Virus record (IMG/VR): IMGVR_UViG_3300000553_000006 | Coordinates: 64,001 to 128,000 of that record | Length of the DNA stretch: 64,000 bases | Strand: one strand, 5' to 3' | Origin: a virus | Lineage: Duplodnaviria; Heunggongvirae; Uroviricota; Caudoviricetes | Shown: positions 1 through 64,000 of the stretch, piece by piece | Layout: each line of letters opens with the position of its first letter | How positions within the stretch are numbered: position 1 is the stretch's first letter | Notes under the pieces: generated by a model | What the model saw: the letters and a program-made list of their open reading frames with translations, nothing else | The model's database searches: none | What the model was told of the DNA's origin: nothing | Made by a program: the position numbers and the translations under genes

Positions 1-557
1 TTTGCTGTTTTGATCTTCTTCATAAGTGCAGCATGATCAGGATTGTTTGGATCTAGAGCAACACCGCCAGCCTTTTTCTCAGCTTTCTTCTTAGCATGCG
101 CAGCCATAGCTCTGGCTTTGTTTCGACTGGCTCTGTCTCTGGCAGCTGCAGCAGCGTTTCTTCTTGCTTCAGCGTTCTTACGATTTTGTTCTACTCGGTC
201 AAAAATAGCCTTTTCGACTTCTTGCTTTGCTTTTACAGAAGCATCACTTCTAGCTGTGTGTCCAGCAACACGAATTTCTTCTTTTTCTTTATGAGCAGCA
301 TTTCTTGCAGCAAGTCTTTGTTCATGATCTTGATTACGTTCAGCTCGACGCTTTTGACGATCAGCTTCGGCTTCTTGTTTTCTCTTTTGACGATCAGTTT
401 CCGCTGCGCTGTGCTTGGCTGCAGCAGCCTTCTGTAGTTTCTTCTTTCTAAAATGCTTTACAATTGCTCTTGGAATACTAGATGATACGTTTGAAGCAGT
501 TCTAAAACTGATTGCTTCAACTAATCTTGTTCCGAGTGTCTCATCATTATTTGACAT
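1..557 (-). CDS. Ala/Lys/Arg-rich helical hypothetical protein, truncated by the left edge
   Basis: Manual translation from ATG at 557 (MSNNDETLGTRLVEAISFR...KKKLQKAAAAKHSAAETDRQKRKQE...) stays open to position 1 and overlaps the stop of the 547..1584 gene. Not in the ORF track. Confidence 0.7.
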   Translation of the reverse strand, partial: MSNNDETLGTRLVEAISFRTASNVSSSIPRAIVKHFRKKKLQKAAAAKHSAAETDRQKRKQEAEADRQKRRAERNQDHEQRLAARNAAHKEKEEIRVAGHTARSDASVKAKQEVEKAIFDRVEQNRKNAEARRNAAAAARDRASRNKARAMAAHAKKKAEKKAGGVALDPNNPDHAALMKKIKTA

Positions 558-1584
558 CTTTGTATCCTTTGATGTCCTTGAGTCTTTTAAGCTTCTTACC
601 TTGTTCTACAGCAGGATCATTACCTGGAGCATCTAGACCAGGTCCGCGAAGTCCACCAAGATCAGTTCCGTATGATTCGCTTGAATATTGTCCCTTACCT
701 GTTACGTAGTACTTACCTGTACCTTCATCACGTTGAACAATACCACCCCAACGTCGAGCCCAAGCGCGAGCTACTTCAAGATTGGCGAACATCTTTCCCT
801 TGGAAACAGGCGCATCACCATCTTCCTTAACGATTTTCTTCTTCTTGATCTTACCAAGAGTAGTTGTTGGTTCGTTGTAGACGTTGGCGTTGTCTGTAGT
901 TTGGTCGCCTTCTACTTCACCAGCAATCGTACCTTCAGCTGACAGCTTTGGCTTCTTTTTACCAGCAGTCATTGGTGCGTCACCAGCTCCAAGCATTTCT
1001 TGAACTTGCTTGACAAGTTTTTGTTGACGACGACGAGGCATCTGCTTGTTTGTGACTTTTGCTTCAAGATCCTTGTCAGCGCCAAGAACTACTTTAGCCT
1101 TGTCTTCACCAGCACGTTGGAATGGAACAACCGGACGACCTTCTTCATATACTGGATCTAGAGGAACTGCACCTGGCTGCGTTTTCTTAGACTTATACTT
1201 TGGTTTTTGTCCTGGAGTATCCTTGGCGTACTTATCAGAAAGACGAGTAGTTCCCTCGAATCCAGCACCATATTCTTCCTTGACATCAATCTTAGTGTCA
1301 ACAGGAGGAGTATTGTCTGTTACTGCGCGCTTTACTCGCTTCTCTGACTTCGTTACGTTTGGTGCTTCTCTGTGTCCACCCTTAGCTTTACCTGTCTCAG
1401 CAGCCTTAACTCTTTGAGCAAGAGTAGTTTCATTTGGTGGCTTGGCTGGAAGAGCATACGATTCGTTCGTATCCTTCGTTGGTGGATCGATGATGATTTG
1501 TTCTAGAGGCTCGCCAGTCAACGTCTTACCGTTACCTGATCCAGCTGACAGCATAGCCTTAATCTTGTCTAGAAACTTTCCCAT
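547..1584 (-). CDS. Lys/Glu/Gly-rich low-complexity hypothetical protein, possibly a head internal protein
   Basis: 345 aa ORF directly downstream of the HAD gene in a probable late operon; no family motif recognised. Confidence 0.7.
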   Translation of the reverse strand: MGKFLDKIKAMLSAGSGNGKTLTGEPLEQIIIDPPTKDTNESYALPAKPPNETTLAQRVKAAETGKAKGGHREAPNVTKSEKRVKRAVTDNTPPVDTKIDVKEEYGAGFEGTTRLSDKYAKDTPGQKPKYKSKKTQPGAVPLDPVYEEGRPVVPFQRAGEDKAKVVLGADKDLEAKVTNKQMPRRRQQKLVKQVQEMLGAGDAPMTAGKKKPKLSAEGTIAGEVEGDQTTDNANVYNEPTTTLGKIKKKKIVKEDGDAPVSKGKMFANLEVARAWARRWGGIVQRDEGTGKYYVTGKGQYSSESYGTDLGGLRGPGLDAPGNDPAVEQGKKLKRLKDIKGYKDVK

Positions 1585-1590
1585 AGCGAC

Positions 1591-2220
1591 CTATACTTTC
1601 GTTGTTGTTATTTTTGTCTTTCCACTATTAGGATCATGATCAACGTGGTGAGCATTAAAGGTTACAGTAGGATGTTCTTTCTTCAAGCTCAAAAAGTGTT
1701 CGAGATTAGGATGATGATCGTCGTATAGATGAACATCCTTATACCCATGCTTATTTATGAGTTCATGAACAACTCGCTTCTTGTTGTCTGGTGCAGTTCC
1801 TCCAAGATTCCCTGCTCGTCTTACATGGACTTTATCAGTATCGATACCGTGTCTACCAAGGTGTCTACTGAAATGATCTTTGTCATCCATGTCTGATCTG
1901 GCGGTCAGGATCTCAGCCTTTCCGCCTTTACCTACAATCGAATGCAGTTTCTTTAATGTCTTCTTAATGGGTTTTGCTGTATCAGAAAATATCTTAGAGT
2001 TTCTAAACTCCGAGAAATCATGTGAATGACCATGAGGAAGCTTGTAACTGTTAAACTCTCCAGAATTGAGAGTCTTGACTCGCTTACCTTTGTGGTCATT
2101 CACATGCACTTTAACACCAGTCCCGTCTTTGGGATGGCGGAATAAAGTGTCATCTAAATCAAAGAAGTGAATTGATTTGTGATCAGCTTCTTCAGTAATG
2201 TAGTCTTGAAAAGTTTTCAT
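1591..2220 (-). CDS. HAD-superfamily phosphatase with an N-terminal T4-like capsid-targeting sequence
   Basis: HAD motifs FFDLDDTLF, ILTAR and LYDD; N-terminus MKTFQDYITEE. Confidence 0.8.
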   Translation of the reverse strand: MKTFQDYITEEADHKSIHFFDLDDTLFRHPKDGTGVKVHVNDHKGKRVKTLNSGEFNSYKLPHGHSHDFSEFRNSKIFSDTAKPIKKTLKKLHSIVGKGGKAEILTARSDMDDKDHFSRHLGRHGIDTDKVHVRRAGNLGGTAPDNKKRVVHELINKHGYKDVHLYDDHHPNLEHFLSLKKEHPTVTFNAHHVDHDPNSGKTKITTTKV

Positions 2221-2245
2221 ATATCCATCATAGCTGTTTACAGAC

Positions 2246-2252
2246 TATTTAG
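2246..2252 (-). promoter_or_regulatory. T4-type late promoter variant (CTAAATA)
   Basis: Matches the TATAAATA core and lies 26 nt upstream of the HAD start codon. Confidence 0.55.
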
Positions 2253-2725
2253 GAAAACCACTCCGGAACTTCTCGGTGTGACCATTTCGCCATATAAGCT
2301 TTGTCACCGCGATAGTAATTACGATAGGCGTCCACAGGATTGTCTGTCTTAAATTCGTCAGGCATGCACTGCGGAATCGGAGTCAGATAACCAACAGGAA
2401 TGTTCTTTGGCAGAGACATTAGAGTCTTACGAAGCTTCTTGTCAGTTGCATGAGTCTTACTGTAACGATGAGTGTATTCATCACATAGATCGGTAAACAA
2501 ACAGTAGAGCCAAGTGTAGTTGTTGTTCGATTCGCGAACCCACTTAGCTGAAGGATGATTCGCATGAGTTTTGCGATACAGTCCTTCAGGTACATTTTCA
2601 CCATCTAGAACATGGTGAGCAGTAGACAGCAACTGAGCATACTCAAGAATCATCTTGACGACATGCTTGTCGCAATGCATTGCTGCATTGGTCTTAGTGT
2701 TTTTGTCCAGCAAGAAAATGTTCAT
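2249..2725 (-). CDS. Pyrimidine-dimer DNA glycosylase / endonuclease V-like protein
   Basis: MNIFxLD...HCDKHVVKMILEYAQLLSTAH, Y(R/K)xTHxNHPSAKW and YRNYY motifs; start moved to MNIF at 2725. Confidence 0.8.
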   Translation of the reverse strand: MNIFLLDKNTKTNAAMHCDKHVVKMILEYAQLLSTAHHVLDGENVPEGLYRKTHANHPSAKWVRESNNNYTWLYCLFTDLCDEYTHRYSKTHATDKKLRKTLMSLPKNIPVGYLTPIPQCMPDEFKTDNPVDAYRNYYRGDKAYMAKWSHREVPEWFS

Positions 2726-2846
2726 TACGATTCCAGTCGATGTTCTTTTCGTGACGAAGGACGAGACCATTATCGGTAGACCACATTTGGCCATACTCGA
2801 ATTTCCAGAGACGCTTGCGGTCTGGCTTGTTCATACTAATCTTCAT
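2694..2846 (-). CDS. Small hypothetical protein (50 aa)
   Basis: MKISMNKPDRKRLWKFEYG...; TAATG overlap with the upstream gene and fills the gap. Confidence 0.4.
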   Translation of the reverse strand: MKISMNKPDRKRLWKFEYGQMWSTDNGLVLRHEKNIDWNRNEHFLAGQKH

Positions 2847-3142
2847 TAGAAATGTCTCCACTCATACTCAGAATTACCAGTCTTAAATTGAATCGTGCGA
2901 ATATCTTCGTCAGTTGTATCTGACAAAATCTCGGTGATAATAGTAGTCTGCCACCAGTCTTGAGCAGAATAAGAACGACCATAATGAGAACCAACTCGCA
3001 TGGCTACGCCAACACGAGGAATACCTGGCTCTTCTTCTTTAACATCAACAATTTTACCTTCGTCATAAACTGGAACCAGAGCCAGAGACATTTGACCTGA
3101 GTCGCCAGCATTATCGCGTGTACGTCGTAGAGAATAGGGCAT
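2846..3142 (-). CDS. Hypothetical phage protein
   Basis: 98 aa ORF packed in the operon, with GSHYGRSYSAQDWWQTT motif. Confidence 0.7.
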   Translation of the reverse strand: MPYSLRRTRDNAGDSGQMSLALVPVYDEGKIVDVKEEEPGIPRVGVAMRVGSHYGRSYSAQDWWQTTIITEILSDTTDEDIRTIQFKTGNSEYEWRHF

Positions 3143-3143
3143 G

Positions 3144-3554
3144 TTACCTCACAAGATATTCATAAGTGTTTTCGTCAGTAGAATAGATAACTTCTGGAAT
3201 GCGATACTTACGAATCGCCTTCATACATCCAGCACAAGGCTTGGCAATCCCGAGAATCAGAGTCTTATCGTGTGTTGATACACACTTTACTCGTGATACG
3301 TAAAGAGTGCACTTAGAAAGAAGCTCAGGATCGTTAAGTCGAAGAGCGTTCTTAATCGCGTCGATCTCTGCGTGGAGATAGATACAATCCTCATTCTTCG
3401 AGAACCTTCTTTGTAGTGGATGTGTCTTCTTTTGATTGAAGCCAATCGAGATAATCTCGTTGCGAATAGCCAAAACAGCACCAACCTTGGCCGAGGAAAA
3501 TCTCTCGGCGGAAGCAGCAATGTTTTCTACAGTTCTGATAATCTTTCCGTTCAT
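3144..3554 (-). CDS. Zn-dependent CMP/dCMP-deaminase-fold protein
   Basis: HAEIDAI and KPCAGC zinc motifs; IISIGFN strand. Confidence 0.85.
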   Translation of the reverse strand: MNGKIIRTVENIAASAERFSSAKVGAVLAIRNEIISIGFNQKKTHPLQRRFSKNEDCIYLHAEIDAIKNALRLNDPELLSKCTLYVSRVKCVSTHDKTLILGIAKPCAGCMKAIRKYRIPEVIYSTDENTYEYLVR

Positions 3555-3560
3555 GGTTCA

Positions 3561-3589
3561 ATCATACCCTGATACGGAATTAAAGTCAA
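3561..3589 (-). promoter_or_regulatory. Sigma70-type early promoter
   Basis: TTGACT-17 nt-TATGAT just upstream of the deaminase start. Confidence 0.7.
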
Positions 3590-3747
3590 AGTGGTTTTTC
3601 TAAAACCCATCCTTTGATTGGATCGAAATAAGTGTTGCAGCTGAAAAGATTCTCTAGCTTAGAAGCCACAATCATGGATTCCTTATCGCTAAAGGTCAGA
3701 ACTTCCACCGGCTTGGTGTCGTGTTCCATAATCAACTCATCTTGCAT
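3586..3747 (-). CDS. Small hypothetical protein (53 aa)
   Basis: MQDELIMEHDTKPVEVLTF...; upstream AGGAG and overlap with the preceding gene. Confidence 0.5.
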   Translation of the reverse strand: MQDELIMEHDTKPVEVLTFSDKESMIVASKLENLFSCNTYFDPIKGWVLEKPL

Positions 3748-3955
3748 TTACTTCTCCTGTTACTGTTGACAAATACCTGATTGGATAATCTTTATCGGGT
3801 GGATTATCTAACACCACAATACAACTCTCGTTGTATATGCTCTGAATGACTGCAGTATAACGAATGGGAGTTTCAGTTATCGTAGCTGTCCCATCAGCGT
3901 TTAGCTTACCGACAGACTTCGTAGAGTCGTACTGTATTCTGTCACCAATATTCAT
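3737..3955 (-). CDS. Small hypothetical protein (72 aa)
   Basis: Start reassigned to MNIGDRIQY because the longer call runs into tRNA-Ser. Confidence 0.55.
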   Translation of the reverse strand: MNIGDRIQYDSTKSVGKLNADGTATITETPIRYTAVIQSIYNESCIVVLDNPPDKDYPIRYLSTVTGEVNAR

Positions 3956-3969
3956 TTCGAATCCTAAAA

Positions 3970-4059
3970 TGGCGGATGGTATAGGAATCGAACCTATCCG
4001 ACCCATTACAGGTCGTACTGTTTAGCAAACAGCTGCAATTGCCACACTGCCCACCATCC
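3970..4059 (-). tRNA. tRNA-Ser(GCU)
   Basis: Acceptor GGATGGT/ACCATCC, anticodon loop TTGCTAA, long variable arm, TTCGATT loop, G73 plus encoded CCA. Confidence 0.92.
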
Positions 4060-4065
4060 AAAAAA

Positions 4066-4140
4066 TGGTACTAGAGGAAGGTACCGCCCCTTCTACCACA
4101 GAGCTGTCAGCTCTGGCCCTCGCTTCTCGGACTCTCTAGT
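4066..4140 (-). tRNA. Aberrant tRNA-like RNA, anticodon GAC (Val), with non-canonical T and D loops
   Basis: Cloverleaf: ACTAGAG/CTCTAGT, CAGAG-CTGACAG-CTCTG, GAAGG-GGCGGTA-CCTTC, then A-CCA. Lacks TTC, U8 and the D-loop GG. Confidence 0.7.
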
Positions 4141-4141
4141 A

Positions 4142-4235
4142 TGGAGGTAGGTGTGAGATTCGAACTCACGGAACCCCTTCCGAGGTCCTCTTGTTTTCAA
4201 GACAAGCGCAATCAACCTGACTCTGCCAACCTACC
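4142..4235 (-). tRNA. tRNA-Ser(UGA)
   Basis: GGTAGGT/ACCTACC acceptor, CTTGT-CTTGAAA-ACAAG anticodon arm, long variable arm, TTCGAAT loop, CCA. Confidence 0.93.
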
Positions 4236-4367
4236 GTGTTTTTCTGTCTTTCTTCGATATTCTTCCTTTTCCTTGAAGCGACCTTTATTATTGCCGCGCC
4301 AACGGTGAGGAGTGCATAGACTACAACGAATGGATCGTTTTGTTTTCTTGCGTTTGAAGTTAGACAT
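4212..4367 (-). CDS. Small basic protein with a CxxCxxH motif (51 aa)
   Basis: MSNFKRKKTKRSIRCSLCTPHRWRGNNKGRF...; strong AAGGAG Shine-Dalgarno; 3' end overlaps tRNA-Ser(UGA). Confidence 0.6.
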   Translation of the reverse strand: MSNFKRKKTKRSIRCSLCTPHRWRGNNKGRFKEKEEYRRKTEKHGRLAESG

Positions 4368-4376
4368 CGTTCTCCT

Positions 4377-4670
4377 TTATCGTAAAATCCCCATGATCGC
4401 CTTTTCCTTTAGCAGGAAGTAGACTTCGCCATAGACAGTGATATTGTCAACAGCACCACGGTGATAGATAACCTTGTCACCAACTTGAACAGTCAGAGGA
4501 ATAACATTCCCGCCATCGACGAGACCCTTACCAACAGCGACAACTTCGGCTGTTTGGAAAAGATCTTGAGTGCTATTTTGCGGAAGCATAATACCACCCT
4601 TGGTCAACTGACTATTCGCGATTGGATTAATCAAAACATAATCGTGTAATGGTTCAAAACTAAGACTCAT
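4377..4670 (-). CDS. groES: Co-chaperonin GroES (Cpn10)
   Basis: PLHDYVLI, TKGGIMLP mobile loop, AEVVAVGKG, VQVGDKVIY. Confidence 0.9.
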   Translation of the reverse strand: MSLSFEPLHDYVLINPIANSQLTKGGIMLPQNSTQDLFQTAEVVAVGKGLVDGGNVIPLTVQVGDKVIYHRGAVDNITVYGEVYFLLKEKAIMGILR

Positions 4671-4694
4671 TCATATCATCCTTACTAAGAAAAA

Positions 4695-4780
4695 TGGCTC
4701 GCACTCAAGGTATCGAACCTTGCAGCCTTTCAGCGATCCGGTTAACAGCCGGTCCCGTTCACCATGCTCGGTCAGTGCGA
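4695..4780 (-). tRNA. tRNA-Asn(GUU) with an atypical long variable arm
   Basis: TCGCACT/AGTGCGA acceptor, G73, CCA, anticodon loop CTGTTAA, TTCGATA loop, 14-nt variable region. Confidence 0.85.
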
Positions 4781-4789
4781 TCAGTGTTT

Positions 4790-4797
4790 TATTTATG
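4790..4797 (-). promoter_or_regulatory. Late promoter (CATAAATA) upstream of the tRNA cluster
   Basis: T4 late-promoter core about 10 nt upstream of the tRNA-Asn 5' end. Confidence 0.5.
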
Positions 4798-5242
4798 CCG
4801 CAAATTTATTACGTACAGCGTGGTCAGCAGCGTGTGTGCTGGCCCATGCGTGAGGCTTCAGAATTGGGTCGAAACCGAATGATCCACGAACATATCCCAA
4901 CGCTTCTTTCACAGCCACGTTTGACTTGTGCTTGGCGTTAGTGTTGATGTCCAGGTGGATTTCCATGTGACGATCACCAATTACTTCGATCAATTCAGAA
5001 GCAGCTTCCACAGCGTAGCCAACTTCAGTTAGCAGACGTTGCTTCATGTTGCCGTAGTCAGGAAGTACCACTGACTTGTGGAACAGCTTACATCCGTGCT
5101 TCGTATCGTAGTGAAGAACGACTACGGTTGAGTAACGAGCGTACCAAACCTTGTCCTTCTTAAAACGAATTGAGTCACAGCCGATGTAGACTGATGATTC
5201 CTTGCTTGATCTACGTATCGCTTCTCTGGCTTCTTCTATCAT
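4793..5242 (-). CDS. RNase H-like YkuK family protein
   Basis: VYIGCDS, RLLTEV, EIHLDIN and C-terminal AADH motifs. Confidence 0.8.
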   Translation of the reverse strand: MIEEAREAIRRSSKESSVYIGCDSIRFKKDKVWYARYSTVVVLHYDTKHGCKLFHKSVVLPDYGNMKQRLLTEVGYAVEAASELIEVIGDRHMEIHLDINTNAKHKSNVAVKEALGYVRGSFGFDPILKPHAWASTHAADHAVRNKFAA

Positions 5243-5678
5243 GACTATACCTCTTGTACTCTCTATATAGTTCTACTTCCTTAGTAAACGCTTCAATTTC
5301 CCATGGTCGACTCGTATATTCCGTATCGTCATATACTTGTTTCGCCCATTTGAATCGCTTACCGCCACCCACGTCTTTCAATTCGCCCTTGGCATATTGC
5401 TTTACGTGGACCATTTCATGAGCAAGTGTTTGAAGTAGCTCATCTAATGGAACCTTATTTAGTAGTTCTATCTCAAAATCTCGAGGTCGCGGATGGTCTA
5501 AATCAGTAAAAGCACAATATCCAAGCACATCCAGATCACGCTTTAGCATGATTTCTAGATAAATGTTGGGCGACAATCGTTTAGAGAACAATTTGGAAGC
5601 GAAAAATTCAGCAGCCTCCTTGAGTTCTATCTTTAGATTTGTATCGCGTGTTCCTCTGATTTTAATTTCCATACGCAC
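5211..5678 (-). CDS. Zn metallopeptidase-like protein (HExxH)
   Basis: TLAHEMVHVKQY and downstream PWEIEA motif. Confidence 0.75.
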   Translation of the reverse strand: MRMEIKIRGTRDTNLKIELKEAAEFFASKLFSKRLSPNIYLEIMLKRDLDVLGYCAFTDLDHPRPRDFEIELLNKVPLDELLQTLAHEMVHVKQYAKGELKDVGGGKRFKWAKQVYDDTEYTSRPWEIEAFTKEVELYREYKRYSHDRRSQRSDT

Positions 5679-5696
5679 TCAACTCCTACTAAGCCA

Positions 5697-5725
5697 ATCA
5701 TACTGTATGGGCTATTTAATAGCAA
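5697..5725 (-). promoter_or_regulatory. Sigma70-type promoter
   Basis: TTGCTA-17 nt-TATGAT upstream of the AGGAG and start of the metallopeptidase gene. Confidence 0.55.
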
Positions 5726-5732
5726 GCACCAT

Positions 5733-7190
5733 TTATGAAATTTTCAATCCCGAAAAATCTTTCTTACCAGCCTTCTTCGTCATAAATTTCATAGAGTCGT
5801 CTTCATCCCATCGCTGACCAAAATCAGCATTATCCATCACAGGCTTATCTTCGGCTGGTTTCTTCTTACCACCCTTGTATTTATTGTCGACCATGATGTC
5901 GTCTTGGGCTGAGTTCTCCACATCATACAATCGCATCTTCGCTCGATGAATGCCTATCACAAATCGTTTATCTCGAGTCGGGTCATTGTATCGGTTCTTC
6001 AACTGAATGACCAACAGCTGATCGAGAGCTTCAAGTTCGTCATTTGATACGAGAGCAAACATGAAGTCGGCTGTCGCCGGTAGACCGAAGCTTTCGCTTG
6101 TGTTCTCGAGACCTGGATCGCTACTCGAATATCCATCTCTGTTTGTTTGTGTAGCAGTAACAACAGGAAGATTGAATTCAACAGCCAGACCGCGAAGTTC
6201 TTCGGCGATCGCCTTGATGTACAGATAAGAATTGATTGAAGAACCAAGCTTCAATCGTGAAGACATACAGATATTCAGATAGTCAATGTAGATAATATCT
6301 GGAGAGAAGTTCTTCTTTAACTTAAGTTCTTGTAGAAGATGTCTGAAGTGTCCAGCACCAGCAGCTGATGTTGGATATTCCTTGATGATCAGCTTACCCT
6401 TGACTCTACTCTTCAACTGGTTCATACGTTTGGCGTATGATTCTTTAGGTAGTTCTTGCAGTTCGTCAACAGTAATATTGAGAATGTTCGCATCAATACG
6501 TTCGGCGATCTTCTCTTCAGCCATTTCCATGGTGATGTAGAGAACGTTCTTACCTTGAAGAAGGTTAGCCGAAGCACAGTGAGTCATGAACAGAGTTTTA
6601 CCAACACCTGTTCCTGCCAGAATAACATTCAATGACTTACGTACAAGTCCACCACGAGTGATCTTGTTAAACATCTCAAGGTCAAACGGAATACGCGACT
6701 CAGTCTTATGGTAGAAATCGTAACGAGTCTCAAAGTTCTCAAGGAAATCGTGACCGATGTTAGAGTCAAACGAAACACTCAAAGCTTCGGTAAGAATTTG
6801 TGGGATCGACCCCTTGTCTTTCTTATCTTTACTGTTTCCATCAATAATGTTGATTGACTCTTTGATAGCGTTCAGAATAGCACGATCTTGACAATGCTTC
6901 TCAGTTTCATCCATCAACCAGTCACGATTAGTCAAAGGATCTGGATGAATTTCACTGATTACTTCTACAACTTCTTGATACTGTTCTTGGCTTACGCTGA
7001 GTTTTTCTGCTTCAAGTGCAAGGATCTTCTGAGTTGGCAAGCTGTTATACTTGTCAATGAACTCTTTGATCATGGTGTAAACAATTTTGTTCGGTGCATT
7101 TGAGAAGTAATCCTCCTTGAGAAAGGGGATTACTGCTCTACAATACTCTTCGTCTACTACTAGATTGTTCAGAATTGTGGTTTCAATCAT
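5733..7190 (-). CDS. 41: Replicative DNA helicase (T4 gp41-like)
   Basis: Walker A AGTGVGKT; ITMEMAEEKIAERIDAN; IYIDYLNI; SESFGLPATADFM; KNRY. Confidence 0.97.
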   Translation of the reverse strand: MIETTILNNLVVDEEYCRAVIPFLKEDYFSNAPNKIVYTMIKEFIDKYNSLPTQKILALEAEKLSVSQEQYQEVVEVISEIHPDPLTNRDWLMDETEKHCQDRAILNAIKESINIIDGNSKDKKDKGSIPQILTEALSVSFDSNIGHDFLENFETRYDFYHKTESRIPFDLEMFNKITRGGLVRKSLNVILAGTGVGKTLFMTHCASANLLQGKNVLYITMEMAEEKIAERIDANILNITVDELQELPKESYAKRMNQLKSRVKGKLIIKEYPTSAAGAGHFRHLLQELKLKKNFSPDIIYIDYLNICMSSRLKLGSSINSYLYIKAIAEELRGLAVEFNLPVVTATQTNRDGYSSSDPGLENTSESFGLPATADFMFALVSNDELEALDQLLVIQLKNRYNDPTRDKRFVIGIHRAKMRLYDVENSAQDDIMVDNKYKGGKKKPAEDKPVMDNADFGQRWDEDDSMKFMTKKAGKKDFSGLKIS

Positions 7191-7389
7191 AAACTGTCCA
7201 TCTCTTTGCGCAATCTTTACATTTATATGTTATCCAATAACTGTCAGCCGTTGGGTCATAATTACCAGTATTTGAACCATACTGTTTCTCATGGTTCAAA
7301 TGTTCACACTTAGCTTGAATTTCTCCAATCATCAACTCAATGTTATAGATTGTATCTTCAAGCAGCTTAACTTTCTCATGCGTCTTCAT
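7183..7389 (-). CDS. Small Cys/His-containing hypothetical protein
   Basis: CEH...GSNTGNYDP...YW...CKDC; start moved to MKTHE after GAGGA. Confidence 0.6.
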   Translation of the reverse strand: MKTHEKVKLLEDTIYNIELMIGEIQAKCEHLNHEKQYGSNTGNYDPTADSYWITYKCKDCAKRWTVYD

Positions 7390-8446
7390 CCAGTTCCTCA
7401 TAAACTTGCTTCAGATCTTCATCACTGATCAGATTATCTCCAGCAAGCATGTACTTTTCTTCAATGTATGCACGGAACAAAGTATCTGTCAGAATTGGAA
7501 GCCAGAAGTCTTTACTGTAAGTATCAGCCTTACGGTAGTTTTTATCATAAACCTCACCTGTATTCATGTCAACCCTTTGATACCATCCATTTTTAGGCTT
7601 AATTACGTAACCAGACTCAAGTGCTACGTCAAGCAATCCTGACCATGTACTGATACCACCTTCAAACTTTACTTCAATCGGAATCTTTGACTTTTCCTTT
7701 ACGTAGCGTGACTTCTCTACGTTGATGATGAAGTTGTAACCAGTAAGTTCAGTACCATCCTTTTCTTGTTGTCGACCAATAATGAAAATGTTATCAGCTG
7801 ACAAATAAGGACCAGAACCACCAGATACGATAGCCTTCGGGAACATACCTTGTTCCATGTAGATGTGATTTACAACTACCATCGGAATATCCTTGATGGT
7901 CAGGTGTGGAGTAATAATACGGAACAATGACTTGATTTGCTTTGCTCTTGACATGTCTTGAGCAGAGTTACCAGACAGAGCGTCGTCAGCTTCCTTTTTA
8001 GAAGCAAGGTTGCCGAGTGAGTCGAGCATGATGATAACCTTGTCACCGCGCTTGATTTCTTCAAGTTGTTGAACGATGTCGAACTTGAGTTCTTCCATGT
8101 TAAGAACAGGAGTGTGAATTACACGTGAAGTATCAATACCAAGTGACGCGAAATACTTCTTACCAGCACCAAACTCAGAGTCATAGAACAGACATACAGC
8201 ATCTGGATACTTTTCTAGATACGCCTTAACAGCAATCAAACAAAACAGTGTCTTGAAGTGCTTGCTTGGTCCACACCACAGAGTCAGACCTGGTGACAAA
8301 CCACCATCTAAACTTGCTGAGTGAGCAACATTCAACATAGGGATTGGAAGTTGAACCATATCCTTCTTGTTGAAGAACTCCGAATCAGAAAGAATATCAG
8401 CGATCTTAATTGTTGATTTCTTTAGTAGTCGTTCCTTCAAACTCAT
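7376..8446 (-). CDS. uvsX: RecA-like recombinase UvsX
   Basis: GPSKHFKT, FYDSEFG, DSLGNLASKKE, SGGSGPYLSAD, EKSRYVKEKSKIP. Confidence 0.97.
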   Translation of the reverse strand: MSLKERLLKKSTIKIADILSDSEFFNKKDMVQLPIPMLNVAHSASLDGGLSPGLTLWCGPSKHFKTLFCLIAVKAYLEKYPDAVCLFYDSEFGAGKKYFASLGIDTSRVIHTPVLNMEELKFDIVQQLEEIKRGDKVIIMLDSLGNLASKKEADDALSGNSAQDMSRAKQIKSLFRIITPHLTIKDIPMVVVNHIYMEQGMFPKAIVSGGSGPYLSADNIFIIGRQQEKDGTELTGYNFIINVEKSRYVKEKSKIPIEVKFEGGISTWSGLLDVALESGYVIKPKNGWYQRVDMNTGEVYDKNYRKADTYSKDFWLPILTDTLFRAYIEEKYMLAGDNLISDEDLKQVYEELDEDA

Positions 8447-8712
8447 TTCTTTTTCTCCAGTTCGTCAATTTCTGCAATGAATTGGTCGATCCGTTCTTTA
8501 CGATTGGGCCAAACAATTGTGTCTTTTTCAGGGGATTTCGATAGATTATTCAGCAGTGGAAGGATCATTCCTTTAAGCTGAAAGAATTTGTTCTCCCAGC
8601 TCTCACTAGCCTTTGTTTTTGCTTGCTTTTTTGGCTTGATTTCTTCTGGTTTCGGATCAGGCTGACTGTCAGTAAATCCGAAATCATAGTCAGGTATCTG
8701 CATTACATCCAA
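8443..8712 (-). CDS. Hypothetical protein between uvsX and gp43
   Basis: DYDFGFT...ILPLLNNLSKSPEKDTIVWPNR; overlaps the uvsX start. Confidence 0.7.
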   Translation of the reverse strand: MDVMQIPDYDFGFTDSQPDPKPEEIKPKKQAKTKASESWENKFFQLKGMILPLLNNLSKSPEKDTIVWPNRKERIDQFIAEIDELEKKK

Positions 8713-8858
8713 TCCTTTATTGGTCGTATTCTCCAGCCTACTTTCTTGACGATAAAGTTCTTAGAAACACCGAAGCGTTCCATCACCCACCGAGGAGAAA
8801 ATCCGAGCTCTAACGCCGCGCGGACCATTCTCTTCAGTATATCGTCGTAGCTAGTCAT
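8703..8858 (-). CDS. Small hypothetical protein (51 aa)
   Basis: MTSYDDILKRMVRAALELGFSPRWVMERFGVS...; overlaps the gp43 stop and fills the gap. Confidence 0.4.
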   Translation of the reverse strand: MTSYDDILKRMVRAALELGFSPRWVMERFGVSKNFIVKKVGWRIRPIKDWM

Positions 8859-11331
8859 CAAAGAAACTTTCTAGTGTGTTAACATATTCAGTCTTCCACC
8901 CAATAGTTCCAGTGATAATCTTCAGTGGGTCCAGGAAGGATTTGTCAAATTGCAAGTCATAATCTATATATTGGTCGATTCCAAGAGCTTTTGGAAGGCT
9001 GTGAACAACTGAGATGATGTTCTCTTTTACTGGGTTTGGTAGCTTCAGATAACAGAACTTGATCTTCTCACCTTCCATTACTGGAGGATAACGCTTGTCA
9101 AGACCACGAGTCTTAAGTAGATGGTTGTAAACAAGAGCACCACGCACGTGAATTGGAGTTCCAGAAGCATAGATGTTCGAAGCACTTGAGAATTTCGCAA
9201 GATTATTACACCCACGAGGGAAAGCAATATCTTCGAATGGAAGTGTTCTAAACTCTTCTCGGAACTTTGAGATAAATTCCATCAATGTTTCTTCATCACC
9301 GTTCATGATAATGTTGAGAGCTTGCTTGATCTTGTTTCGGCAAGCAGATGGAGTTGATGACTTAACTGCTTCAATACCCATCATCTTCAATTCAGGAGAC
9401 TTGTAACGAACACCTTCGTTGTCCCACACGTTCAGAATGTAACGCTTCTTCGCAGTCCAGATACCCTTGTCAGCAATAGACTCACGCTTCATTTCCAAGA
9501 AGTTGGTGTAAGAATTTGTAATTTGAGCAAACTGAACAAAAAGTTTGTCAATATGTGGACCAAGTTTTTCTTTACATACAGTATCAACAAAATTAATCTT
9601 ATCTTCCATAGATCTATTCTTCATGTACATATTGACAAAAGATCCTAGTTTCAGATAGTTTGAGTCAGTATCTACTGCAATTACATAATCAGCCTTGGTC
9701 TTAAGAAGGTAATTCAAGTATCTATTCATACCTGTTTCAATATAACGAATGGCATACTGACCAGACAAAGTAATTGCTTCAGCAAAGTCAACAGAATACC
9801 AACGGCAGTAAGCATTTCCGATAGCGCCGTAAAGGCTGTTCAGCTGGATCTTACGAGCCATCTGCATGTTATTGTATCGGGCAATCAGATTCTTGTTTTC
9901 TTTACTTGGATTTTCTTGATACGCCTTCTTGGCTTCAATCATAAGCTTCTTATAACGCTTACGATCTTCCATCATTGTTTCAACAATCTCTGGGAACAAA
10001 CCCTTCTTAGTCTTGTCCCATAGAGTACCGTTCGCAGCATAGGTCACATCGTAACCAAAACTACGATCAACATTTACATTATCAAGTAAATCATCTACGC
10101 TTGGATACGGGATCTTACCTCTATACGTTTCTGGAGACAGATTATATTGTACAATCAGAGACGGATACAGAGAAGTAACGTCAAATGATACTACCCATTC
10201 ATGCAGACCAACTTGAGGATCTTTAACATACGCACCAGCATATTGGTCGTTCTTGTTTGATACCTTGAGTTGTGGAATCACAAGCTTACGATCAAGCATG
10301 TAGTTGTGAATGATGGTATCCCAAAGTCGAACAGAAGTAAACACATCTTCTAGATTGATCTTGGCGTCATACGCAATAGTAAACGCCTGATCAAGCAGGT
10401 TCATTTTCTCGTCTAGTTTATCAACGAGCTCAACGTCGCGGATGTTATACTCAATGAATTTCTGAAAGTCTCTTTTGTACAGATCGAATAGATTGTCGTA
10501 TTCAGAATAATCCAACTTCTTTTCACCAATTTCGACAAAGCAGATATGGTCAAGACGGTATGACTCCTGTTGAGAATACGTGAACTTCTTGTACAGTTGT
10601 TGATAATCTAGAGTAACAATACCCATTGGAGTATAGGATTGTTGCTCACGACCGAAGATCTCAATGTTATGCTCGTTCAGAATTCTCCATGGAGAGAGAA
10701 GCTTTGCGAATTCTTCTCCAAGAACAAGACGAATTCGATTTACCAGATACGGAATATCGAAGAACTCAATGTTCCATCCAGTAATAACATCAAGGTCAAA
10801 TGCTTCCCATGACTTCAGAAACTTCAGTAGAAGTTCTTCTTCGTTCTTACAACGGAAGTACATAATGCGTTCATCATTGTGTGTAAATTCGCCGCATCCA
10901 AATACATGGATTCGGTTACCACACTTCAATGTGATAGCTGTTACTTCACGGTTGGCAAGCTTAATGTCAGGGAACCCGCCTTCAGAATCAACTTCGATGT
11001 CAAGTGTACCGATGTTGATCTTTTCTTTTTCGTAGATGATTTCGCCTGGATAATAGTCGTTGATGAAAGCATAGACGAACTTGTCAAGACCATAAATCTC
11101 AAAGTTGCTTACGTCAGAATACTTCTTCAGAAAGTCTTTACCTTCTGAGATATTCTCAAACGTAATCTTTTCAACTGGTGTTCCGTCTAACGTATGGTAT
11201 TCACTTTCCTTCTTGGACGGAACGAACAAGTAAGGCTCGTATTGAATTTTTCTATTGATTCTTCTTCCGTTATCGTAACCCCGAAGGTAAATGTTATTTC
11301 CCCTCTGAATTGCGCTCGTGTAAAATTTCAT
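8851..11331 (-). CDS. 43: Family B DNA polymerase (T4 gp43-like)
   Basis: Exo DIEVD; SFDVTSLYPSLI; KIQLNSLYG; DTDS; KKRY; C-terminal NTLESFFDD. Confidence 0.98.
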   Translation of the reverse strand: MKFYTSAIQRGNNIYLRGYDNGRRINRKIQYEPYLFVPSKKESEYHTLDGTPVEKITFENISEGKDFLKKYSDVSNFEIYGLDKFVYAFINDYYPGEIIYEKEKINIGTLDIEVDSEGGFPDIKLANREVTAITLKCGNRIHVFGCGEFTHNDERIMYFRCKNEEELLLKFLKSWEAFDLDVITGWNIEFFDIPYLVNRIRLVLGEEFAKLLSPWRILNEHNIEIFGREQQSYTPMGIVTLDYQQLYKKFTYSQQESYRLDHICFVEIGEKKLDYSEYDNLFDLYKRDFQKFIEYNIRDVELVDKLDEKMNLLDQAFTIAYDAKINLEDVFTSVRLWDTIIHNYMLDRKLVIPQLKVSNKNDQYAGAYVKDPQVGLHEWVVSFDVTSLYPSLIVQYNLSPETYRGKIPYPSVDDLLDNVNVDRSFGYDVTYAANGTLWDKTKKGLFPEIVETMMEDRKRYKKLMIEAKKAYQENPSKENKNLIARYNNMQMARKIQLNSLYGAIGNAYCRWYSVDFAEAITLSGQYAIRYIETGMNRYLNYLLKTKADYVIAVDTDSNYLKLGSFVNMYMKNRSMEDKINFVDTVCKEKLGPHIDKLFVQFAQITNSYTNFLEMKRESIADKGIWTAKKRYILNVWDNEGVRYKSPELKMMGIEAVKSSTPSACRNKIKQALNIIMNGDEETLMEFISKFREEFRTLPFEDIAFPRGCNNLAKFSSASNIYASGTPIHVRGALVYNHLLKTRGLDKRYPPVMEGEKIKFCYLKLPNPVKENIISVVHSLPKALGIDQYIDYDLQFDKSFLDPLKIITGTIGWKTEYVNTLESFFDD

Positions 11332-11356
11332 ACTGATACTCCGTTTGTATTCAGTA

Positions 11357-11385
11357 ACTATACCTCAAGTCTGATAAATTGTAAA
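11357..11385 (-). promoter_or_regulatory. Sigma70-type promoter for gp43
   Basis: TTTACA-17 nt-TATAGT upstream of the GGAG and start. Confidence 0.6.
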
Positions 11386-11393
11386 GTGTTTTG

Positions 11394-12005
11394 TTAGTCA
11401 ATAACCAGCTTTGCGCTGTTATAATACAATGTTCTTGTATTCAGTCCATTGTATCCACCATTTACATGGTAGGTAACATCTTTGATGTTGTCTGCATCAG
11501 CAAATCTATTGATGCCATTTGCATGCCAATACCACCCAGCGGAACGTGTAGCTCCTTCAGGTGTTGACAAATAAGTCTTAAGCTCATCTAATGACTTGTT
11601 GATAGCTCTTGACAATGCAGTGTAGTTGGTTCTACCTGTAATTTGAATTAGACCACGTCCTCTAAACGCCCATCCGTCACCAGATGCTTCATCACCATTT
11701 CCGCCACGCTCTGCATACGCATGATTAGCAATCTTTTCAGGATTGCGAGCGTAGTTACTTACATTATACTTGTTGAAGTGGCTTGGCCAAGTTTTCAGTA
11801 AACCATCAGCAGAGTAATTGAGATTCTCTACTGTTCTTGAAAAGAGCGCAGATTCTACACCAACCGTAGCCAAGAAAGCGCACTTACGAAGCTTGGTGTT
11901 GATCTCAAACTCAGAGAATGCATTCTCTAAGAATGGAATGTAAATACCAAAGTTAGTGCTTCTAGCCCCATAGGTCTTTTCTAGTTGGTCTACTGTCAGT
12001 GTCAT
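11394..12005 (-). CDS. GH19 chitinase-like endolysin
   Basis: AFLATVGVES, ENLNYS, FRGRGLIQITGRTNY, VNGGYNGL. Confidence 0.9.
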   Translation of the reverse strand: MTLTVDQLEKTYGARSTNFGIYIPFLENAFSEFEINTKLRKCAFLATVGVESALFSRTVENLNYSADGLLKTWPSHFNKYNVSNYARNPEKIANHAYAERGGNGDEASGDGWAFRGRGLIQITGRTNYTALSRAINKSLDELKTYLSTPEGATRSAGWYWHANGINRFADADNIKDVTYHVNGGYNGLNTRTLYYNSAKLVID

Positions 12006-12405
12006 TTTCTGCGATTCTCTTTCTCAATTCAGAGGAACTGAAGGAGTGGTTCCTTGATATATAGTGAATAGGGACAAGAGATGAGGCAGTAATAAGAGAT
12101 TCTTTGCCTGCATAATCTGATCCGAGGAAACGAACATTGATGTCTCGAGTTTTAAGTATGTTGATGAGATCGTTTTCAGTCTCGTAGACTATAATCTCAT
12201 CAACATACTTGCATCCTTCTAACTGAGTATAGCGTTCGTAGATTGATTGTATTGGCTTGTTTTTACTATCACGTTCAATACGTGGATTCACATGCAGACC
12301 AACAATAAGATGATCGCATACCTTCTTGGCTTCTTTTAGGAATAGAACGTGTCCAGTGTGGAATAGATCCCATGCGCTCGCAGTGAATCCTACAACCTTT
12401 TCCAC
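11962..12405 (-). CDS. Cytidylyltransferase-like protein (TagD / glycerol-3-phosphate cytidylyltransferase family)
   Basis: DLFHTGH (HxGH), LIVGLH, KPIQSIYER, CKYVDEI, SSSELR. Start uncertain: GTG at 12405 after GGAG, or ATG at 12447. Confidence 0.85.
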   Translation of the reverse strand: MEKVVGFTASAWDLFHTGHVLFLKEAKKVCDHLIVGLHVNPRIERDSKNKPIQSIYERYTQLEGCKYVDEIIVYETENDLINILKTRDINVRFLGSDYAGKESLITASSLVPIHYISRNHSFSSSELRKRIAENDTDSRPTRKDLWG

Positions 12406-12566
12406 TTGCTCCCGAGGGTAATAGTAGTCCACATTCGTCTTGACCATGGTACATCTTCCATAAAATACAGCATTAGATCTTTGTCTGGGAACATCTTACA
12501 TTCCCACTTGGGTTTGGGCTGGGCAGCAACGTACCCAGCCCTCTCATCCCATTTTAGTTCTGACAT
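12390..12566 (-). CDS. Small hypothetical protein (58 aa)
   Basis: MSELKWDERAGY...; TAATG coupling with the regA stop. Confidence 0.45.
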   Translation of the reverse strand: MSELKWDERAGYVAAQPKPKWECKMFPDKDLMLYFMEDVPWSRRMWTTITLGSKWKRL

Positions 12567-12970
12567 TACCTTTTCCCGATAGAGTATTTGGGTATTAGCT
12601 TCCAGTCATCCTTCTCTTTGTGGGCAACGATCTTGATTTGACTCATGGGTGCAGTTGGGCTGGAAGTTGACTTCGAATCAACAATAGTTACTAGACCCCA
12701 CTCGGCAAGAAGATTAGCAATAGTATTTCTACGAGCAATATCACTTTCGGAAAAATCGGTTGGCTTACCGTCCAGAACAAACATTTGCTTAAAGTGGACA
12801 ATGTAATACTTGTTCTTCTTGTGCAAAATGTGACAAGATTGATAAAGGATTTTCTCTTTTCTGGAAGCAACGCCGATTCGTGTAAGCGTTTCCTTGACTT
12901 TAAGAAAGTCATCTGGCTTTGCCAGCTTAACTTCGACCATCGATTCTAAAATATCACTCATTACTATCAC
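12566..12970 (-). CDS. regA: Translational repressor RegA
   Basis: DFLKVKETLTRIGVAS...LYQSCHILHK...YYIVHFK...LDGK. Confidence 0.95.
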   Translation of the reverse strand: MIVMSDILESMVEVKLAKPDDFLKVKETLTRIGVASRKEKILYQSCHILHKKNKYYIVHFKQMFVLDGKPTDFSESDIARRNTIANLLAEWGLVTIVDSKSTSSPTAPMSQIKIVAHKEKDDWKLIPKYSIGKR

Positions 12971-13359
12971 CTTTGTTCTTGTTTCTTCTTCAATAATTTG
13001 ACTTGTGCGTCAGTGAGAATGGCAAGAGCAGCTTCAGCCTTTACAGTGTTATATCCATAAGCCTGTTTTACTATCTCAAGGTCACTCACACCTTTTTCTT
13101 TCTTGTACCAGGGAGTGTAGGGTCGTTTCCACTTCCTTACACTATTTATGAGGTACTCGAATTGCATCAAATTATCAAGACCATGAAACAAATTCATGTT
13201 GTTTGAATCCATTACCGTGTCAATATTATACGATAATGCTTTGTTTACAATAAACGGATTATACTCTTGTTCTTCAACTTCAGGTATCTCTCCGTTGCGA
13301 ATGATATTCTTCCCGTCTTGAAGAATATCCTTTACATACTCAAAAGGGTTTGTTGACAT
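12967..13359 (-). CDS. 62: Clamp loader small subunit (gp62)
   Basis: YNPFIVNKALSY, QFEYLINSVRK, YGYNTVKA; start moved to MSTNPF after GGAG. Confidence 0.9.
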   Translation of the reverse strand: MSTNPFEYVKDILQDGKNIIRNGEIPEVEEQEYNPFIVNKALSYNIDTVMDSNNMNLFHGLDNLMQFEYLINSVRKWKRPYTPWYKKEKGVSDLEIVKQAYGYNTVKAEAALAILTDAQVKLLKKKQEQR

Positions 13360-13370
13360 AAACTCTCCAT

Positions 13371-13437
13371 TATAAATAAACGTAGGTCGCGAGGGTGAGA
13401 GCTCCACCTACACTAGTCCCTGAAGGAGAACCAGCAC
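13371..13437 (+). promoter_or_regulatory. Late promoter TATAAATA, leader hairpin (13382-13411) and Shine-Dalgarno of the NUMOD3 gene
   Basis: TATAAATA; GTAGGT-CGC-GAG...CTC-C-ACCTAC; AAGGAG...CAGCACATG. Confidence 0.7.
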
Positions 13438-13938
13438 ATGACTATTTATTGTCCAATCGCCGAAGCATTAGGTGTGACTCCCCAAGAAATTGACTATGTC
13501 AATGGTTGGGAAGGAAGAATTGTACATACGCATATTCATTGTAACTTCAATCTTGGATTAAAAAGATCTGAAGAAGCAAAACGAAATATGAGTTTAGCAC
13601 AAATCAATTCCAAAAATCACTCTACTAGAAATAAGAAAAGACCAGATTTTGCTAAAAGAATGAAAGGTGAAAACAATCCTTTCTTCAATAAGTCTCATAC
13701 TGCTGAAACTAAATCTAAAATGTCAATAGCTGCACAGAATAGATCAGAAGAAGTAAAGAAAAAGTATTCTGACATAGCTAAAAATAGATCTAAAGCATAT
13801 ATTGAGAAATTAAGTAAAACTCAGAAAACTAAACGACATTTTACTGATGGCGTAAACAATCTTTTCATAAATCCAGCAGATGGTATACCTGATGGTTATC
13901 GTCCAGGAAGAACACTTAAGCCCAGAGTGCTCATTTGA
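13438..13938 (+). mobile_element. NUMOD3-repeat homing-endonuclease-like gene with no recognisable catalytic domain
   Basis: GLKRSEEAKRNMS, GENNPFFNKSHTAETKSKMS; antisense insertion between gp44 and gp62; AT-rich. Confidence 0.75.
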
Positions 13939-14890
13939 AAGTACAGTTGATCATGATTTCAGTAAAGCAAGCAACTGCATTGATCTCAGGATTAGCAACG
14001 AACGCATGCTTGAATTGATATTCGCCAGCCGTGATTACAAACTGAGGAATAGACTCTGCTTCAAGAACATCAACAGCGTTGTCATACAACATACGAAGCA
14101 TAGTGTTGAAGTCCATGTCTGAGTTTTGAGCAACCCAGCGACGCATCTTACCAAAGTCCTTATCCTTCAGAGCCTTGATTAGAGCACGGAAAGAGTCGAC
14201 GTTGTGATCAACTAGAATACCAGAGTCAATCTTACCAGTTACAGAGTAACGTTGAAGCTCATTGATAATACGACGGAAGTCTGGGAAGTGTACACCGATC
14301 AACTCGGCAACAGCACCCTTGTCATATTCAATACCTTCAAGAGTAAGAATTTCTTGAATACGCTTGAACAGTTCCATTGCGATCTGTTCTTTGTCCTTCT
14401 TCAGAATCTTGAATTCGATAGGAGGACAACGCGAACGAAGCGGCTCAAGAAGCTTGTTCTTGTAGTTACAAGTCAGAATAAATCCACAGTTTGCAGAGTA
14501 TTCTTCAATGAAGTTACGAAGAGCAGGCTGAACAGATTGAGCGTTTAGGTAATCCGCTTCGTCAAGAATGACGTACTTTCTGCGTCCAGTAAATGATACA
14601 GTAGCCGCAAAGTCTCGGATATGTGTGCGAAGAGTGTCAATGTTTCTCCCTTCAAGTGATCCGTTGATAACAATGTAATCAGCTTCAAGTTCTTCAAGCA
14701 TAGCTTTGGCAACAGTAGTCTTACCTGTACCTGCACCGCCGCTAAGAGTCATGTTTGGAACATCACCTTTAGCGACGAATTGCTTGAAAGTTTCCTTTAG
14801 ATTTTCTGGTAGAATACAGTCATCGATCTTCCTTGGACGATACTTCTCTGACCATAGGAATTCGTTTTGATTAGTATTTAATTCATTCAT
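13931..14890 (-). CDS. 44: Clamp loader large subunit (gp44)
   Basis: LWSEKYRP, GGAGTGKTT, ILDEADYL, LRSRC, FPDFRRIINELQRY. Confidence 0.97.
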   Translation of the reverse strand: MNELNTNQNEFLWSEKYRPRKIDDCILPENLKETFKQFVAKGDVPNMTLSGGAGTGKTTVAKAMLEELEADYIVINGSLEGRNIDTLRTHIRDFAATVSFTGRRKYVILDEADYLNAQSVQPALRNFIEEYSANCGFILTCNYKNKLLEPLRSRCPPIEFKILKKDKEQIAMELFKRIQEILTLEGIEYDKGAVAELIGVHFPDFRRIINELQRYSVTGKIDSGILVDHNVDSFRALIKALKDKDFGKMRRWVAQNSDMDFNTMLRMLYDNAVDVLEAESIPQFVITAGEYQFKHAFVANPEINAVACFTEIMINCTFK

Positions 14891-14905
14891 TATAATACTC
14901 CATGA

Positions 14906-14976
14906 CATAAATAATCATATAATGTGGTTCGCGGAGTACCAGTCCCAACCACTCTATTCTAACGGGAGAACAGCAC
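14906..14976 (+). promoter_or_regulatory. Late promoter CATAAATA, leader hairpin (14924-14952) and Shine-Dalgarno of the GIY-YIG gene
   Basis: GTGGTT-CGC-GGA...TCC-C-AACCAC; GGGAG...CAGCACATG; same architecture as 13371-13437. Confidence 0.7.
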
Positions 14977-15501
14977 ATGTTTACTTATATTCCTTACACT
15001 TACCTCATCGGCTGGACCAACCACAATAAGTGGTATTATGGTGTACGATTTGCTAAGAATTGTTCTCCATCAGAACTGTGGAGAACATATTTCACATCAT
15101 CAACTCATGTAAAAGAATTCAGAAAACAATATGGTGAACCTGATGTAATTGAAATCAGAAAAACCTTTGTTGATTCTCTAAAAGCAAAAACTTGGGAACA
15201 TAAAGTTCTAAAGAAACTCAATGTAATTAATGAAGAGAAATGGCTAAATCAAAACCATAACATGTTTCCATTTAATACTAAGAACAAAGATTATATGAAA
15301 ACGCCTGAATACAAAGAAAAGATGAGGCTTGCTAAACTTGGATCTACACCTTGGAATAAAGGTAAGAAAGGTCTCCAAACACAATCAGCAGAAAGAAGAT
15401 TACAAGTTAGTCAGCAAATGAAAGGAAATACTCATCTTAAAGGATTTAAACATAGTGAAGAAACCAAAAGAAAGATGAGTGAAGCTCACCGAAAATGTTA
15501 G
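14977..15501 (+). mobile_element. GIY-YIG (Seg-like) homing endonuclease with NUMOD3 tail
   Basis: YTYLIGW...WYYGVR...YFTSS...EHKVL; GFKHSEETKRKMS; antisense insertion between gp45 and gp44. Confidence 0.85.
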
Positions 15502-16151
15502 CTTTTGCGAACTTCGGTGGCAATCCAGTATTCACGGTCGTCGTTCTCAAAGTGAGCGAGACCCTTAGAAGATACAGTAACTGTGTAGTCCAGTTGCTGA
15601 ACCTTTAGATTTTCTACCTTGAACACAACTCGGAAGTCTGTGTCCGTGTCACCAAGATCTAGCTTGAAAGTATCACCAGACTTGTTTGAAACGTCCTCGG
15701 CACTCACAGTAATTGTACCGTCGGCACCAGTAATAACCACTTCTGGAACTTGAAGAACAGAAGCAGCGCGGTGAATCTTATTGATTGCTTCACCCTTTAG
15801 AAGAAACGCTGCGTCGGTTGAAGGAAGAACAATATCCTTCTTAGGAGCAGCAACAATAGTGTCGATCGATGCATAATACATCTTCGTCACGTACTTGTTC
15901 TTATCACTGATGACCACATGATCAGACTTGAAGTCAAAATCAGGATCATCCATAATTGATACTACACCAAGAAACTTGGTAAGATTATGAAGAGCAATTT
16001 CCACTGGGAAGTTGTCATCTACTGTAGTCTTAGCCACAATAGTCTTTGAAGGTGAAACGGTCTTAAGTACATTTCCCTTACTAATCGCAATAGATGGATT
16101 GATCGTAGAGAATTCCTTGAGCGCGTTTACAGCCTTGTCACTTAATTTCAT
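15498..16151 (-). CDS. 45: Sliding clamp (gp45)
   Basis: MKLSDKAVNALKEFSTINPSI...FKVENLK...YWIATE; position in the 45-44-62-regA-43 cluster. Confidence 0.93.
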   Translation of the reverse strand: MKLSDKAVNALKEFSTINPSIAISKGNVLKTVSPSKTIVAKTTVDDNFPVEIALHNLTKFLGVVSIMDDPDFDFKSDHVVISDKNKYVTKMYYASIDTIVAAPKKDIVLPSTDAAFLLKGEAINKIHRAASVLQVPEVVITGADGTITVSAEDVSNKSGDTFKLDLGDTDTDFRVVFKVENLKVQQLDYTVTVSSKGLAHFENDDREYWIATEVRKS

Positions 16152-16311
16152 AGTTTAACTCCTTCAACATTAACGAACCATCAGTATAAACCCATTGACC
16201 ATTATTGTCAACTGTTGCGTATACCACTTTATTAATACCTAACATGTGTTGTAATTGCTTCTCATATTTCTTTAGAATACAATACACTTCATGTGCTGTA
16301 TATTTTTGCAT
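16138..16311 (-). CDS. Small hypothetical protein (57 aa)
   Basis: MQKYTAHEVYCILKK...; TAATG coupling with the glycosyltransferase stop. Confidence 0.4.
   Translation of the reverse strand: MQKYTAHEVYCILKKYEKQLQHMLGINKVVYATVDNNGQWVYTDGSLMLKELNYEIK
16183..16211 (-). promoter_or_regulatory. Sigma70-type promoter for gp45
   Basis: TTGACA-17 nt-TATACT upstream of AAGGAG. Confidence 0.7.
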
Positions 16312-17273
16312 TAGCTCTTGCTACCAAGCTTACCTGGGTCTACTGTTGCAGCAGCACCAACTTGAGCAAGATCCATCAAAGTACCACCGAAGATGTATGA
16401 GCCTACGTGTTGTAGACCAATCCATGGGCATAGCCATACCTTAAGACCAGCATTACGAGCCCATTGACAGAACATGTAATCTTCTGACAAGTAACGGAAT
16501 GAGAACTCATTACCATCTACGTCGTGCTTGGTGTCATCAATAAAGGCTACGATTTCATCAGGAGTAGCTTCTGGGTTCTTCTCAAAGAACTTACGAATCT
16601 GAGTACGAATATGAGCATGCTTATTGTCAATCAGAGCATCAAAGAATGCCATGATTTCGCGAGAACCATCAAATGCCGCAGTGCGCACGTGGTCTGGTCT
16701 GTACATAAGCTCAGTATACTTTTCTTGCATCTTCAGTAGTGAAGACTTACGGATCATCATAAAGCCTGTTCCGCCTTCAAGAATTTCTGCAGGTTCAGTG
16801 AGAAGAATTTGGTTCTTGCCGCCAGCTGGATTGAATACGTAGTCACCAACAAAGCGTCCAAGATTATTTGGGTCTTGATCGGCCATACCCTTATCTACTG
16901 CAACCTTGATCTTTTCCCAAGCAATACACTTCTTTGGGTAAGGACCGCAGAGAATATCATATTCGCTATCTTCTGATTGCATAGCAAGCATGTTAAACAC
17001 ATCTTGAGCATTGAATCCAATGTCAGAGTCAATGAAGATCATGTGAGTACAATCAGAACGAATGAATTCGTCTACGCAGTAGTTACGAGCACGAGTGATC
17101 AAAGATTCGTTAAACAAGTAATAGAAGCGAACTTCAATACCATAGTGGGTTGACATTGCAGCAAGATCGTTAGTAGAACGACAGAACATACCAGCGCATT
17201 GTCCACCGTACATTGGTGTAGCTACGAACAGCTTACGCTTTTGCATTTCCTCGATAGGAACATTTACTTCCAT
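16311..17273 (-). CDS. GT-A fold glycosyltransferase-like protein
   Basis: LFVATPMYGG, ESLITRARN, FIDSDI (DxD), GTGFMMIRK, YLSEDYMFC, HVG. Confidence 0.8.
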   Translation of the reverse strand: MEVNVPIEEMQKRKLFVATPMYGGQCAGMFCRSTNDLAAMSTHYGIEVRFYYLFNESLITRARNYCVDEFIRSDCTHMIFIDSDIGFNAQDVFNMLAMQSEDSEYDILCGPYPKKCIAWEKIKVAVDKGMADQDPNNLGRFVGDYVFNPAGGKNQILLTEPAEILEGGTGFMMIRKSSLLKMQEKYTELMYRPDHVRTAAFDGSREIMAFFDALIDNKHAHIRTQIRKFFEKNPEATPDEIVAFIDDTKHDVDGNEFSFRYLSEDYMFCQWARNAGLKVWLCPWIGLQHVGSYIFGGTLMDLAQVGAAATVDPGKLGSKS

Positions 17274-17284
17274 TTGAAATCCTT

Positions 17285-17695
17285 TTATTGGTGCTTTTCA
17301 TCTCTCAAGTCTACGCCTGCACCGGAACCAAATCCAGACTCATCTAGAATTGGCTGTACTGATACTTCCATAAGAATCTCTGGCTTACTTGATGTTACTG
17401 GAGTAGCAGGAGTCTTTGTGGCTTGTTCTTGATCGTGAATGTGTAATTGAATGATTGCGTAGTGAATAACCTTTAGAAGATCACTACGCCAAGCAGCCGG
17501 ATCACCCTTGCGACCGTAACGTTGTGCATACTTAAGTACGTTACCGATACAGAAGCCTGTGCCGTGTCCTGAGTCAATAATGAACTCAGTTGCTTGATAT
17601 TTGTTTTGGGAATAGTGTTGACCGTAGGTCTTGTCGATGTAAGATTGAAGTTCGGCGAGCGTGGCGCCTTCATTATACTTGTAGTCAATAGTCAT
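17285..17695 (-). CDS. DUF3310/SaV-like protein (predicted nucleotide-processing)
   Basis: TYGQHY...GFCIGNVLKYAQRYGRKG...DLLKVIHYA. Confidence 0.75.
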   Translation of the reverse strand: MTIDYKYNEGATLAELQSYIDKTYGQHYSQNKYQATEFIIDSGHGTGFCIGNVLKYAQRYGRKGDPAAWRSDLLKVIHYAIIQLHIHDQEQATKTPATPVTSSKPEILMEVSVQPILDESGFGSGAGVDLRDEKHQ

Positions 17696-17724
17696 TGAAA
17701 CCTCACTGGATCATTCTTACGTTC

Positions 17725-17732
17725 TATTTATA
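17725..17732 (-). promoter_or_regulatory. Late promoter TATAAATA
   Basis: Exact T4 late consensus 30 nt upstream of the DUF3310-like start. Confidence 0.65.
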
Positions 17733-17745
17733 TAGCGCGTAGGGG

Positions 17746-18540
17746 TTAGTTGAAAAAATCTTCCAACGTATTTGTTGGAACTTCTGCGGTTCTGTCCTTC
17801 AGGCGAAGCTCTGCGTGGCCAGTTGTTTCACGAATATACATTGTGCAATGGTGTGGAAACATCTCAACGATCTTACAAATAGAATCATGGACGTATTCCT
17901 TGGTACGAATGGTTTGTAGACCACCATCTTCCTTGTAGTAGTTTGACTTGACAGTATAGTTGTCTAGTCTGCATACAGCACCGTTCTTGATGTATTGACG
18001 AATGCTGTATTCATAATCTTCACCGTGATTGGTAACACGAGCAAGGAATGGATCGTGTTCAACAATAACGCCGAACATAGAAGCAATCACATAACAAAGC
18101 TTTGTGTAAACGCGATCCTTCATGAAGTATGCGTTAGAAGCAGCGTAGATACCAAAGGTCTTGGCACCAACCTTTTCGCATTCTTCAAAGCCGCGTTCAA
18201 TGATTTCCTTTTCAAGATTGTCGATCGGACCAAGCTTTTGTTCACTGATCTTGCGTTGCACTTCCTCAACGTCATCGTCAAACATCATCAACTTGGTTCC
18301 TTCTGGATACCAGTTCTCGATGAAGTTACGTTGAGCACCAATAGTTGGAACACCAAGAACGATGTTCTGACAAGGAGTATCCTTCAGACTCTTAGTATAC
18401 GCGTCAAGTTCTTCTTCGTTAGCCACGAACACAGTGATCTTTGCTGGATCAATTTTGTGATGTTCAAGAACCTTCAGCGTCTTCTTCTTGATAGTTTCCG
18501 GTCTCTTATATGACGGAATAGCAATTTTATAGTCAATCAT
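17746..18540 (-). CDS. TET-associated (GREB1/JGT-like, TAGT) GT-A glycosyltransferase
   Basis: IAIPSYKR, MFDDDV, GEDYEYSI, GGLQ; coupled to a TET/JBP gene; ends NTLEDFFN. Confidence 0.8.
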   Translation of the reverse strand: MIDYKIAIPSYKRPETIKKKTLKVLEHHKIDPAKITVFVANEEELDAYTKSLKDTPCQNIVLGVPTIGAQRNFIENWYPEGTKLMMFDDDVEEVQRKISEQKLGPIDNLEKEIIERGFEECEKVGAKTFGIYAASNAYFMKDRVYTKLCYVIASMFGVIVEHDPFLARVTNHGEDYEYSIRQYIKNGAVCRLDNYTVKSNYYKEDGGLQTIRTKEYVHDSICKIVEMFPHHCTMYIRETTGHAELRLKDRTAEVPTNTLEDFFN

Positions 18541-19877
18541 TAAAAGAAATCCTCCAATGATCCGGCGGTAGCTTTACCGTAAGGATCTTCCATATTATGT
18601 TTGGCCATGTAATCAAACCACTCTTGCTCATCCCACATACCTGGAGAAACTCCATTCCAAAGCTTGCGCCAATATGGGTGATTCTTGTTAGCTCTACGTT
18701 CTTCTACGTATTGCTTACGTAGTTGTTCATACTCCCAAGACTTACAGTCAAGTAGATCTTCGCGAAGATAAGCAACGATAGTCATACGATCTGGATTTTC
18801 GCCACCGAGTGGAGCGTTTCCGTGAAGAGCAGTGTGATTGGCTACAAGAAGTAGATCACCTGGCTCTAGCTTAACGGCTGCTCTATACTCTGGTAGAATC
18901 AACTCAGCGCCTTCCCAACCTTTACCGAGAGCTGACAAATTAGAGAAGCCAGCAGCAAAGTCGCCAGCGTCAAGGTGAGCAGCTGTACGGAAGTTGTGAT
19001 TTACAGTGAGAGTACTAAAGACTGTTTCATCAATAGTGAAACGAGAATCTAGTTGATCAGCCGCGTAACGTTGAGCAGACCAACGTCGGGGAAGCAGTTC
19101 CCGGAAACAGTGGTTCAGTTTCTTAAGAAACTTGAATGACTTAGCAAAGTCGTCAGGGTATTTTTCGGTAAAGCTTGTAACACGCCCATAAGGAATTCTT
19201 GGATATCTTGAATAGAAGCCTGCAACACCGGACATAACTGTTTGGGCGTAGTTGGTTTCGGAGATAAAGTTGTCAAGAATGAATTGAGCTTCTTCTCTTC
19301 TTGTTGCATCATCTTTATTTGATAATCCCTCAACCCATCTGTCGAACCATCCAAAGTAGGGATCGTGGTGTGCACAGACCTCGCTACGTAACCATACGAA
19401 ACCACGTGTGATATCAACTTGCTTTCCTTCATGTCTCTTCTTGATAGCTTCTAGACTGTCATCGTCTAGTAGTGAGTTAGCTGTTCGAGTAAGGAACTCA
19501 AGAACTTCCACTTGATAAGGAGTAACCCACTCACGTCCGCCGCGACCAGAAGCATGCAGGAACTCACCGCGAGGACCAGCCGCCATCCCCCGATTTTGAG
19601 ATTCTGTGGCTGCGTTGATGAGTCCTTCATAGCATAGATCCTGTTCTTCTTGAGTGAACACATTCTTACGGAACATTACAAGAATATTATCTTCGTTCAT
19701 TGTTCCGTCAATAGAAGGTCCATAAACGTCAGTATCTTCAGTAATCAGAGTGTCATAATGACTCTCATCAAGAAACACACCACGTAGGTGGTCGCAGTTT
19801 AGTTTATTCTTGGCGTAGATTACATTTACATGTTTCTTGCGGCAAGGTTGATCACAGTCTTTAAGACAGTTCTTCAT
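18540..19877 (-). CDS. TET/JBP-family 2OG-Fe(II) dioxygenase
   Basis: FSTLTVNHNFRTAAHLDAGD (HxD), GDLLL...LHGN (distal His), RMTIVAYLRE (2OG Arg); ends GSLEDFF. ATG at 19877; the track starts at a TTG at 19901. Confidence 0.88.
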   Translation of the reverse strand: MKNCLKDCDQPCRKKHVNVIYAKNKLNCDHLRGVFLDESHYDTLITEDTDVYGPSIDGTMNEDNILVMFRKNVFTQEEQDLCYEGLINAATESQNRGMAAGPRGEFLHASGRGGREWVTPYQVEVLEFLTRTANSLLDDDSLEAIKKRHEGKQVDITRGFVWLRSEVCAHHDPYFGWFDRWVEGLSNKDDATRREEAQFILDNFISETNYAQTVMSGVAGFYSRYPRIPYGRVTSFTEKYPDDFAKSFKFLKKLNHCFRELLPRRWSAQRYAADQLDSRFTIDETVFSTLTVNHNFRTAAHLDAGDFAAGFSNLSALGKGWEGAELILPEYRAAVKLEPGDLLLVANHTALHGNAPLGGENPDRMTIVAYLREDLLDCKSWEYEQLRKQYVEERRANKNHPYWRKLWNGVSPGMWDEQEWFDYMAKHNMEDPYGKATAGSLEDFF

Positions 19878-19909
19878 TTGTATTCTTCCACGTTGAGTCA
19901 ATGATCAAG

Positions 19910-19951
19910 TATTTAGACAGATATTATACTACACTTTGACAAATTTGTCAA
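19910..19951 (-). promoter_or_regulatory. Tandem perfect sigma70 promoter and late promoter upstream of the TET gene
   Basis: TTGACA (19951-19946)-17 nt-TATAAT (19928-19923), followed by CTAAATA (19916-19910). Confidence 0.75.
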
Positions 19952-20450
19952 TAGCTTTTCTGGCGCGCTTGACCTTTTTCCATCTATTCATGGCTTGTTC
20001 TTTGTGGAACTTGTGAGCTCTATTGATGTGGCACACACCAATAAGGTGATCATACTCATGAAGAAATACTCGTGCTGACATACCATCTAGAGTCATTGTT
20101 TGTGACTCATTTGATGGGAATGTAAAACGAACCTTGATCATTCGAGGACGACGAATCTTTACTGCTAGACCTGGGTATGACAAACAACCTTCGTCAAGCA
20201 GAACTGTCTCTTCTGACATCTCAACAATACGTGGATTGATTACAATAGTTGCTGGCGTAGAAGCCATAGCAAAGATACGATAAGGAATACCGACCTGTGG
20301 TGCGGCAAGCCCAAGACCGTTTTCATTGATCATCTTCTGAGCCAAAGCTTCTGAGAACTCAAGAATATTGAATGGCGAATTATCAAAATTGAATCGTTCC
20401 GCTTCTTGAGTTAGAATTGGGTCGTCATAGTTTACTAGAGTAAGATCCAT
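19929..20450 (-). CDS. def: Peptide deformylase
   Basis: GLGLAAPQVG, EGCLS, HEYDHL; start at MDLTL after GAGGA. Confidence 0.95.
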   Translation of the reverse strand: MDLTLVNYDDPILTQEAERFNFDNSPFNILEFSEALAQKMINENGLGLAAPQVGIPYRIFAMASTPATIVINPRIVEMSEETVLLDEGCLSYPGLAVKIRRPRMIKVRFTFPSNESQTMTLDGMSARVFLHEYDHLIGVCHINRAHKFHKEQAMNRWKKVKRARKAIDKFVKV

Positions 20451-20580
20451 AGTATAGTTCCTCGTCGTCATGTACAATTGTTTTCTTTGGCTTAGGCTTT
20501 GGTTCAATACCAAGTAGAGAACGCTTTATTTCCTTTGCCATTTCACGTCGAAATTCATCTTCGTGTTCTTCTTCGTTCAT
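20425..20580 (-). CDS. Small hypothetical protein (51 aa)
   Basis: MNEEEHEDEFRREMAKEIK...; ATGA overlap with the MazG-like stop. Confidence 0.45.
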   Translation of the reverse strand: MNEEEHEDEFRREMAKEIKRSLLGIEPKPKPKKTIVHDDEELYYGSYSSKL

Positions 20581-20954
20581 AGATTCAATACTTTCCTTAG
20601 ATTAGGACTTTCGTAGTTTGGTCCCTTGATTACCTTACCGTCTTCACGGCGGACAGGTTTACCGTCAGCACCAAGCTTTGTCATGTTGCTTCTGTGAATT
20701 TCATCAAAGCAAGCATCAAGATCAATACCGAACGCTAGACCAGCACCATATACTACATATAGGATGTCTGTTAGTGCATCAGCAACTTCAACCAAATCTT
20801 TTTCTTTGATCGCGTCACGCAGTTCCTTGAACTCTTCACGAATCAAAGCAACGCGCAGATTTACAGTCTTTCTGTTTGGGAATTGAGGAGAAGGCTTGTT
20901 TTCTACTTCAAACTTCTCATGGAACTCAAGAACTTTTTGGAAATTACTCGTCAT
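20577..20954 (-). CDS. MazG-like / PRA-PH family NTP pyrophosphohydrolase
   Basis: LIREEFKEL, EVADALTDILYV, EIHRSNMTK, DGKVIKGPNY. Confidence 0.9.
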   Translation of the reverse strand: MTSNFQKVLEFHEKFEVENKPSPQFPNRKTVNLRVALIREEFKELRDAIKEKDLVEVADALTDILYVVYGAGLAFGIDLDACFDEIHRSNMTKLGADGKPVRREDGKVIKGPNYESPNLRKVLNL

Positions 20955-21307
20955 TCTACTATCCTTATATAACATGGCTTGCCAAGTTTGTTCATTTGTT
21001 GAATCATGTTTTTGGAACCCGGAGAAGATCCGTCCCAAAGAACGATGGCTGCATCTGCAATCTTTGCCATTTCAGCATTTCTGATTGGTCCTGCAGCCTT
21101 ACCGTGTTTGTTCCAGTCAGCTGGCATTTCAATAAGACCGAGGTTTGATACTCTGGCATACTTCTCGCCTAGAGAATCTACACCTCTCGCCTTACCACAT
21201 ACAACATCAGTTATAGTATAGCCTGAAAGCTTAATAGTTTCAAGCAAAATCTTATAACTCTCAAGGTCTTCAGGGAAATTTCTACTTCCGGCGATCACTA
21301 CTTTCAT
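20951..21307 (-). CDS. SLOG superfamily (YspA/DUF2493-like) protein
   Basis: KVVIAGSRNF, VVCGKARGVD, ADWNKHGKAAGPIRNAEM, WDGSSPGS. Confidence 0.85.
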   Translation of the reverse strand: MKVVIAGSRNFPEDLESYKILLETIKLSGYTITDVVCGKARGVDSLGEKYARVSNLGLIEMPADWNKHGKAAGPIRNAEMAKIADAAIVLWDGSSPGSKNMIQQMNKLGKPCYIRIVE

Positions 21308-21495
21308 ACTTTATCTCCATAGTTTTCCATTGCCCATTTATACTGACTGTGGTCAGGAGTGAGTAGTTCATCATTAATGTAAGTATCTCCAATCATGATA
21401 TTACGATATACCCAATAGGTGTTACCAAGATTATCATACGGACAGAATATACGTTCGCCAAGAGGTCCGCGAATTACTTCACTTGTCCAACTCAT
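21304..21495 (-). CDS. Small hypothetical protein
   Basis: 63 aa ORF coupled between gp46 and the SLOG gene. Confidence 0.55.
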   Translation of the reverse strand: MSWTSEVIRGPLGERIFCPYDNLGNTYWVYRNIMIGDTYINDELLTPDHSQYKWAMENYGDKV

Positions 21496-23213
21496 TAGTC
21501 TACCATCCTGCTAAAATTCTTGACTTTTTCAAACTTTACTACACGCTCAAACTTGTCACTGATGTTCTCAGTCTTGTGACTGATAATGAAGATGTTCGTA
21601 TCCTTTACAAGTGATTGTAAGATCTTCATAAATTCTTCAGAACCTGATGCATCCAGCGATCCATCAAAAATTTCATCCATGACAAGCAGATTGGTACTGT
21701 TGCTATTTCTGATCTTAGATATGGTTCTCCAACAAAGCATGAGAGCCAAGTCAATACGACACTTCTCACCTTCACTGAAGGACTCGTAGGAGAAATCGTC
21801 TCGGTATCTTGACTTGATTTTTTCATTGAAGTTCTCATCCAGCTCGAATTGAACGAAGAAGTCCATCGCAGCTAAATACTTATTTATAAGTTTGTTCATG
21901 ATCGGAATATACTGCTTGATGATCTTGGCTTTAATCCCGCCATCCTTCAGCAATACAGACGCGATGTCAAGAGTAGCCTTGTCATGAACAAGTTCTTCCT
22001 TCAACGCTTCATAACCAGCAGCCAATTCAGTCAGTTCTTTTAGCTTCTTCTTTTCTACACGAACCGAAGAGTCTTCAGAATTGATTGAGTTGATTTGATC
22101 TTCTTCAGAAGCGATTTGTTTTTCAATGAATTTGATCTGACTGTTGTTTGTGTTAAGTGTTTGATACAACTCAATAAGTCTGTCCTTTGTTTCCTTGATT
22201 TCAGCAAGGCGCAGACTTACTTTGTTCCACTCTTCCTCAAGTTTAGTTAGAGCATCTTCCGTCTCTGTGAGCGATTCAGTTTTGGAATCGATGGTCGTGC
22301 ATTTGAATTCATGATCGATTCCCTGTCTGCACGTTGGACAGGTATCATTGACACTGAAGAAAGTAATATCTGCTTTAAGCTTTCTGAGTTTGTCATCTAA
22401 TTGTTTCTCCAATTGAGTAATGGTAACGGATTTTTTACTTACAGCCGTCTCGTCTTCAACAGTTGTTTCAAGTTCGCTGATGGTTTTTTGTAGAGCTTCG
22501 TTCTCATTTACGAGTTCAGTTACGTTCTCTCTCATGTTATGAATAAGAAGCTTCTTACCATCCACAAGCTTTTGACTGTTTTGTTCTAAACTCTTGATGT
22601 GTTTCTTTTGCATCTCGATCTTCTCATCATGAAGATCGATTTGATACTTAACATCCATCAGAGCAGACTTATTCTCTGCAATCTTATCACGAAGTAATCC
22701 AAACATGACAGAGAAAATACCAATGTCAAGTAGATCTTCGTTAAATTCTCTACGAGCGTGCGCTGGCAGCTGCATAAACGGAACGTAGGTTGATGCGCCA
22801 AGAGTAACGATTTGAGTAAATGATTTGTGATTAAGCTTTAGAATATGCTTCTCAAGATAATCTTGATAGTCTCTAGAAGCAGCATCTTGATTGATCAGAG
22901 TTCCATTTTGGAAGATCTCAAATATCGTAGGCTTAATACCGCGTCTTACCTTATACTCATTTTGATTGATAGAAAATTCAATCTCACAAAGCAAACCCTT
23001 ACCATTGATACTGTTAATCAGCTGTGGCTTGTTAATCTTACGGAAAGGCTTACCATACAATGAGAATGAAATCGCATCAATGAAAGTACTCTTTCCGGCT
23101 CCATTTTGTCCAACAATTAGTGTAGTTTCATGAGAGCACAAGTCCATTTCTGTAAACACATTTCCGCTGGACAACAAATTCATCCATCTTACACACTTAA
23201 ATATAATCGCCAT
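21495..23213 (-). CDS. 46: Recombination endonuclease ATPase subunit (gp46, Rad50/SbcC-like)
   Basis: GQNGAGKST, CPTC hook, FSEGEK signature, LLVMDEIFD, ISHK. Confidence 0.97.
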   Translation of the reverse strand: MAIIFKCVRWMNLLSSGNVFTEMDLCSHETTLIVGQNGAGKSTFIDAISFSLYGKPFRKINKPQLINSINGKGLLCEIEFSINQNEYKVRRGIKPTIFEIFQNGTLINQDAASRDYQDYLEKHILKLNHKSFTQIVTLGASTYVPFMQLPAHARREFNEDLLDIGIFSVMFGLLRDKIAENKSALMDVKYQIDLHDEKIEMQKKHIKSLEQNSQKLVDGKKLLIHNMRENVTELVNENEALQKTISELETTVEDETAVSKKSVTITQLEKQLDDKLRKLKADITFFSVNDTCPTCRQGIDHEFKCTTIDSKTESLTETEDALTKLEEEWNKVSLRLAEIKETKDRLIELYQTLNTNNSQIKFIEKQIASEEDQINSINSEDSSVRVEKKKLKELTELAAGYEALKEELVHDKATLDIASVLLKDGGIKAKIIKQYIPIMNKLINKYLAAMDFFVQFELDENFNEKIKSRYRDDFSYESFSEGEKCRIDLALMLCWRTISKIRNSNSTNLLVMDEIFDGSLDASGSEEFMKILQSLVKDTNIFIISHKTENISDKFERVVKFEKVKNFSRMVD

Positions 23214-23214
23214 T

Positions 23215-23781
23215 TTAAGCCTTATCTATACAAGAAATGGTATGCCTAGAAATAACATTTGTGGCGTAGCTTTTACCACAGTTACTACAAAGCACCTTTG
23301 AGAATACTCTTCCTTTGTTGTAAGAATGTCCCATATGAGCTAATCTATTTTGTTCTTTAGCTGATTCGGTATGTTTCTTACCTTTGAATCCAGAAATCGT
23401 CCCTTTCTTTGATTCTGAAATTTTTGCAGCCCAAAGCTCTTTTTCTTTGAACTTTCTAGACTTTCCTGTTAAAGAATCTCTACGTTTTGCAATATGCTCT
23501 TCGGATTGAGATTTTCCTAATTTAGCAATTCGCATTTTATGTTTTGATTCATCACTACATTTAATACCCAATCTACCTAATTTTTGCGCTGTTTTTATTG
23601 CTTCAGCGTTTGTTATTTGACCTGATAAGGTTTGCCAAGCAATTTTATCTTGCCATCTACCATACATTTCATATAATTGTTTATGCGCTTCAGCATGCTC
23701 TTCTATAGACAATTCAATTAAATTATCTGGAGAATTAGATCCTCCAACATGTTTTGGTATTTTATGATGTTTGTGATACAT
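23215..23781 (-). mobile_element. HNH homing endonuclease with NUMOD3 repeats and C-terminal Zn finger
   Basis: HKHHKIPKHVGGSNSPDNLIELSIEEHAEAH; inserted between gp47 and gp46; AT-rich. Confidence 0.9.
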
Positions 23782-23783
23782 TA

Positions 23784-24851
23784 TTATTCTAAATTTACTG
23801 CTTCATAATAAAGAGAAGTCAATAATTTCTTTACTTGAACTGGATCTGAAGAAATTTCAGAAGCCATAGCATCAATTGTTTTGTTCAATATTGTTACTGT
23901 ATCTTCAACACCATCCACAATATCACTTTCATCTTCTAGTTGAAGACTCAACTCATCAGCAATAATTTCCATGTTCAATGGATTTGCTCGCTCAAGCTTG
24001 TCAATAAACATATCCAACCAGTATGGATTGTTCTTTTCCTTTACAATTACCTTAACATAAGTTCCGGTATATAGCTCAGGATCAAAGTCTAGAAGTGTTT
24101 CAATGCTGTGGTTAGCATCGTCATAGTATAATTTATTAAACATTGTATATGGGTTTGGTATAAAAGTCAAGCTTCTAGTATCGGTATCAAATACGTGAAA
24201 CCCTTTCTGATCACCATAGTCAGACCAAGTCATTTCATACGGACAACCCAGATAGTGAATGTTACCTCTATGTGACTTGTGATGAAGGTGACCAGAAGCA
24301 ACTAGATCAAACTTAGAGAATACGTTGGACTCAAGTCCATGATCAACGTAAGTTCCCTTGTACATTTCGAAGCCAACAATTTCCAGATGACCGAACAGTA
24401 CTTGAGCCTTAGTATTGTGTAGAAGCTCCATTGTTTCATCTTGATTATCTTGACAGATCCAAGGAATCAGAGCAATCTCAACACCATCGTATGTCTTTAC
24501 TTGAGGTCTATCCACAATGTTGTAACCCGCGTAACGATCAAACAGAAGGTCTGGTGAGTTTACATTGATGGTATTCTTGAAATATGATGTGTGATTACCT
24601 ACGATAAAATCGTATTGAATACCACGTGCTTCAAGTTGATCGAACCACATATCCTTGGCGCGCTTCAGAGTGAAGTAGTTTACAAACTTTCTTCTCTCGA
24701 ACGTGTCGCCAAGGTCGATTACGTTTGTAACATTGTGCTTGTCGATATATGGGAACACAATGTTTCTGTAAAATTTCTCATAGTAATCTAGAAAAGCAAT
24801 ATTATCATTACGAATACCAAAGTGTTGGTCAGTCATCAATACTATTTTCAT
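23784..24851 (-). CDS. 47: Recombination endonuclease nuclease subunit (gp47, Mre11/SbcD-like)
   Basis: TDQHFG, DLGD, VGNH, GHLE, SGHLH. Confidence 0.96.
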   Translation of the reverse strand: MKIVLMTDQHFGIRNDNIAFLDYYEKFYRNIVFPYIDKHNVTNVIDLGDTFERRKFVNYFTLKRAKDMWFDQLEARGIQYDFIVGNHTSYFKNTINVNSPDLLFDRYAGYNIVDRPQVKTYDGVEIALIPWICQDNQDETMELLHNTKAQVLFGHLEIVGFEMYKGTYVDHGLESNVFSKFDLVASGHLHHKSHRGNIHYLGCPYEMTWSDYGDQKGFHVFDTDTRSLTFIPNPYTMFNKLYYDDANHSIETLLDFDPELYTGTYVKVIVKEKNNPYWLDMFIDKLERANPLNMEIIADELSLQLEDESDIVDGVEDTVTILNKTIDAMASEISSDPVQVKKLLTSLYYEAVNLE

Positions 24852-25033
24852 ACTCTCGCCTTCTTGAAGTTAGCTTCACGATCATACTTTTCAATGTTAC
24901 TCTTGCAGAATTCTTGAATACTCAGTAGAGTAGTTCTGTAGTTGTAACGAATATTATCCGGAGTGTTTTTATCACTCAGCTTCAACGCCATATCAAGAAT
25001 CAGTGGCGGAATGTTGTTGTATTCCTTCTGCAT
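24848..25033 (-). CDS. Small hypothetical protein between gp55 and gp47
   Basis: 61 aa ORF overlapping both neighbours. Confidence 0.6.
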   Translation of the reverse strand: MQKEYNNIPPLILDMALKLSDKNTPDNIRYNYRTTLLSIQEFCKSNIEKYDREANFKKARV

Positions 25034-25631
25034 TGTTATCTTCCTCTATAAAAACTTCCACGCCCTTCTTCTTGGCGGGCTTGTTTTTGCTTTGCAGCTT
25101 TGCTTCGTAGTCAGTAACGAATTTATCCATTCTGTCTACGTGATCTTTGTAGTGGTGATTTGATCCCTTCTTGTGAGCAGGCATGTCAGTACCACCTTCT
25201 CCTGAACCCATGTATTCCATAAGCTCATCTAGAACATTTAGGTTCTCAAATACCTTGTACTTCACATAGGTTTGCTTATGTTCCTTGGCGATCCTATGCA
25301 AGAATGCATTATAAATGATCATTGTAAAATAAGCAAATGGATTATTTGACTTTTCTGGGTTGAAATTGTGCATATAAGCAATACAATTCTCAATTCCGTC
25401 GCCAATCATTTCTTCCTTGTAAGTATAGGAAATGAAGTTTGACTTATACGATAACTTAGTAGCAATTTTCAAAATACAAGAACCAATATACTCCGGAATT
25501 CTAGGAGCCGGAAGGTCGTTCTTCTTACATTCTCTATACTCATTAATGTATTTGATCATATGAGTATACAGCAATTTATTATCAACGTAGTGTGCAAGAG
25601 CTTTCTTGCCGGTAGCAACTTTTTTATTCAT
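24993..25631 (-). CDS. 55: Late-transcription sigma factor (gp55)
   Basis: HYVDNK, NFISYTYKEEMIGDGIENC, FNPEKSNNPFAYFT. Confidence 0.96.
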   Translation of the reverse strand: MNKKVATGKKALAHYVDNKLLYTHMIKYINEYRECKKNDLPAPRIPEYIGSCILKIATKLSYKSNFISYTYKEEMIGDGIENCIAYMHNFNPEKSNNPFAYFTMIIYNAFLHRIAKEHKQTYVKYKVFENLNVLDELMEYMGSGEGGTDMPAHKKGSNHHYKDHVDRMDKFVTDYEAKLQSKNKPAKKKGVEVFIEEDNNAEGIQQHSATDS

Positions 25632-25647
25632 CTAAGTACCTTTTTGC

Positions 25648-25675
25648 TTGACTTTTTTGCAGATCACGGTATAAT
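25648..25675 (+). promoter_or_regulatory. Sigma70-like promoter oriented antisense to the operon
   Basis: TTGACT-16 nt-TATAAT on the plus strand in the gap upstream of gp55. Confidence 0.5.
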
Positions 25676-25688
25676 AGCAATGTGCTTC

Positions 25689-26069
25689 TTAATTAATAGT
25701 AGTGTTACCTGAACGTTCCACCATCGCAGTGATTAAGTCCATGAGCTGAGCCTTGTCCGAAGTAGCTGGAGCGGCGTCAGCCTCCGAAGGAGGAAGCAGC
25801 TTCCTTTTGTAGACGCCCATATATTTGTTGTAGTAAGAAAGTGTTTGTTCATTCAGATCACTGAAGTGCACAATATGTTCTCTACCAATATCGACATAGT
25901 CTGAAGCTGACAAAGAGTTATATTTCACAAAATATAGAATGTACTGTTCGTCTTGAAGACCGTAACGAGCTTCAAAAACATCACGTATACGGAAAGCATC
26001 ATTTCCAAGTGACTCTACTTCGCCTACAATTTCTTCACGAGTGGTGAGCTTAATTACTTTTACTGTCAT
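25689..26069 (-). CDS. Hypothetical protein downstream of uvsW
   Basis: VKVIKLTTREEIVGEV N-terminus (beta-rich, possibly Sm-like). Confidence 0.75.
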   Translation of the reverse strand: MTVKVIKLTTREEIVGEVESLGNDAFRIRDVFEARYGLQDEQYILYFVKYNSLSASDYVDIGREHIVHFSDLNEQTLSYYNKYMGVYKRKLLPPSEADAAPATSDKAQLMDLITAMVERSGNTTIN

Positions 26070-27508
26070 TTGAGATTCACCTTATAAATTTTGTATTCAA
26101 AACCTTCAGTAGAATAGATCTTGATTCTTTCTTTGAAATGGTTGAGAGTATAGTTCACATTGCTCTTGTGACTTAGATTGTCAGCAATGTCGAACAGAGT
26201 TGCTCCAATCTTGTCATCAGCTTTACGTAGAATGCGACCGATTGATTGAAGAATACGAACAATAGATTTGCTTGGAGAAGCAAAGATCAGATTGTGAAGA
26301 CGCTTGATGTTGATACCAGTAGAGAAGGTTCCGTAAGAAGCAATGATGATTGCGTTATCTTCTTTCTCAACAATAGAACGTATCTCATCACGTTCTTCAC
26401 CGTCGACTCCACCGTGCACATAATATACTGGACGATCAGTTTCTTTTTTGATCATCTCGAACAGCTTATCACCGTGCTTCTCAACGTATTGATAAAGCAC
26501 CAGAGTGTTACCACCATCAAGCGATAGAACCAAATTCTTGATAAACTTGTTGCGCTTCTCATTGCGCACTAGAAAATCCATTTCCTCTTGATATGTATAC
26601 TTCTTTGCAGCGTCACAATCTTCTGGTGAGTGATTGAGAACTAGAGCCTTGATCAACAGTTGTGAAACGTGTCCTTGTTCCATTAACTCAGAAGTTGTTG
26701 TTACTTTGCGTACCTTACCAAACAGACCTTCAAGAACCAGCTTGTTTGTAAGAGAACCATCAAGAGTGCCTGTAAGACCGAAGCGATATGAACAATCGGT
26801 AAGCTTGGTCATGATTGATACTAGAGAAGTAGCCTTGAACAAGTGTGCTTCGTCACCAAACACAACCTTGAACTGTTGAAAGAATTCCTTTGGCATCTTG
26901 TAGATTGACTGCCAAGTAGAAATTGTTACTCTTGCATTACTGTTCTTTTCAGAACCGCTTGTAATAGTATGGATCTCACCCTTGTATCCATAGTCTCTGA
27001 AGTCAGAAGCCATTTGGTGTACAAGAGAAACGGTAGGAACAATGATCAGAGTCTTTTCAGCATACGCTCTTGTAAGCATGTAAATGATAAGAGACTTACC
27101 TGAAGATGTTGGAGAAAGCAGAACAGCTCTTTTCTTGCGCATGGCGTAGATGAAAGCTTCTATTTGATATTCTCTTGGAACGTGTGGAAGATTGAGAGAT
27201 TCAATAAACTCTTCAGCTTCCTTGAGTGAGAACTCTTCATCACCTGATTCGTATTCATACTCTACTTCGTATTCTCTTGAAGCAGCAAATTCTTCAATGG
27301 CTGGAACAAGACCAGCATAGATCTCACGAGTAAGCATGTTAAATAGACGGATCTTACCGTCCCATACTTTTGCTCGTACCTTTGGATGGAACTTCGCGTT
27401 CGGTACTGTGAAAGTAAACTCATCAGAAAGTTCTTGCGCAGTGGATGGACTGCAGAAAATCTTTACTACAACCTCATTCACTTTCTTGATGAGTATTCTA
27501 TCAGTCAT
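26066..27508 (-). CDS. uvsW: SF2 helicase UvsW
   Basis: PREYQ, SPTSSGKS, GDEAH, GLTGT, STGINI, QSIGRILR; start at MTDRIL. Confidence 0.96.
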   Translation of the reverse strand: MTDRILIKKVNEVVVKIFCSPSTAQELSDEFTFTVPNAKFHPKVRAKVWDGKIRLFNMLTREIYAGLVPAIEEFAASREYEVEYEYESGDEEFSLKEAEEFIESLNLPHVPREYQIEAFIYAMRKKRAVLLSPTSSGKSLIIYMLTRAYAEKTLIIVPTVSLVHQMASDFRDYGYKGEIHTITSGSEKNSNARVTISTWQSIYKMPKEFFQQFKVVFGDEAHLFKATSLVSIMTKLTDCSYRFGLTGTLDGSLTNKLVLEGLFGKVRKVTTTSELMEQGHVSQLLIKALVLNHSPEDCDAAKKYTYQEEMDFLVRNEKRNKFIKNLVLSLDGGNTLVLYQYVEKHGDKLFEMIKKETDRPVYYVHGGVDGEERDEIRSIVEKEDNAIIIASYGTFSTGINIKRLHNLIFASPSKSIVRILQSIGRILRKADDKIGATLFDIADNLSHKSNVNYTLNHFKERIKIYSTEGFEYKIYKVNLK

Positions 27509-27945
27509 TATGCACCAACTTTGAACTGTTCCCACTTGACAGCATTCGTAATGTTGAAGTTACGACTGCCGATGGTTTTGATTATTGAATCGAGAAGTTC
27601 GATCTTTTCTTGCTGATAAGCAATGCGTAAATTAAGGTCAACCATCTCTTGGTCAGCCTCAATATACATTTCTGTGTCTCCACGGATGATTCTTTTAGGA
27701 TTTGGGGACCAACCCCGCTCTTTGAGCGTTTCTTCGTCTAAGACTCCGGTAAAGTATTCAAACTTAAGAAGTTTTAATTGCTTTTTCTTCTCATTTAGTT
27801 TTCTGAGCACCAAACGTTCGTTGGTGAAGATCTTAAAGTATTTGTTATGAAGCTTGGAAGTTTTCAGAGCTTCGTTGCCAAGTTCCGTTCTATCGATTTC
27901 AGAGTCAACGTCCCAAAGCTCAAAGATTTCATCAACTGTCATCAC
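27508..27945 (-). CDS. uvsY: Recombination mediator UvsY
   Basis: WDVDSEID...LHNKY...YIEAD...RNFNITNAVKWEQF. Confidence 0.9.
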   Translation of the reverse strand: MMTVDEIFELWDVDSEIDRTELGNEALKTSKLHNKYFKIFTNERLVLRKLNEKKKQLKLLKFEYFTGVLDEETLKERGWSPNPKRIIRGDTEMYIEADQEMVDLNLRIAYQQEKIELLDSIIKTIGSRNFNITNAVKWEQFKVGA

Positions 27946-27971
27946 GACCCCACAAAATTATCAATTGTTTT

Positions 27972-28000
27972 AATATAAGTCTTTCACCCATTAAAGTCAA
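27972..28000 (-). promoter_or_regulatory. Sigma70-type promoter for uvsY
   Basis: TTGACT-17 nt-TATATT; shares TTGACTTTAAT with the promoter at 3561-3589. Confidence 0.7.
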
Positions 28001-28006
28001 GTAGTT

Positions 28007-28531
28007 TTACAACTTAGTTCTTGTAAACTCACGGTATTTGAGAACAACGGTGGCGGTGATGTAGTCAATGTCAGTGTTCTTTGAGTCGAACTCAAGCATG
28101 CTCAAAGCTGATGGAATTACGTCGATGAAATTAATCAGAATGTTTGGATTCATTGAACTGTTAAGAATAGTAAGTGTAGCATCTCTCATGATACCTTTAC
28201 CAGTAGTTGGTCCCTGAGAAGCAATAGCATCATACTGACCATAGTTGTTAGGAAAACCAAGACCAGTCATCCAGTCAAAGATGTCAAAGTAACTGTTAAG
28301 GTCTTCATCAATCTTGAACTCAACAATTAGATCACCAAAAGTAACGTGATCGCCAGCAGTGATCAAACGATTAAACGGTGTTTGAATTACATTTGTGTTG
28401 TTAAGATTGTATGGTGGAAATTTTACAGACTGAACAAAGTAATTGAATGTGTGTAGATTTGGAATCTCAAACTTAAACCCAGTAGGTGAAAGGAAATTCT
28501 TGTTTGATGGTTGGTCAACAATAGCGTTCAT
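28007..28531 (-). CDS. 3: Tail tube terminator / sheath stabiliser (gp3-like)
   Basis: NFLSPTGFKF, F(K)IDEDL..Y..I.DW, DATLTILNS, P.ALS.LEFD; CATAAATA at 28551-28558. Confidence 0.85.
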   Translation of the reverse strand: MNAIVDQPSNKNFLSPTGFKFEIPNLHTFNYFVQSVKFPPYNLNNTNVIQTPFNRLITAGDHVTFGDLIVEFKIDEDLNSYFDIFDWMTGLGFPNNYGQYDAIASQGPTTGKGIMRDATLTILNSSMNPNILINFIDVIPSALSMLEFDSKNTDIDYITATVVLKYREFTRTKL

Positions 28532-28563
28532 CGGTCACTCCATTTTCATATATTTATGTGCAC

Positions 28564-28592
28564 AAAAAAGGGGAGCAACAAGTGCTCCCCTT
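28564..28592 (-). terminator. Rho-independent terminator after gp23
   Basis: AAGGGGAGCA-CTTGT-TGCTCCCCTT followed by a T tract. Confidence 0.85.
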
Positions 28593-28618
28593 AGTTCGTC
28601 CGGTTGACCCGGCTTCTA

Positions 28619-29977
28619 TTATAGAAGGTTCTTGATTAGTGAACGACGGTAGAACACGTTCTTGTTTTGAACAAGAGTTCCGTCGGAGTAAGCAGCACCT
28701 TGTGAGAATGGATTTGCTACAACGCCGTAACGTGTCTTAAATCCAATCTTTGGTTGGAAGGTATCTTGACCAACTGCACGAACCATTTGTAGTGGTACGT
28801 ATGGGCAGTAGAATAGACCAGCGTCGAACGCTGAAGATCCCTTATAACCGATAACCGCATAGTTACCACCAGCGTATGGGTCTACGTAGACTCGGATACG
28901 TCCGTTTAGAACACCAGCGAAGGTATTACCTGTGTCATCAACTTGTAGGTTGTTGCTGTTTAGAGCAGGAGTGTAGTCTAGAACACCAGCCATTTGAAGA
29001 GCAGAAGCCACGTCTGAAGAACAGATCATGAAGTTACCCTTACCACGACGGGTTTGCTTAGCGATCGCATTTGATTCGCGTTCTAGTTGGTACATTAGAC
29101 CCTTGAACTTTTCAACTGACCAACGACCGTTTGAGTCGATGTCAAGGTCGAAGGTTCCTGATACTGAAGTTTCAACAGAACCTGGAACAGCTGTTAGCAC
29201 AACAGTACGGATGATTTCACGGTTGATGTCAGCCATGATTTCAGCTTGTAGAATTGTTGCTAGTTCTGTTTCAGCGTCAAGACCGTGGATAGCCTTTAGG
29301 TCTTGAGCTAGTTCGATTGAGTATTCAGCCTTTAGAGCACGGCTTTGAGCAGTTACTGATACGCGCTCAATGGTGATTGCCATTTGTGCGAAGTCAGTGT
29401 TGCCGGTTGAACCTAGAGCTTCAGCTTGGGCTGTTGACATACCACCAGCAAAGTTGTATGTTTGTGAGTTACCAGAAACAACAACAGTGTTAGATAGACC
29501 GTAAACACCACCAAGGTCAGAGTTAGCGTCACCAACTACTTGAGTGTTACCAGCGCGGATAGTTGACCATCCGGTGTTGGCTTCGTAGTAGAAGGCTGTG
29601 TTAGCACCAGTTGGGTCAGTGCTTGAGTTGTATTGTGCGCCGTATTGTGGACGTAGGGCGAAGATAAGACCAGTTGGACCAGTCATTGGCTGAACGCCGC
29701 AGAAGTCATAAGCTACGAGGTTAGGCATAGCACGACGGATTAGAGAGATAAGCACTGGGTCGTAGTTCAAAGAACCACCAGTTACGTTAACTGGAGCAGC
29801 GCCTGAAGTTTCTAGAAGTGAAGTAGGAGCAAACGCACCTGACTCAGCAAGAGCATGCTCGGTGTTTTCTAGAAGTTGAGCAGTCACTGAACGACGGTGA
29901 GAGTCTCTGAAAGAAGGCGCATCTGGGTGGTCGAGAACAGGTGCCCACTTCTTTTGAATTGCTTCATTAATATACAT
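28619..29977 (-). CDS. 23: Major capsid protein (gp23)
   Basis: GVQPMTGPTGLIFALR, SRALKAEYSIELAQDLKAIHGLDAE, FYCPYVPL, FKTRYG. Confidence 0.98.
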   Translation of the reverse strand: MYINEAIQKKWAPVLDHPDAPSFRDSHRRSVTAQLLENTEHALAESGAFAPTSLLETSGAAPVNVTGGSLNYDPVLISLIRRAMPNLVAYDFCGVQPMTGPTGLIFALRPQYGAQYNSSTDPTGANTAFYYEANTGWSTIRAGNTQVVGDANSDLGGVYGLSNTVVVSGNSQTYNFAGGMSTAQAEALGSTGNTDFAQMAITIERVSVTAQSRALKAEYSIELAQDLKAIHGLDAETELATILQAEIMADINREIIRTVVLTAVPGSVETSVSGTFDLDIDSNGRWSVEKFKGLMYQLERESNAIAKQTRRGKGNFMICSSDVASALQMAGVLDYTPALNSNNLQVDDTGNTFAGVLNGRIRVYVDPYAGGNYAVIGYKGSSAFDAGLFYCPYVPLQMVRAVGQDTFQPKIGFKTRYGVVANPFSQGAAYSDGTLVQNKNVFYRRSLIKNLL

Positions 29978-30014
29978 ATTTTTCTCCTTGTATACTTTCC
30001 CTATGGGTTATTAT

Positions 30015-30022
30015 TATTTATA
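30015..30022 (-). promoter_or_regulatory. Late promoter TATAAATA (gp23)
   Basis: Exact consensus. Similar cores at 31121-31128 (gp22), 33952-33959, 36166-36173 (gp19), 38420-38427 (gp18), 44540-44546 (gp13) and 52681-52688 (fibre). Confidence 0.8.
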
Positions 30023-30026
30023 AAAT

Positions 30027-31094
30027 TTACTTCTTTGACAATCTTGAGAGACTGTCAACATAATGTGACATAACACCTGTGGGCTTCACGTCATCGCCGC
30101 CATCGTTGTCATAATCTACGCTTTCTGTCAAGCTTTCAGCACCTGATGTCTTCTTATCAGTTGGGAAATAAGTTTCCTTGATGATACCAAGCTTCTTGGT
30201 GAATTCTTCAACAGAGTTATATTCTAGACCTTCAGATAGTGTACGTAGCTTTTCTACTTGAGTAAGAGCTAGACTTTCAGACAGTTCAGCAAACTTAGCA
30301 GCTACTGTTGCTTCAGTTACTTCTTGACTTAGGTTAATGCTACGTTCAATTTCTTCGTTTAGTTGAGCTTCAAGCTCTTCTACTCTGTTGGTTAGTTGTT
30401 CGATTACATCTACCTTTGACTCAGGAATGTCAATGTAGTGGTCTTCGAATAGTCCCTTAAGACCAGTGATGAAGTCTTCAACAACTTCAGTCTTAAGTGA
30501 TGATTCAATGGCTAGACGATTTTCCTTAACCCATTCCTCTACGGCATAGGAAAGATACTTGTCAACTGATTCTACTAGCTCAGCGCGAATAGTTTCAATT
30601 GTTTCTTCTAGGAACAATTCGTTTTCTTCTTCAATACGTACAAGTTCTGTTGAAAGCTTTGCGTTAACTGCTGCTTCAAAAACAACAGTAGCCTTTTCTT
30701 TGATTTCTTCAGATAGTTCGTCGCCAGTAAAGATTTCGTCGATGTCTTCCTTGGCAGTTAACTTAACTGATGTTGGAGAACGATAAGTGTGACCAATGAC
30801 TTCACCGTTTTCTTGGTCGCGAGGACGCTTAGACTTTGAGTGATCATGGCCAGCAGTCATACCCTTGAAGATGTCATTGATCTTTTCTTTTGGTAGACCT
30901 GAAAGGTGTTGAACAACAGCGTTAATACCTTCAATCTTAGTAGCGAAATCTGGGATTGCAATTTCACCATTATGCTTGTCGGCTGGGCGTGAACTATCCT
31001 TAGCGATTGGATCGGCTGTTTCGCCTTGTCCGTCAGACGCCTTGAATTCGTCAAGTTGTTCACTGCTTTCTTTAATAATCTTTCTTGGCATCAT
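30027..31094 (-). CDS. 22: Prohead core scaffold (gp22)
   Basis: KATVVFEAAV, VDKYLSYAVEEW..EN..AIE, FITGLKGLFEDHYID, IKETYF. Confidence 0.93.
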   Translation of the reverse strand: MMPRKIIKESSEQLDEFKASDGQGETADPIAKDSSRPADKHNGEIAIPDFATKIEGINAVVQHLSGLPKEKINDIFKGMTAGHDHSKSKRPRDQENGEVIGHTYRSPTSVKLTAKEDIDEIFTGDELSEEIKEKATVVFEAAVNAKLSTELVRIEEENELFLEETIETIRAELVESVDKYLSYAVEEWVKENRLAIESSLKTEVVEDFITGLKGLFEDHYIDIPESKVDVIEQLTNRVEELEAQLNEEIERSINLSQEVTEATVAAKFAELSESLALTQVEKLRTLSEGLEYNSVEEFTKKLGIIKETYFPTDKKTSGAESLTESVDYDNDGGDDVKPTGVMSHYVDSLSRLSKK

Positions 31095-31133
31095 TTTCTC
31101 CTTGAGAACTATCTTATTTCTATTTATAATTTG

Positions 31134-31799
31134 TTACTTTTTGGCCAATGAATTCAAGAAGCTTTCGAACATCTTGAACTTTCTAGATTCAATTTCTTCT
31201 ACAGTCATCTTCTTCATTTCGTTCTTTGTATCTTCAAGAGCTTCTTGAACTCTCCAAGTACCTTCAGCAATATCATACCACCAAGTTGCTCCTTCCATGA
31301 TACCCTTTACGAAAGCATCAGGAGCGGAAGGATCAGCCACAATATCAGCAGCGGTGGCAAGCATGAAGTCATCTTGTACTTCCATGATACCATCTTTACT
31401 TGTCTTTAGTGAACCAACACCACGTGAAGAAACTCCAAGATTAGCTCCTTCGTCGATTAGGTTCTGAGCGATCTTACCCATTGGTGTGTCAAGAACAACA
31501 GCCTTACCAATGTAGTTTGTTCCTTCTTTACGTAGTCCCTTAATCATGTGTGACACGCGGTCAAGATTAATTGAAGGACCTGGTGGGTGATTCAATTCAC
31601 CGTATGCTCTGTTCTGTTCAATTAATGACTTTGTATAGCGTGCTACTTCACGGTCCATAACATGTTCTGGATACATGCGACCGTTACGATTCTTGATGGC
31701 GCTTTGTAGAAACACACCTTCGATGTAATAACGCTTACCTTTTTCAGTGTTTTCCTTGAGGATTTGAATATCCTCAACCTTTTCGCAGATCAACAACAT
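31134..31799 (-). CDS. 21: Prohead protease (gp21)
   Basis: NRNGRMYP, GELNHP, VSHMI, GVSSRG, DIVADPSAPDAFV. Confidence 0.97.
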   Translation of the reverse strand: MLLICEKVEDIQILKENTEKGKRYYIEGVFLQSAIKNRNGRMYPEHVMDREVARYTKSLIEQNRAYGELNHPPGPSINLDRVSHMIKGLRKEGTNYIGKAVVLDTPMGKIAQNLIDEGANLGVSSRGVGSLKTSKDGIMEVQDDFMLATAADIVADPSAPDAFVKGIMEGATWWYDIAEGTWRVQEALEDTKNEMKKMTVEEIESRKFKMFESFLNSLAKK

Positions 31800-32158
31800 T
31801 AGTATTGTCCTCCAACAGCGCCGTTTGCGTATGTTTCCTTGTTTACTTGAAGCAACATAGTAGCTGTAGCACTGGCAGTGTTACATACTATGTTAGCTGA
31901 GTTCCATTCACGAAGAGCAACACCGCTGGCAGCTAGATCCCAATGTCCATTGTAGTCACCGTTAGTAGAGAATACTACGTTAGCGCCACGATAGATTGTC
32001 CAAGGACCAGTCCAGAAGATCTGAGTAATAGACATAGCTGAAGCATTACCTTCAAGCGTATTATTTGATACAAGGTCTGAAAGTTGAATAGTCGTGTTGG
32101 CATTCATACGAAACCAAGCGTGACCATTAATTCTATTTTGAATTGGTGGATATGCCAT
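31799..32158 (-). CDS. Probable virion structural protein next to gp21
   Basis: 119 aa ORF coupled to gp21 within the head operon. Confidence 0.65.
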   Translation of the reverse strand: MAYPPIQNRINGHAWFRMNANTTIQLSDLVSNNTLEGNASAMSITQIFWTGPWTIYRGANVVFSTNGDYNGHWDLAASGVALREWNSANIVCNTASATATMLLQVNKETYANGAVGGQY

Positions 32159-32160
32159 TA

Positions 32161-33759
32161 TTACTTACCTTTTCCCATCTGATCTTTAACGTCGGCTCGG
32201 ATTGCACCCTTAGCTTCGTCTTGTTCAGTTGTATTTATCCCACTCGTTTCTTTCTTTGGTCCACCGAATTGCTTATCAATTTTACCAAGAACTTTCTTTA
32301 GCATTTCTTTATGATAGTCAGTTGGTTGACCGTGACCAGCAGGAGCGATTGGAGTAGGACGGTATCCATAAACTCCGTAACGACCTTCAGTTACCTTTTG
32401 GCGAGCGCGCATCAGAGCAGCTAGACCACTACCTTTTTCTACTTGCTTGACAGCAATTGACTTACCCTTGGTTCCTTCGTCTTTAGTATACTTTGGAATA
32501 CCGCGCTTGGTAGCTTCAAGAACTGTTTCTTCTGACTTCATAGATGGTTGTCCGCCCTTGAATGCAGATGGCTTAGCATCTGTTTCGTCGTCTTGCTTGT
32601 CATCCTTGTCATCATCTTCATCTTCGTCGTCATCTGAATTTGCTGCAGCATCATAAATTTCTTGTATATCATTTAGAGCAGCATCGATCTTAGAAGTTTG
32701 ATCTGGATCAAGTTCCTTCTTAGCAGCAAGAAGTTCGTACAGTTGAGCAGAAGTAAGAGCAAGTTGTTCTAGTTGCTTACGATATGATGGCATGTTTGTG
32801 TCATCATCATCATCATTATCTTCTTCTTTGTTTGGATTGTTGTCATTCTTATCTTGTTGAGAATCAGTAGCAGGACTTTGTCCACCACCTTCACCTGGAT
32901 TATCTGATGTTGCTGAGTCGCTTGCTTCAGAAAGTTCTTCTTCATCAAGTTCTGTTTCTTCGTTCTTAGCACCATAGAATGCACCAAGAGCCATCTTGAT
33001 GCGTTCTTTCTTAGACTTACCCTTGAACTTTGGATTGTCTGATTTTACGAAATCCTTTACGTACTTACCAGCACCCATAGATGGAGTAAGCTTTTCAGTA
33101 AGATCTTCTTCTTCAACTTCTTCACGCATAGCACCGTTGTCAGCGTGATAGTCCTTGTGGAATTGATCAACATAATCACTGAAGTCCTTAGCACCAAGGT
33201 GCTTCTTTACAGCCTTGTTGATGTGATGAATAGCATCCATTGGATGAATACCCATACCACGAAGGTGATGAGTAATTGCTTCGTATCCATCAGTATCTGG
33301 ATAGTGATTAGCTACTTCAGTATTTACGTGGTGGGCGATTTGGTAGAGCTTACGATCTTCCGCTTTCTTGTTATCTTCCTTTGCTGAAGCAGCTTGAACC
33401 TTTGCAGCCGCCTTTGCTTGAGCGCGTTGAGCGGCTTGCTTTGCTTTGTTTTCTGCTGCGATTCTCTTGGCGTTGTATTCTTGAAGTTCTTCAGTATCTT
33501 CGTATACGTATTCATCTTCACCGCCTTCTGTATCAAGATGCGCCTTTACTGTAGTATCAGTCTTGATCTTAGGTGGATTGTCAAATACTTCACCACCACC
33601 CTTAACTCCGGTTGCAGCGTTAGGTTGGTTGTTGCGAATCTTGTCGATCTTCTTTACAACGTGCTTGTGGAAGAAACGCTTCTCATCACCAGCCTTTGGT
33701 TCTGTATATTTTGGATTAGGAACAGTACCTTTTGCAACTGAAGTTTGCTTATTTTCCAT
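32161..33759 (-). CDS. Large prohead core / internal protein (gp68 position)
   Basis: Start at MENKQ after GAGGA; alternating acidic and basic blocks; DFVKSDNPKFKGKSKKERIKMALGAFYGAK block; several L/V-x-E sites. Confidence 0.7.
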   Translation of the reverse strand: MENKQTSVAKGTVPNPKYTEPKAGDEKRFFHKHVVKKIDKIRNNQPNAATGVKGGGEVFDNPPKIKTDTTVKAHLDTEGGEDEYVYEDTEELQEYNAKRIAAENKAKQAAQRAQAKAAAKVQAASAKEDNKKAEDRKLYQIAHHVNTEVANHYPDTDGYEAITHHLRGMGIHPMDAIHHINKAVKKHLGAKDFSDYVDQFHKDYHADNGAMREEVEEEDLTEKLTPSMGAGKYVKDFVKSDNPKFKGKSKKERIKMALGAFYGAKNEETELDEEELSEASDSATSDNPGEGGGQSPATDSQQDKNDNNPNKEEDNDDDDDTNMPSYRKQLEQLALTSAQLYELLAAKKELDPDQTSKIDAALNDIQEIYDAAANSDDDEDEDDDKDDKQDDETDAKPSAFKGGQPSMKSEETVLEATKRGIPKYTKDEGTKGKSIAVKQVEKGSGLAALMRARQKVTEGRYGVYGYRPTPIAPAGHGQPTDYHKEMLKKVLGKIDKQFGGPKKETSGINTTEQDEAKGAIRADVKDQMGKGK

Positions 33760-33760
33760 C

Positions 33761-33937
33761 TTATTCCTCTGTTTCTTCTTCTGAGTCACCGTTAAAGAAA
33801 TTTTGTGCTACGACAATCTTTTCTACTTCTAATGCATCAGCTGCTTTACTTGAAAGGATGTCATCAATAGCATCCTTAAGTCCAACTTTGTCATCAGCAA
33901 CGATGAAATTTACAACGTCATCAACTGTATAGGGCAT
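33761..33937 (-). CDS. Small acidic prohead core protein (gp67-like)
   Basis: MPYTVDDVVNFI...ALEVEKIVVAQNFF...EEETEE; GGAG Shine-Dalgarno; directly after the portal gene. Confidence 0.75.
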   Translation of the reverse strand: MPYTVDDVVNFIVADDKVGLKDAIDDILSSKAADALEVEKIVVAQNFFNGDSEEETEE

Positions 33938-33961
33938 AGTAATTCTCCAATTATTTATCTT

Positions 33962-35557
33962 TTATTTAGCTGCAGGACCTGGTGGTGGCATTGATGGCGC
34001 AGTAACTGGAGCTGGAGGAGGTGCTCCTGGAGCTCCCATTGGTGCAGCACCTGGACCTTGATTCATTTGATCTTGAGTCATACCAGGTGTATTTGGTGGT
34101 GGCTCAGAAGCAATTTCCTTGTCCATTTGCTCAATGTCTTCATCAGTCATACGTAGAACGTTCTTACGAACCCACTCTACTGAGTAATACTTACCAACGA
34201 AAGGATCGATCATACCAAGTGTTGTTATACGCTCGCGAAGGATTTCTGCATCCTTCATTTCAGCGAAGTAGTTGTCACGACGGAAGTCGAAGTGAATAGT
34301 ATCCTTGATAGTTTCCCAGTCCTCAGAGGTCATTACACCTTTGAGAATAAGTTGTTGTTCCAGAGCCTTCATGAATAGCTCTGAGAACTTCAGTCTTAGA
34401 CGGAAGATAAACTTTTGGAACTTGAGCTCGTCTCGAGTAATTTCAGAAGCTCGTCCAAGGTTGAATCCAGACTCCGATTCCATACGCGAAACTGGAACGT
34501 TAAGCGACTTGTAAAGTTTCTTTTCAAAGTAATGTACATCTGCTAGTTCTCCCAAATTTTGTCCAGATGGGAGAGTAGTGATTTCTGTTCCCTTACCTTC
34601 CCCTCGACGCGGTAGCCAATAGTCTTCAAGCATCGTCATGAACTTTCGGTCATCACGAATGTCGCCAGTCGTCGCGTCATATACTAGTCGATTCTTATGG
34701 CGAGTCATCATGTCTCGGACATGTTGCTCAGCCTTCATTTTTGGGAGGTTACCTACGTCAATGTAGAAAATTCTACGTTCAGGCGCACGACTGATACGGT
34801 AGATTACCGTAGCGTCTTCCAGAATACGTAGTTGGTTGAGAGGTTTAATAGCTTTGTGCAGGTAGCCAAGAACAATCTTATTGTCTTTATCAACAATACC
34901 TGAGGTTAAGTGAATGATCGAGTCTTTGGCAATTTGCAGTCCCTGGTTATCCATGTTTGTAGAAGAAGATCCTTTGAATCCTCTTTCATTGAACATATAG
35001 AATTCATTTTCAGTTACGTTTGAGTATACACCGTTCTTACGAACACGCTTAACTGTGCGGACCTTACGAATCTTACGTGGGTCGATGTAACGAAGTTCTT
35101 GAATACCTGCTCTTGGATTTTGAGTATCAATCATCACATGATAATACATACGTCCGTCAATATACCAACGACGGAAGATTTCATATCCATGCGTGTTTAC
35201 TTCAAGGAGCTTTGAGATTACATCCCATTCGTCCTTGATCTTATCTTTAATATTGTCTTTGAGAGGAACGTCGTCAAGGTTTAATTCAATAACCTTGTCA
35301 TTATCTTCTTTAACGATTGCTTCGTTTACGATATCATCAATTGCTGATTCACATTCTGGCTGAATTGACATTTCGCGATACTTCGCAACAATTTCAGCTT
35401 CTGTTTTAGCAGAACCTTCTAGGTCCAAGTATGTACCGAAGGTACCTCCAGCGGATACAACTAGAGCGCCGTCATCGGCTTCTTTTGCTGTAAAGGTTTG
35501 AACGCTGGAGGTATCTTCTTCAACTCGGTTAATTTCAAAACCAAATAGTCTAGCCAT
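33962..35557 (-). CDS. 20: Portal protein (gp20)
   Basis: FRRWYIDGR, YLHKAIKPLNQLR, YRISRAPERRIFYIDVGNLPK, LEDYWLPRR. Confidence 0.98.
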   Translation of the reverse strand: MARLFGFEINRVEEDTSSVQTFTAKEADDGALVVSAGGTFGTYLDLEGSAKTEAEIVAKYREMSIQPECESAIDDIVNEAIVKEDNDKVIELNLDDVPLKDNIKDKIKDEWDVISKLLEVNTHGYEIFRRWYIDGRMYYHVMIDTQNPRAGIQELRYIDPRKIRKVRTVKRVRKNGVYSNVTENEFYMFNERGFKGSSSTNMDNQGLQIAKDSIIHLTSGIVDKDNKIVLGYLHKAIKPLNQLRILEDATVIYRISRAPERRIFYIDVGNLPKMKAEQHVRDMMTRHKNRLVYDATTGDIRDDRKFMTMLEDYWLPRRGEGKGTEITTLPSGQNLGELADVHYFEKKLYKSLNVPVSRMESESGFNLGRASEITRDELKFQKFIFRLRLKFSELFMKALEQQLILKGVMTSEDWETIKDTIHFDFRRDNYFAEMKDAEILRERITTLGMIDPFVGKYYSVEWVRKNVLRMTDEDIEQMDKEIASEPPPNTPGMTQDQMNQGPGAAPMGAPGAPPPAPVTAPSMPPPGPAAK

Positions 35558-35589
35558 GTTACCTCACTTGAATAATTACGAACTACTTA

Positions 35590-36141
35590 TTAGTTTCCAC
35601 CACCGTCGCCAGTGTTTCCACCAGTAACATCAAACCAATCGTACATGAAGTTAACTGTGAACTCTTCGATTTGGTCAGTAGCACCCCAATCTAGTGAGAT
35701 TGATGATACTGATTCTGGGTAGATACCATGGAAAGTATATTGGCGTAGAACGTTACCGCGCTTACCATATTGAGTAACAATAGCATCAGACTTATAAGCT
35801 AGTGGAGAAGCAGAACCAAAGGTACGTAGGTTACCTTGTAGTGAGTTGATTCTGTTTGACCATGTTTCTAGAGCATTACGAATAAGGAAGTCTTCGTCAT
35901 TGATAACAGTTACTGGCCAAGCTTCGAATGTACGGTCACCAGCAAGCTTTGTCATACGGCCGAAGAATGGAACCTGAATAGTGCCAAGTGTAGAGGCTGG
36001 CAGTGAAGCAGCCTTACACATAACAGGAACCTTAATATCAGCAGCACCGTCAGCAGGATTGATGAACTGAACATGGAATTGGGTTTGACGAGCACCCCCA
36101 AATTCTAGTTGAGCCTTAAATTCTTCAATACTGAAAGTCAT
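35590..36141 (-). CDS. 19: Tail tube protein (gp19)
   Basis: GGARQTQF, FFGRMTKLAGDRTFEAW.VTVIND, IEEFTV.F.YD. Confidence 0.96.
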   Translation of the reverse strand: MTFSIEEFKAQLEFGGARQTQFHVQFINPADGAADIKVPVMCKAASLPASTLGTIQVPFFGRMTKLAGDRTFEAWPVTVINDEDFLIRNALETWSNRINSLQGNLRTFGSASPLAYKSDAIVTQYGKRGNVLRQYTFHGIYPESVSSISLDWGATDQIEEFTVNFMYDWFDVTGGNTGDGGGN

Positions 36142-36171
36142 CTTAGTATTCTCCTATGTTTCTTTTATTTA

Positions 36172-38376
36172 TTAGAACTTACCAACAATTTCGGAGAATT
36201 CAACGCCTGTTCTAACAGCGACAAAGTTAAGCTGAATGAAGTTGATTGACTTCGCAGGCTTAATGTAGATGTCACCAACGAATCGGTTACCATCGATCAC
36301 TTCAGGAGTGTTGTTTGTGTCATCGCAGACTACGCGGAAATCGTAAATACCACGGCGACCTTGAACATCACGTAGGAATGGAGTCACTAGTGACACGAAT
36401 TGTGCACGAGTGAAAGCATCGTTGAACTCAAACAGAGTGAACTTAGAAGCAGTTGAGATTGCCTTTTCAAGAACAATGAACAGACGACGAACGTTGATTC
36501 TGTCGAAAGCACTTGGCTTTGCAAGCAGAGTCTTGTCACCGAATAGAACAGTTCCTTGACCTGGGAAGGTAACAACTGGGTTGATACCGTTTGAGTATAG
36601 AAGGTCGCGATCTGCCTTGGTTGGGTTCCATGCAAGCTTTACGATGTTTAGGATTTGACCACGGTTAAATCCGGCTGGTGACCACCATGGGTCACGTACA
36701 AGGTCAGTACGCACGCATAGACCAGCTGTATCACCGTTTAGTGGAACATAACGGTATACGTCGTTATACTTGTCGTATTGATACTTGTAACCTGAGTCCA
36801 TTACAACGTAGCTTGTAGAACGACCGAAAGCGTTACGGTAAGCTACTACGCTTGCACCTTCATTACCAGCGTTACTTACAACGTTGTTCTTTGGTGGTGA
36901 GATGAAGGCTACGCAGTCCTTACGAGCACCAACGATATTGTCAGCCACGTAGCCAGCAATAACAGCGCTGTTGCTTTCTGGACGACCAGTTAGAACTAGA
37001 GAAACAGTAATGTTTTCTGCTGATCTGTATTGGTCGTAACCAAATAGGATGGTGCTTGTAGCAACTGCAGTTTCGTCTGAACCGTCTGAACCATAATTGA
37101 ATGATACAGTAGTTGGGTTAGTAGCTGTAGATGAAACGATAGTTGTGCTATCACCAGAAGCGGCAGTAGTAGTATCTTCGATGTTATACACATAAGCTGA
37201 GTTGTTGTTTAGCACAGTACGGTAGTAGTTTGTAGAACCGTCTTGTGTCTTAGCTTGAGTATTTCTTGAAAGGTTTTGGTAAACTTCAAGAACTGTACCT
37301 GGGATACCAGTGAACGTGCCGTCTTGGTCAACAACCACAACGTGAACTTCGTCAACTACTGAAGTGTTAGCACCGAAGCTGGCTTGATAACTAGAAGTAC
37401 CTGGAGCACCAGCAACGTTGTTGAAGAACTGCCATAGACGAGTCACTGTTGTTTCAGTGATGTTAGCAGCCAACTTGTAGTTTTGAGCAAAGGTTAGGTT
37501 TACGTTGCTTCCGTTTAGAGTAGCAGCAGTGATTTGTAGATATTGAGTTCCAAGAGTTGAGTTACCAGCTGCAACATAGTCACCAACAGTAAGTTGTGAC
37601 AGAGCAGTGTTAGCCGCAGTTGGAGTAGAGAAGGTCATTGCTGTAGTGTTAGAACCAACTACGAATGCAGTATTTGTTGTAACAATGTTTGATGAGAATG
37701 CAGTAGCACTATCGCATTGTGATACTTGTAGAGAGTTACCTAGAGCACCTGGGAACTTCGCAATGTATGGAACTTCACCATCAGTTGGGAAGGTTGTGTT
37801 ATCGAATACAGCCTTGTTAGGAATGGTGAATGTGCTTAGTGGATTTGCGATAGCACCAGTATTACCGATAGCAGTAAAGGTAGTTGTTGGGTTTGCAGTC
37901 AGAATTGATCCGTTAACAGAAGCTGTTAGAGCCTTGTTAACTTGGATTGTTACTGTTGAACCGTTAGCAGTTACTTGGTTGTTGTACACAGTTGTTCCAG
38001 ATGGAATACCAGGTCCATAAACCAAGTCGCCGTTTGAAATACCAGGGGTGTTACCAGTAATTACTAGAGTGTTTGCTGAGTTGTTGGCAGCTGTAACTGT
38101 GTTTGCAGAACCTGTAGTATTGGCTGCACGAGTTACGTATAGTTGATTTCCGTATGCAAGGAAGTTAGCACCAGTGAACCATGTTTCTGCGTTAAAATTG
38201 GTTGGCTTACCGAAACGAGCAACTAGAGTTGATTCAGAATCAACAAGGATTGGCTGAGCAACAGGACCCCAACGGTATAGTCCAGCTATTGCTCCTGTAG
38301 TAGTAGCAACCGCAGGCACAACTGTAGTTAGGTCAATTTCGCTAACATTTACATCTGGGCTTATTTGAAACGCCAT
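36172..38376 (-). CDS. 18: Tail sheath protein (gp18)
   Basis: SPDVNVSEIDLT, WGPV, SPAGFNRG, FDRINVRRLF, IKPAKSINFIQLNFVA. Confidence 0.97.
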   Translation of the reverse strand: MAFQISPDVNVSEIDLTTVVPAVATTTGAIAGLYRWGPVAQPILVDSESTLVARFGKPTNFNAETWFTGANFLAYGNQLYVTRAANTTGSANTVTAANNSANTLVITGNTPGISNGDLVYGPGIPSGTTVYNNQVTANGSTVTIQVNKALTASVNGSILTANPTTTFTAIGNTGAIANPLSTFTIPNKAVFDNTTFPTDGEVPYIAKFPGALGNSLQVSQCDSATAFSSNIVTTNTAFVVGSNTTAMTFSTPTAANTALSQLTVGDYVAAGNSTLGTQYLQITAATLNGSNVNLTFAQNYKLAANITETTVTRLWQFFNNVAGAPGTSSYQASFGANTSVVDEVHVVVVDQDGTFTGIPGTVLEVYQNLSRNTQAKTQDGSTNYYRTVLNNNSAYVYNIEDTTTAASGDSTTIVSSTATNPTTVSFNYGSDGSDETAVATSTILFGYDQYRSAENITVSLVLTGRPESNSAVIAGYVADNIVGARKDCVAFISPPKNNVVSNAGNEGASVVAYRNAFGRSTSYVVMDSGYKYQYDKYNDVYRYVPLNGDTAGLCVRTDLVRDPWWSPAGFNRGQILNIVKLAWNPTKADRDLLYSNGINPVVTFPGQGTVLFGDKTLLAKPSAFDRINVRRLFIVLEKAISTASKFTLFEFNDAFTRAQFVSLVTPFLRDVQGRRGIYDFRVVCDDTNNTPEVIDGNRFVGDIYIKPAKSINFIQLNFVAVRTGVEFSEIVGKF

Positions 38377-38439
38377 GTTTGTCTCCTATCAGGGTCTTTA
38401 TAAAGAAGAATCTTTTTTATATTTATAATTTCAAGGAAC

Positions 38440-40095
38440 TTAGAACCAACTGTCCCAGGCTTTGTTGAATTCTGCATCTAGATCAATTGTCTTAACAATA
38501 TCTTCGTCAGGCATTCCATCGTCATATACACCGAATGGAAGTAGATCTTCCATAACTTCTTCTTCGCTTCTATCTCGTAATTGAGTAATTGTATTTATGT
38601 CTGAGTATTCCTTAAAGAATGATTGGTCTGAGAACCAAGCAAACAGAACAAGACACATTACCAAGTCGTCGTGACAACCAGGTTCAGCTTCATATGAGTT
38701 GTTTTTCTTTGAGAACGTAGACATTTCTTGAATGGTATTAAAGTCATTGATGATGAATTGATTTTGCTCAACAAGCAACTTCAACATAGAACAACCAACA
38801 GCCTTAACGGTCTTAGTAGTCTTTACGCCGCGCTCTGCATTTTTACCGTAGCCGAGAGTTACCTTACGCCCTCCGTTCTTACCGTCGTTTGCAGTGTAAA
38901 GAATGTTGTCATAACCGTATTCATAAAGCACATTGTCTACTACTTGCTGACCGATGTCATTGTTTTCGGCAAGTAGAGCGGCTTGATTGTACAGCTTACA
39001 GATGTTGAATAGAATCTTTGAATATTCGATTGGAGTGATACGATTGTTTCTGAAGGTACACACTTGTTCGTATGGCATTTTTGTAACATCAATTACTTGG
39101 AATGCAGAGTAGTCAAGACCCTTACCACGTGAGGTGTCAGCAACAACTGCATAGATGTGATTTTCTTCGGGAGCCTTGTATTGATAGACTCCATCCTTAG
39201 CCATAAGAGGATCGATTGGGAACAGTTCTTTCAACTTCCAACCAGCAATCAGTGTACCAGAAGAACCGAGGAACTGTACTTCGTGTTCCTGACTGAACTT
39301 CTCAATGTCACCACCCATACCAGCAAGAGTAGAACGCTTCCATTCTTCGTCTCTTCCTGGAACCTTTGACCAGTGAACTTCGATAGGGTTATAATCATTC
39401 TTTTGAGTAAGAGCTTCTGCCCACAACTTGTAAAAGTGGTTCATACCGTTTGGAGTAGAAACCAGAACGATCTTAGTAGTCTTACCAGATGAAATGGTTG
39501 GAAATACAGATGTGAAGAATTCTTCCCAGTTTTCGATGAAGGCTGCTTCGTCGATGAAGAGCAGGTTGATGGCGTAACCACGAATGGCTGATGCTGAGGT
39601 AGCAGAAGCGATTACGCGTGAGTTGTTTTCAAGTTCTAGAGAACGTTTGTTCCATTCTACCACACCTTGTTGTAGCCACTTTGGTAGATGTTCGTAAGCA
39701 AGCTGTACCTTGCCAAGAATTTCTTGTGCAGTTTCAGCCTTGTTGGCAAGAATAGCTACGTTCTTTTCTGAGTGGAAGATGATGTACCAAAGAATAAATC
39801 CACAGGTAGTAGTAGACTTACCAACCTGACGAGCAGTCGTGATGATTGTATGGCGATTATCAGCCATACTGTTAATCATATCTTGTTGGAAATCGTGCAG
39901 CTTGAAGTTAACTAGACCATCATCTACGTTGATGATCTTCATGTATGTTTCAATAAAGTAGATTGGATTTTGTGCACACTTAAGGTATTCTTGAAGAAGC
40001 TCAGGAGTCCACTGTACAGAAACACCGCTTCTTTTTAAGTTGGAGTTCCCCATATAGGAACTATAATCAGAAATGTTTTCTATAGATCCTTTCAT
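38440..40095 (-). CDS. 17: Terminase large subunit (gp17)
   Basis: ARQVGKST, LENNSRV, FIDEAAF, STPNG, ADTSRG.G.DYSAF, HDDLVM; start at MKGSI. Confidence 0.97.
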   Translation of the reverse strand: MKGSIENISDYSSYMGNSNLKRSGVSVQWTPELLQEYLKCAQNPIYFIETYMKIINVDDGLVNFKLHDFQQDMINSMADNRHTIITTARQVGKSTTTCGFILWYIIFHSEKNVAILANKAETAQEILGKVQLAYEHLPKWLQQGVVEWNKRSLELENNSRVIASATSASAIRGYAINLLFIDEAAFIENWEEFFTSVFPTISSGKTTKIVLVSTPNGMNHFYKLWAEALTQKNDYNPIEVHWSKVPGRDEEWKRSTLAGMGGDIEKFSQEHEVQFLGSSGTLIAGWKLKELFPIDPLMAKDGVYQYKAPEENHIYAVVADTSRGKGLDYSAFQVIDVTKMPYEQVCTFRNNRITPIEYSKILFNICKLYNQAALLAENNDIGQQVVDNVLYEYGYDNILYTANDGKNGGRKVTLGYGKNAERGVKTTKTVKAVGCSMLKLLVEQNQFIINDFNTIQEMSTFSKKNNSYEAEPGCHDDLVMCLVLFAWFSDQSFFKEYSDINTITQLRDRSEEEVMEDLLPFGVYDDGMPDEDIVKTIDLDAEFNKAWDSWF

Positions 40096-40583
40096 GATAC
40101 ACAATCCTTGTGGTGGTTTACATAATGACAGTACCAAATACCCTTTGATAAAGTACCAGATTCATTAGGTTTGTGACAAAAAACGCAAGAAACTACTACT
40201 CTATTTTTAGCAGCTAAAGATATTTTCTTCTTTGTTTCTTGTGAATGTGGGGAAGTATGAGAACCTACAGGTGGTCGAAATTTACCTGATCTACAAAGTT
40301 CTTTCATTAATTTGCTATGTTCTGGTCGTTTCTTTCCAGTGTTCTTTTTAGTAGCGGACACTGTCATTTTGATCATATGCTCTTTAGATTTTGGTTTACC
40401 TTTAAGAGATTCCGAAATTCTTTTCTTATGTTCTTCTGGAAATGATCTTCCTCTATTCCAATCAGTTTTTTGTTGTTTAGCGTAAGGAGAAAAACAATCT
40501 TCTGTTGTAGAATATTCAAATAATTTTGGAGTTAGACCTAATGTGATGCAAAGTCTATGTGAGTCAATAATGTTCTCTACCAT
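40092..40583 (-). mobile_element. NUMOD3 and Zn-finger homing-endonuclease-like gene with no recognisable catalytic domain
   Basis: GRSFPEEHKKRISESLKGKPKSKEH, HSQETKKKIS, CVFCHK; between gp16 and gp17. Confidence 0.7.
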
Positions 40584-41002
40584 TATTCCTCATTCTTTTT
40601 CTGATCAGCAAGAAACTTCTGTAGTTCTGCAGTACTACCCACAAACAGATTGTTATTGATAGTGTCGCCGCCATTGCTTGCTCCAGGAGATCTGCCTTCA
40701 ATATCTTTGATTTGCTTACTTAGTGCAAGCAGTTCTTTGTTCGCATGAACAAGCTTTTCAATCATACCAGCAACGACTTCGTATGCTCTTGGGTGTTGAG
40801 TCTGAGAAGCAAAGTCAATCATATCACCAAGTGCTTGTTGACCATCTTCAATGATAGAACGAATATTAGAACGTGCATAGTCGTAGTCATCAGAAGCCTT
40901 GGTAGACGCCTTTGGCTCTTCAGGTGGAAGGACTTCTTGTCTTGCTGGAACAATTGGAGTAAGTCCTAGGAATTTGCTAATTGGATCGTTGTTCGCTGCC
41001 AT
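40583..41002 (-). CDS. 16: Terminase small subunit (gp16)
   Basis: DYDYARSNI, HPRAYEV, NNNLFVGSTAELQK. Confidence 0.93.
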   Translation of the reverse strand: MAANNDPISKFLGLTPIVPARQEVLPPEEPKASTKASDDYDYARSNIRSIIEDGQQALGDMIDFASQTQHPRAYEVVAGMIEKLVHANKELLALSKQIKDIEGRSPGASNGGDTINNNLFVGSTAELQKFLADQKKNEE

Positions 41003-41574
41003 TAGATATACTTTCTCAATTCTTTATTATATTTCTTACCCTTACGTAAACTGTTCATTATTCTATTTTGTTCAGAGCGTAGAGGCTTTTTGTGTCCTTT
41101 CATATTTTCAGTATTACTTTTTGGTCTCTTTAGTTTGATAATGGTTTCTTGAGAATGTTTTCTATTAAGAGCACTCGCTCTCATTTTTGCTTTTGTTTCT
41201 TCAGAAAGAGATTTCCCTCTCCAATAACCACCCATATTTACTTTGTTGGTTTTTGGTTTACGCATTTTAGATTTTGCGTCATCAGTATGATTCCCGAAGA
41301 ACCCTCCATCCATTCCATTCTCGAATTTTAAGTTTGCCCAATTCTCTGATTCAACAATATTATTCTCTACAGAAAATGATAATGCGAAAGAAGAACATTC
41401 TTTTTCTGAAGGAAATTCCCAGACTTTAAGTGTTTCTACAAATTTTCCGTGCGTCTTTAAGTGTCTTTTCCAATATTTCCCTGATCCATAATACTTATAT
41501 GGATCTCTAGTAGTTTTACCAAAATACTTAAGACCTGTAATTTTATGCTGTTTTATGTATAGAAAGATGGTCAT
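41002..41574 (-). mobile_element. GIY-YIG (Seg-like) homing endonuclease with NUMOD3 repeats
   Basis: LYIKQHKITGLKYFGKT...YYGSG.YW...WANLKFENG; between gp15 and gp16. Confidence 0.88.
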
Positions 41575-42395
41575 ATGTTTTCGGTAAAATCTATAATAAA
41601 TCCGTAGTTAGAATTTGCAGCAATGTTAGCCACTGGAATAGATAGTGCTGCATTAGAAGTAGGCTGTCCGTTCGCTGTTAGACCAGGAGTAGTAATGAAT
41701 GTTTGTGTAGCATTGGAAGTTCCGATTGCTTCATCAATTGTCTTACCATCTGGAGTATAGAAGTATACGTCTGCTTCCTTGATTACCTTTGGCTTTGTAA
41801 CTGGTCCGTACAGATATCCCTTGAGAGTAAATGACAGAGTCCAGTTGATAGATCTACGTGTCTCAAAATTACTTTCGTAGTTGTCGTCTTGTGACACTGT
41901 TTTAAGAATGACAGGAATATCCATCTTCAAAGCCATGTCTGGAATTACTGTAATAGTAGTAGTCCACTCAGGTTTGAAGTATGGAAGGATTTGTTCAACG
42001 ATTCTTGTTCCATCGTCCGCGTTTCTTGCCATCACAGTCATTACAATATCAAAATCATAAGGAACTGGATTGTATTGAGAATAGAATGTTGTCAGATCTG
42101 GATTTTGATTCTTGTTACGACCAACGCTGTTCAGCTTACGCTCTTCAGCGTAGCGAATGTTCTTGATCTCAAATGAGATACGTGGAAGTAGTTGATCGAT
42201 TTGGCGCAGTAGATCAGGATTTTGTTCTAGACGAGTAAGGTAACGTTCTCTTGGTCCGTATGAGATAGGAACCTTGATTGTCTTAAGAAGATTACCTGCA
42301 GAGTCGACTCGTTCAATATAGATGTCATTGAACAGAGAACCAAATAGAACAACGTATTTACGGATCAATCCGAAGTAAAAAGTAGAACCGAAAAT
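41571..42395 (-). CDS. 15: Tail sheath stabiliser / completion protein (gp15), probable ATT start
   Basis: FYFGLIRKYVVLFGSLFNDI, VPISYGP, LPRISFE, PVPY, EQILPYFKP, WTLSFTLKGYLYGP; no in-frame ATG, AGGAGA 6 nt before ATT. Confidence 0.9.
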   Translation of the reverse strand: MFGSTFYFGLIRKYVVLFGSLFNDIYIERVDSAGNLLKTIKVPISYGPRERYLTRLEQNPDLLRQIDQLLPRISFEIKNIRYAEERKLNSVGRNKNQNPDLTTFYSQYNPVPYDFDIVMTVMARNADDGTRIVEQILPYFKPEWTTTITVIPDMALKMDIPVILKTVSQDDNYESNFETRRSINWTLSFTLKGYLYGPVTKPKVIKEADVYFYTPDGKTIDEAIGTSNATQTFITTPGLTANGQPTSNAALSIPVANIAANSNYGFIIDFTENI

Positions 42396-42432
42396 GATAC
42401 TTCTCCTAAATAACACGCACAAGGAGCACGCT

Positions 42433-43086
42433 ATGACTATTTATACTCCATATACTTATCTAATTGGATGGACCAAATTAAACAAATGGTATTACGGATC
42501 TAGATACGCAAAGAAAAGCCATCCAAAAGATTTGTGGACTACGTATTTTACATCTTCTAAACATGTAAAGAAATTTAGAGATCTACATGGTGATCCTGAT
42601 AGTATTCAAATTAGAAAAGTTTTTACAGACGCGCAGTCAGCTAGATTGTGGGAAGAACGAGTATTACGAAAACTTGATGTGATACATTCAGATATTTGGC
42701 TTAACAAAACAAACAATAAAGGAATTGATCCAACTGTAAAACGAAACACAATACCCGGAAGCAAAGCTGCAGCAGAAAAAAGAAAAGGAAAAACATTTGA
42801 GGAATTATTTGGGATAGAAAAAGCCAAAGAACTTAAAGATCTTACTTCTAGAATAGCAAAATCTAATTGGTCTGATCCGAAACTAGCTGAACGTATGAAA
42901 CGCAAACCTTCAGATACTTCTCGTTATAAAGAAGCTGCAATAAAAAGATGGGCGAATAAAGAAGACTCTGAGAAAAGAAAACAGAGCATGAGTAAATCTG
43001 CAAAATCTAGAGTTAAAACTTCTTTAAGAAATGCTGAAGGGAAATTTACTGTGAACCACCTTCCGAGAACGGATCATGTACGCTAA
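42433..43086 (+). mobile_element. GIY-YIG (Seg-like) homing endonuclease, paralog of 14977..15501
   Basis: YTYLIGW...WYYGSR...YFTSS; CTAAATA (42406-42412) and AAGGAG upstream; antisense insertion between gp14 and gp15. Confidence 0.85.
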
Positions 43087-43777
43087 AGTCAATGAATGTG
43101 TCAGACACGCTCTCAAAGTATTTATTCTCTTCACCTCCAATTACGTTATCAACTTCACCGAATGATTCGTCAATTAGTTCTAGAGTTCCATCTTCAGTAG
43201 TTAGCCAGTTACCAAGCTCATCAGTAATTCTGAAGTTGTCAGAACCAGTATCGTAAGCAGTTTGTAGACCATCGATTTCTGGAACGCCAGTGTTGAATGC
43301 TTCACCAGAGTAATTGAACTTCTCACAACGTAGTTCATAAAATTGTAGAGCGCCAGTTTGATAGAAGGTTGCTTCGTGTTCTACGAATTTGATCTCAAAC
43401 ACACCCTTGGTAAATGGGAAGTATAGAAGATCTCCTTCGAATGGACGAACCATACTTAGCGGATCGCCAATGTCTTCTGCGAATCTACGACGAGCCACAC
43501 ACATAGTAAGTGTATCTCCAGCCATCAGACCGAACTTTGACATTAGATCTCCATCACCACCAAATCCAAGGTAGTTCTTAAGATACATCTCAATGAGAAC
43601 TGCTTTATTGAATGAAGAGGTAGGATCTTCACCAAATAGTCTGTCAGTATTTGAGCGTGTTCTTGGAATATAATATACGTCGATTCCATAAATCTTGATC
43701 ATCTCCTCAGCAAGATCGTTGAGAAGATTTTGAGTAGCACTAAAACCAAAATTATTGAAGAAGACGTTTGTAGCCAC
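43046..43777 (-). CDS. 14: Neck protein (gp14)
   Basis: EEMIKIYGIDVYYIPR, FGEDP.S.F, RPFEGDLLYFP, FEIKFVE, ELRCEKF.YSGE. Confidence 0.93.
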   Translation of the reverse strand: MATNVFFNNFGFSATQNLLNDLAEEMIKIYGIDVYYIPRTRSNTDRLFGEDPTSSFNKAVLIEMYLKNYLGFGGDGDLMSKFGLMAGDTLTMCVARRRFAEDIGDPLSMVRPFEGDLLYFPFTKGVFEIKFVEHEATFYQTGALQFYELRCEKFNYSGEAFNTGVPEIDGLQTAYDTGSDNFRITDELGNWLTTEDGTLELIDESFGEVDNVIGGEENKYFESVSDTFIDFSVHDPFSEGGSQ

Positions 43778-43780
43778 AGG

Positions 43781-44521
43781 TTATCCAATCATATCTGTGA
43801 GTGGCATGCTGAAGCTGTTAATCATTTCATCTTCCATCTTGTCAATTTCTTTTTGAGCATCGTCAAAAATCTTGTTACCGTTAAACTTCATACCACCAGG
43901 TAGAGCTACTTCTTGGAACAATGAAAGATGTTTTCCCCATTGGCGCTTAATCAATGCAGTGCAGTAACGTTGAAGCCAACGATCACCCCATACATCAGAG
44001 TAAAGAGTTGGGTCAACTACTTCGTATGCTTCAACAACAAAGTATTCACCTACGTTGATCTTGGTCCAGTCCATGTCAACATACAGTCTATTCTTGTGGC
44101 GATTGTATCGAATTGGCTGTTCACCAACAAGCATTTGTTCAAGGAACTGAATGTGTTGCATAGCAAGATAGTAAGGAACAAGAGTAGTCGCAGTAAGATC
44201 ATACAAATCGTTCAACGCAATTTGATAACGAATGTTGAATAGATTGTTTGTTGATAGATTTTGTCCGATCGGAAAGATCTTCACAACGCCGATAATGTTT
44301 TCTGGAATTGTGATGTAACGATTCGCAATGTCAGATGCTTGAACTTGATATTTGTAGTAAGTTTTATCTGTACCGTCAAAATGATAATCCCAGTAATACT
44401 TAAGAGCTTCATCAACACGGTCGTCTACTTGATCGTCGTCTACGTTGATGTCGATCACAGGCTTACCAAGACTGCGGAGACAGTATTCTTTGAATTCTTC
44501 TCTGGTTGTAGGGACTGACAT
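43781..44521 (-). CDS. 13: Neck protein (gp13)
   Basis: YCLRSLGKPVIDINVDDDQV.DRVDEAL, WLQRYCTALIKRQWG, LPGG...NG. Confidence 0.95.
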   Translation of the reverse strand: MSVPTTREEFKEYCLRSLGKPVIDINVDDDQVDDRVDEALKYYWDYHFDGTDKTYYKYQVQASDIANRYITIPENIIGVVKIFPIGQNLSTNNLFNIRYQIALNDLYDLTATTLVPYYLAMQHIQFLEQMLVGEQPIRYNRHKNRLYVDMDWTKINVGEYFVVEAYEVVDPTLYSDVWGDRWLQRYCTALIKRQWGKHLSLFQEVALPGGMKFNGNKIFDDAQKEIDKMEDEMINSFSMPLTDMIG

Positions 44522-44542
44522 CAGTTATCCTTTTATTTTTAT

Positions 44543-45265
44543 TTAGGCTGCTTGAAGTTCTCTGATACATACAAAGGACATAAGGTTATTTTTCAAACTT
44601 ATTGTAAGATTGTTAGACTTTACTTTACGAATAGTTCCATCTGGAAGCGAAACTCCATTTACAGTAACACCGTCTCCTCTAATGATGATGTAAGTAGTAT
44701 CTGAAGATTTATTATATGTTACAGTTTGACCATCAGTAAGAGTAACAAAATTATTGATCCAGTGTGCAGTATCTTTACTAATCATACAATAGACGAAGTA
44801 CCCATCATCAATAGCCTCTGAATAAAATGGTCCAAAGAATCCATATTGATTATCTTCTTGGTACCAAGTTCCTGGAACTCTTTTACCAAAATCAATAACT
44901 CTAGAATATGTTCTAAGATCATAATCTAGATGTCTATCGGTTGTCAAATACTCAAATGGAAATGGCGCGCGATCAAGATTGTCAAACAAATAGTGAGCAT
45001 CATTGTCCTGCTCTGGTAGCCATTTATTAATAGACAATACTCGACCATTATGCAGTCCGATGTAATCACTATTAGTTTTAGTTAACATTGAAAATTCAGG
45101 ATGAAATTCCAATCCTGTCTTAGACATATGTTCAAATGTTGCAAGATCAGGTACACCAAACATTTTACCTTTGTTTGCTGGATCAGTTACATAAGAATAT
45201 GCTAGAATGTTGTCAAGATTAGTTAGATCCGACCAAGTAAATGTAGTTCGAAATGCGTTAGCCAT
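44543..45265 (-). CDS. Hypothetical protein (240 aa) downstream of the adhesin
   Basis: Intact ORF coupled by TAATG to the upstream gene; no family recognised. Confidence 0.7.
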   Translation of the reverse strand: MANAFRTTFTWSDLTNLDNILAYSYVTDPANKGKMFGVPDLATFEHMSKTGLEFHPEFSMLTKTNSDYIGLHNGRVLSINKWLPEQDNDAHYLFDNLDRAPFPFEYLTTDRHLDYDLRTYSRVIDFGKRVPGTWYQEDNQYGFFGPFYSEAIDDGYFVYCMISKDTAHWINNFVTLTDGQTVTYNKSSDTTYIIIRGDGVTVNGVSLPDGTIRKVKSNNLTISLKNNLMSFVCIRELQAA

Positions 45266-45627
45266 TAAATGTCCTCAGAATTTAGGAGATTTCCTTTTAT
45301 GAATGCAATTGTTACACCGTCAAAAGCGGCGTCAATTGGATCTGGATTCGGAACTAGAGTAGGATGAACTACTATTTCATATGTAGGAGAAACAGATTTC
45401 CCGTCTGGATTTACTTCAAACCCAAAATATCTAATGTCTTGTGTTTCAGGATCGTAATTAATTTCTGGCCAAATTACTGGAACATATCCATAATTGAATG
45501 CATCTTCTACACTCAGATGGTTAAACCCAGTAATCCATGTACCATCCTCAAGTTGATAAGAGTACGGTAATGGTCCAGGATCACTAACGATTTTACCGTA
45601 TTCAAGTTTAACGTATTCTTGTTCCAT
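45265..45627 (-). CDS. Possible fibre assembly / adhesin accessory protein
   Basis: Follows the adhesin gene; GYVPV...YDPETQ motif typical of fibre-associated small proteins. Confidence 0.55.
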   Translation of the reverse strand: MEQEYVKLEYGKIVSDPGPLPYSYQLEDGTWITGFNHLSVEDAFNYGYVPVIWPEINYDPETQDIRYFGFEVNPDGKSVSPTYEIVVHPTLVPNPDPIDAAFDGVTIAFIKGNLLNSEDI

Positions 45628-45636
45628 AGTTTCCTC

Positions 45637-47673
45637 TTATTTCAATCCAACAATAATAGCACCGTTTGCTCCTGGAACACCAGCTGCGTTGGCTACAGTA
45701 TACAATCCTCCAGTTCCAACTGGCCATGAAGAGTTGGAAACGTTCGTATTGGTACCAACTGCTCCATATACTTGAAGAGTAGAAGAGAAACCAAATCCTG
45801 CTCGGGCAGGTCCTGGCGCTCCACAGAAACCACCTTGACCCAAATCTCCAGTTGTTTTAAGCACAGCACCTACAGTTCCACCAATCCCCGCTGATCCATT
45901 TGCATTCAAATCGCCGCCGGAAGCAACGCCGCCAGTTCCATTAGCTGTTGTGTTACCATTTCCTCCAGGCTGACATACAATAGTATTAGCTGAAGAGTTA
46001 GTAGCAAGAACAGTAGAGTTTTGTTGTGCTCTTCCAACAACTAGAGGAACAGTTTGTCCGTTTGTAACTGTAATTGTTTTATATGCAAATCCACCACCAC
46101 CGCCAGGGTGAGTTGAGTTTCCTGATACGTTTGATGCAGCGTTTCCATATCCGCCTGGTCCATATACTTGCAAGAACAATTGTCCTGCTCTTGCAGCAGT
46201 ATATGTGTATGATCCTGGACCAGAATATGTATTAGTCAAAGATGATGTGTTTGCACTCAAAAATCTATATGCAATTTCGAAAGTGTTATTTACAGCACTA
46301 GAAATAGATAACGGTGCACCAACAGCGATGTAAATTCCTTGAACAGTTCCGCTTCTTGTAAAAATAGCACCACCACCAGCGTCCGCGCCTGGATAATAAT
46401 AAGAAGCTCCAGTAACTGCTTTACCAATAAGTTCAGGAATAGGGAAATTGCTGTTAGCTTGAATCAGATTATTAGAAGCATAAGAGTAAGTAACGGCTGA
46501 AGCAAGCAAAAAGTTGTTTGAATATCCCACATTTGAAGCAGGATCAGTATTTCTTACTGCTGTACCGAGAACTACGTTAGTGTTGTTGTTAAGGATTTGT
46601 TCAGCTTTATTGCTAAATTGTGCACCAATCAAAAGACTTGATAGATTAGAAGATACGTTTACATATGTGCAGACATTTGTAGTAGGGTTAAATGACCATA
46701 CTACAGGATTTGACGTTTTTGTATCAACATAAATGCTTGCTGTATTTGAAATTAATAGTACTGGTCTAGTTGCTTGGTACAAATTATTTGTAGCTAATGC
46801 TCCGTTGGCGCCAGCAGTAACAGTAGTTCCACTAATTCCAAGCATGTAATATGCACCAACACTTGCAGCATTACCTACTGAAGTAGCACAAACTGAGGTA
46901 GCATTTTGTACAATAAAGCCAATGTCTTGAGTACCAGTAGGAATAACTGCATATCTATTATTAAACACAGTAGCTGAACCAAACGTAATTGCTCCGTTGG
47001 TTGGGTTTACCGTAACAACTCTTGCTGAATAAACAGTATTTGCAACTGAAGCAGCAGCGTTAGCTTGAGTATGTCCAAGAATAACGGCTGTTGAATTTAT
47101 TTGAGCAGCAAATGATGCAACCAAGTTACCTACAGAAACAGATCCGAGAGTCCCAAAGGTGATTGTTTTAGATGCAGTATTAACTATCATAGCCTGCATT
47201 TGCACGTTACCGCTACCTGTAGTATTAGCGTTAACTCTATACATTACCATAAGATTATCATTAAGAAGTATAGAAGTAGTATAATAATCTGCAGGAGGGA
47301 TAGTAGCAGTAGAGTTAATAATAGCAGTGTTTACTAACGCAACAGTATTTGTTGTAAAGTCTGCTGAAAATACTACAACATAGTTGTTACCTACTGCAGT
47401 GGAGTTGGCAGCTCCGTTTGCATATTGAGCAGATGTAACAAAATATTGAGTAGATTGAAAACTGTTAGCAGTGATACAAAATGGTTGGTAAAACGCCGCA
47501 CCATATGCAGTAGGATAAAGATATGTTGAAGCTGCAGAGTTTGCGTAGATAGCGGATTGGTTTGCACAATAAAGTGGATTGAGCATGTCCCAACGAGCGT
47601 TGATGATTACGTTGGCTGCTCCACCACCCTTTTTTGCGCTTGCAAGAAGAAGCTTATTGGCAACTGAAGACAT
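45637..47673 (-). CDS. Gly-rich fibre-tip adhesin (gp38-like)
   Basis: C-terminal Gly-rich loops (VYGPGGYG, GGGGGFAYK, GANGAIIV); directly follows the long fibre gene. Confidence 0.7.
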   Translation of the reverse strand: MSSVANKLLLASAKKGGGAANVIINARWDMLNPLYCANQSAIYANSAASTYLYPTAYGAAFYQPFCITANSFQSTQYFVTSAQYANGAANSTAVGNNYVVVFSADFTTNTVALVNTAIINSTATIPPADYYTTSILLNDNLMVMYRVNANTTGSGNVQMQAMIVNTASKTITFGTLGSVSVGNLVASFAAQINSTAVILGHTQANAAASVANTVYSARVVTVNPTNGAITFGSATVFNNRYAVIPTGTQDIGFIVQNATSVCATSVGNAASVGAYYMLGISGTTVTAGANGALATNNLYQATRPVLLISNTASIYVDTKTSNPVVWSFNPTTNVCTYVNVSSNLSSLLIGAQFSNKAEQILNNNTNVVLGTAVRNTDPASNVGYSNNFLLASAVTYSYASNNLIQANSNFPIPELIGKAVTGASYYYPGADAGGGAIFTRSGTVQGIYIAVGAPLSISSAVNNTFEIAYRFLSANTSSLTNTYSGPGSYTYTAARAGQLFLQVYGPGGYGNAASNVSGNSTHPGGGGGFAYKTITVTNGQTVPLVVGRAQQNSTVLATNSSANTIVCQPGGNGNTTANGTGGVASGGDLNANGSAGIGGTVGAVLKTTGDLGQGGFCGAPGPARAGFGFSSTLQVYGAVGTNTNVSNSSWPVGTGGLYTVANAAGVPGANGAIIVGLK

Positions 47674-47688
47674 ATATCACACTCCGAA

Positions 47689-50600
47689 TTAAGCAGCAGC
47701 TAGGATCGCAGGAGCACCGTACCAAGTTGTTCCACCATCTCTAGTTGCAAATACAAGAATATCAACACCTGATGCAGTAAGTGTTGGAGCAGAACCACCA
47801 GCCCATTTAGTACCTGACATCCAGGTAATTGTTTGAGAACCACCATTGGTTAGCTCTAGAACAAACGACGTAGCATTACCAGTAGCAGCAACGTTCGCAG
47901 CGACAAAGGTGTTGGCAGCAGTAATTGTTTTAGAGAAGTATGTTCCTTGGTTCAAATCGAACACAGAACCTGTACCAACTGCGACTGCATCTTCAGCCAT
48001 CAGACCTTTATTATATAGTCCGCCAGTTGCAGTAATAGCACCAGTTACACCAAGTGTTGATCCGACAGTTGCAGCGCCAGAGAATGATGCGTTAGCTGTC
48101 CAGTTCCACCAACCAGTAGAGTTAGCGGACATATAAGAGTATTGAGAAGCACCTGTGTTGCTAACTATCTGAATAATAGATTGGTCAGTAGCAGAAGCAT
48201 CGCCTCTGATAATAACAGCCCCAGTAGTACTAGAAGCTGGTGACTTAACTAGAAGTGTACCAGTAGCTGCGACAAGGTTTCCTGATGCAGTAATTACAGT
48301 TCCTTGAATGGTAGAAGTAGCATTAACGAAACCAGTAATGGTTGTGTTGCCTGCTGCTAGTGTTGTTACACCAGTTACAGCGCCTGCAAGAGAAAGACCA
48401 GCACCACCTTGGATTGTTGACGTTGCATTAATAAATCCAGTTACTGTAGTGTTACCAGTTGCAAGAGTTGTAATACCAGTTACAGCTCCAGCTAGAGTCA
48501 TACCTGCTCCACCTTGAATGGTAGAAGTGGCATTGATGAACCCTGTGATGGTTGTGTTACCAGCAGCCAAAGTAGTAATACCGGAAGCAGCACCAGCGAT
48601 AGTTAGACCGGCTCCACCTTGAATGGTTGAGGTTACGTTAGCGAAACCAGTAATCGTTGTGTTACCACCAGCAATAGTTGGGTTACCAGAGATAGCTGTT
48701 GAAGTGATGGCTGTGTTAATAGTAGCATTACCAACATAGATATTTGTTGGAGTCAAGTTTACGTTAGCTCCAACTGCGATAGCAGTTGCTGAGATTGCAG
48801 AGTTTACGGTAGAGTTACCAACATACATGTTAGTAGCTGTTAAGTTTACGTTAGCTCCAACTTTAGCTGATGTTGAGTTGATAGTAGCATTTACTGTTGA
48901 GTTTCCTAGAGTTAGGAAAGCTGTAGAGTTACCAACCATCGTAATGCTTGCATTGTATGTATGAACACCAGTAAAGGTATATGCACCAGAAGTGTTTACA
49001 TAGTTGGCAAGGTTAGATGATAGCTGTGAATTTGATACTACGTTAACAGCAGCAACTGAACCAACGAATGACGTATTGTTAGCAGTCAATCCAGCTACGT
49101 TAGAAGAAAGTCCTGCAGTAGTTTGATATCCAGAAGCAGCAGTTCCACCAAGATAAGAAGCATTATTTGAAGACAAAGTAGCTACGTTTGCTGACAAACC
49201 AGCTGTTGTTTGATATCCAGCTGCAGCAGTTCCACCAAGATAATTTGAGTTATTGGCTGTAATGTTTGGTTGTGATGTGGTAACCAGAGTACCTGTGATT
49301 TGGTTAGCATACAAGTTCCAAAGAGCACCAGAAGAACCAAGATTTAGATTGTTAGATGCTGGTCCGAAGCCTACGTTTGAGGTCCATGAAGTAGTCGCAT
49401 CCTTATACACAAGGTTAGCAAAGGTTGAAGCAACGATACCTGCACCATCGGTAAGAGCACTGGTTCCTGCGCTGTTAGCGAAGACCATGTTCTTATCGTT
49501 TGTAGTAATTACAGTAGAGTTAACGAATGTAGTTGTACCAGCTAGAGTTAGATTTCCAGTCACAGTCAAGCTACCAGAAACCAGACCGTCGCCTGTTACG
49601 TTTAGAGAACCTACGTTTGCAGCACCAGAAGTAACAACGCTTCCTGTTGTAACCTGAGTAGCTGTTACACTACTGTTTACAGTAGAGTTACCAACTGATA
49701 CGTTTGTTGGAGAAAGGTTTACGTTGGCACCTACGCTCACAGAAGTAGATGTTTTCATTGAGTTAACTGTTGAGTTACCAACAGACATAGATGAAGTAGA
49801 TAGATTTACGTTGGCTCCAACATTCATTCCGCTTAGAGCACTGTGAGTATATGCGTTGATAATACCAACAGTAGAGTTACCTACTGCAAAGTAGTTGTTA
49901 ACTGTTACGTTACCTGTGAAGTTTACACCAGAAACAAGAGCGTAGTTGTTTAGGTTGTTTGTAAGGTTAGTAGAGGTAACATAGTTGGCTAGATTGCTTG
50001 ACAGTTGTGTATTTGACACAACGTTGGCAGCTGATACAGTTCCAACGAATGATGTGTTGTTAGCTGTTAGACCAGCAACATTTGATGCTAGTCCAGCTGT
50101 TGTTTGATAGTTGGTAAGGTTAGATGATAGCTGTGAATTTGATACTACGTTTGCGGCTGATACTGTACCAACGAAGCTTGTGTTGTTGGCAGTCAAACCA
50201 GCTACGTTAGAAGATAGTCCAGCTGTTGTTTGATAGTTGCTTAGATTTGAAGATAGTTGAGCGTTTGAAACAACGTTAGCAGCAGGTAGAGTTCCAATAT
50301 AACTTGCGCTATTTGCAGCACCAGTGAACGCAGTAGAGTTGATTGTTGAGTTTACAGTAGAGTTACCAACAGTAACTGTAGTTGAGATCAAAGGAGCAGA
50401 AGTGTTTGCGTAGTTTGATGCAGCCAATCCACCAAGATTGTATGCATTGTTTGCACCAGAACCGTTAGCGATTAGTGTTCCGCCAATTGAGATAGCAGTC
50501 GTATTGATTACTGTGTTGGTTACGTTCGTACCAACCTGCAAAGATACAGTTGTTGTTAGATTGTTGCCGATTGTTACGTTGTTTGTTGTCTTGTTGAATG

Positions 50601-52647
50601 TGAATCCAGCAGTAGAGTTGGCTGAACCAGAGTCGTTGAACACAACGTCAGTGTTTGCACCAGCAACAACAAGAGTACCAGATACGTTACCAGCAAAGGT
50701 TCCGTAGTATGTTGTAGCGTATACAGTTGTAGCATTGATTGTTGCAAGGTTAGCCACAGAAGCAATTACGTTGTTTGTAGAAACAATCGTAGAAGAGATC
50801 TGTGTATTTACTGAGCTGTTGCCCATGTTAAGAGCAGTAGCAGACATCTGTGTATTTACAGTAGAGTTTCCAACAGATACAGTTGAAGTATTTACTGATA
50901 CGTTAGCACCAATGTTTAGACCAGTTGAGGCATTAGCCACAGCTGTGTTTAGATTTCCTACGTTGGCAGTTCCAGATACGTTAAGAGTTGTGGCGTTTGC
51001 TGTAGTGAAAACACCAACACCAGGGGTTGTTGTACCTATAGATCCAGGTGCAGCGAAGGTAGCACCACCAAGATATGATGCATTGTTAGCAGAACCAGTA
51101 TAAGCTGTGCTGTTGATTGTAGCATTAACTGAAGAGTTACCAATTGTAATTGTGGTTGTATTTGCTACGATACCGATTGAAGTTGAGTTGATCGTACCGA
51201 CTGTTACGTTAGCAGATAGAGCAGCGTAAGAACCAGAAAGGTTAGCATAAGCAGTTGTAGTATTTACATTTGAAGTAGCAGTTACTGTAGCACCGCTTAC
51301 GTTACCGTAAAGAGTTGTTGTGATTACGTTGGTTGTAGCTGTAACTGTGTTACCAGCTACGTTGGCGTTTACAGTTGTTGCGTTTACGTTTGTAGAAGAT
51401 ACAACAATCGCACCAGTTACGTTACCAGTATGAATACCAGCAGTGTTGGCGTTTACTGATGTTGCGTTAACTGTTGTAGCCAGAACGCTACCAGTAGTAA
51501 GTGTTGATGATGTTAGAGAAGAATTGACTGTAGAGTTACCAACAGTATATCCAGTAATAGAATATGTAGCATTTGATGTGCTGTTTCCAACAGACATAGC
51601 AGCTGTTGTTAGAGATACGTTTGCGCCTACGTTAACTCCAGTAGATGCGTTGGCTACGGCTGTGTTTAGATTGGCTACGTTAGCCAAACCTGAAGAGTTT
51701 ATGGCTGTTGCGTTAACAGTTGTGAAATTACCAGTGTTCGCAGTTGTACCACCAATGGGTCCTGGAGCAGCAAAAGTTGCTCCACCTAGGTATGCCGCGT
51801 TATTGGCTGAACCACTGAAAGAGGTGCTATTGACCGTTGTATTTACGGAACTATTTCCAATGGTAATTGCTGCATTGGTGATGAGTACCCCAACTGACGT
51901 TGAGTTGATTGTAGCCAGTGTGACGTTACCAGAAAGCGCAGCAGTCGCACCAACAAGATTAGCATAGGTTGTAGTTGTGTTTACGTTGGCTGTAGCTGTA
52001 ACTGTGTTACCAGCTACGTTACCATAAAGTGTGGTTGTATTAACATTAGCTGAAGCGTTAATAACACTACCAACTACGTTACCGAATAGAGTTGGAGTTG
52101 TTACGTTTGCAGAAGCATTAACAGATGTAGATAGAACATTGACAGCATATACTGTGTTTGTATTAATGTTCGCAGTAGCAACTACTGTCGCTCCAGATAC
52201 GTTACCATATAGAGTTGTGGTGTTTACATTGGCAGTAGCTGTAACTGTGTTACCAGCTACGTTACCGTAAAGAGTTGTAGTAACTACGTTTGATGAAGCA
52301 TTGACTGTTGTAGCAACTACGTTACCAAATAGAGTAGCTGTTGTAACATTGGCAGTTGCAGATACGGTGTTACCTGCAACGTTACCAGTATGAATACCAG
52401 CAGTGTTGGCGTTAACAGAAGTAGCGTTTACGGTTGTAGTATTGATGTTTGCTACGTTAGCCAAACCATGAACAGTAAGCGTTCCGCCAATGTCTACGTT
52501 TGATACTACGTTAGCTGTACCCTGAATCTTCAGAGTTGCGTCTGGAGTTGCAGTCCCGATGCCGACATTTGATTGTCCACCAACGGCTACGATTAGATTA
52601 CCGTTTACGTACAATCCGTTCTTGATCTTAAAGTCAAAGTCTGACAT
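47689..52647 (-). CDS. Long tail fibre protein (1652 aa, N/S/T/A/V/G-rich, repetitive)
   Basis: N-terminal DFKIKNGL; C-terminal DLNQGTYF...ITW...KWAGGSAPTLT..GVDILVF.TRDGGTTWYG domain; late promoter upstream. Confidence 0.85.
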   Translation of the reverse strand: MSDFDFKIKNGLYVNGNLIVAVGGQSNVGIGTATPDATLKIQGTANVVSNVDIGGTLTVHGLANVANINTTTVNATSVNANTAGIHTGNVAGNTVSATANVTTATLFGNVVATTVNASSNVVTTTLYGNVAGNTVTATANVNTTTLYGNVSGATVVATANINTNTVYAVNVLSTSVNASANVTTPTLFGNVVGSVINASANVNTTTLYGNVAGNTVTATANVNTTTTYANLVGATAALSGNVTLATINSTSVGVLITNAAITIGNSSVNTTVNSTSFSGSANNAAYLGGATFAAPGPIGGTTANTGNFTTVNATAINSSGLANVANLNTAVANASTGVNVGANVSLTTAAMSVGNSTSNATYSITGYTVGNSTVNSSLTSSTLTTGSVLATTVNATSVNANTAGIHTGNVTGAIVVSSTNVNATTVNANVAGNTVTATTNVITTTLYGNVSGATVTATSNVNTTTAYANLSGSYAALSANVTVGTINSTSIGIVANTTTITIGNSSVNATINSTAYTGSANNASYLGGATFAAPGSIGTTTPGVGVFTTANATTLNVSGTANVGNLNTAVANASTGLNIGANVSVNTSTVSVGNSTVNTQMSATALNMGNSSVNTQISSTIVSTNNVIASVANLATINATTVYATTYYGTFAGNVSGTLVVAGANTDVVFNDSGSANSTAGFTFNKTTNNVTIGNNLTTTVSLQVGTNVTNTVINTTAISIGGTLIANGSGANNAYNLGGLAASNYANTSAPLISTTVTVGNSTVNSTINSTAFTGAANSASYIGTLPAANVVSNAQLSSNLSNYQTTAGLSSNVAGLTANNTSFVGTVSAANVVSNSQLSSNLTNYQTTAGLASNVAGLTANNTSFVGTVSAANVVSNTQLSSNLANYVTSTNLTNNLNNYALVSGVNFTGNVTVNNYFAVGNSTVGIINAYTHSALSGMNVGANVNLSTSSMSVGNSTVNSMKTSTSVSVGANVNLSPTNVSVGNSTVNSSVTATQVTTGSVVTSGAANVGSLNVTGDGLVSGSLTVTGNLTLAGTTTFVNSTVITTNDKNMVFANSAGTSALTDGAGIVASTFANLVYKDATTSWTSNVGFGPASNNLNLGSSGALWNLYANQITGTLVTTSQPNITANNSNYLGGTAAAGYQTTAGLSANVATLSSNNASYLGGTAASGYQTTAGLSSNVAGLTANNTSFVGSVAAVNVVSNSQLSSNLANYVNTSGAYTFTGVHTYNASITMVGNSTAFLTLGNSTVNATINSTSAKVGANVNLTATNMYVGNSTVNSAISATAIAVGANVNLTPTNIYVGNATINTAITSTAISGNPTIAGGNTTITGFANVTSTIQGGAGLTIAGAASGITTLAAGNTTITGFINATSTIQGGAGMTLAGAVTGITTLATGNTTVTGFINATSTIQGGAGLSLAGAVTGVTTLAAGNTTITGFVNATSTIQGTVITASGNLVAATGTLLVKSPASSTTGAVIIRGDASATDQSIIQIVSNTGASQYSYMSANSTGWWNWTANASFSGAATVGSTLGVTGAITATGGLYNKGLMAEDAVAVGTGSVFDLNQGTYFSKTITAANTFVAANVAATGNATSFVLELTNGGSQTITWMSGTKWAGGSAPTLTASGVDILVFATRDGGTTWYGAPAILAAA
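48290..48700 (-). repeat. About 4 copies of a 34-aa (102-nt) coding repeat
   Basis: GNTTITGF(I/V/A)N(A/V)TSTIQGGAG.T/SLAGA..G.TTLA units; boundaries approximate. Confidence 0.75.
49975..50330 (-). repeat. About 3 copies of a 42-aa (126-nt) coding repeat, with a further copy near 49000-49130
   Basis: YQTTAGL.SNVAGLTANNTSFVG.V.A.NVVSN.QLSSNL.N; the same DNA word recurs at 50105 and 50231. Confidence 0.8.
51960..52420 (-). repeat. Tandem 18-aa (54-nt) coding repeats
   Basis: V(N/T)A(S/T)ANV(N/T)TTTLYGNVAGNT-like units, roughly 7-8 copies; boundaries approximate. Confidence 0.75.
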
Positions 52648-52702
52648 CGGTTCCCTTTCCCCGAGCTATGTTAGTACATCTATTTATAAAAAGGGAATTT
52701 GG

Positions 52703-53035
52703 TTATCGTGTAACTTCAGGATTTACTGTAAAAATACCTTCTTGGATTCGTGTCACGATATTGTTCTGATCTACAAATTTGACATCATATACAAATCTTC
52801 CGAAATCCAAATTTCCAGAAGTATTAGCATCTAGTGCGATAGTGGCATTTTTAAGAGTAGGATCTGGAATAGAAGCCACAAGATTGATTGCGTTTGAAGA
52901 AGTATACCACTTTCGGACTTGGGCTTGAATAGTGCAGAATGCAAGATTAGAAGTATCTACGTTTTTGTCTGCAAGAGATATATTGTTCGTAAACGTGGAC
53001 CCCTGATCCACGTATAGATTGACTTTAGTAGCCAT
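52703..53035 (-). CDS. Virion structural / fibre-associated protein
   Basis: NLYVDQGSTF...AQVRKWY...GRFVYDV...RIQEGIFTVNPEVT. Confidence 0.7.
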   Translation of the reverse strand: MATKVNLYVDQGSTFTNNISLADKNVDTSNLAFCTIQAQVRKWYTSSNAINLVASIPDPTLKNATIALDANTSGNLDFGRFVYDVKFVDQNNIVTRIQEGIFTVNPEVTR

Positions 53036-53045
53036 TAATAACCTC

Positions 53046-53630
53046 TTAGATTGCTAGAGTTGTTCGTTGGAAATTGACGTTATTAACTGCTGAGCTTGTC
53101 AATGGATTGAATTGTAGAATGACTGAAGTAGCATTAGCTGCACCACTGAATGTTCCCATAAGTCCATTGGAAGTTACCACAGCATACTCGGTAAGGAATG
53201 ATACACTTCCATTGTGCGTTACAATAAGCTCAGAAGTTTGACTACCTACTGCAGTAGTTACTTGGGCGAGATATTTGGCTGAACGGAAAGTAGAGATGCT
53301 GTAGCTGTCTACGTTTTGTCCAGCAGCGTTTGATGATGTACTGAAGAACCCTGAAACGATTGAAGAGTTTGCACCAATGTTTACGCCAGTGTCAATAGTA
53401 AGAAGAGCATTAGAAGATACGTTACCGCCGCGCAAAGTCGTACGAACAGCAAGAGTGTCTGCCGAGAACGTTCCATTAACATATGCGTTTCCTGTTGTTA
53501 CGGAACCAGTAGCAGTATTATCTGTGGTAACTACGTAGTTAGAGAATGCATTTGCAAAACCGTTGACCTTATTGATCAGCGATTGAAACGTATCAGTAGT
53601 TACGTCAAGTAGTGTAGTTGTAATTGACAT
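53046..53630 (-). CDS. Virion structural protein (fibre-related)
   Basis: DTFQSLINKVN N-terminus; FRSAKYLAQV...SELIVTHNG...TEYA C-terminal domain. Confidence 0.7.
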   Translation of the reverse strand: MSITTTLLDVTTDTFQSLINKVNGFANAFSNYVVTTDNTATGSVTTGNAYVNGTFSADTLAVRTTLRGGNVSSNALLTIDTGVNIGANSSIVSGFFSTSSNAAGQNVDSYSISTFRSAKYLAQVTTAVGSQTSELIVTHNGSVSFLTEYAVVTSNGLMGTFSGAANATSVILQFNPLTSSAVNNVNFQRTTLAI

Positions 53631-53842
53631 TATTTCTTATCCGCTAATACTTGAAGGAGTAACGCTTTAATCTCACTCATCTCAGATTTGATATTATTCA
53701 ATTCTTCTTTCATGTTCTCTTCTTCTCGAAACCTTGCAGCCTTGGCTCGATAAGCAGCTAATTGAGCATCGTTTGTATTTATTATGGCTCCAGTCTTTAC
53801 GTCACGAACTAGACCATTTACATCGGTCTTAACATAATCCAT
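53630..53842 (-). CDS. Small coiled-coil protein
   Basis: GLVRDVKTGAIINTN...ELNNIKSEMSEIKALL. Confidence 0.7.
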   Translation of the reverse strand: MDYVKTDVNGLVRDVKTGAIINTNDAQLAAYRAKAARFREEENMKEELNNIKSEMSEIKALLLQVLADKK

Positions 53843-55905
53843 TATGCTGTTACTCCGATTGCGCGGAACGCTGCTACTCTTGGTGCTACGTATGAAGTAT
53901 TTGATAGAAGAACGATCTTGAACGCCATAGTATCGAATGTGTCATACTGAGCCATGTTGCTGTTGTAATAACGACATACATTGCTGTTTTGTGGATTTAC
54001 GAATGCAGTATGTGGAGTTGATAGTTTGTCAATATTAAATCCAGTTCCAAGAATACTACTATTAGTATATGCAGTATCCATAGTAAGAACAGTAGTATTT
54101 GTAACAGCGACAACTGAAGTCACGAAATAGTTTTGTGGAGAGATCGTTGAGTAAACTTTAATTAGATCACCAACAACAATTTCTGTACCAAACTTTGTGT
54201 TTGCTCCAAGAATTTGTGCATTACCTGATGTTACAGTAGCTTGACCGTTAGCTGTGAATAGAGTAGGCGGTGAGGCAGGAAGATTATAAACTAGATCAAC
54301 ATAATTTGAGTTAGAAATGCTGCTGCTTACTTGAGTGTTTGAACTACTATTAGATGCAAGCAGAGTCCAATCTTTATCATCAAATGAATCAGAATCCTTT
54401 GCGTTGAATAGACGAGCATATACTTTAACATCTGTTCCAGCTGGTTTGTATGCTGTTACGTAAGCGAACACACCTTCAGCTGACTTGTTTTGATCAAAAG
54501 AAACAGAAGTAGTGATATGTTTACATTGAGCGTTACCGATACCGAGAGGTGAGTTCTCATTAGTAACGTCGTTATTGATACCGTTATTGCTTACAAAGAT
54601 GTCAAGCTTTTCGCTGTATAGTGCAGGAGATTGATACAATCCGTTCGCATTTTGCTTTACACCAATAGTAACATAGAAGATACCAGACTTACCATTAGTA
54701 AATAGTGAGTTGGCGTTACGAACTTCGTTAGAGTGAGAAAGAAGTTGTGCGCCATATTGGTAAACAGTTTCTAGTTGATTATTGATGAAATTCTTTTGAT
54801 TTGCGTTGTTGATACCGTAACCACCACCATTTGCGTAAGCAAAGTTGTACGCAAGGTTCATATAACCGTTTGGAGGAAGGTATGCCAAAAGTTCAGGAAG
54901 GAATTGGTGGACGCTTAGGTCTTGAATTGAGACGATGTTTGCAGAAGCTCCAGAAATTTCACCAACCACAGTGTTAGCAGCTGTAAAGTATACAGTTGAG
55001 TTTGCTGATGAGTTTGCAAGGTATAAAGTGTTTGCTACTGGATCTGTAAAGTAAACAGTTCCAACAACAGACTTGTAATACATTGCTTGTGAATTTGATA
55101 GAGGTAAAGGTGAATCTACAAGTAGAACAGATGAGTTTACATAAGTTACATTACGAATTAGATTAGTGTTACCTGAGTTGATAACAATGTTGTCACCAAC
55201 AGTAATTGTAGAAGAGAAGTTACCTGCACCATTAGAGAACACATAGTTATTTACAGCGAGGATTGATACATTACCAGTTACTGGAGTTCCGCTAACAAAT
55301 ACGCGTTCGCCGCCAACAAATTGTCCGGCTTGATTATTAACATTGAAGAACTCATAATTCTTATCAACGATTTGTACAGTAACGCTGTTAGATGTGAATG
55401 ATGCGATATTTACTTTAAGCTTAAGTTCTGTAGAAGAGATTGGTGTCCAAGTACCATCGTTTGCGTGACTGAATAGACCGCCAGTGAAGTTTGTTACACC
55501 AGAGTAAGGACTGTTTGTACCGAAAACACGATCACCAACCTTGGCTGACCATAGAATGAAATTAGGATCATCATAGTTGATCAGAATGGCATACTTCTTG
55601 CCAGTTGAAAGGCTGATAGGATTAGCAAAAGAGAACACAGTTGGCATGTCTGGAGTTGGTCCAGAGTTAATTGCAGGGTGTTCTACTCTAACCTTTGAGT
55701 TTTGATACAAAGTAGATAGATCAGGAACATCGTTTACTGTTTCGCAGATCGTGATCTCTACGCCCGGATATGTGATACCAGAGATAGTCTTAATAGGATC
55801 AGGCTTTGCTTTGAAGAATAATGCAAGACTTGTTAGATTAACAGCAGTAGCTCCACCCACTGTGTTTGGATCAACATAGAAAGTTTGCGCTAGGTTAAAC
55901 GTCAT
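53842..55905 (-). CDS. Baseplate-associated virion structural protein
   Basis: AQTFYVD...LTSLALFFK N-terminus; FDTMAFKIVLLS....PRV..FRAI C-terminus. Confidence 0.75.
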   Translation of the reverse strand: MTFNLAQTFYVDPNTVGGATAVNLTSLALFFKAKPDPIKTISGITYPGVEITICETVNDVPDLSTLYQNSKVRVEHPAINSGPTPDMPTVFSFANPISLSTGKKYAILINYDDPNFILWSAKVGDRVFGTNSPYSGVTNFTGGLFSHANDGTWTPISSTELKLKVNIASFTSNSVTVQIVDKNYEFFNVNNQAGQFVGGERVFVSGTPVTGNVSILAVNNYVFSNGAGNFSSTITVGDNIVINSGNTNLIRNVTYVNSSVLLVDSPLPLSNSQAMYYKSVVGTVYFTDPVANTLYLANSSANSTVYFTAANTVVGEISGASANIVSIQDLSVHQFLPELLAYLPPNGYMNLAYNFAYANGGGYGINNANQKNFINNQLETVYQYGAQLLSHSNEVRNANSLFTNGKSGIFYVTIGVKQNANGLYQSPALYSEKLDIFVSNNGINNDVTNENSPLGIGNAQCKHITTSVSFDQNKSAEGVFAYVTAYKPAGTDVKVYARLFNAKDSDSFDDKDWTLLASNSSSNTQVSSSISNSNYVDLVYNLPASPPTLFTANGQATVTSGNAQILGANTKFGTEIVVGDLIKVYSTISPQNYFVTSVVAVTNTTVLTMDTAYTNSSILGTGFNIDKLSTPHTAFVNPQNSNVCRYYNSNMAQYDTFDTMAFKIVLLSNTSYVAPRVAAFRAIGVTA

Positions 55906-55914
55906 AATTATTCC

Positions 55915-58900
55915 TTAAGATTTAATAAAGGTATTAGGTGACAGAACTGTTACCTTAGAATTGATCACTGTGTTACTTGAAGTACTGTTAGAAGCAACAT
56001 TTCCAGAGATCAATGTCAAAGTATATGTGGCAACTGAAGTGTTGTCAGAATTATTTAGTGAGATCACCTTGTTTCCTGCAAGAGCATTTAGCTTTGCTTG
56101 TAGAGTTGCTAGATCACTTGCTGTTGTTGCAACTGAAGAGATATTAGCTTCAAGAGCAAGATCAGGTGCAAAGTAGAAGTCGAATTGTAGCTTACCAGAA
56201 GCATCTGATACCATGTTATTTGTGTGGTTTCCAGAAGTCCAAAGTGGAGTTAGACCAGCAGCGAAAGAAGCTCCAGGAGCATAGAAGATGCTGTTCAAAG
56301 TTGGAAGCAACGCAGAAGCTACATAAGCACCATTTGAGATACAGTATTGAGTAGAATCAATACTATCGAAATAGAATGTGTGCTTAGTTCCAGGCTTCAA
56401 TCCAGTAGCAACAACGCTGATCTTATTAGCAGCTGACAAGTAAGTAGTAGGAACTCGTCTATGGTTTGTTCCCATCAATCCTCTTCCGTCAGATGTAGTT
56501 GCAAGAACTGAATCAAGACGAATTGAAGATGGCGTAGCAGTAATTGATCCGCCGTAATTTGCTGGTGGGATTGTGATAACAACCGCATTAGCTGAAATTA
56601 CAGCATTGCTTGAAGGATTAATTACAATGTTATTGCTTGTTGGATTGATAATAACGTTGTTGCTTGTGTTTGCAGTACCAATGATGTTTGTAGTACCATC
56701 GATTGGGTAGCAGAAACGATAAGCCCAAATACCTTCAAGTCCACCAGCTTCATCGCTTGTATAGATTTGATAGTATTGTCCAGCAGCAGGATTGTGAGTG
56801 AAGCTAATGATTTTTAGTTGTGAGTTAGAGATTGTTCCATTAGCTGTAGTTACAGAAGACAGATAATCCTTTAGTTGTGCAGTACTTAGAGCAACACCAT
56901 TGGCTTGATTCTTGATTGGTGACTTACCAGTGATAGAGAAGCCCTTGGTGTTTGCTTGATAGATTGAGAATAGTCTATCATTGTCTGTATCATTTGATCC
57001 ATACACGAATGTAATTGTGTTTGCAGTAACGCTGGCAGTATATTCAGCTTGCACACCTGAATTGTTTCCAGTTACGAAGGCGCACACGATGCTTTGTGAA
57101 CTTACGTTTACTACAACGTTGTTTGATACAACTACAACTGGTCCGTCAGTTGCTGAACTTTGATTGATCAGAGAGAATTCCTTGAATGGAAGATGCAGAG
57201 TCTTATCTCCTGAAACTACTGCTTCAGTAGTGTCATCTGAAAAGTCGTAATTGAACTCAAAGTTTCTAGTAGACTTTCTTGGAACAACTTCATTATTTTC
57301 GATTGTAGCAGAATATTCTGGGCTAGATGTGTCAGTATAATTTGTAGTAGAGAAATCGTCTGCGAAGAATCCATACTTGAATCGGTCGATAGAAGCATTA
57401 ATACTTGATGGAATTGCAAGGTGTTGAACTTCTTGTTCAAGCTGACTTAGGCTGAATGCTTGTTCAATGTTTGTCAATCTTCTATCAAGATTTGCAATGT
57501 CTTCCATTGAGTAACGAGCTGGTTGCTCAATTACGATCTCAGTGTCAGGAATTACTGGAATTGCGATAGCATGATCAGCGTCGCGTTGTACAGTGAACTT
57601 TTGGTTTGCAATCTTCTTGTCCAGAATTGTTACGAGGTTAGAAGCCTTTTGATCTGGAATAGAAGGATATGGTGGAATGTAAAGTAGGTTGATTGTCATA
57701 GTATCTGCTGGTTCGTCTGGAGCTTGCAGATTGTCTAGACCTGGAGTACCTTCGATCACGCGAATGTTAGCATTAGTATCGATTACAATACGGTCGACGC
57801 GACCCATGTATTGAGTAATGTCAGCAGTGAATGTAGAATCGATTGATGGTTGCTTAATTGGAGTTCCAGTATAAGAGAACTTCGCAGTAGCATTTACCTC
57901 TGGTGGGTTTGTTGTAAGATTAGTTGTGTTTGTAGTGATGTTTGCAGTTACTTGCACACGAGGACGGAAATCAATTGCGTTGATCAGGTCAAGGTATTGT
58001 CCCTTGCTTGAATAGATTTCTGAGATTTCGTGAATGCTGATTGTGTTGCTTGATGCAAGATTAGCTACAGTGTAAGCATCAGCTGAAGTGTTTACACTGT
58101 ATGAGCTAATTGTTACAAGACCTGGATTTGATTGTGTATAGTGATCGAATACTGCAAGCAATCCTTGAGTATTTGATAGAGTAAGATTAGAATTTGGCTT
58201 TAGATACAGATATGATAAGTCGTGATAATCGAAGTTTTGATTGTGGTCAATGTAGAATTGATTTGTTACATCTACTGAGTTGGTGTTTACTGTAGAAGTA
58301 TTTCCAAGGTAAACAGCCTTTAGACGGAATACGTCTGGGTGTCCAACAGACCAAGGTCCAGTTGTACCACGAATGTGCGTTGACAGATCGAGCTTAACCA
58401 TTGTATTTCGGTTAGCTGTTTTTGTTTGAGTAGTGTTTGTGTTTTGAATCTTTACATTGTGATTTACAATGACAAGAGCATTTGAGGTAAACACATTACC
58501 AAGAGAAACAGTTAGAATCTTACCTGTACTGTCAAGATTTGCATTTCTGTTAGGACGAATTCCATCCATTGGAATTGGAACAGAGGCTGGAAGAACTTGA
58601 ACAACGTTAGCGCCTGTTTTTGTAGAAGATAGGTTGGAATAAAGAGTAAGGTAAGTCGAGTTTACAACAGAAATAATTCTTCTTTTATCAACCACACCAC
58701 CATTTTGATATACCAGAACGACGTCGCCTTGATACAATCCTGCAGTACTTGGCACAACAAGAGTAGTATTGCTGAATGTATTGGCATTGTTTGTAGCAAT
58801 ATTAGTAGAGAAGATCAAATCTGAGTTTGGTACAAGGTGAAGCGTGTTTACTTGATCAGAAGTAAGAACAGCGCCGTTTGTATATGGATGATATTCGTTT

Positions 58901-61020
58901 GATCCAAGATTGCTGATTGTAATTGTACCAGCTGAATTGTTAGCAGCAATTCTTTGTGTGTTGCGATAGTAGTAGGTGTGATTAGCAGTAGAGCTCGTAG
59001 CGTTAGCTGGAGCTGGGAATACCATTCTTGAATTGTTTGTGTTTGCAAGATATGCAATGTTAGAAGCAGTTGAAGCATCGTACGTTAGAAGTACGTCTGC
59101 AATACCCTTTGAGTTTAGAGTAGCGTTGTTGCCATAGATACTCTTTGTGCTACGGAAGTTGTATCCGTTGGCAATATTAATATCATACAGATAGTATCTG
59201 TAAACAGCGTCTGGAGTACCAGCGATACCAGATAGAAGCTTACCGTTACGAATGCGAGCAGTACCAATTTGAGTAGCGCCTGATGCTGGGTCAAGATTGG
59301 CTGATGTTGCGTTTGCATATCCGGTAAGTGGAGATGTATAAAATTGCTTTGCAGTATCGTATAGGTAAACAAGAGGTCCAGTTGTAGCTTCGAAAGAACC
59401 ACCAAGTTCTTTGGTGTCTACATAGTTTCCGTAGTTCATGCTGATGGTTGCAGCATTTGAAGTTACTGTATCAATACCCTTACGAACTTTTAGAGAGTAA
59501 TTTGTGTAAGTCTTTACACGCTTACCGTTGATGTAAGCGTGTCCTGGGTCGATAGTAACACGGAAGTATCCAGGAGCGTCGTTAGCTACTTGAGCAGTCT
59601 TTGTTGAAAGTAGGAATGGATCAAGCACGAAGTTACCGCTAGACTCGAATAGACGACGAGACATTTCATCGTCTAGAGTGCTGTATGCAGTTTTTTGATT
59701 TTGCTTGTATGGTAGACCTAGAGAGAACTCGGTAAGCGGGAAGAACTCTGAATTAGAATCAGCATCTGCTTTCGTTAATACAACAAGATATGGAGTAAGC
59801 TTTAGACGGTCAGCGCCTGGGGCAAACTCGTTGGTTGTTCCTGTGGCGTTGTCGAATAGAGATGGATCAATGTCTGCATTGATAAGAGCTTCAGCTGTAT
59901 TAAATCCAACTGACTTGTCGTCTGGAGCATTTGAGTAAGGCTCAACAACGATAGTTTGTGGAGCTACCTTTAGGAAGTATCCCTTTTGATAGATGACACC
60001 TTCTGATACACCAAATGCGTATGCGCTACCAACTGCATTAGCAACAGTAGAAACAGTTACTTGAGCAATGTAGTTTTGTGGTTGTAGGTTCAGACTGTTA
60101 AGATCAGCTGATGGATTTACAGGCGCAATAGTAACGTAAGGATTTACAACATAATCATAACCATTGTTTGTGATGATTACTTGTTGCACGATACCTTGTG
60201 AGTCGGTAAGAATGTTACCAACTGCTGCAGAGCCGATGATTTGAGTTACGTTAGCAACAGAACCAGTTGTGTTGCTGGTGATGTTGTATCCAGTATTGAA
60301 TGCGTAACCAGCAGAGTTACCGCTAGTAAGGTCTGAGGTAACTGGCTTAAGCTTTAGAACAAGGCTGTTCGCAATAGCAGTTGTGTTTACTTCGATGATT
60401 TGAGCTTTGGCGTTTGTAGTAGATTGAGTTACAAGCTCGCCGTTTGTGAATGTGTTTGAAGAAGATACGCTAACAACCATAGCACTCAAAAATACTAGAG
60501 TGTCAGTGTTAGAGAAAGTCTTACCGCCGTTGATGATGTTTACTTGCTGAATTGGGTTGTTGATATCAAATACAGTAAGAATGTCTGAAGCGTTGAACGC
60601 TGTTTGTGCGTTATCGTTACCAGAGTTGATGTAACGAAGATATACTGTGTTTAGGTTTGGGTCTTGAGATTGGAAACCAGTTGATCCATCAAGAATGAAC
60701 GCTGTTAGATTAGCAGTATTACGGACGTAATGACCGATGTAAGCAGGAACGACAGTTGGTTCACCGTCTACTTGGGCGTCGTTGATCTTAGCGTAAGGAT
60801 AGTTGTTGTAGTATGAGAAGTTACATCCTTCAACGATAGTTCCGCGTTGAAGGATGTTGTCGCCAAAGCGTTCGATTTGGTTTTGAAGAATTGTTTGAAG
60901 CTGATTTAGTTCTCGTGTTTGAACACCAACCCCAGGCTTAAAGAGGATCTTGTGGTAGTTCTTAGTTTCATCGAAGTCGTCAAAATATGGGCTACCACTT
61001 AAATCAGTCTTGATTGGCAT
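55915..61020 (-). CDS. Large baseplate/virion structural protein (DUF4815-like, 1701 aa)
   Basis: PYFDDFD..KNYHKILFKPG..VQTRELNQLQTILQNQIERFG; APGADRL; RYSMEDI..L..R; RFKYGFFADDF. Confidence 0.85.
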   Translation of the reverse strand: MPIKTDLSGSPYFDDFDETKNYHKILFKPGVGVQTRELNQLQTILQNQIERFGDNILQRGTIVEGCNFSYYNNYPYAKINDAQVDGEPTVVPAYIGHYVRNTANLTAFILDGSTGFQSQDPNLNTVYLRYINSGNDNAQTAFNASDILTVFDINNPIQQVNIINGGKTFSNTDTLVFLSAMVVSVSSSNTFTNGELVTQSTTNAKAQIIEVNTTAIANSLVLKLKPVTSDLTSGNSAGYAFNTGYNITSNTTGSVANVTQIIGSAAVGNILTDSQGIVQQVIITNNGYDYVVNPYVTIAPVNPSADLNSLNLQPQNYIAQVTVSTVANAVGSAYAFGVSEGVIYQKGYFLKVAPQTIVVEPYSNAPDDKSVGFNTAEALINADIDPSLFDNATGTTNEFAPGADRLKLTPYLVVLTKADADSNSEFFPLTEFSLGLPYKQNQKTAYSTLDDEMSRRLFESSGNFVLDPFLLSTKTAQVANDAPGYFRVTIDPGHAYINGKRVKTYTNYSLKVRKGIDTVTSNAATISMNYGNYVDTKELGGSFEATTGPLVYLYDTAKQFYTSPLTGYANATSANLDPASGATQIGTARIRNGKLLSGIAGTPDAVYRYYLYDINIANGYNFRSTKSIYGNNATLNSKGIADVLLTYDASTASNIAYLANTNNSRMVFPAPANATSSTANHTYYYRNTQRIAANNSAGTITISNLGSNEYHPYTNGAVLTSDQVNTLHLVPNSDLIFSTNIATNNANTFSNTTLVVPSTAGLYQGDVVLVYQNGGVVDKRRIISVVNSTYLTLYSNLSSTKTGANVVQVLPASVPIPMDGIRPNRNANLDSTGKILTVSLGNVFTSNALVIVNHNVKIQNTNTTQTKTANRNTMVKLDLSTHIRGTTGPWSVGHPDVFRLKAVYLGNTSTVNTNSVDVTNQFYIDHNQNFDYHDLSYLYLKPNSNLTLSNTQGLLAVFDHYTQSNPGLVTISSYSVNTSADAYTVANLASSNTISIHEISEIYSSKGQYLDLINAIDFRPRVQVTANITTNTTNLTTNPPEVNATAKFSYTGTPIKQPSIDSTFTADITQYMGRVDRIVIDTNANIRVIEGTPGLDNLQAPDEPADTMTINLLYIPPYPSIPDQKASNLVTILDKKIANQKFTVQRDADHAIAIPVIPDTEIVIEQPARYSMEDIANLDRRLTNIEQAFSLSQLEQEVQHLAIPSSINASIDRFKYGFFADDFSTTNYTDTSSPEYSATIENNEVVPRKSTRNFEFNYDFSDDTTEAVVSGDKTLHLPFKEFSLINQSSATDGPVVVVSNNVVVNVSSQSIVCAFVTGNNSGVQAEYTASVTANTITFVYGSNDTDNDRLFSIYQANTKGFSITGKSPIKNQANGVALSTAQLKDYLSSVTTANGTISNSQLKIISFTHNPAAGQYYQIYTSDEAGGLEGIWAYRFCYPIDGTTNIIGTANTSNNVIINPTSNNIVINPSSNAVISANAVVITIPPANYGGSITATPSSIRLDSVLATTSDGRGLMGTNHRRVPTTYLSAANKISVVATGLKPGTKHTFYFDSIDSTQYCISNGAYVASALLPTLNSIFYAPGASFAAGLTPLWTSGNHTNNMVSDASGKLQFDFYFAPDLALEANISSVATTASDLATLQAKLNALAGNKVISLNNSDNTSVATYTLTLISGNVASNSTSSNTVINSKVTVLSPNTFIKS

Positions 61021-61031
61021 TACTATTCCTC

Positions 61032-62843
61032 TTAGAACGAAAGAATCAATTTCAGAGTTTCAGTCTTGTTGTTTGCTCTGGTAATCGGCTCGAAATTTTC
61101 AACATAGAGAATGTCACCTGTTCCAAAAATGATGTCTGGCTTTTTCTCATAGTTCGTATTATTTATGATAAAATTGGCAGAGCTTAGAGTTCCAACAATA
61201 GTATTTGATCCAGCGAATGTGCCGATTTTATTTGTTACAACAAGAGTGGTTGAATTTGAAGTAAGGTATAGAGCGTTAGCTTGTGTAGTATTTCCAACGT
61301 AGACTGGCTCGTCTGCAGAGAACGTCAAATAGCTACCAACTCCTGTATACTTATATGTTTGGTCATAGGTAGAAAAGTCTTTTTGTATACCTGAGATGTA
61401 GATGTTTCCGTTAACATAGCAAGATGAATTGGACGTTTGGTCTGTAATAACACCGTAAGTTGTATTTCCTGCAACGAAATTTCCATACACATTAGTAAGG
61501 AAGATGGCTGTGGTATTTACTGAAGTAACATAACCAGATGCGTTTGTGTTTGCTTGAATTACTTGGTGTCCTGGAATGAAACCAGAAATTGAGTTAACTT
61601 GAAGAGCTACGTTTGAGAATAGTGGACTACGAATCAATCCAATAGTTCTGTAGCTGCTTGTTGCAAATACTGTGTTACCTTCAGTGTTTGCGAACTTTAC
61701 ACCGATAGAAACAGAAGTAGAGAATAGTTCTTCATCAGGATTACCGCCGTGTCCTTCTTTTGGACTGATGATTGGATTTAGATTAGCAGCATAAGCTGGG
61801 TTCAGACCAACGTAAGGTGAAGCATAGACATATGCTGTGGCAAACCCATATCCTTCACCACCTGGTGTGTTACCAATAATTTGAACACCTGTTACAGAAC
61901 TACCTGTAATAAGAGCACGAGCTTGTGCATTTACTGTTTGGTTTCCTTCACCTGTAATGACTACCTTTGGAGAAATTTCGTATGTGTCTCCTGGGCTTGG
62001 AAGAACACCAAGCTTTTCAGTGAGTTGCACAAACTTTCCATTAACATTTGAGTTTGACGTAACAATCTCAGCGAACTGACCTTTAGCCACTCCGTTTGTA
62101 ATGTACAGATAGCATCCTTGATATACTGTATCTACAGTAGAAGCATTAGCTGAAATTTGGTAAACAACTGTATTTCCGTTTACTTGAATTTCAGAAGTAG
62201 ATTGGAAAGATCCTGAAACGAAATTGATATAACCATTACCAGGATAGATTACCTCTACAACATCGATAGCGCCAGGAGTTGCGTTTCCAGCGACATTTGC
62301 GTTTGGTGTGATTGGGATGTAATCAGCTGTAGCGAAATTACTGAAATCGGAAGCATTAATGCTGTACATATACTTCCATTGATATCCATCAGAAGTTTGA
62401 TAAAAGTTATCTGATTCTGATGTGTCTGACTTAGTTGGTACAGAAGTAGAAGGCGAACCGTTGTTGTTATTCAAACATTTGAACACATCGTAGTTTGAAC
62501 CGTTTTGCACACCAACATAGAATTGTTTGGAAGAAAGTAGAGGATCCTTGTTGTTATATTTGTCATAGACTGTGTTAGATACCCAATCATATCTTTTGAT
62601 AGCCATTTTAATGTTTGATTGATTAAGTTGCTTTCCGAAGATCATATCTTGGTATAGATCAAACTCAAGGCTACTTACTGTGTCTACTGGCGCGCTTACG
62701 TTAGCGTCGCCGCCAGGGAATGTGTAATGTCTTGCTGCAAACATGTAATATGTTTGTTCATCAGGTTCAGCGAAAGACTCAGCGAAATACTGAGCTTGAT
62801 GCATCGCGAATAGTTCTGGAATCAATTGTGATGAAATAGACAT
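61032..62843 (-). CDS. 8: Baseplate wedge subunit (gp8-like)
   Basis: RYDWVSNTVYD.Y, VFKCLNNN.G.PST..PT, DGYQWKYMYSI, GHG.NP..EL, ILYVEN..PITR. Confidence 0.88.
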   Translation of the reverse strand: MSISSQLIPELFAMHQAQYFAESFAEPDEQTYYMFAARHYTFPGGDANVSAPVDTVSSLEFDLYQDMIFGKQLNQSNIKMAIKRYDWVSNTVYDKYNNKDPLLSSKQFYVGVQNGSNYDVFKCLNNNNGSPSTSVPTKSDTSESDNFYQTSDGYQWKYMYSINASDFSNFATADYIPITPNANVAGNATPGAIDVVEVIYPGNGYINFVSGSFQSTSEIQVNGNTVVYQISANASTVDTVYQGCYLYITNGVAKGQFAEIVTSNSNVNGKFVQLTEKLGVLPSPGDTYEISPKVVITGEGNQTVNAQARALITGSSVTGVQIIGNTPGGEGYGFATAYVYASPYVGLNPAYAANLNPIISPKEGHGGNPDEELFSTSVSIGVKFANTEGNTVFATSSYRTIGLIRSPLFSNVALQVNSISGFIPGHQVIQANTNASGYVTSVNTTAIFLTNVYGNFVAGNTTYGVITDQTSNSSCYVNGNIYISGIQKDFSTYDQTYKYTGVGSYLTFSADEPVYVGNTTQANALYLTSNSTTLVVTNKIGTFAGSNTIVGTLSSANFIINNTNYEKKPDIIFGTGDILYVENFEPITRANNKTETLKLILSF

Positions 62844-62851
62844 TTAATACC

Positions 62852-64000
62852 TTATGCTTGTGTAATAGTTAATTTTGCAGAGACATTTTCCACATTAGCT
62901 TGAACAACTCTGAACACAGAACCAAATAGTTGAGTACCAGCAACGTGAACCACATTCTTTACCATGTCAGCATATTTATCAAAGTTTAGAGAAGATTGAA
63001 TTTCATATGAGAAGTCTTGATAGTAGTAACCGTCTTGAATATATTTATCCGCATCAAGGAAGCCGTTGGTATTCAAGAAGTAACCTTGTCCGATCCCTCG
63101 TTTTCCTGTAATAACTTGAGCAACACCAAAGTTTGGTGCGTTAGCTTCTGAGACGAAATTGACAGTTTCTGTGTTTACATAACCGAAGCCAGATCCCTTG
63201 AGCTTCAAAGCTGTTACCGAACCTGTGGCTGATTGTACATAATCGTTTACTGTGGCGTTTTCCGCAGAGATAACAGAATTAGAATACTCAGTAACACCAA
63301 CACAGTTTACGTTTACGCCAGAAGAAGACCCATATAGATTTGCACCAGTCACAAAATCTTGAGAGATTGATTGTCGGCGAACAATTACTGTGTTACCTGT
63401 TTGTGCAAGAACAAGTCCAACTGCAGTTACATTGTATGTAGAGTTGTTTACTGCGCTTATGTATGTATTTGATGGTAGAGACAAGAATGTTGCAGTAAAT
63501 GTTCCGCCAGTTCCGTTAGAAGCTGCGCCATTGGCTGCATAGATGCTAACAAGAACGTTGGTTCCATTTGAAGACATTGGGAACACACCACCATTGCTTA
63601 CTGTTACGTTAGCTGTAACGAAACCACCAGTAGCATTTGTTGAGATGTTGGCGTGAGCATTTACTGTACCGTTTGACACAACAATGTAATCGCTGTTGTT
63701 GTATCCAACTCTTGCAGTTCCACCTACTGTAATTCCATTCACATATTGTACGTTTGATCCATAAAGCAGAGTAGAGCTGTTTGATGTTGTAAACGCTCCA
63801 ACTACTGTTTGTACAACAATATTGTTTGAAGTTAGAGCGATCACTTTACCAACAGCGATATTTGCAGATCCGTTACTTTCATAAGCAAGTGTGTTGTATG
63901 AAAAGCCAGTAGATCCATTTACAGTAAGAGTAGTTGCGCTTGTGTATGGTACGTTTTGAGTAATAGTTTCGCCGATAACAAATTGCTTAGAAGCGTCAGG
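62852..64000 (-). CDS. Baseplate wedge protein (gp7-like), C-terminal part; 5' end lies outside the window
   Basis: IQDGYYYQDFSYEI.S......Y...VKNVVHVAG..LFG; frame stays open to position 64000. Confidence 0.8.
   Translation of the reverse strand, partial: PDASKQFVIGETITQNVPYTSATTLTVNGSTGFSYNTLAYESNGSANIAVGKVIALTSNNIVVQTVVGAFTTSNSSTLLYGSNVQYVNGITVGGTARVGYNNSDYIVVSNGTVNAHANISTNATGGFVTANVTVSNGGVFPMSSNGTNVLVSIYAANGAASNGTGGTFTATFLSLPSNTYISAVNNSTYNVTAVGLVLAQTGNTVIVRRQSISQDFVTGANLYGSSSGVNVNCVGVTEYSNSVISAENATVNDYVQSATGSVTALKLKGSGFGYVNTETVNFVSEANAPNFGVAQVITGKRGIGQGYFLNTNGFLDADKYIQDGYYYQDFSYEIQSSLNFDKYADMVKNVVHVAGTQLFGSVFRVVQANVENVSAKLTITQA

Follow-up and report, generated by a model that had tools for sequence, protein, structure and literature searches.

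Genes for putative base oxidation and glycosylation in a T4-type replication module

The window, a stretch of 64,000 nucleotides, is part of the genome of a T4-like phage, 134,193 bp in length, that is about 76% complete and for which 214 proteins are predicted. All genes and motifs assigned a function here lie on its minus strand. The replication genes comprise those for the family-B replicative DNA polymerase gp43 (8851-11331; Pfam DNA_pol_B, 1e-32; phrog_262), the small (gp62, 12967-13407; phrog_225, 2.6e-34) and large (gp44, 13931-14908; Pfam Gp44_lid and AAA; phrog_168, 3.5e-118) subunits of the clamp loader, and the sliding clamp gp45 (15498-16151; Pfam gp45-slide_C, 8.5e-16; phrog_223, 1.8e-62), whose profile matches RB69 gp45 (1b77/1b8h; 4.6e-46) and T4 gp45 (1czd; 6.1e-43). 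After p320 (16311-17273), for which no Pfam family match is found, follow the genes for a TET-associated glycosyltransferase (TAGT, 17746-18540) and for a TET/JBP-family 2OG/Fe(II) DNA dioxygenase (TET, 18540-19877). The TET stop and the TAGT start overlap as TAATG, which constitutes translational coupling.

TET matches Pfam Tet_JBP (PF12851; 3.6e-22, 78.8 bits at a cut-off of 34.9) and belongs to a long subfamily of about 430-470 amino acids, phrog_24024. With the ATG at 19877 as start, which had been assumed before and is likely correct since homologues begin with MKNC, it consists of 445 amino acids; the open frame extends further, to a TTG at 19901. The iron triad HxD...H and the 2OG-binding arginine (H309, D311, H360, and R372) are invariant, the AF2 model reaches a pLDDT of 90.7, and the best Foldseek matches of this model are CcTet, NgTET1, and TET2 (E about 1e-10). 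In profile, iron triad with arginine, and fold, the protein therefore meets what defines the TET/JBP family, while base oxidation itself is inferred.

TAGT, a protein of 264 amino acids, matches Pfam TAGT (PF20691; 1.5e-16, 61.4 bits at a cut-off of 27.5), phrog_25200, and phrog_842. Its acidic DxD-type motif (D88-D89-D90) is invariant and its AF2 model (pLDDT 85) matches GT-A enzymes in Foldseek. A profile match above the cut-off, a GT-A fold with an acidic motif, and adjacency to TET place it in the TAGT family. It does not qualify as a homologue of the T4 alpha-GT (PF11440), since its Pfam and PHROG matches are to TAGT, phrog_25200, and phrog_842 and not to alpha-GT; it may nevertheless work like alpha-GT without being a member of that family.

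A peptide shared by three C-termini

An earlier reading of the sequence alone (hereafter the sequence-only reading) had stated that TET (GSLEDFF), TAGT (NTLEDFFN), and gp43 (NTLESFFDD) end in a common peptide, and the translations of all three genes bear this out, with KATAGSLEDFF, VPTNTLEDFFN, and YVNTLESFFDD at their respective C-termini. The motif proper is SLEDFF in TET (18543-18560), TLEDFFN in TAGT (17749-17769), and TLESFFDD in gp43 (8854-8877). A search for LE[DSE]FF in all six frames yields three matches, both for the window and for the entire genome, and each of them is one of these C-termini. A motif [ST]L[ED]xFF within the last nine residues is observed in 3 of the 214 predicted proteins, whereas 2000 shuffles preserving the composition give 0.0025 on average and 1 at most, and no internal copy of it exists in the 42,975 residues of the proteome. 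No further carriers were found in this genome. Two candidates were rejected, a 126-residue ORF ending in NDIFDMFN, which is an HNH endonuclease, and a 57-residue ORF ending in GLHNFFN, for which there is no family match. A gp33 candidate with the motif was not found in the 76% of the genome that is available.

The late sigma factor gp55 (24993-25631) contains the sequence GVEVFIEE (25041-25064) 15 residues before its end. Among 11 distinct gp55 tails of relatives, four follow the pattern G-[LV]-[DE]-x-[FY]-[VAY]-x-E (GLDVFVE, GLDIFVE, GLELFAE, and GVELYYSE) and one reads GVEKFVTE. For T4 gp55, an SCBM has been described (PMC7892883), and GVEVFIEE is possibly a related clamp-binding motif, although this is inference only.

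Could the likeness of the three tails be a mere by-product without any docking role, due to chance, to a Shine-Dalgarno sequence in the last codons, or to recent copying of the tail DNA? The SLEDFF codons of TET do contain a GGAGGA Shine-Dalgarno sequence for TAGT, 9 nt before its start. However, chance hardly accounts for three occurrences given the shuffled expectation, and the three tails are encoded differently (TTG GAA GAT TTT TTC, TTG GAG GAT TTC TTT, and CTA GAA AGT TTC TTT), so that the likeness exists at the protein level and does not stem from a recent DNA copy. Moreover, the motif is kept in TETs without a downstream TAGT as well as in TAGT and gp43 with other downstream contexts, and the leucine and both phenylalanines are conserved in homologues of 55-97% identity, whereas the linker preceding them drifts (entropies of 0.07-0.46 bits for L/F/F and of 2.3-3.1 bits for the linker). 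On the grounds of entropy profile, shuffles, and codons, chance, Shine-Dalgarno by-product, and DNA copy were rejected, and we regard such an origin as hardly credible.

Distribution of the tail among related phages

The survey of homologue C-termini had been set beforehand as a test that could refute the clamp idea; it showed instead that the motif is conserved in homologues from clamp-encoding phages. It covered 120 close homologues each of TET and TAGT, out of 1,580 and 457 matches, respectively, and a tail of the LxxFF type behind a variable linker is present in 113 of the TETs and 114 of the TAGTs (about 95% of 240). In homologues from other phages the enzyme core stops before the tail. 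In our TAGT the core ends with LRLKD249, followed by a variable linker of eight residues (pLDDT about 50) and a modelled helix (259-263), the tail having a pLDDT of 46-52; for TET, the AF2 model predicts coil for 435-448 and a short helix for 449-452, with the pLDDT falling to 65. The tail thus has the anatomy of a short linear motif, with an observed variable linker and conserved L/F/F, and with coil, one helical turn, and low pLDDT in the predicted models.

Replication genes of the module are present in each of 30 related IMG/VR loci, 17 of which reach gp45, and the gene order common to the loci is gp55-47-46-MazG-PDF-TET-...-gp45-44-62-regA. Among cultured phages, DLP_6 has such tails on gp43 (TLDSFFA), TET (TLGDFFV), and TAGT (DLSSFFN), and C48C1 on gp43 (TLEDFFG) and TET (SLEEFFV). 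In Cr30, gp43 ends with DLSSLFD and a glycosyltransferase with a weak, sub-threshold match to TAGT ends with DLSKLF; its TET ends merely with GATLF, which counts against the proposal. A rule by which enzyme and polymerase tails vary strictly together within a genome has only anecdotal support and was discarded: LS-x-LF is shared by gp43 and the glycosyltransferase of Cr30, and one relative combines TLEEWFT on gp43 with TLEDFFS on TET, a loose correspondence that likewise counts against the proposal. A loose pattern match in a Cr30 baseplate protein (LKDFFL) is a false positive, since that C-terminus forms part of the fold; the motif is thus of diagnostic value only in a terminal, disordered context.

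The tail is absent from the TETs of HTVC112P, P12024L, and Altadena, from P0326 (encoded on a polA-type cyanophage contig), and from the TET representatives of about 300 amino acids. In S-CBWM1, gp45 and polB were not found and TET ends with NWHGK. It is also lacking on the Acadian TAGT, which has no such extension, and on the Altadena glycosyltransferase, which stops five residues past KLKD. Clamp-less or non-T4-like phages without the tail include a podophage, siphophages, and a polA-type cyanophage. Two long TETs without tail are P0312 (on a 6-kb contig) and P0318 (on a 68-kb contig), neither contig settling whether its phage has gp45. The same tail was also sought on the TAGTs of T-even phages and rejected, as the TAGT of T6 ends with HPIAVD although T6 has gp45; the tail is not universal among TAGTs of T4-like phages, which counts against the proposal.

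In relatives, other enzymes occupy the slot of the TET partner. ADDT amino acid:DNA transferases in this position end with NNIERFF, IGLEEFF, and IGVESFFQ, two proteins with only weak matches to phrog_3271 with NTLEKFFE and RSLEDFF, a GNAT with NCLSSFFE, and a methyltransferase-like protein with NTLDNFF. Unrelated folds in the same slot converge on the tail. On the other side of the account, the tail is absent from the Ploopntkinase3 kinases and from some GNAT and GATase proteins of these cassettes.

The sliding clamp as proposed partner and its place among known systems

In a BLASTP alignment, YVNTLESFF of gp43 coincides with EKASLDFLF of T6 gp43, the complete tail of T4/T6 gp43 being EKASLDFLFG, and by this positional homology to SLDFLFG the end of the polymerase is assigned as a clamp-binding tail. 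A tail [ST]-[LI]-[ED]-x-[FW]-F, mostly [ST]LExFF, ends 76 of 80 related gp43. The tail of T4 gp43 mediates binding to gp45, which has three independent pockets, and likeness to this tail led to the LDFLF loop of T4 ligase, for which binding to gp45 was proven with a Kd of 10.7 µM (PMC6212786). Carriers of SCBMs, which are PIP-box-like, comprise gp43, gp55, and gp33 of T4/RB69 and the loop of T4 DNA ligase (structures 1B8H and 6DRT; PMC6212786, PMC7892883). With these the tails of TET and TAGT share an L-[DE]-x-phi-F peptide which matches that of the cognate polymerase, the position at the extreme C-terminus on a flexible, poorly conserved linker, a cognate gp45 with its loader in the same genome, and absence of the motif where there is no clamp, with the T6 TAGT as an exception in that it lacks the tail despite the gp45 of T6. 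They differ in that the consensus is [ST]LExFF and not SLDFLF, that binding is unmeasured, and that the carriers are base-modifying enzymes (in relatives also ADDT, GNAT, and methyltransferase-like proteins) and not replication or transcription factors.

The structure prediction of gp45 with the C-terminal peptides, which the sequence-only reading had suggested, was run on the 36-residue tail of TET and gives weak support only. For the gp45 trimer with this tail an ipSAE of 0.33 was obtained (runs of 0.33, 0.40, and 0.23), as compared to 0.11 for the best control, with a contact agreement of at least 73% and a partner pLDDT of at least 41. Of 80 solved complexes 58 attain the mark applied, as do 2 of 110 mismatched pairs; among those passing, only 7 of the 80 solved complexes, and both mismatches, have an ipSAE of 0.60 or less. 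Like complex 1B8H being solved, the pass may partly reflect memory. This weakness, the lack of a measurement of gp45 binding, and a T6 TAGT that functions without such a tail leave room for the view that the shared peptide is not a gp45 ligand at all and instead docks on another partner (clamp loader, gp32, or a host factor) or acts as a stability or degradation tag. However, the gp43 tail that serves as reference is positionally homologous to the gp45-binding tail of T4 gp43 (PMC6212786), the tail is missing where gp45 is not found or not expected (S-CBWM1, Acadian, Altadena, P0326, etc.), and the predicted score falls to 0.00 when gp45 is replaced by an unrelated protein. Another partner or a tag therefore seems highly unlikely to us.

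We consider it likely that the [ST]-L-[ED]-x-F-F tails of TET and TAGT serve as motifs for binding the sliding clamp, equivalent in kind to the gp43 tail of this phage, and extend this judgement to the mechanism proposed below. The clamp tether postulated earlier is supported by conservation, synteny, absence elsewhere, and gp43 tail homology, while physical binding remains an inference. The mechanism would rely on TET and TAGT genes sitting in the replication-gene cluster, co-oriented with those of gp45, gp44, gp62, and gp43. The trimeric gp45 ring would be loaded on phage DNA by gp44/62 and, there being one hydrophobic pocket per subunit, pockets free of gp43, or clamps on finished DNA, might hold TET and TAGT via their flexible tails. 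The base oxidised by TET in double-stranded phage DNA would be a 5-methylpyrimidine, most probably thymine, with 5-hydroxymethyluracil as product, and TAGT would add a sugar to the new hydroxyl, leading to a base-J-like hypermodified base that might shield the DNA from host nucleases. The inferred benefit of tethering would consist in a higher local enzyme concentration, scanning along the DNA, and a modification confined to DNA with phage clamps.

The substrate is probably thymine and the product base-J-like, oxidation and base being inferred from context, because the search for a C5-methyltransferase was negative and thymidine-hypermodification genes accompany the same TET in relatives. PF00145 is absent from this genome, at 76% completeness, and from four complete relatives; a methyltransferase might be encoded in the part of the genome that is missing, which counts against. 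In relatives, ADDT and Ploopntkinase3, a thymidine-hypermodification set, directly follow the same TET, as is known from the pathways of 5-hmdU DNA kinase and amino acid:DNA transferase/aGPT-Pplase (PF18751, PF18724, and PF18746). In the thymidine-hypermodification phages described, 5-hmdU enters the DNA as a nucleotide, whereas here TET would make it on the DNA, and the window has TAGT in place of ADDT and kinase. The succession of thymine oxidation and glucosylation proposed here resembles that of trypanosome JBP and base-J glucosyltransferase, which leads to base J, and a DNA-modifying enzyme tethered to a replication clamp has a parallel in eukaryotic DNMT1, whose PIP box binds PCNA. However, lineages and enzymes are different and nothing indicates a common origin of the tether.

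With phage 5mYOX clusters (C5-MT/TET/GT, PMC8256090; T-dioxygenases, PMC13229309) the present system shares TET/JBP and glycosyltransferase in a two-step, post-replicative pathway. Characterised phage 5mYOX enzymes have about 290-300 amino acids and are linked to C5-methyltransferase or ParB, whereas the 445-residue TET has about 200 extra N-terminal residues, is encoded in a T4-type replication module, and carries the clamp tail, with no methyltransferase or ParB found. Oxidation of thymine by phage enzymes is established (PMC13229309), which favours thymine as substrate in the present case. Phage T-dioxygenases can be ParB-dependent or ParB-independent (PMC13229309); the ParB-dependent type does not apply here, as PF02195 is lacking in the 134-kb genome (76% complete), and ParB neighbours of TET occur only in non-T4-like phages. 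As ParB itself is a DNA-sliding clamp, we infer that an analogous accessory function may fall to the phage clamp.

The sequence-only reading was aware of no description of clamp tethering for phage TET/TAGT enzymes. A full-text literature search found no account of TET/JBP or TAGT enzymes with a clamp motif, although its coverage was incomplete and absence is unproven; left unnamed, however, was the precedent among phage DNA glycosyltransferases, alpha-GT of T4, which binds gp45 (Sommer et al., 2004). This binding is confirmed by pull-down and co-purification (PMC13216743) and was retained by C-terminally His-tagged alpha-GT; according to the same study, glucosylation levels in T4 depend mainly on something other than this interaction. 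Both cases link a phage DNA glycosyltransferase to the sliding clamp, physically in T4, with glycosylation proposed to accompany replication. They differ in family (PF11440 as opposed to PF20691 with a GT-A fold) and in that the available part of PMC13216743 describes no terminal gp43-like peptide for alpha-GT. Furthermore, T4 introduces the hydroxymethyl group as part of the nucleotide, without involvement of a DNA oxidase, while here both on-DNA steps carry the tail. A clamp-bound phage DNA glycosyltransferase is therefore already known.

The timing of the modification is likewise inferred; coupling to replication is one option and clamps left on finished DNA fit equally well. One might go further and suppose that the tails do bind gp45 but serve only after replication on leftover clamps, or that they compete with gp43, gp55, and gp33 for pockets and thereby tune replication or late transcription. 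Enzymes of the TET and TAGT types are described as post-replicative and acting on duplex DNA (PMC13229309, PMC8256090), the independence of the three gp45 pockets and the putatively related gp55 motif of the same phage point in this direction, and so does the minor effect of the alpha-GT contact on modification levels in T4. Sequence cannot separate use at the fork from use behind it, and competition as the main function leaves unexplained why the tail is found on several unrelated DNA-modifying enzymes and on hardly any other proteins; we regard this alternative as unlikely.

Beyond the tether of TET and TAGT to the clamp in this phage, the gp43-type tail might be a general address label of an exchangeable hypermodification cassette in a large environmental group of T4-like phages, in which TET would always be accompanied by TAGT, an amino acid:DNA transferase, a GNAT, or a methyltransferase-like enzyme. 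Docking on gp45, which is loaded only on phage DNA, would provide processive scanning and discrimination between phage and host DNA, and the result would be a post-replicative modification of thymine, base-J-like in the present case, as the clamp counterpart of ParB-dependent activation. This wider proposal seems possible to us rather than probable. Post-replicative hypermodification raises the questions of how every target base is reached before host nucleases act and how host DNA is spared, and a clamp-binding tail common to successive enzymes of the pathway would be a simple and testable answer to both. If true, the clamp “tool-belt” would be widened to include base hypermodification besides replication, repair, and late transcription. 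The idea can be tested directly in cultured relatives, i.e., Stenotrophomonas phage DLP_6 and Caulobacter phage Cr30, and as a practical by-product the tail offers a rule by which enzymes acting on DNA can be recognised in metagenomic contigs of the T4-like type. The uncharacterised long TET/JBP subfamily probably represents a thymine dioxygenase, its activity being inferred, and might yield a base-J-like base in bacterial viruses; its members in Cr30, DLP_6, S-CBWM1, and HTVC112P are currently annotated as “SNF2 DNA repair protein.”

The C-terminal tail of TET, TAGT and gp43

In this T4-like phage, represented by a single 134,193-bp IMG/VR virus contig (genome ~76% complete; the window comprises bases 64001-128000), the TET/JBP dioxygenase (TET, 18540-19877, minus strand), the TET-associated glycosyltransferase (TAGT, 17746-18540, minus strand) and the family-B polymerase gp43 (8851-11331, minus strand) end in SLEDFF, TLEDFFN, and TLESFFDD, respectively. 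That these proteins end in the same peptide, as the sequence-only reading had claimed, is confirmed by their translations, a six-frame motif search, and a shuffle test. In a six-frame search, whether of the window or of the whole genome, LE[DSE]FF has three matches, all at the ends of TET, TAGT, and gp43. Among 214 predicted proteins, [ST]L[ED]xFF occurs three times within the last nine residues, where 2000 composition-preserving shuffles give a mean expectation of 0.0025, and not once inside a protein. The codons for the tail are unlike in the three genes and the likeness therefore resides at the protein level and not in a copied DNA segment. Stop of TET and start of TAGT overlap in TAATG, and the last codons of TET, TTG GAG GAT TTC TTT (18543-18560), contain GGAGGA 9 nt ahead of the TAGT ATG, so that the same bases encode the clamp-type tail and serve TAGT as its ribosome-binding site.

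TET scores above the cut-off of Pfam Tet_JBP, its iron triad and arginine are invariant (H309, D311, H360, and R372), and the best structural matches of its AF2 model (pLDDT 90.7) are CcTet, NgTET1, and human TET2. It belongs to a long subfamily (~430-470 aa, phrog_24024), whose members in cultured relatives are annotated as “SNF2 DNA repair protein”. TAGT matches PF20691, possesses an invariant DDD and has a GT-A fold. When 120 homologues of each enzyme are aligned, the conserved final residues of the fold are followed by a linker of 2.3-3.1 bits entropy and then by L, F, and F with 0.07-0.46 bits. An LxxFF-type peptide is located 0-2 residues from the C-terminus in 113/120 TET and 114/120 TAGT homologues. 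In the AF2 models, the tails consist of coil and then one helical turn, with confidence falling to 65 (TET) and about 50 (TAGT). By alignment entropy and AF2 models, the tail has the properties of a short linear motif.

Distribution among phages and enzymes

Thirty IMG/VR loci found with a TET have the replication-module gene order of this phage, gp45 being reached in 17 of them. Among cultured relatives, DLP_6 has the tails TLDSFFA (gp43), TLGDFFV (TET), and DLSSFFN (TAGT), and C48C1 has TLEDFFG (gp43) and SLEEFFV (TET). In Cr30, gp43 ends in DLSSLFD, a glycosyltransferase with a weak, sub-threshold TAGT match in DLSKLF, and TET only in GATLF. For representatives at 50% identity, the tail is mostly kept in the long TET subfamily and absent from TETs of ~300 aa. 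It is also absent from both TET and glycosyltransferase in Arthrobacter phage Altadena, from TET in HTVC112P and P12024L, and from TAGT in Mycobacterium phage Acadian; ParB is a neighbor in several of these phages. The TET of S-CBWM1, whose genome is without gp45 or polB, ends in NWHGK, and the tail-less long TET P0326 is located on a polA-type cyanophage contig. The expectation that homologues from clamp-encoding phages keep the tail is thus met in gp45-encoding relatives, and the non-T4-like or gp45-less phages named above lack it, but T6 is a counter-example, as its TAGT is without the tail although T6 encodes gp45. This T6 match (L155, MH550421.1 22359-22970; PF20691, 39.4 bits) holds one in-frame TAG, and the ORF ends in ...HPIAVD.

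Many of the ~300-aa TET/JBP homologues (P0339-P0440) end in basic residues and then G-[DT]-P-L-[YWF] (...RKRGDPLY, ...GDPLWPE, ...SGTPIY). This may be another docking motif, linked perhaps to the ParB-dependent class of phage dioxygenases, which needs a C-terminal extension for activity (PMC13229309).

The slot between TET and the DUF3310 gene, which holds TAGT here, is a variable cassette in relatives. In the loci L010, L014, L023, L026, L027, and L031 of other phages it contains an amino acid:DNA transferase (ADDT) and Ploopntkinase3, to which GATase, GNAT, a methyltransferase-like protein, and a GIY-YIG protein may be added. ADDTs (PF18724) in the slot end in NNIERFF, IGLEEFF, and IGVESFFQ, the GNAT in NCLSSFFE, the methyltransferase-like protein in NTLDNFF, and two proteins that match phrog_3271 only weakly in NTLEKFFE and RSLEDFF; the P-loop kinase (PF18751) accompanying ADDT is without a tail. 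As far as sequences can tell, one peptide on at least four unrelated DNA-acting folds is hard to explain otherwise than as a shared docking label. TAGT is present in 8/30 loci and ~80% identical where found, whereas gp45 is only ~40% identical, which suggests that phages have exchanged the hypermodification cassette.

Relation of the tail to the gp45 clamp

For gp43, gp55, gp33, and T4 ligase, clamp-binding tails are well established. The clamp gp45 of this phage (15498-16151, minus strand) matches the gp45 structures of RB69 and T4 (1e-43 to 1e-46). A [ST]-[LI]-[ED]-x-[FW]-F tail, mostly [ST][ST]LExFFx, ends 76/80 related gp43 proteins, and that of the window gp43 aligns position by position with EKASLDFLF of T6 gp43, which equals the T4 sequence, TLESFF facing SLDFLF. 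The T4 gp43 tail mediates gp45 binding, and the likeness of a T4 DNA ligase loop to it led to the proof that this loop is a gp45 ligand (Kd 10.7 uM; PMC6212786); gp55 and gp33 reach the same hydrophobic patch of gp45 through a motif attached by a linker (PMC7892883).

The predicted complex of the gp45 trimer and the 36 C-terminal residues of TET had a score (ipSAE) of 0.33 (runs 0.33, 0.40, and 0.23) versus 0.11 for the best control and 0.00 with an unrelated protein in place of gp45; the contacts agreed to at least 73%, and the pLDDT of the partner was 41 or more. The pass level is met by 58/80 solved complexes and 2/110 mismatched pairs, and scores of 0.60 or under comprise only 7 of the 80 solved complexes and both passing mismatches. 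Since RB69/T4 clamp-peptide complexes are already solved, the pass may reflect likeness to them, and this check, though above its controls, provides only weak, minor support for docking. The proposal that the modification enzymes ride the clamp is therefore supported by comparative evidence, namely conservation, distribution, and homology to the gp43 tail; gp45 binding itself is inferred, as are timing and benefit.

T4 α-GT, likewise a DNA glycosyltransferase, was already known to be clamp-bound (Sommer, 2004). According to PMC13216743, pull-down confirms this interaction, which does not set α/β levels, and β-GT does not bind gp45. PMC8256090 mentions only clamp-loader genes near some TET clusters. 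Our literature search found no paper describing a clamp motif on TET/JBP, TAGT, or ADDT enzymes, and the sequence-only reading, too, was not aware of a description of clamp tethering for phage TET/TAGT.

The minus-strand gp55 (24993-25631) contains KKGVEVFIEE (25041-25064) 15 residues ahead of its acidic end. Four of 11 distinct gp55 tails of relatives show G-[LV]-[DE]-x-[FY]-[VAY]-x-E (GLDVFVE, GLDIFVE, GLELFAE, and GVELYYSE) and a further one has GVEKFVTE. Judged by these peptides alone, this may be the gp55 clamp-binding motif of the clade, internal instead of terminal.

Substrate base and neighboring genes

Neither a C5-methyltransferase (PF00145) nor ParB was found in this incomplete genome, and no PF00145 was found in DLP_6, C48C1, Cr30, or S-CBWM1, whose genomes are complete. 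Relatives pair long TET with ADDT and Ploopntkinase3, enzymes of thymidine hypermodification, and T-dioxygenase activity has been demonstrated for phage enzymes (PMC13229309). Together, these points favor thymine, and we infer, with some confidence, its oxidation to 5hmU and glycosylation to a base-J-like base, although 5mC is not excluded.

The gp41 helicase, UvsX, RegA, gp62, gp44, and DUF3310 genes are co-oriented with gp43 and gp45 on the minus strand, and those for peptide deformylase, MazG, gp46, gp47, and gp55 with TET. Two plus-strand ORFs (13438-13938 and 14977-15501) break the gp62-gp44-gp45 block, and an HNH/homing-endonuclease-like gene (phrog_655, 23215-23781, minus strand) is situated between gp46 and gp47; all three probably represent insertions of mobile endonucleases. 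The genes directly upstream of TET, for a peptide deformylase and a MazG-like pyrophosphohydrolase (19929-20513 and 20577-21038, both on the minus strand), keep their synteny in nearly all relatives, and one might speculate that MazG beside a DNA-modification cassette clears unwanted nucleotides. Between DUF3310 and gp45, a phrog_1574 protein of 320 aa (16311-17273, minus strand), for which a Pfam search gave no family, ends in ATADPxxLG and a K/R-rich stretch, strongly conserved in all relatives (homologues in loci L001-L037). Just past the TAGT stop and ahead of the DUF3310 gene, the T4 late-promoter consensus TATAAATA is present (17725-17732, minus strand), so that the DUF3310 and phrog_1574 genes may also be transcribed late.
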